From Candidatus Margulisiibacteriota bacterium (GTDB lineage: Bacteria; Margulisbacteria; WOR-1; O2-12-FULL-45-9): a DNA stretch of 21,676 bases. Position numbers and translations under genes: made by a program. The notes below the pieces were generated by a model. That model was not told the origin of the DNA, ran no database searches, and worked only from the letters and a program-made list of their open reading frames with translations. Where the stretch lies: the NCBI GenBank assembly GCA_034723395.1, contig JAYEOW010000005.1, positions 1 through 21,676 on the forward strand, read 5' to 3'. Shown here in pieces: positions 1 through 21,676 of the stretch. Every line of letters begins with the position of its first letter. Position 1 is the stretch's first letter.

Positions 1-60
1 TACCAAACTTATCAGTCAAAACGTAGAAGCGGTACCCGAAGATCAAAAACCAAGGAGGTG

Positions 61-108
61 ATTTCGGTTAGGTCTTAGTTGATTTAACGATAACCATTTC
101 GGTTAGGT
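61..108. repeat. 13-bp direct repeat ATTTCGGTTAGGT (61-73 and 96-108)
   Basis: Two exact copies read directly, 35 nt apart, in intergenic DNA. Confidence 0.85.
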
Positions 109-150
109 TTTTATATGATTTGACACGTATTGGTCAATCCTAAAAAAAGT

Positions 151-177
151 GAAATTTTCCCTAAAAAGTGCCGATAT
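151..177 (+). promoter_or_regulatory. Putative sigma28 (FliA/WhiG)-type promoter
   Basis: GAAA(151-154)-N15-GCCGATAT(170-177), close to the TAAA-N15-GCCGATAA consensus; 20 nt upstream of the ATG at 198, with a GAGAGGG RBS-like run between. Confidence 0.55.
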
Positions 178-197
178 ATATATGAGAGGGAAAAGCA

Positions 198-383
198 ATG
201 AATAACGGTAAAAACACTTACGATGTAGCCTCCATTTCCCAGCCAGGGAAAGATAAACGGGCCAATCATGTTCGAAACGCACTTCGATACGATCATATTA
301 AAGTCAACCGACCAGGCCAATTCGTAAAAGTCTTTGCCGATATGTTCCTTAGAAAAGAGTCCGGCAGCAAAGCTATTATTTAA
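198..383 (+). CDS. Hypothetical protein (61 aa)
   Basis: ATG start, purine-rich RBS and promoter-like motif upstream; no recognisable domain. Confidence 0.45.
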   Translation: MNNGKNTYDVASISQPGKDKRANHVRNALRYDHIKVNRPGQFVKVFADMFLRKESGSKAII

Positions 384-397
384 AGGGGTGAGGCGCC

Positions 398-616
398 ATG
401 AATACAATGGATAGTGCCAAAGCAATTAAAGCGATGGAAAAGTGCGCCTTACAGAAATACCTCAAAAAATTATCTACGGCCGAGATGCGAAAGATCACCC
501 TTTTTACCAAACTCCCCTATACGGGGGCTGCGAATATTTCTAATCCGGTCTATTTTGTAATACTGGATGATCTATCCAAATTCCAATCTTTAAATAGCGG
601 GAAAGTTTTCAACTAA
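398..616 (+). CDS. Hypothetical protein (72 aa)
   Basis: GGGGTGAGG RBS-like sequence before the ATG; stop overlaps the nadK stop convergently; no recognisable domain. Confidence 0.45.
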   Translation: MNTMDSAKAIKAMEKCALQKYLKKLSTAEMRKITLFTKLPYTGAANISNPVYFVILDDLSKFQSLNSGKVFN

Positions 617-1374
617 ACCTGCGGGCCAAACCCGAAAGTATCTTTTATCCTCGCAAAGAAATCGTACTTTTTTAAGCGGATAAACCGCGTTTTTAACGCG
701 GATCTCTGGACCCTTATTTTATAACCGACATTTATCGGGATCATCTCCTGCCCATCCGCAGTTAAGATTACTTTTGATCCGCGGTTCAATATCGCGGTAA
801 CCGGTTTTTCAACTACGATTGGCCGGGTACTAATATGATGCGGACAGATCGCAGAGATAATACTGCTCTTCGAATCAGGGGCTAAGATCGGCCCGCCGGC
901 CGACAAGTTATAAGCGGTTGATCCGGTCGGGGTTGAAAAAATCAATCCATCTGCAGTAAATTCGGCAATTCCTTCGAGCTCCACTTTAATTACACGGGCG
1001 ATCCCGCTTTTACTTATTACGATATCGTTTAATGCGGTAAGTTTTTTAGCGCCGACTACTGCCTCGATCATCACTCTTTCATCGATCTGATATTTACCCT
1101 TTTTTATCCGGTCCAACGCATCATTTATCTCTCTTAGTTCAATTTCGGTCAAGAAACCGACCCCTCCCATATGGAGCCCCAAGATCGGTATCCCCTTTTT
1201 GGCAAGGATCCTGGCTGCACGGAGAATCGTCCCGTCCCCTCCCAGGGTAATGACAAATTTTGGCCTGTTTAAGCTAACCTTATATTTTTTCTTTTTAAGA
1301 TCTTTAATTAACTGCTCACCGGTCCCCGCAATTAACTTATCCTCTTTCTTGTAGATTACCCCAACGGTTGTCAT
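613..1374 (-). CDS. nadK: NAD(+)/NADH kinase
   Basis: LGGDGT signature, GxxGFL, ALND, ADGLIFSTPTGSTAYNLSAGGP motifs; near tlyA as in the common tlyA-nadK arrangement. Confidence 0.96.
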   Translation of the reverse strand: MTTVGVIYKKEDKLIAGTGEQLIKDLKKKKYKVSLNRPKFVITLGGDGTILRAARILAKKGIPILGLHMGGVGFLTEIELREINDALDRIKKGKYQIDERVMIEAVVGAKKLTALNDIVISKSGIARVIKVELEGIAEFTADGLIFSTPTGSTAYNLSAGGPILAPDSKSSIISAICPHHISTRPIVVEKPVTAILNRGSKVILTADGQEMIPINVGYKIRVQRSALKTRFIRLKKYDFFARIKDTFGFGPQV

Positions 1375-1383
1375 GTTGCCCTC

Positions 1384-1908
1384 CTAAATTAATTTTATGC
1401 TCGCCAGCATCCAAATTATACCAATTACACCTAAGATTGCCAGCAAGACAGTAAATATCTTAAAAAATTTATCCAGCCATCCATCTTTGGGGAAACGAAA
1501 AGTTACACGATTGATCTCTCCACGGGAAAGATCTAAAATCAAAAGCCCATCCAGCGCTAAAATGTGCTCGTATTCAATCAACCTTCTCCTTAGGACCGGC
1601 TCATTCGCGTCTGCCGTCCCCTCCCCCGCCTTGACCGCCACCGCATACTTTTTCTTCTTTTTTCGAACAATATAATCGACCTCAACAAAGCCGAAATGGT
1701 CCTTCCCGTTTACGTTCGTAATAATATTCGCTTTTTTGCGCCGGGAAAGGATATCAAATCCCGACCGGCGAAGGATTTCCTCCGCATCTTTTTCGAAGCA
1801 ATCCAGCGGTTCGTAATGAGTCGGGCATTCTCTGCGCATCGACAAATAAAATACTCCTGAACTCAGGATTACCCCGACAGCAATTGAAGCAACAATTAGT
1901 CCCATCAT
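1384..1908 (-). CDS. Membrane-anchored protein with a degenerate PD-(D/E)xK (YraN/Mrr-like) fold
   Basis: Hydrophobic helices at both termini; central FEKDAEEILRRSGFDI...EVDYIV...YAVAVK pattern; tightly packed between tlyA and nadK. The CDS is well supported; the fold is inferred. Confidence 0.6.
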   Translation of the reverse strand: MMGLIVASIAVGVILSSGVFYLSMRRECPTHYEPLDCFEKDAEEILRRSGFDILSRRKKANIITNVNGKDHFGFVEVDYIVRKKKKKYAVAVKAGEGTADANEPVLRRRLIEYEHILALDGLLILDLSRGEINRVTFRFPKDGWLDKFFKIFTVLLAILGVIGIIWMLASIKLI

Positions 1909-1911
1909 CTC

Positions 1912-2655
1912 TTACTTCTCCTTTTTAAGATAAATAAAATACTCAACATTACCATCGGTCCCAGTTATCGGCGATTGAATAATCCCTTTAGCCTCAAAGC
2001 CTTGTGCCTCGGCCTCCTGCCTGGTTTTTTCAACTACTTCCCGCCTTACCTTTTCATCCCTAACAATCCCACCCTTCCCCACTTGCTCGCGCTTCGCCTC
2101 AAATTGAGGTTTTATCAGTGCAACTACTATAGCCTCATCGGTTAATAAATTATAGACCGCCGGCAATATTTTTAAAAGCGAGATAAAAGAGACATCTATC
2201 ACCGCCAATGAAATATCAGATTTTTCCAGACCTAGATTTTTTAATGCCAAACTTCTTGCATTTAACCTCTCAAAAACTTTAACTCTTGGATCATTCCGGA
2301 GCTTCCAATCAAGCTGGCCGTGGCCTACGTCAACCGCGTAAACTTTTTCCACCCCATTCTGCAAAAGACAATCGGTAAAGCCCCCTGTAGAGGCTCCCAC
2401 ATCGAGGGAGATCTTCCCCTTCACATCAATCTTAAATTCCTTTAATGCCCCCTCCAGCTTAACCCCACCTCTGCCAACATAAGGATGGGGCTTGCCTTTT
2501 ATTTCAATTTCCGAAGCCTGTCCAATTTGCGTTCCCGCCTTATCGATCCTTTGATTTTCGACAAAAACCAACCCCGCCATGATCGCCGCTTGGGCGCGAG
2601 TTCTGGTCGGGAATAATCCTTTATCAACTAAAAGTTGGTCCAATCGTTTTTTCAT
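1912..2655 (-). CDS. tlyA: TlyA-family rRNA 2'-O-methyltransferase (S4 + FtsJ-like domains)
   Basis: KRLDQLLV S4 start, YVGRGGVKL, LDVGASTGGFTDCLLQ, DVSFISL, LIKPQFEA, SPITGxDGNVE. Confidence 0.96.
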   Translation of the reverse strand: MKKRLDQLLVDKGLFPTRTRAQAAIMAGLVFVENQRIDKAGTQIGQASEIEIKGKPHPYVGRGGVKLEGALKEFKIDVKGKISLDVGASTGGFTDCLLQNGVEKVYAVDVGHGQLDWKLRNDPRVKVFERLNARSLALKNLGLEKSDISLAVIDVSFISLLKILPAVYNLLTDEAIVVALIKPQFEAKREQVGKGGIVRDEKVRREVVEKTRQEAEAQGFEAKGIIQSPITGTDGNVEYFIYLKKEK

Positions 2656-2662
2656 ACGCTAA

Positions 2663-2692
2663 ATTGTATTGTAGCATGGGCTATGTTATAAT
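2663..2692. promoter_or_regulatory. Overlapping divergent sigma70-type promoters for tlyA and slt
   Basis: Plus strand TTGTAT(2664-2669)-N17-TATAAT(2687-2692) with an extended TG; minus strand TGnTACAAT (2676-2668) and a second TACAAT (2668-2663). Confidence 0.6.
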
Positions 2693-2706
2693 CAAAACAC
2701 GCTCCA

Positions 2707-4755
2707 ATGCGATTAAAAATCACCTTAACGATCCTCGTAATAGCCCTGTTTTGCACCGCTTCTATCGCTCAAACCTTGGAAGCCCGGGACGCCTTTAAAA
2801 AGGGGTGCGGACTCCTCCAGGATGGGAAGAATTTTTCGGCAATCAACCAGTTTAAATATGTAGTTAAGGATTATTACTACCCGCTTAATGATTACGCCTA
2901 TTTCTATATTGGGGAAGCATATAAAAACGCTAAATACCCGAAATATGCTATTCAGGTTTACCGGATATTATCAAAACATTATAAGAACAGCATCTTGCTT
3001 CCAAAAGCCCTCTTTGCAATTGCAGAATGTCAGTCCGGACAAAAAGATCATGCCAATGCAATTTCTACATTAAGAGAGCTGATCGCCCGCTACCCGAAAG
3101 ACCGGGCTATTCCGCACGCCCGCTATCTGCTTGGTGAAAACCTGGAAAAGACAGATAAACATATCGCTGCCGCAAGGGTATATAGAAATCTTGATCTTTT
3201 TCACCCTAAAAGCGAGTATTCGGAAAAAGCGCTCGAACAGCTGGATAAGCTTGCCAAAAAAAGCTCCCTGGCCGGTTATGAGGCCCCAGCCGCCACAATT
3301 TATAACCTGGGAACAAAATATTTTAACCGGAGAAATTATACCCGGGCCAAAGAATATTTCAGCCGGATAACAAAATATTACAAAAAAAGCTCCTTTTATG
3401 ACGAAGCAAACATAATGCTAGGCCGGACCTGGCTCCGCAAAGGGAAACTCAAGCGCGCTTCCAGATATTTTATGAAAGCGATCAATCTAAACAAAGATTC
3501 AAAACCGGAAGCGATGTATTACCTGGCCCGGACCTACGCTTATATGGAAAAATTTAAAGCGTCTATTGTTACGCTTGAAAAAATTGTCGATAAATACCCA
3601 AACAGCCACACGGCAGACAATGCTCTTTTCTATATCGGCCGTTACCAGCTATATGCGGACGCGACCAAAGAAGCTCTGGCTGCTTACGAAAAATTAGTAG
3701 CCAAATACCCCCACTCCCCTCTCTTTCCCGATGTCCTTTTTAAAGTCGGTAACAACTATTATAAAAAAAAGGATTATAAAAAGGCATATCAACATTTTAG
3801 TAGGGCATTAGATCTACCCCAGGACAAAGTTACCGATCGCCTGCTTTTTTGGGTTGGTAAAAGTGCTGAAAAAATGGGAAACAGAGACAAGGCACTCGCT
3901 GCTTATAGGCAAACCATTGCCCAATTCGATCATTCATACTATGCCTACCGGGCAAGAGAGATATTAAAAACAAAACCGAGCCTTGTCCCAGAGGTTTTAG
4001 GAACAGTTGGCACAATAGACGGCGAAAGCGAGGAGACCTCTTATCATGAAAAGAAATATCGGGAGCTTTTAGCCCTGGGCATGGGAGACGAAGCGGCCGA
4101 AGAAGCGGAATTTCTGATTGAAAAAGTACCCCTGACTAAAAAAGACAAAGCACAAATCGCGAAATACCACGCCTACATAATGAAAGGGAAATTCGGAAAG
4201 CCGATCTGGTTTGCCGATAAAAAAATCAATCAGGCCATGCTTTCAGGGTCCCTCTCTGAGCTCGAGCCGCGCCTTTGGCGATTTTCCCATCCGCGCGGTT
4301 TTTTTAAATACGTCGAAAAATATTCAAAAGAGAATGGCCTCGATCCATATCTAACTTACGCTATTATCCGCGAAGAGAGCCGTTTTAAATCACGCGCTTT
4401 ATCCCGTTCCTGGGCACACGGATTGATGCAGATCATCCCCTCAACCGGGAGAAGGATCTGCCGCGCACTCGGGATCCGCTACTCCCGCTGGAAAATGTAC
4501 GATCCCCGTGTTAATATCCGCATGGGAACCTATTATCTGGCGCAGTTGATCAAGCGTTTTGACGGCAATGTCTCCTATGCCGTGGCTGGTTATAACGGCG
4601 GGCCGGTAAGAGTGCAGCGCTGGATTAAAAAGTACGGCAAAAATGTTGATATTGATGAGTTCGTGGAGGACATTCCTTTTAAAGAGACCAGGAATTACGT
4701 AAAAAAGGTCATGAAAAGCTATTACGGTTATAAGAGGACATATTCTGGTGGCTGA
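2707..4755 (+). CDS. slt: Exported TPR-repeat soluble lytic transglycosylase (Slt/GH23)
   Basis: Signal peptide; many BamD/YfiO-like TPR repeats; C-terminal IIREESRF (catalytic Glu), [20 protein letters not shown]. Confidence 0.92.
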
Positions 4756-5785
4756 AGAGAGATTAATTACGTTCGACAAGAAAGATGAGGATAAGGCCTT
4801 TGAAGGGCTTCGCCCGAAAACCTTTAAGAACTTTATCGGCCAAAAAAAGATCCTGGAAAACCTGGACATCCACATCCAGGCTGCCCAAGGCCGCGAGGAA
4901 CCGCTTGAGCACTTGATCTTTTACGGCCCTCCTGGACTAGGTAAAACCACTCTGGCCAATATTATCGCTAATGAAATGGGAGTTAATCTAAGAATAACCT
5001 CGGGGCCGGCGATCGAACGTCCCGGCGACCTTGCGGCAATTTTAACTAATCTCAAGAAGAACGACATTCTGTTCATCGATGAGATCCACCGCCTAAACCG
5101 GGTTGTCGAAGAGGTTCTTTACCCGGCAATGGAAGATTTCGGTTTAGATATCGTGATCGGAAAAGGGCCGAGCGCACGATCGATCCGCCTCGACCTCCCT
5201 AAATTCACATTGATTGGAGCGACTACTCGGATTGGCCAGATCTCTTCACCACTCAGGGACCGTTTCGGCATGCTAAGCCGTCTTGAATTCTATTCGCCGA
5301 AAGAGATAAAGATAATTGTCCAGCATGCGGCAAATATCCTGGATATAAAAATCGATGATGCTGGGGCGGAAGAAATTGGAAAACGCTCCAGAGGGACTCC
5401 CAGAATTGCCAATCGGTTATTACGCCGCGTCCGTGATTTCGCCCAGGTTAAAGGGGATGGAATAATTATCGAAGATATCGCTAAAAAAGCCTTAACCGGA
5501 TTAGATATCGATGATCTCGGACTTGATAAGATCGACCGCAGGATACTCGAAACGATTATCAAGAGTTTTTCCGGGGGACCGGTCGGAGTCGACACCCTTG
5601 CCGCCTCGATCCATGAAGAACCGGTTACAATTGAAGATGTTTATGAACCGTACCTTTTGCAGATCGGATTTATCGAAAGAACTCCGCGCGGCAGGGTTGC
5701 TACTCCAGCCGCTTATCGACATTTGGGATTTCCGGTTAAAAAGAGCGGTAAAGAAAAGACCGCTACACTATTTAAGGGGGATTAA
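4748..5785 (+). CDS. ruvB: Holliday junction branch migration helicase RuvB
   Basis: LRP...FIGQ, Walker [60 protein letters not shown] start overlapping the slt end. Confidence 0.98.
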
Positions 5786-5788
5786 ATT

Positions 5789-6124
5789 ATGTGGGGACTC
5801 ATATTAGGATTGTTGATCGCGATCATTATTGCCGGTTTTGCATCATTGAACAGCGCTCCCGTTTCGGTTAATTTTCTGCTTTGGCAGGCGCCGGGCGTTC
5901 CACTAGCCCTGGTTGCCCTTCTATCTGTTTTACTCGGGGTCTTAATGGCAGCATTATTTGGCACCCCTCAATACATTAAAATGGTCAGAGAAAGAAGAGG
6001 ATTAGAAAAAAAGATCAAAGATCTGGAAACGAAAATCTCTGCCCTCGGAACAATTTCTACAATCAGGCAGGTTGGTGAAACAAAAAATGAAGAAGCGAAA
6101 AGCGAAGATACTCCGCAAAACTAA
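5789..6124 (+). CDS. LapA/DUF1049-family membrane protein
   Basis: TM helix, FAxxNxxPVxVNFL, PLALV second TM helix, then a coiled coil. Confidence 0.8.
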   Translation: MWGLILGLLIAIIIAGFASLNSAPVSVNFLLWQAPGVPLALVALLSVLLGVLMAALFGTPQYIKMVRERRGLEKKIKDLETKISALGTISTIRQVGETKNEEAKSEDTPQN

Positions 6125-6713
6125 AGAGACCAATATAAAAATAGAACTGGATGTCGACGGGACAGGGAAGAGCAAGATCGGTTATCCTATCCCCTTCCTG
6201 GGCCATATGTTTACCCTCTTTTCCAAACACGGGCTTTTTGACTTAAAGCTTGCTGCCAAAGGTGATATCGAAGTCGACCTTCATCATTTAGTCGAAGATA
6301 CTGGACTTACTCTTGGAGGGGCTTTTAAGAAGGCGCTCGCTTCTAAAAAGAAGATCGAGCGCTACGGTCACGCGATCATCCCGATGGACGAATCGCTCGC
6401 AGAAGTAAAAGCCGCAGTTGATATCAGCGGCCGCCCGCATTTCACCTTTAAGGCTAAGTTTCCAAAAGAGCTACTATATGCTCAGCTCGGGAAAGAACGG
6501 ATAAAATTATATCTTGACGCAGAAATGCTGCGAGAATTTTTTGAAGCCTTCGTTTACAAAGCAGGAGTTTCCCTACATATCGATCTTATTCGCGGCAAAA
6601 ACACCCATCACAAGATCGAAGCGATCTTTAAAGCCTTTGGCGTTGCCCTCTCCCGGGCCTGCCAAATCAATCCGAGGAAAAAGGGAGTTCCTTCAACTAA
6701 GGGAATTCTCTAA
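6087..6713 (+). CDS. hisB: Imidazoleglycerol-phosphate dehydratase
   Basis: RKTKETxI, FLxHM, GDxxVDxHHxVED, PMDE, DISGRP, NxHHxxEAxFKA, PSTKG. Start placed at ATG 6087 (GGTGA RBS at 6074-6078) rather than TTG 6072. Confidence 0.96.
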   Translation: MKKRKAKILRKTKETNIKIELDVDGTGKSKIGYPIPFLGHMFTLFSKHGLFDLKLAAKGDIEVDLHHLVEDTGLTLGGAFKKALASKKKIERYGHAIIPMDESLAEVKAAVDISGRPHFTFKAKFPKELLYAQLGKERIKLYLDAEMLREFFEAFVYKAGVSLHIDLIRGKNTHHKIEAIFKAFGVALSRACQINPRKKGVPSTKGIL

Positions 6714-7442
6714 TTATCGGCCGAATTTAAGCCTATCAATCAAATTCTCCGGCAATTTTGCCGCTCTCATCTTCTCTTGGACTGCTTCAACATCATATTC
6801 AACACGGTGTAGAGTAAATATTCTAGTTTTCGAATTATAAGTACCGTAACAAGCCCGCGGATCCCCATCCCTCGGCTGCCCCACCCCACCAACATTAATA
6901 ATTATTTTATCAAAATCGTCTACGACTACCTCCTCCCCCTCTTTAAGCGAATGGCCGGCATAATTCCCATTCTTTAACCGGGCAATATAAAGCGGACGGT
7001 GAGAGTGGCCGACAAAACAGAGGTTTCTGGTCATCTTTTCAAAGGTCGGCATGGCATCTGCAATACCGGTTATATATTCTTCTAAGGGGGATCTTAAACT
7101 CCCGTGAACAGCTTGAAACTCATCCCCCCCTATAACTAATGGGAGTTTTTTTAGGCATTCAAGATTCTCCTGAAAGATCACCCGCTGCGTCCATTGGACC
7201 GCCTCTTTCGCACTCTTATTGAACCAGGAGGCATCAAGCTCGGTAGTTACCGCTTTATCGTGATTCCCTGCAACTGTGGGCAGATTTAGCTTTCTTACTT
7301 CCTCAACGCATTCATTTGGATTAGGCCCGTATCCAACAACGTCTCCCAGATTAACAACCTGGTCTACATTTTTTAGCTTATCAAGGACAGCGTTCAGCGC
7401 CTCCAAATTACTATGAATATCTGATATAATTCCGTATAACAT
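6714..7442 (-). CDS. Calcineurin-like metallophosphoesterase
   Basis: SDIHSN, LGDVVGYGP, GNHD, VHGS, GHSH, NxGxVGQPRDGDPRA motifs. Confidence 0.92.
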   Translation of the reverse strand: MLYGIISDIHSNLEALNAVLDKLKNVDQVVNLGDVVGYGPNPNECVEEVRKLNLPTVAGNHDKAVTTELDASWFNKSAKEAVQWTQRVIFQENLECLKKLPLVIGGDEFQAVHGSLRSPLEEYITGIADAMPTFEKMTRNLCFVGHSHRPLYIARLKNGNYAGHSLKEGEEVVVDDFDKIIINVGGVGQPRDGDPRACYGTYNSKTRIFTLHRVEYDVEAVQEKMRAAKLPENLIDRLKFGR

Positions 7443-7451
7443 ACGGAGACA

Positions 7452-7460
7452 ATTATAGCA
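7452..7460 (-). promoter_or_regulatory. Extended -10 element (TGnTATAAT) for the metallophosphoesterase
   Basis: Minus strand TGCTATAAT ends 9 nt before the ATG at 7442. Confidence 0.55.
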
Positions 7461-8164
7461 TGGTCTATCAGGAGAGAACTTACAAAAATTATATAAAAGC
7501 CAGCGATCTAATCAGGTTCGAGGTTATCGAAAAAGAGACCGACTTGCTGGTCCTCGCCGAAAAAAACCTCTACGACAAAGCCCTGGGATTGGTCCTAAAA
7601 TATCGCGGAGAAATCGAAAAATATACTAAAGAAAATCCCCGCTTTTCTAAAAGCTATTCCCCTCTCTGGTCACGCTTTAACGCCCCTCCAATCATTAAAG
7701 AAATGATCCGGGGATCAAGAAAAGCCCGGGTTGGGCCAATGGCATCGGTAGCCGGGACGATTGCTGAATTTGTGGGACGCGAACTATTGGATTTCAGCGA
7801 AGAGATAATTATTGAGAATGGCGGGGACCTGTTTTTAAATATCAAACAGACGCGTAAGTTCGAAGTCAATGCCCAGCTCGCACTTGAGGTCGAACCGCGA
7901 GACAAACCGTTCTCCATCTGCACGGCTTCGGGAACTACAGGAAAATGCTTTAGTTTCGGTCAAGCTGATGCAGTAGTAGTAATTTCTCAAAGGGCTGCGC
8001 TGGCCGATGCGGCCGCTACAGCTATCGGAAACATTGTAAAAGAAGTTACCGATATCGATCATGCCCTGAAAAAAGCCAGAAAAATAAGAGGGCTAGATGG
8101 GGTTTTAATAATAAAAGATGACCAAGTTGGGGTATTGGGAAGAGTTAAACTTGTCCCGCTTTAA
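7460..8164 (+). CDS. UPF0280 family (ApbE-like) protein
   Basis: YQERTY, ETDL, VGPMASVAG, IIENGGD, ICTASGT, SFGxAD, ADAAATAIGN motifs. Confidence 0.9.
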   Translation: MVYQERTYKNYIKASDLIRFEVIEKETDLLVLAEKNLYDKALGLVLKYRGEIEKYTKENPRFSKSYSPLWSRFNAPPIIKEMIRGSRKARVGPMASVAGTIAEFVGRELLDFSEEIIIENGGDLFLNIKQTRKFEVNAQLALEVEPRDKPFSICTASGTTGKCFSFGQADAVVVISQRAALADAAATAIGNIVKEVTDIDHALKKARKIRGLDGVLIIKDDQVGVLGRVKLVPL

Positions 8165-8280
8165 TGCCGCTGAGATCTTTTGTGTCGCATTATGTCCCTA
8201 ACCGCCCAGATGATTACAGCCAATCCCAAAATCATAAAAATAATAAAAGGTGAAAAAAATATTAAATCTCTGACCGTCAC
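8161..8280 (-). CDS. 39-aa single-TM microprotein (not in ORF track): MTVRDLIFFSPFIIFMILGLAVIIWAVRDIMRHKRSQRH
   Basis: GTG start overlaps the upstream TGA (GTGA) with a GGAGG RBS just upstream; one TM helix plus a basic tail; stop overlaps the UPF0280 stop (TTAA). Confidence 0.7.
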   Translation of the reverse strand: MTVRDLIFFSPFIIFMILGLAVIIWAVRDIMRHKRSQRH

Positions 8281-8480
8281 TTTCTATCGCCTCCCCTTAT
8301 AGTGGAATCATAATATGTAAATATACCCCCTGTCAATGCAATCAAACTCAAAGCTATTCCGACCAAAAAAACTGACAAATTAAAAGTGTCCCTTAAAACC
8401 ACCCCTACCACCAACATTGCAAAAAGTATCTGAAATATTTTTATGCATATATCTGCCATAAACATCTTAAACTTATTCAT
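8277..8480 (-). CDS. Small two-TM membrane protein (67 aa)
   Basis: GGAGG RBS overlapping the secretin stop; two hydrophobic helices; AT-rich. Confidence 0.75.
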   Translation of the reverse strand: MNKFKMFMADICIKIFQILFAMLVVGVVLRDTFNLSVFLVGIALSLIALTGGIFTYYDSTIRGGDRK

Positions 8481-8490
8481 AATCTACCTC

Positions 8491-9630
8491 CTAAATAATA
8501 TGTGGGGTAATTAAAAAAACAATCTCTGTCTTTGCTTTCTCAAACGTCTTATTCTGAAACAACATTCCCACAAGTGGGATATAACCTAAGATTGGAACTC
8601 TGGTTAGATTTTCCCGCTTACTTTCAGACATTAGTCCGCCAACCACAATCGTCTCACCGTCTTTTACTCTTAAAGTTGCCTGCGCATTTCGAGTAGTAAT
8701 TACCGGGAACTCTCCAGCCGCGGTTGTCCTCCATTCAGATATCGACGAAACTTCCGGCTTGATTAAAGTTGTAATGTATCCGTCTTCTCCTAACTGGGGG
8801 GTTATTTTAAGGCGCACTCCTGCATCAATATATTCAACCGTCCACTGCGTAGTATTCGATCCACTACTTACCGGAACTGCGTAAGGAATTCGGCTGCCGA
8901 TATTAATGACCGCTTCATGGTCGTCCAAAGTGGCGATCCTTGGGCTGGCAACTACATTTGCCTTCCCATCCGTAATTAGTCCGTTAATTGTTATCTGTAA
9001 ATCGCTGGCCGGACTAATTTTCTTGGTAGACTTCGAAGCGATAAACTTATAATTCCCTGGTTCCTGCCCGTATAGTGCCCCCAAGCGCATCGAATCGGAC
9101 TCGGACAATTCAACCACTTTACTTTCGATCAATATTTGAGGGAGTGGTTTGTCGATCGAATCGATAATTTTTTCGGCCTCGTTTATCAATTTTCGTTTAC
9201 CTTGGATAACCAACGAAGAAGCGCTTCCGCCTGGAGAAGCTTTTAATTCAGGTATAATCTTATTTAGCAGCAAAGTGACTTTTTTAGCCGTCAAATATCT
9301 TAACTTCAATGTCTCTACCTCTCCTTTATAAGATTGCTCTTGCGGGGAAACTTTGACAAGAATAATTCCCTCTTTTTTCTCGTAAGACAATCCATTGGTC
9401 TTTAAGATATGGTCAATTGCTTTTTCAGCAGAAACGTTCTTCAGATGCACCGAAGTTCGCTTATTTTGGATCAACGCATTGTTTCCGCTTACAACCAGAT
9501 CGAGTCCGGCTTGGCTTGCTAACGTCTCTATAACATCGAGGACCGCTGCGTCTACGAAATCTATCCTTTCGATTGCCAATGCTCCCGTTATTAAAAGAAG
9601 AATAATGTTTACTGCAATAATACATTTCAT
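8491..9630 (-). CDS. Short secretin (PilQ/HofQ/GspD superfamily)
   Basis: Signal peptide, N-domains, QILIESKVVE, SPRIATLD, YIDAGVRLKITPQ, VKDGETIVVGGL, VPILGYIPLVGMLF, EIVFLITPHII. Confidence 0.93.
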   Translation of the reverse strand: MKCIIAVNIILLLITGALAIERIDFVDAAVLDVIETLASQAGLDLVVSGNNALIQNKRTSVHLKNVSAEKAIDHILKTNGLSYEKKEGIILVKVSPQEQSYKGEVETLKLRYLTAKKVTLLLNKIIPELKASPGGSASSLVIQGKRKLINEAEKIIDSIDKPLPQILIESKVVELSESDSMRLGALYGQEPGNYKFIASKSTKKISPASDLQITINGLITDGKANVVASPRIATLDDHEAVINIGSRIPYAVPVSSGSNTTQWTVEYIDAGVRLKITPQLGEDGYITTLIKPEVSSISEWRTTAAGEFPVITTRNAQATLRVKDGETIVVGGLMSESKRENLTRVPILGYIPLVGMLFQNKTFEKAKTEIVFLITPHII

Positions 9631-10031
9631 CTTTCATCCCCCTTTTTAATTAACCTAATCCTATCCTTTACTATATAAGAAACAATATACTCGGACACTT
9701 CCTCACCAACTCCAACAACAAGCCCTCTCCCCCCGACCTCTAATAAAGCCATCGGTCTTCCCCCACTGACCACCCCAACTAACCGAACATAGCCCGAGGT
9801 CAGGAGGATGGGCTCGCTATTGATCCTTAAGAGTATCTCTTCCTTGGCAAGATTATCCTTTTCGTTATAAACAAATACCGGCTTGCGGCTTTCCCCCTCT
9901 TTTGATGCAGGCAAATCCAGGAATGGTTCATCATCGGCAGCTGGCCGGGGATTAACAACGATCGCCTCTTTGGGAGAACAAGAGGAAAATAACAGAACCG
10001 GAATAATTAATAGGAGAATAATTTTTATCAC
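9627..10031 (-). CDS. Lipoprotein, possibly PilP/GspC-HR-like partner of the secretin
   Basis: Lipobox LFSS-C; C-terminal RLVGVVSGGRPMALLE...VGVGEEV...V..I..DRI pattern typical of PilP/GspC-like beta domains; ATGA overlap with the secretin. Confidence 0.65.
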   Translation of the reverse strand: MIKIILLLIIPVLLFSSCSPKEAIVVNPRPAADDEPFLDLPASKEGESRKPVFVYNEKDNLAKEEILLRINSEPILLTSGYVRLVGVVSGGRPMALLEVGGRGLVVGVGEEVSEYIVSYIVKDRIRLIKKGDER

Positions 10032-10156
10032 ACGTGCACCTCAAGAAAGGAGGAGCAATCTTATTGCCAGCCCTATTAAACACAAAAGTGTTCGGTTTAG
10101 TCGGAATTAAGACATTCGCTTGAGCATTTACGTCACTGGCCAGTTCGGATCAAGTT

Positions 10157-10426
10157 TTAATATCTGACCTGAAAATCTGAGAGACTTTCGGCTGCGGGTT
10201 CGGGATTGATAACTTCTTCGCGGATGTAAAACGCCATTGCAGTTTTTATTTCTTTAAGAAAGCTGTCTAAAGAGGGGCCTTTCCCTTCGGCAACCAACTC
10301 TACCCTTCCATCGGCGGAGTTCCTAACCCAACCTGTTATCTTATAACGGCGGGCGACCTCGACCGCAGTAAATCTAAACCCAACCCCATGCACATCACCC
10401 GAGTAATAGGCATGGATCCTTTTCAT
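10157..10426 (-). CDS. acyP: Acylphosphatase
   Basis: SGxVxGVGFR and GWVRNxxDGRVE signatures; TAATG coupling to hppA. Confidence 0.95.
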   Translation of the reverse strand: MKRIHAYYSGDVHGVGFRFTAVEVARRYKITGWVRNSADGRVELVAEGKGPSLDSFLKEIKTAMAFYIREEVINPEPAAESLSDFQVRY

Positions 10427-12429
10427 TAGAATTTAAATAGGGAGCTGATCACTGGATAAAATTTTGCGATCACCGGGCCAAAGACCAACGCAACGATTGA
10501 CATTAATTTTAGAAGGATATTAATTGACGGTCCGGATGTGTCCTTGAATGGATCACCAACCGTATCACCAACTACCGAAGCAGCATGGACCGGAGTTCCT
10601 TTGCCGCCTAGAAATCCATCTTCAACTAATTTCTTCGCATTATCCCAGGCACCGCCGCTGTTTGACATCATGATCGCCAACAAAACCCCAGTCGCTAATG
10701 CTCCGGCAAGAAATCCGCCCAGCGCGATCGGACCGAGCAAAAGGCCAACTACGATCGGGACAATAACGGCGAGCGAGCCAGGAATGACCATTTCTCTCAA
10801 TGCTGATCTGGTAGAGATATCTACACAGCGTTGGATGTCCGGCTTTGCTTTACCTTCCATAAGGCCGGTAATTGTCTTAAATTGATGACGGACCTCTTCG
10901 ACCATCGCGTAAGCGGCACGGCCGACCGCCTGCATGGTCAGCGCTGAGAAAACAAAAGGCATCAACGCGCCGATAAAAAAGCCGACCACAACTGTAATGT
11001 TTAAAAGGTTGATACTGGTTATCCCAACCGTCTGCGTATAAGCGGCAAATAAGGCTAAAGCCGTCAATGCCGCAGAACCGATCGCAAAACCTTTTCCGAT
11101 CGCCGCGGTCGTATTTCCTAACGAGTCGAGTTTATCGGTGATCTTTCTTGCTTCCGGAGGAAGATTCGCCATGGTTACGATCCCGCCCGCGTTATCAGCA
11201 ATCGGGCCATAAGCATCTACCGACATTAAAATCCCGATCGTCCCTAACATTCCGACGGCAGAAATCGCGACACCATAAAGCCCAACAAAGTTATAAGAGA
11301 TAAGCAAAGCGGCACAGATCGAAAGCATCGGCAAAGCAGTGCTTTTCATCCCGATCGCTAAACCATTAATAATATTCGTCGCCGCGCCGGTCTTACATGA
11401 TTCGGCCAAACCTTCAACCACCTTACCCGAAGTAAAGTACTCGGAAAAAAGGCCGATGGCAACACCGGCCAAAATCCCGGAAAGGATCGCCCAGAAAACA
11501 CCGATGTTCCCTGGCAGCAACCAGTTAACGATAAAGAATGAGGCGCCGATAAAAAGTGCGCCGGCAACATAGGTGGCATAACGCAGAGCCGCGGCCGGAT
11601 TGATATCTTGAATAAAATTGATAAAAACCGTTCCGATAAACGAGGCAATTGTTCCTGCGGCAACCAAAAGAAGGGGAAGCATCATCCAGGAGATAGCCAT
11701 CTTTGGCATTAACACACCAAGGGCAATAGTTGCTACGACCGAACCGACATAAGATTCGAACAAATCGGCTCCCATACCGGCAACATCGCCAACGTTATCC
11801 CCAACATTATCGGCGATGACCGCTGGATTGCGCGGATCATCTTCGGGGATCCCCGCTTCAACTTTACCGACCAGATCAGCACCGACATCAGCAGACTTGG
11901 TGTAGATCCCTCCGCCGACGCGGGCAAAAAGGGCGATCGAAGAAGCCCCCATGGAAAAACCTGAGATAACCACCGCTTTCGTTTTTAAGTCTGGAACAAA
12001 CCACCAGATAAGCGCAAGGCCGATGATCCCTAAGCTGGCAATCGACATCCCCATTACCGCGCCACCCTTAAAAGCGGTCCCGAGCGATTTTCCTTGATTG
12101 CCGCTAGCGGCCGCGCTTGCGGTGCGAACATTTGCTTTTGTAGCCGCTTGCATTCCTATATAACCGGCAACCATCGAAAAGATCCCACCGGCAAGATAAG
12201 AAAGGGCAACTTTATAACCGATAAAGGTCAAAATCGCCAAAAAGACGATCGCCATAAAAGCGGCCAAGCTGATATACTGCCTTTTTAGGTAGGCCATCGC
12301 CCCTTTATAGATCGAATTTGCGATCTCCTGCATCCTTTCGGACCCTGCATCCATCCGTATAACACTCCAAAGCAGGTTAAAAGCGTAGATCATCCCCAAA
12401 ATACCGACACCTAAAATCATATAAATCAT
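10426..12429 (-). CDS. hppA: Membrane-bound ion-translocating pyrophosphatase, K+-dependent (probably Na+-pumping)
   Basis: [27 protein letters not shown], DxxGPxx[34 protein letters not shown]. Confidence 0.97.
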
Positions 12430-12467
12430 TTTTTTACCCCTTTCATTTTAAAAACACACGAGCTCTG

Positions 12468-12496
12468 ATTATAAGCCAGACATGGAATGGTGTCAA
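12468..12496 (-). promoter_or_regulatory. Perfect sigma70 consensus promoter for hppA-acyP
   Basis: Minus strand TTGACA(12496-12491)-N17-TATAAT(12473-12468). Confidence 0.85.
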
Positions 12497-12509
12497 GATT
12501 ACCCGATTA

Positions 12510-12518
12510 TGCTAAAAT
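12510..12518 (+). promoter_or_regulatory. Extended -10 element (TGnTAAAAT); probable leaderless transcript of the JAB gene
   Basis: TGCTAAAAT ends 6 nt before GTG 12525; no SD sequence present. Confidence 0.55.
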
Positions 12519-12524
12519 GTAATC

Positions 12525-13106
12525 GTGTTTGTAATTACCGAACACCAATATAATATAATAATGAAACAGGCGCAGGCCTGTTACCCCCAGGAAAGCGGCG
12601 GTTTTCTTGGGGGACGGGAGAACACGATCCTGGGAGTCCTCCCCATCCCCAACAAGCATCTTTATGACCGCACCGAAACCTTTGGGATGACCCAAGATGA
12701 CCTCGACCTTGCTTACCGGTTCCTGGTTAAACATAATCTTGAATATATGGGGATATATCACAGCCACCCTAAGGGGGTCCCGCTCCCATCCGAACAGGAC
12801 CTTTCCCATAAACAGAAGTATCTTTTTATCGTGGGGCTGCGCGACCGGTACAATCCAGAATTATATGCCTGGAGAGTTGAAGGAAAAAATGTTTACCAGG
12901 AAGATATAAAAATAATTAGTGATGCTGGCATAACAGTAGTTGATATCACGACCGGCCAGCCAAAACTATCCGAAAGCGCTCCCAAACAGGAGATGGACCG
13001 GATCGCTGACATGATCGACGATCTAGTTATCGAAGGCAAGGAGCCGGAATATAAAAAATCTGGCCCGATAAAATGGGATGCATCGAGTTTTTCTACCTTT
13101 GCTTAA
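12525..13106 (+). CDS. JAB/MPN+/Mov34 (M67) metallo-isopeptidase with C-terminal extension
   Basis: PxExxGxL N-terminal Glu and intact JAMM motif YHSHPxxxxxPSxxD. Confidence 0.9.
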   Translation: MFVITEHQYNIIMKQAQACYPQESGGFLGGRENTILGVLPIPNKHLYDRTETFGMTQDDLDLAYRFLVKHNLEYMGIYHSHPKGVPLPSEQDLSHKQKYLFIVGLRDRYNPELYAWRVEGKNVYQEDIKIISDAGITVVDITTGQPKLSESAPKQEMDRIADMIDDLVIEGKEPEYKKSGPIKWDASSFSTFA

Positions 13107-13116
13107 CCTTTTAACA

Positions 13117-13893
13117 ATGAGAAAATTATTTATAACAATCCTAACCATACTTCTACTGTTCCCTTTAGCTTCATCTCCAGCTTATTCAATAGCTATAAAG
13201 GCAAACCATCTCCAGAAAAAATTCACCCTGATCTCCCGGGAAAAGGAAAGCGGCGCCGAACGCTGGCGGAGCACGATTACCGGTAAAACGCTCAAACACG
13301 AAGGAGAAACCTTTATATATCTCGAAGCAATTGGTGAAGAAGGAAACCTGAAAGACGAAAGCCATAAAACCTGGAAATCTACCAGCTACTCCTATCTGGC
13401 GGATGGGAAAATCATTCCTTACTCTGTCAAGGTCAAGATCAATAATCATCAAGGGGAAATTACCGATGATATCGAGATTTTCTATGATCGGAAAAACAAA
13501 AAAGCAATTTGCAGGATTAATGATAAACATGAAGAATTCGACATAAATGGCAATATTGCTGACAAGCAAACCTTTGCAATTGTAATGATGGCTTTCCCTT
13601 TTAAGGGAAAAACCATGGAAAAATATTCTCTTTTAAGCTACGAACCCAAACTATACCAGCTGGAAGTGAGGCGCAGGGGAATAGAAAACATAAATGTTAA
13701 CGGCCGGGAGATTGAATGCTACAAACTGGAGATGGTTTTCAACCTCGGATTTCTAAATATATTCGACCTCTTCCTTCCCAAGTTTTACCTGTGGTACGAG
13801 ACCGCACCCCCACATTATTTTGTAAGATATGAAGGGTTGGAGAACGGGCTGTGGACCCCGTATGTCCTAGTAGAAGCAATTATTCACGAGTGA
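13117..13893 (+). CDS. Exported hypothetical protein, DUF3108-like beta-rich
   Basis: Start moved to ATG 13117 (MRKLFITILTILLLFPLASSPAYS signal peptide); C-terminal ExIxVxGxxIECYKL...LWY...PHxxVRYEG pattern. Family call is tentative. Confidence 0.65.
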   Translation: MRKLFITILTILLLFPLASSPAYSIAIKANHLQKKFTLISREKESGAERWRSTITGKTLKHEGETFIYLEAIGEEGNLKDESHKTWKSTSYSYLADGKIIPYSVKVKINNHQGEITDDIEIFYDRKNKKAICRINDKHEEFDINGNIADKQTFAIVMMAFPFKGKTMEKYSLLSYEPKLYQLEVRRRGIENINVNGREIECYKLEMVFNLGFLNIFDLFLPKFYLWYETAPPHYFVRYEGLENGLWTPYVLVEAIIHE

Positions 13894-13902
13894 TTTTTAG
13901 CC

Positions 13903-13929
13903 GAAATTCGCCGCGCATTATTCCGATAA
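13903..13929 (+). promoter_or_regulatory. Second sigma28-like motif with no sense gene downstream
   Basis: GAAATT(13903-13908)-N14-CCGATA(13923-13928), same hexamers and spacing as 151-176. Confidence 0.4.
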
Positions 13930-13932
13930 TCC

Positions 13933-15033
13933 CTAAAAGTTGTGCCGCATCTTAACAAAGACGATCTTACTTCCGATAAATCCGCTTGAGTCATCTTGGT
14001 CAGTCGGCATATATTCAGACCCCGATTCCCCTCCATAAAAGAGCGCTTCCAGGCTGACGTCCACGTCCTGCCACATATTATATGAAAAAGAGGGATAGAC
14101 CAAGTGGCTCATGTCGTCCGCATTCATCAGGATTGATAGGTTTATTGTCGTAAGCTCATCCAGCGCTTTTTGGAAGCCGAGATAAAAATAATCCATCCCC
14201 AGCTGCTGAATATCTCCCGCCAAATAACTAGCCCAGTCATAATCTGCTTTTTTCTTCTTTCCCAAGCCGTTGAAAAAGTACTCTGAATTGATATACCAGC
14301 CGTTTTCAAAAGTGTAATCCACTCCAAAAACAAATTTAAAATATCGATTAGTTTCGGCAGAACTTACCAGCGCAATCTCTTTTCTTATCCCCAAATCGAA
14401 TAGTTCCCCCGCCCCGTCGATCCCAAACTGAAAACCAGCATCGCCTTGATCGACATAATTCGCCGAAACATCATAATCATCGATATTAGTTTTATATCTT
14501 ATCGCCTTTGTTGTACTTTTCCATTCCTTACCTGCAATTGCAAAAGCATCGATGTGCGAAGCCTCCCCTAACGGGATCTCAAATCTTGCTGCGATCTCAT
14601 CCTCTTCGTCCTCTTCGGAAACCGCAAAAGAGAGGGTGAAAGGATTTAAAACATCAGTCGGATTCCAGATATAGCCGGTCCCCCATGCAATACGTTGTTT
14701 TCCGAGGGTAATATCAACTTGGGGGTAATATAACTTTACGTACGCGCGGTCCCAATTTAGCTGATCTATGCCGGAAACATCGCTAATTAAAGGGAGCGGT
14801 CCGGACTTGACCAATGTATCGTACTCAGGCTCAAAATGGAACAGAATATTTTCACGCGGCTGCGCATCGATCTTTAAACGAAGTTTATTCAGGTCCCCAA
14901 CCATCCCGCCGCCGGTTCGCTTAACTATCCCAACCAGGTTGTTTTCGTAATAACCGCCGACCTCAACCGCTGTCGCGGTAATGACAAATGCCAAATTAAA
15001 AATGACAAATGCTAGTAAAATCTTTTTTATCAT
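13933..15033 (-). CDS. Putative outer-membrane beta-barrel protein
   Basis: Signal peptide; RAYV...DITLGKQRIAWG...WNPTDVLNP porin-like motif; alternating beta strands; C-terminal Phe; last gene of the ABC/LolA-like operon. Confidence 0.75.
   Translation of the reverse strand: MIKKILLAFVIFNLAFVITATAVEVGGYYENNLVGIVKRTGGGMVGDLNKLRLKIDAQPRENILFHFEPEYDTLVKSGPLPLISDVSGIDQLNWDRAYVKLYYPQVDITLGKQRIAWGTGYIWNPTDVLNPFTLSFAVSEEDEEDEIAARFEIPLGEASHIDAFAIAGKEWKSTTKAIRYKTNIDDYDVSANYVDQGDAGFQFGIDGAGELFDLGIRKEIALVSSAETNRYFKFVFGVDYTFENGWYINSEYFFNGLGKKKKADYDWASYLAGDIQQLGMDYFYLGFQKALDELTTINLSILMNADDMSHLVYPSFSYNMWQDVDVSLEALFYGGESGSEYMPTDQDDSSGFIGSKIVFVKMRHNF
14980..15014. repeat. Five tandem heptamers AATGACA AATGCCA AATTAAA AATGACA AATGCTA inside a signal-peptide coding region
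   Basis: Read directly; the reverse strand encodes LAFVIFNLAFVI. Confidence 0.75.
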
Positions 15034-15785
15034 TTCAGGAATATTATACTTCTATACTTGTATAGTAGCCATTGCAAATATCGTTTCCGCTTCCAAAACC
15101 CACTCAACAGTATCTGGTATTTCTTCTGAAGCTCGCCCAAAACTAACCGTCTCTGATCATTATTTAATTTTTCAGCGGATAACTTCCCCAAAGCCTTGAT
15201 CCGAAAACGGTCCATCCCCCAATATTTCTTCGAAAGCTGGTCGGGATGCCCGCCCCTTTTAGTGATCAATTTCTCGTCAAGGAAAGCTATGGGATGGATT
15301 AAAGACAATCGCAGCCAGAGATCATAATCCTCGCAAACCGGCAAGGATTCATCAAATCCGCCCAGACTATTAAACAGTTCTTTGGTCATTAAGATCGAAG
15401 AGGCGCTGATAATACAAAGCGGGAGACACTCATCAAAAATCCAACCGTGAAATTTCCGATGCTTTTTCATTTGGTTAAGATGCTTGCCGTTACGGATCCA
15501 CTTCTCATCCGTATAGCAAGCCTTAAACCTTCGGTTCTTTTTTAAATATTCGATCTGTCTTTTCAGTTTCTTCTTATCCCACAAATCATCAGAATCGAGA
15601 AAAGCGAGATATTTACCATTTGCTTTTTCCGCTCCGCGATTACGCGCCCATGCCGCCCCTCTCCCCATCACGTCATCAATAATGATCAGTTCAAAATCCC
15701 TATAAGTTTGAGCCTTGACCGAGGCAATCGCCTCTCGAGTAAATTTTGGACGGTTATGCGTTGGAATAATTACAGAGACAAGCAT
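15030..15785 (-). CDS. Glycosyltransferase family 2 (GT-A)
   Basis: VSVIIPTHNR, ELIIIDD, ARNxG, AFLDSDD, GGFDE, EDYDLWLR. Confidence 0.93.
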   Translation of the reverse strand: MLVSVIIPTHNRPKFTREAIASVKAQTYRDFELIIIDDVMGRGAAWARNRGAEKANGKYLAFLDSDDLWDKKKLKRQIEYLKKNRRFKACYTDEKWIRNGKHLNQMKKHRKFHGWIFDECLPLCIISASSILMTKELFNSLGGFDESLPVCEDYDLWLRLSLIHPIAFLDEKLITKRGGHPDQLSKKYWGMDRFRIKALGKLSAEKLNNDQRRLVLGELQKKYQILLSGFWKRKRYLQWLLYKYRSIIFLK

Positions 15786-15788
15786 TGA

Positions 15789-16664
15789 TTACTTCTTAAG
15801 ATTTCTTTGGGTAAAGATCCCGGCCGGCAATCGAACATCAAATTGTGCTTTTGTAACAAACATCTCAGTCAATGAATCTTTGCGCAGCATATTTTTCATC
15901 GTCACATATAAAGGATAATAACGTTTGCCAAATCTTTTAATATCAGATAGAGTCGTGACCTTTAATTTCTTCCCCGACTTTGCAAACAGCTCTTCTTTTA
16001 CCGGCACAAAGGTCTTTTTGTTTACCCAAATCTTTCTCCGATAATAAGTTACATCTTTTACTTTTGCGGTTAGGTCCAAAACATAACATGGGTAATTAAC
16101 TGTTGTTATTTTCTTCCCTTTACGAACTTTAACCGGGATTGTCTCTTGGTCAACCAATTTAATACTGTATTTTTCACGCAGCTTGTTGCTTTCCAGCGCG
16201 TCTTCGTAGCTAAAATCAGACCCCATCATCGATTGCCGCAGCATATGCCCGGAGATCTTAATGATCTTTTCAACCGACGGCAGATACATCCACATATTGT
16301 CATCGATCTTTAAATATTTAACGCCCTTATCCCGAGCTGGATAGGTGAATTCCGCGAACGATCTATCTCTCCCCTGCGCCCAGCTGACCAGCTTCTTGGT
16401 GCGGACCTGTTTGCGGACATGAATGATCATCGTGGTTTCAAAACGACCCGTACCATAAGTCATATTCGCATCAACTTTATCTATTATTTGTGCGCCAGTT
16501 AGAGCAACTGCATTCGTGCTAAGTAACAAGAGACAAGATACAAGATACAAATAAATCCCAAATCTCAATATCCAATCACCAATAAAATAATGTTTGGTTA
16601 TTGATTTTTGATTATTGATTATTATTTGGTTATTGTATCTTGTATCTTGGTTATTAGATTTCAC
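15789..16664 (-). CDS. Outer-membrane lipoprotein-sorting (LolA-like) protein
   Basis: FTYPARDKGVKYL, MWMYLPS, SMMGSDFSYED, terminal FTQRNL motifs. Start placed at GTG 16664 (GGAGG 6 nt upstream, overlapping the permease end), giving 291 aa. Confidence 0.88.
   Translation of the reverse strand: MKSNNQDTRYNNQIIINNQKSITKHYFIGDWILRFGIYLYLVSCLLLLSTNAVALTGAQIIDKVDANMTYGTGRFETTMIIHVRKQVRTKKLVSWAQGRDRSFAEFTYPARDKGVKYLKIDDNMWMYLPSVEKIIKISGHMLRQSMMGSDFSYEDALESNKLREKYSIKLVDQETIPVKVRKGKKITTVNYPCYVLDLTAKVKDVTYYRRKIWVNKKTFVPVKEELFAKSGKKLKVTTLSDIKRFGKRYYPLYVTMKNMLRKDSLTEMFVTKAQFDVRLPAGIFTQRNLKK
16521..16655. repeat. 135-nt imperfect palindrome built from AAnnnnC heptamers
   Basis: Arms 16521-16580 and 16596-16655 are each 4 heptamers + AAAT + 4 heptamers (60 nt) in inverted orientation around a 15-nt spacer. 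Confidence 0.9.
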
Positions 16665-17877
16665 GCAATGCCTCCGTCGGTTCCATTTTTGATGCTCGCA
16701 GTGCAGGTGGGATCGCAGCCACAACTGAGAACACTACCCCCATGCAGAATCCAAAAAGGATAATGGTCCAGCGAAAGACCGCCCGATAAACATAACCGAG
16801 CGGCATATTAAATTCTCCCATCTGCTCAAATAGATGGGTAAAATCGATCCCTTCGGTTGCCAGATAATAAGCAATCCCCGACCCAAGCAGCATGCCGATA
16901 AAACTGGCAAATACTCCGATCAACATTGCTTCGATCAAAATTACCCCCATCACCTGCCGGTCCTTCATCCCCAGCGCCTTCATCATCCCGATCTCTTTGG
17001 TCCGCTCGAGCACCGACATAAACATCGTGTTTAAGATCGTAAAACTGGCCAGGAAAAGAATAATAAAATAAATTACTCCATACATATTTTTTGCCAGATT
17101 CATATAAAAGAACATAATCCCCTGGTCCTGCCACGGGACCGCGGCATAATCGCTCCCCAACTTTGTCTCGAGCTCTCTAGCGACCAGAGGAGCGTGTTTT
17201 GGATCTTTGACCAAAACAAAAATCTCGGTAGCGGCTCCCTCCAAATCTAGAAGCTCTTGTGCTTTATCGAGCGGGAGGAAGAAGATCGTTCCATCAAAGC
17301 TCGGAACACTAAAACTAAAAATCCCGACGATCTTTAGGTTCATCGCCGCGATCGATCCATAAGCGGTTTGGGTAACGATCGTTAAGGTGTCGCCTAATTT
17401 TAAGCCGAGTTCCCGGGCCAACTTATCTCCGATGTTGATCTCTTCCCTACCAAGAACGATTGCGCGGCCTTTAACGATCTGTTTCGATAGAGAAAATACT
17501 TTCTCAGCCTTGGCTGGTTCAATCCCCATCCCCATCGTCGGTTTATTATTCCCTTCATTATCCAAAAGAACGCCGAATTTAATGCGTGGAGAAGTTAAAG
17601 TAACCGCCGGATTGGATTCAACGATCTTTTGCACTTCAGGATAATTGGGAATATTTGATTCGAGCGGCATCATTTTTTCTCTTTTAACATATTCAGAATT
17701 CAGCACTCGTACATGCCCGCTGGTTAGACGGATAAAATTATCAAATAATCCATCCACCACTCCGCTGATCAGCGACCAGAGATAGATCGCCACCATTACC
17801 GCGACCATGATCGACATCCCGGTCAGTGCGGTCCGCCGCTTGTTCCGTAATATATTTCTTAAAGCTATTTTAAACAT
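16654..17877 (-). CDS. ABC transporter permease, LolC/E-MacB/FtsX family
   Basis: IALRNILRNKRRT, large periplasmic domain, NTMFMSVLERTKEIGMMKALG, PAxRASKMEPxEAL. Confidence 0.93.
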   Translation of the reverse strand: MFKIALRNILRNKRRTALTGMSIMVAVMVAIYLWSLISGVVDGLFDNFIRLTSGHVRVLNSEYVKREKMMPLESNIPNYPEVQKIVESNPAVTLTSPRIKFGVLLDNEGNNKPTMGMGIEPAKAEKVFSLSKQIVKGRAIVLGREEINIGDKLARELGLKLGDTLTIVTQTAYGSIAAMNLKIVGIFSFSVPSFDGTIFFLPLDKAQELLDLEGAATEIFVLVKDPKHAPLVARELETKLGSDYAAVPWQDQGIMFFYMNLAKNMYGVIYFIILFLASFTILNTMFMSVLERTKEIGMMKALGMKDRQVMGVILIEAMLIGVFASFIGMLLGSGIAYYLATEGIDFTHLFEQMGEFNMPLGYVYRAVFRWTIILFGFCMGVVFSVVAAIPPALRASKMEPTEALREI

Positions 17878-19104
17878 TTATGCTTTCTTTAGCGCCTCGG
17901 TCGGTTCCATTTTTGAGGCTACCCATGCCGGATAAACGCTAACGATCGCCGAAACGACGACGCCAAAAATTAGTGCGATTAAAAACATATGCAGCCGCCA
18001 AACCCCATAACTTGCACCGGTAATTCGATAACCGATATCACCCATGTCGCGCATCATAAATCCCCAGTTAATGCCAAATCTTACCAAGGGGTAATTCATC
18101 GCTGCGCCTAAAAGACAGCCAAAGATACTGCCAAAGAGTCCGATCAGTGCCCCTTCATAAATAAATAACCTTCTAATTTGCTTTCGTCGCATCCCCATCG
18201 CCGCCATCATCCCGATCTCCCTTACCCGCTCATAAGCGGACAACAATATGGTATTGCTGATCCCGATCAACGCGATGATAACCACTGCCGAAAAGATAAG
18301 TGACGAAAATCCCCGTTTTGTCTCGGATATGGCGATCACATCTTCCGCCAGATCTTTCCAGGTCATGATCTCAAGGCCGGTAAGCTCTTTGGCTAATTTA
18401 TCTCTAAATTTATCCACCTGTGAAATATCCTTTAATTTAATGTCGATCTCAGTGACTGCTTTCCCCATATCGAGTGAATCCTGTCCTACTCCTAAAGGAA
18501 TAACGATCGCCGCCCAATCGATCTTCGGATCCTCGGTCTTTAATATCCCCTTGATCCGGAGATCGAGCGCCTGATAGGTCTCATATTTTGTCCTGGTTAA
18601 TACAGTCAGGTAGTCACCAACTCCAACATTAAAGTCTTCGGCCAGTCCTTCCCCGATCAACATCGCCTCTTCGCCCTTATTAATAAATTTCCCCTCTTCC
18701 ACCGCCTGTTTTAGTTTAAAAACATTTGTGTCATCTTCTGGATTAATTGCAATTCCGATCGCAGGGAACTGGTCGATCCCGTCCGAAAGAAATATCCTAA
18801 AGTTGATCCGGGAGGTAATTCCTTCAACATTTTTGTCGCGGGACACTTCATCGATAATCTTGGCTGGCATATCAATTGACTTGTCTAGCGGCAGGTTTTT
18901 AACGTCTTCTTGATAGCCCCGCTGAAAGATCTTAATATGCCCGGTCTCATAATTGATTACCTTGGTAAATGAATCCACGTCGAGCCCGGTAAGCATCGAA
19001 TCCATCAGCAGCAGTACGCCTAGCCCGAAGGCGATCGCAAACATGGTTAGCAACGTCCGCCTAAAATTCCTGAATATATTCCTAAAAGCCAGCTTAAAAA
19101 GCAT
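17878..19104 (-). CDS. ABC transporter permease, LolC/E-MacB/FtsX family
   Basis: LAFRNIFRNFRRT, NTILLSAYERVREIGMMAAMG, YPAxxASKMEPTEAL; paralogue of the adjacent gene. Confidence 0.93.
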   Translation of the reverse strand: MLFKLAFRNIFRNFRRTLLTMFAIAFGLGVLLLMDSMLTGLDVDSFTKVINYETGHIKIFQRGYQEDVKNLPLDKSIDMPAKIIDEVSRDKNVEGITSRINFRIFLSDGIDQFPAIGIAINPEDDTNVFKLKQAVEEGKFINKGEEAMLIGEGLAEDFNVGVGDYLTVLTRTKYETYQALDLRIKGILKTEDPKIDWAAIVIPLGVGQDSLDMGKAVTEIDIKLKDISQVDKFRDKLAKELTGLEIMTWKDLAEDVIAISETKRGFSSLIFSAVVIIALIGISNTILLSAYERVREIGMMAAMGMRRKQIRRLFIYEGALIGLFGSIFGCLLGAAMNYPLVRFGINWGFMMRDMGDIGYRITGASYGVWRLHMFLIALIFGVVVSAIVSVYPAWVASKMEPTEALKKA

Positions 19105-19106
19105 TT

Positions 19107-19793
19107 CTACCTTTTTTCGTCAGATTGGATCTTCCCGTCATGCACGTGGATCAATCGATTTGCATAATCCATTACCATTTGGTCGTGGGTTGAGAAAATA
19201 AAAGTCGTTTTGGTCCGCTGGTTCATTTCTTTCATCAGCTTCAGGATCCCCTCGCCGGTAACTGAATCTAAATTAGCCGTCGGTTCATCAGCCAGAACGA
19301 TCTTTGGGTCCTTGACCAATGCGCGCGCGATCGCTACCCGCTGCATCTGCCCGCCGCTCATTTCGTTTGGCTTACGTTTAGCCAGATCTCCGATCCCGAC
19401 ATCTTCGAGTATCTTCATAACTTTTTCCTTCCGCTCTTTAGCGTTCCCCTGCTTTAAGAGGATCAGCGGGAATTCAACGTTTTCGAATGCGGAAAGGACC
19501 GGGATCAGGTTAAAGGTTTGAAAGATAAAGCCGAGATTGTGGTTGCGCACATCGGCCAGCTGGTTTGATGATAATCTTCCAACATTCCGATCGCTGATAA
19601 AGACCGTTCCCCCGGTCGGTTGATCAAGACAGCCAAACAAGTTCAACATCGTCGTCTTTCCTGACCCCGACGGACCAGCAATTGAGGAAAATTCCCCCTC
19701 TTCGATCGATACGGTCACCCCACGCAGGGCTGGAACTTCGACTTTTCCTACTCTATAATTTTTTACCACATTGGTCATATTTGCTACAGGCAT
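19107..19793 (-). CDS. ABC transporter ATP-binding protein, LolD/MacB-like
   Basis: Walker A GPSGSGKTT, GFIFQ, signature MSGGQ, Walker B/D-loop LADEPTANLD, H-loop STHD; AGGAGG RBS. Confidence 0.96.
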   Translation of the reverse strand: MPVANMTNVVKNYRVGKVEVPALRGVTVSIEEGEFSSIAGPSGSGKTTMLNLFGCLDQPTGGTVFISDRNVGRLSSNQLADVRNHNLGFIFQTFNLIPVLSAFENVEFPLILLKQGNAKERKEKVMKILEDVGIGDLAKRKPNEMSGGQMQRVAIARALVKDPKIVLADEPTANLDSVTGEGILKLMKEMNQRTKTTFIFSTHDQMVMDYANRLIHVHDGKIQSDEKR

Positions 19794-19812
19794 AATTTTC
19801 CCTCCTAAAAGC

Positions 19813-19854
19813 TTGTTACGGGCTAATTTTAGTACTATTATAATGTTGGTGCAA
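19813..19854. promoter_or_regulatory. Divergent sigma70-type promoter candidates for the ABC operon and cstA
   Basis: Minus strand TTGCAC(19854-19849)-N17-TAAAAT(19831-19826); plus strand TTGTTA(19813-19818)-N17-TATTAT(19836-19841). Confidence 0.45.
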
Positions 19855-19920
19855 CCAGATTATGAACCAACATAAATTAAAACTAATTTTTAATAAGGTA
19901 TTAATAAAAAGGAGCTTGGC

Positions 19921-21561
19921 ATGAACGCGCTGCTGATCGCGATCATCGGATTAACCTGTTTTGGTCTTGGATATTTTTTCTACGCAAATTTTATCGAGAA
20001 GCGAGTTTGGAAGGTCGATTATAAAAAAGAAACACCGGCGGTTATTAAAGATGATGGCTTAGATTATGTTCCGGCAAAACATTGGACTATGCTTTTTGGC
20101 CATCATTTCGCCTCGATTGCCGGCGCGGGGCCGATCATCGGACCGGTAATCGCCTGCGCCCTCTTTGGCTGGGGACCGGCGCTCCTTTGGATCATTATCG
20201 GATCGATCTTTATTGGCGGAGTGCACGATTTCTCCGCACTAATGCTTTCGCTTCGCCACAACGGAAATACGGTTGGCCATATCGCCGAAAGCGTCCTAAG
20301 CAAAAGAAGCCGACTGGTTTTTTCGGGGTTCCTTTGGCTTGCGTTAATTCTTGTCGTCGCCGTCTTTGCCGCTGTTACCGCCAAAACCATGGTTGCTGAA
20401 CCGAGGATAGTAATCCCTACTTTTGGGATAATTATTACCGCTATCCTGTTCGGGGCCATGGTATATAAATGGCGCATCAAACAAATAGCCGCAACCGTTA
20501 TCTCGCTGCTGTTAATCGCTGTTTTTATTTATCTTGGGTTAAATAATCCGGTAACCCTAAATTACCCTCAAGCATTAAATCTCTGGATCGTGATCCTGTT
20601 GGGCTACGCCTTTATCGCTTCGATAATCCCGGTAAACATTCTGCTTCAACCGAGAGATTATTTGTCGTCTTTTATTCTTTTCTTTGGACTGGTTCTTGGT
20701 TATGTGGGAATATTTGTAACACTGCCAAAGATGAATGCGCCAATGTTTATCTCCCATCAAAGCGCTCAGGGACCGCTCTGGCCGATGATGTTTGTAATTA
20801 TCGCCTGCGGCGCGATTTCCGGTTTTCACTCGTTAATATCCTCGGGAACGACATCAAAACAACTTCCGTACAAACCGGCAGCAAAGAAGATAACCTTTGG
20901 AGGGATGATCCTGGAAGGGGTCCTCTCCCTTTTGGCAATTATTGCGGTCTGCGCGGGGCTTTCCTGGGTCGGAGGAACCCCCGGATTAGTTTATCCGGAA
21001 TTAATGAAAAAGAGCGGCTGGATCGTCACCTTCGGAAAAGGATTCGGGCAGCTTGTCGCCCCGTTAGTTGGATCAACCGTCGGATCACTGATCGCTATGT
21101 TCACCCTAAACAGTTTTGTCTTGACGACATTGGACAGCGCCACCCGCATTGCCCGTTATATCACTGAAGAGACATTAGGCGACGCGCTCGGAGTTAAAAT
21201 GTTCAAAAATAAATATATTTCTACTGCAACGATCATTTTACTCGCTTTCTTCCTGGCCATCGGGTCGTGGAAATCGATCTGGCCGGTTTTTGGCGCGTCG
21301 AATCAATTGATTGCCGCCATGGTCCTGCTGCTCGCATCGGTCTACCTGTATCAAAAACGCCAGCCGTCAATCTATACTTTTATTCCGGCAGTTTTCATGA
21401 CGATCACTACAATTGGCGCTTTAATCTACGAAATGCTTCTCTTCTTCAAAGGCAATGACTATCTCCTCTTCTCGATCGCCGCCCTCCTCCTGGTTTTGTC
21501 GGGAGACATGCTTTATGAAGCCCTTAAAGTTATAAAAAGTAAAAAAACGTCGGCTCTATAG
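19921..21561 (+). CDS. cstA: Carbon starvation protein A family transporter
   Basis: TPA...DGxDYVP, FGHHFASIAGAGPIIGP, GGVHDF, LLQPRDYL, IACGAISGFHSL, TTLDSATR, IWPVFGASNQL; AAGGAG RBS. Confidence 0.95.
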   Translation: MNALLIAIIGLTCFGLGYFFYANFIEKRVWKVDYKKETPAVIKDDGLDYVPAKHWTMLFGHHFASIAGAGPIIGPVIACALFGWGPALLWIIIGSIFIGGVHDFSALMLSLRHNGNTVGHIAESVLSKRSRLVFSGFLWLALILVVAVFAAVTAKTMVAEPRIVIPTFGIIITAILFGAMVYKWRIKQIAATVISLLLIAVFIYLGLNNPVTLNYPQALNLWIVILLGYAFIASIIPVNILLQPRDYLSSFILFFGLVLGYVGIFVTLPKMNAPMFISHQSAQGPLWPMMFVIIACGAISGFHSLISSGTTSKQLPYKPAAKKITFGGMILEGVLSLLAIIAVCAGLSWVGGTPGLVYPELMKKSGWIVTFGKGFGQLVAPLVGSTVGSLIAMFTLNSFVLTTLDSATRIARYITEETLGDALGVKMFKNKYISTATIILLAFFLAIGSWKSIWPVFGASNQLIAAMVLLLASVYLYQKRQPSIYTFIPAVFMTITTIGALIYEMLLFFKGNDYLLFSIAALLLVLSGDMLYEALKVIKSKKTSAL

Positions 21562-21590
21562 CAAAGAGTGTGCTAAAAAATAAGTAAAAG

Positions 21591-21639
21591 TGTGGTAGGT
21601 TTTCCTTATCTTACACAAAAAAGAAAGGAGCCTACCACA
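21591..21639 (+). promoter_or_regulatory. Stem-loop sequestering the RBS and start codon
   Basis: TGTGGTAGG(21591-21599) pairs perfectly with CCTACCACA(21631-21639); pairing extends with bulges through CCTT/AAGG and TCTT/AAGA around an 8-nt loop. Confidence 0.8.
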
Positions 21640-21676
21640 TGAAGAATGATATCGCAAAAATTTTCCATCTGCAAGC
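21639..21676 (+). CDS. 5' fragment of an ORF (MKNDIAKIFHLQ...), putative transposase
   Basis: AAGGAG RBS 8 nt before the ATG; open to the window end; only 12 full codons visible. Confidence 0.5.
   Translation, partial: MKNDIAKIFHLQ

Follow-up and report, generated by a model that had tools for sequence, protein, structure and literature searches.

In the genome of an uncultured Margulisiibacteriota bacterium, the first codons of a gene for a LolA-like periplasmic carrier protein run through 135 nt of palindromic heptamer repeats. This raises the question of whether repeat DNA has here come to be read as protein and, if so, what the encoded peptide does. The window analysed (21,676 nt) is the whole of contig C5 of genome G000, which comprises 1.68 Mb in 55 contigs with 45% G+C and a completeness of 97%. 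The original prediction, made from the letters of the window, held that the palindrome is a copy of a dispersed element co-opted as an export signal. We consider it probable that the 135 nt are a translated copy of a dispersed palindromic element, which has replaced an ordinary signal peptide.

A palindrome of heptamer units at the start of a LolA-like gene

The LolA_like gene (15789-16664) lies on the minus strand, as do all genes hereabouts, and starts with GTG (16662-16664). Its product matches PF17131 over the full length of the profile (2.9e-54, positions 1-184 of 184; 184 bits against a Pfam cut-off of 30), with a complete, stop-free domain; none of the NCBIfam models matched this protein. 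Immediately upstream on the same strand is a gene for an FtsX/MacB_PCD permease (16654-17877; LolC/E-like, under the NCBIfam cut-off). The GTG overlaps the 3′ end of the permease gene by 11 nt, and a GGAGG Shine-Dalgarno-like site (16671-16675, minus strand) lies 6 nt ahead of it, within the final codons of the permease gene. Both the position of the start codon and the GGAGG are kept in orthologues. A promoter scan of 16300-16900 gave no promoter-like site, and a terminator scan of the same interval gave a single terminator-like site, within the permease gene and away from the repeats.

The element occupies 16521-16655 on the minus strand and adjoins the permease stop codon (TAA, 16656-16654). 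It consists of 16 AAnnnnC units arranged as four units, an AAAT spacer and four units, followed by 15 nt and by the mirror image of the first part, that is 60 + 15 + 60 nt. This layout, which had been claimed from inspection, proved exact in the sequence and in a regular expression scan: runs of four AANNNNC units occur on the plus strand at 16521-16548 and 16553-16580 and on the minus strand at 16596-16623 and 16628-16655. In the coding-strand view, an A-rich arm (16596-16655, eight AAnnnnC units plus the AAAT spacer) is followed by the central 15-nt loop (16581-16595) and by a T-rich arm (16521-16580). Codon counting from the GTG at 16664 places the element at codons 4-48, in the frame that had been proposed. 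A repeat search delimited the arms as 16519-16582 and 16594-16657, 64 nt with 72% complementarity, the inner 17-nt pair being perfect.

RNA folding of 16500-16680 (minus strand) predicts the long mRNA hairpin that had been expected at the permease/LolA-like junction. Its energy is -55.4 kcal/mol, compared to -29.6 +/- 3.5 kcal/mol in dinucleotide shuffles (n = 200; z -7.35), none of which was equally stable. The element alone folds as a hairpin of -40 kcal/mol. As a counterpoint, a hairpin of that energy starting 9 nt past the start codon is expected to hinder initiation. Among Rfam models, only that of a plant miRNA precursor was matched, at 25.6 bits against a gathering threshold of 211; it was rejected as reflecting just a 'long AU-rich hairpin'.

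The T-rich arm encodes the sole hydrophobic core of the N-terminus

Read from the GTG, the two arms differ in the peptides that they encode. The A-rich arm encodes the polar segment NNQDTRYNNQIIINNQKSIT, made of N, Q, K, T, I, D and R. The T-rich arm encodes GDWILRFGIYLYLVSCLLLL, which contains the last positive charge, R34, and the hydrophobic core FGIYLYLVSCLLLL of 14 residues. Residues 1-34 include five K+R and two D+E, R34 standing immediately before the hydrophobic run. Outside the element, the c-region STNAVA (16503-16520, minus strand) carries a predicted signal-peptidase I cut after A54 and leads into the mature start LTGAQII (16502 downwards). The A-V-A preceding LTGAQII provides small residues at -3/-1, which align in 10 orthologues (VLA|ITGE, SFA|ITGE, others).

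Signal peptides were assessed by hydropathy and by visual inspection. Within the first 80 residues, the highest Kyte-Doolittle mean over 11 residues is 2.44 (IYLYLVSCLLL, residue 37) and drops to 1.30 when the element is deleted in silico, in agreement with the claim that the T-rich arm is the only hydrophobic core. A protein search with residues 1-58 returned three candidates among proteins of 160-510 residues, none of them significant; the encoded peptide is thus too little conserved for that tool.

In any frame, a (G....TT)n array is translated mainly into F, L, I, V, W, G and C and is thus hydrophobic, and signal peptides can take on very diverse sequences. For these two reasons, the element may persist within genes only in signal-peptide regions.

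Orthologues share the start and the mature part and differ in between

The relatives contain 10 LolA-like orthologues with 52-69% identity by tblastn (59-70% in a second comparison). The mature start [ILV]TG.[EQ]II could be aligned in all of them, and those that retain the upstream permease start with ATG or GTG at an 11-nt overlap, behind GGAGG. In this alignment of N-termini, the start and the mature part are shared and the intervening part varies. Five of the 10 orthologues carry a plain signal peptide of 19-20 residues between start and mature part, three carry a heptamer palindrome at the corresponding place (that of G005 with AAGATAC/GGTTATT units, as in G000) and two carry GC-rich hairpins. 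An ordinary signal peptide between the shared start and the mature N-terminus thus occurs in orthologues where the window has the element, and the export-signal role that had been claimed is supported by this comparison of sequences.

The picture was unchanged by 11 further public records, which contain plain signal peptides and three loci, L040, L041 and L051, whose signal peptide derives from a T-rich array alone. In most orthologues the signal peptide is plain and 19-22 residues long. The three loci with only a T-rich array are compatible with either order of events: a palindrome may have been inserted and have lost its A-rich arm afterwards, or the T-rich array may have come first and have gained an A-rich arm.

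The element belongs to a family of dispersed copies

That the palindrome is a dispersed element, as the original prediction had it, was confirmed first of all within G000. At C46:350-485, a copy occupies the full tRNA-Cys/tRNA-Val spacer. In architecture it matches the LolA copy, and its central loop is identical in sequence; the two are 92.9% identical over the 70 nt of A-rich arm and loop, and 86% over 117 nt. A half copy (C3:26155-26221) is located after the stop codon of a HIT-family gene, and G004 carries a full copy at the corresponding place behind its HIT gene. A DNA search of 40 relatives gave matches in 26 and yielded 17 further full-length copies in seven genomes of the same class (G003, G004, G008, G017, G031, G032 and G039).

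These 17 copies were aligned with the two full-length G000 copies. The 19 rows have in common the unit register, the AAAT/AAAC spacer with its mirror and an outer T-rich-arm consensus; loop length varies. By sequence comparison, the element is a family with conserved sequence, present throughout this class of Candidatus Margulisiibacteriota, and more than a merely local 7-mer array. When the 19 copies were folded jointly with RNAalifold, 15 pairs only were recovered, mostly invariant, with one covarying pair in the spacer (AAAT/ATTT versus AAAC/GTTT), for which both sides are changed in five copies and the pairing is broken in five. Since register shifts between 7-nt units make this alignment unfit for a full covariation test, we make no claim of selection on RNA structure.

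As in elements of the MITE/REPIN kind, the arms are inverted and several related copies have unrelated flanks, which suggests that the element has been mobile. No target-site duplication was seen by eye at the C5 or the C46 copy. Orthologous sites lacking the element exist; their divergence (52-69% protein identity) is too great for the insertion point to be fixed. A Y1_Tnp search of G000 gave no transposase linked to the family: the sole match is a truncated 81-aa frame (C19:37834-38058) that lies among unrelated GC-rich hairpins and has no heptamer palindromes. An RVT_1 profile search of G000 (97% complete) gave no reverse transcriptase, and a DGR-like origin connected with Avd-like four-helix proteins was considered unsupported for this reason.

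Copies open other genes in a fixed frame

Among the 19 aligned copies, 11 form the 5′ ends of ORFs continuing for 185-367 codons after the element, five of these ORFs reaching the end of the retrieved sequence. We call these copies coding by a criterion of our own, which required only an ORF through the T-rich arm. As the criterion covered this arm alone, openness of the A-rich arm is an independent observation, though not a wholly unrelated one. Each of the 11 coding copies can be read from end to end without a stop in one frame or more (18 open frames of 66), compared to one frame of 48 in the eight other copies, seven of which have stops in all six frames. In the LolA copy a single frame of six is open, and it is that of the gene; in the non-coding G000 copies C46 and C53:7122-7257 none is. 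The alignment further shows that the LolA copy has AAAAATC where C46 has AATAATC, by which an in-frame TAA is removed.

All 11 coding copies are read in one sense, as M..QDTRYK..polar..WILRFGICLCLVSW..AxA. Their hydrophobic runs are W-I-L-R-F-G-I-C-L-C-L-V-S-W-like and end in A-x-A-like motifs, and we read their T-rich arms as putative cores of Sec-like signal peptides. Two of these copies belong to FlgH and FlgA of G004, identities that were assigned by aligning the sequence downstream of the predicted cut with the Pfam-typed FlgH and FlgA of G000. The restriction of the window copy to the frame of its gene, and the use of related copies in other exported proteins, lend further support to its predicted role in export. 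As for starts, in nine of the 10 coding copies of other genomes the first start codon stands 9-44 nt upstream of the element; in the tenth it is 8 nt inside.

Heptamer arrays in signal-peptide regions of the genome and in the class

In G000, tandem repeats have period 7 more often than any other, with 53 arrays (score >=40) compared to about 10 for each of the periods 6, 8 and 9. With a lower threshold (TRF score >=34), 104 arrays of period 7 or 14 were obtained. In ORFs of 100 aa or longer, 31 of these lie within the first 60 codons, 40 deeper and three at the C-terminus; the remaining 30 are in no such ORF. By eye, 17 genes of G000 have signal-peptide-like N-termini that are wholly or partly array-coded, including those for FlgI, FlgH, FlgA, an SLH protein and an LptD_N-like protein. 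One of the 17 is in the window: the gene at 13933-15033, next but one downstream past a glycosyltransferase, with its array at 14980-15011.

FlgI is informative, as its function requires export. In FlgI of G000 (PF02119, 1.6e-111) the only hydrophobic N-terminal stretch is array-coded. Comparison of 16 FlgI loci (G000 included) showed a conserved mature start and differing N-termini, and at seven of them the 150 nt preceding the mature part reach a lag-7 score of 23 or more out of 35.

To control for T-richness, N-terminal and internal hydrophobic segments were compared in their lag-7 identity. Values of at least 0.55 were found in nine of 486 N-terminal segments and in none of 789 internal ones; the LolA-like segment, at 0.63, ranks third among the 486. 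As the periodicity is absent from internal segments, equally T-rich membrane helices are built otherwise.

Runs of at least four units number 24 in G000, versus 0, 1, 0, 1 and 0 in five first-order Markov genomes. In a count of four-unit runs across genomes (forward plus reverse), G000 has 26 and the other 30 genomes of families f1-f2 have 4-64. The range is wider in the rest of the class, with none in some genomes, and the other classes of the phylum have mostly 0-2, with exceptions including G103 and G111. Heptamer arrays are a trait of this Margulisiibacteriota class.

Where translation starts and how export would follow

We think it likely that translation begins at the GTG and runs through the whole element. 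Ribosomes ending the permease would re-initiate at the overlapping GTG 16664 by translational coupling, read three native codons and then enter the element. The A-rich arm would be translated into a long polar n-region with net positive charge, and the T-rich arm would contribute the last arginine and the 14-residue core. The native STNAVA comes next, so that the protein could be exported by Sec and cut after AVA.

An in-frame TTG is present at codon 33 (16566-16568, minus strand; read from the sequence), within the T-rich arm. Initiation there would dispense with the A-rich arm and produce a textbook signal peptide of 22 residues.

The main rival explanation, to which we give a minor share of the probability, has translation starting at this codon (TTG 16568-16566), with M-R-FGIYLYLVSCLLLL at the head of the signal peptide of 22 residues. 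The A-rich arm and the loop would then be an untranslated intercistronic hairpin controlling expression of the LolA-like protein relative to the permease, and the T-rich arm would still encode the core. The TTG is indeed followed by R and the hydrophobic run and has GGTGA 8-12 nt upstream, but TTG and GGTGA are both within the paired arm. The resulting length is that of plain orthologue signal peptides, and L040, L041 and L051 have signal peptides made of the T-rich arm only; yet where the permease stays upstream, it is GTG/ATG with GGAGG at the 11-nt overlap that is conserved. The strength of the hairpin also speaks for an untranslated arm, whereas several features of the A-rich arm argue that it is read: it is open in the frame of the gene only, seven of the eight non-coding copies have stops in all frames, and the deviant unit AAAAATC removes an in-frame TAA. 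In addition, nine of the 10 coding copies elsewhere have their first start codon 9-44 nt upstream of the element. Translation from the GTG and translation from the TTG, taken together, make it very probable that the T-rich arm encodes a functional hydrophobic core.

How the element may have reached the gene

With translation from the GTG as the preferred reading, the copy may have been acquired when a resident T-rich array recombined, or underwent gene conversion, with a palindromic copy located elsewhere. We favour this route because A-rich arm and loop are 93% identical to C46 and the T-rich arm is much more diverged.

It is improbable that the palindrome arose on the spot, by 7-nt slippage of the STRR type in a T-rich signal-peptide region followed by a local template switch, its likeness to other arrays being convergence. 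In favour of this reading, period 7 is the commonest in the genome, many unit types exist, and some orthologues have T-arm-only signal peptides. However, the A-rich arm with the non-periodic loop is 93% identical to C46 (70 nt), whereas it is only 72% complementary to its own T-rich arm. A local template switch would predict the reverse, an arm nearer to its own partner than to C46. Convergence would also have to account for 17 copies elsewhere that share spacer positions and consensus.

That the palindrome is an assembly artefact (palindromes and repeats are prone to misassembly, and the genome is a 55-contig MAG), or that the gene is dead and its N-terminus irrelevant, is extremely improbable, given that an independent Logan contig of 21,482 nt from run X1 (possibly the source sample) covers 16200-17000 with 0 differences, that a 192-nt contig of the unrelated sediment run X3 (depth 2.6) covers 16459-16648 with nine differences and spans the junction of T-rich arm and mature part, and that the LolA_like domain is complete, without stops and 52-69% identical to its orthologues by tblastn (59-70% in the second comparison). 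Runs X2 and X3, which contain only small shares of this DNA, gave at 85% likeness mostly short contigs matching the element only, with unrelated flanks; these contigs were left out of any habitat or copy-number inference.

Relation to four-helix-bundle cassettes

Heptamer arrays had been stated to flank TIGR02436/PF05635 genes, and this is true in G000 and in G017. G000 has 11 PF05635 matches; the two of these genes that were scanned are TIGR02436 (scores of 120 and 87 bits, cut-off 24). By eye, at least seven of the 11 genes are bordered by 7-mer arrays both upstream and downstream. The flanking arrays are inverted at C15:4695-5021, C15:8488-8814, C53:22476-22793, C29:134313-134594 and C3:3051-3362.

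In the AAATCCA subfamily, the gene-less FlgH element and the C15:4695-5021 and C15:8488-8814 cassettes share, by eye, the arm/loop boundaries ...CAAACAAGG and CATTGTTGGGATTTT.... For the subfamily of the window, direct and non-inverted GGTTATT-type arrays were found on both sides of one four-helix gene of G017, and no gene-bearing inverted form of this subfamily was found. The general kind of array is thus shared with the cassettes of TIGR02436/PF05635 (23S rRNA IVS protein), the window element differing in that it is without a gene. These likenesses are only suggestive of the origin that had been proposed, an 'empty' four-helix cassette, which is a reasonable one.

A wider reading joins four parts; jointly we regard them as possible, though rather less than probable. 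The element would be a portable signal-peptide cassette in one Margulisbacteria class. Placed behind a start codon, or using its own ATG in an AATGAC-type unit, it would provide a single open frame that yields a complete extended Sec signal. In core envelope proteins that are unrelated to one another (LolA-like, FlgA, FlgH, FlgI, LptD_N-like, SLH), ancestral signal peptides would have been overwritten repeatedly. The element would be the gene-less form of TIGR02436 four-helix-bundle cassettes. Finally, its mRNA hairpin may couple translation of the exported protein to the upstream cistron.

Comparison with known repeats

Several known systems resemble the element in part. Rickettsia palindromic elements (RPE), reportedly described by Ogata and colleagues in 2000, are said to be of about 100-150 nt and to lie in frame in coding genes as a tolerated peptide segment. 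They are found inside proteins and are not known to have heptamer periodicity or an export-signal role; they are likened here by description only. REP/REPIN elements, reportedly treated together with their RAYT (Y1) transposases by Bertels and Rainey in 2011, are likewise short hairpin-forming dispersed repeats with no gene of their own. The heptamer palindromes differ from them in that the only Y1_Tnp match in G000, a truncated frame, showed no link to them.

Heptamer periodicity itself has precedents. The STRR of heterocystous cyanobacteria are heptanucleotide tandem repeats, and Margulisbacteria are the sister group of Cyanobacteria. STRR-type repeats share with G000 tandem 7-nt units in many dispersed arrays. 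The TAACTGA repeats of Beggiatoaceae also form dispersed 7-nt arrays, mostly intergenic and, when coding, at the periphery of ORFs (MacGregor 2015, PMC4679880). In contrast to both, the present element has a fixed layout of four units, spacer and four units, a loop and a mirror palindrome, with a consensus that holds across genomes. A signal-peptide coding role is proposed here, and none is described for the Beggiatoaceae repeats in the relevant parts of that report (PMC4679880).

A similar case is that of the palindromic MITE RU-2/YAPL of Yersinia, which is fused to YPO1552 (Delihas 2007, PMC2759123; Delihas 2008, PMC2229807). As presented in the relevant parts of these papers, it concerns one hypothetical protein and a 168-bp element without 7-nt periodicity, and it is a prediction only (PMC2759123, PMC2229807). 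By comparison, the heptamer element would supply the whole n- and h-regions, and it recurs in the genes for the Pfam-typed LolA_like, FlgH and FlgI proteins of G000. It is also present in FlgH and FlgA of G004 (named by alignment), that is in several genomes, and in a fixed frame.

In the literature outside subscription journals, we found no description of heptamer-repeat-coded signal peptides. It is already established that selfish palindromic repeats can be exapted as coding sequence, and one repeat has been predicted to contribute to a signal peptide. The apparent novelty lies in the heptamer architecture, the fixed frame, the complete extended signal peptides and the recurrence in core envelope genes across a class. 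A repeat family that repeatedly supplies the export signals of essential envelope and flagellar proteins across genomes would go beyond the known cases. If confirmed, this would make signal peptides a preferred evolutionary sink for repeat DNA, reveal a concrete way in which a protein can acquire or exchange its export signal, and give one coding use to heptamer repeats that have long lacked an explanation in the Cyanobacteria/Margulisbacteria lineage. When such genomes are annotated, gene callers may pick downstream starts or miss long N-termini.

A second array-coded signal peptide in the LolA-like operon

The LolA-like gene lies in a minus-strand operon (window 13933-19793) whose genes are tightly packed, with ends overlapping or abutting. 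The operon encodes an ABC ATPase, two FtsX/MacB_PCD permeases, the LolA_like protein, a family-2 glycosyltransferase and a predicted exported protein of 366 aa; the permeases are LolC/E-like, but score under the NCBIfam cut-off. The gene for the 366-aa protein (window 13933-15033, minus strand) is next but one downstream of the LolA-like gene, past the glycosyltransferase, and its product has no Pfam or NCBIfam match. Its signal-peptide core, LLAFVIFNLAFVI, is coded by a T-rich heptamer array of ATTTGTC-type units (window 14980-15011). In contrast to the element of the LolA-like gene, this array has no A-rich partner.

Arrays in other ORFs and behind the HIT-family gene

Elsewhere in the genome, A-rich arrays read in sense at ORF starts (C11:17303-17328, C4:89899-89937 and C29:73932-73956, by contig) code for short polar N-terminal tails, as in ScpA, which begins MTNDKCQI; these N-termini show no signal peptide. 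The ATG of these ORFs falls within an AATGAC-type unit, so arrays can also donate start codons. In-frame arrays were also observed deep in long ORFs, one of them of 4624 aa (C43:20593-20623, C45:1328-1363, C19:37005-37036, C48:42068-42099 and C48:42542-42570), where they would add segments of 7-residue periodicity to the encoded proteins.

Directly after its stop codon, the HIT-family gene is followed by a member of the element family seen in the LolA-like gene: a half copy in this genome (C3:26131-26221) and a full copy in the relative G004 (contig C54, locus L147, 588-724). The shared position suggests an old insertion, orthologous and non-coding, which lost one arm in the former genome.

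Hairpins, the Y1 transposase frame and four-helix-bundle genes

The sole Y1_Tnp (IS200/RAYT-like) match of the genome is a frame that stops after 81 aa, the remainder being in a different frame (C19:37400-38100), and GC-rich hairpins of the GGAACC...GGTTCC type flank it. Similar hairpins occur in the LolA-like orthologues of two relatives, G003 and G011 (loci L019 and L020), where they fall within the signal-peptide region.

Three four-helix-bundle genes (C46:29808-30122, C15:2361-2675 and C3:3051-3362) each have directly upstream a putative tRNA-gene 3′ end, judged from reading the sequence. They are preceded by a hairpin rich in AT and by inverted arrays whose 7-mers are of another, GAATGAG-like type, with a TGGTATAAT-like −10 box ahead of each start.

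A 13-nt GC hairpin whose loop is TTCG occurs in identical form beside the tmRNA gene (C50:29147-29191) and beside tRNA-Ala(TGC) (C53:231-275), at each site with a heptamer array after it. Further arrays lie beside small GC hairpins whose loops read GCAA or TGC, and a small hairpin of this array-adjoining kind codes for the S-A-Q-A cleavage region of FlgI and FlgH.
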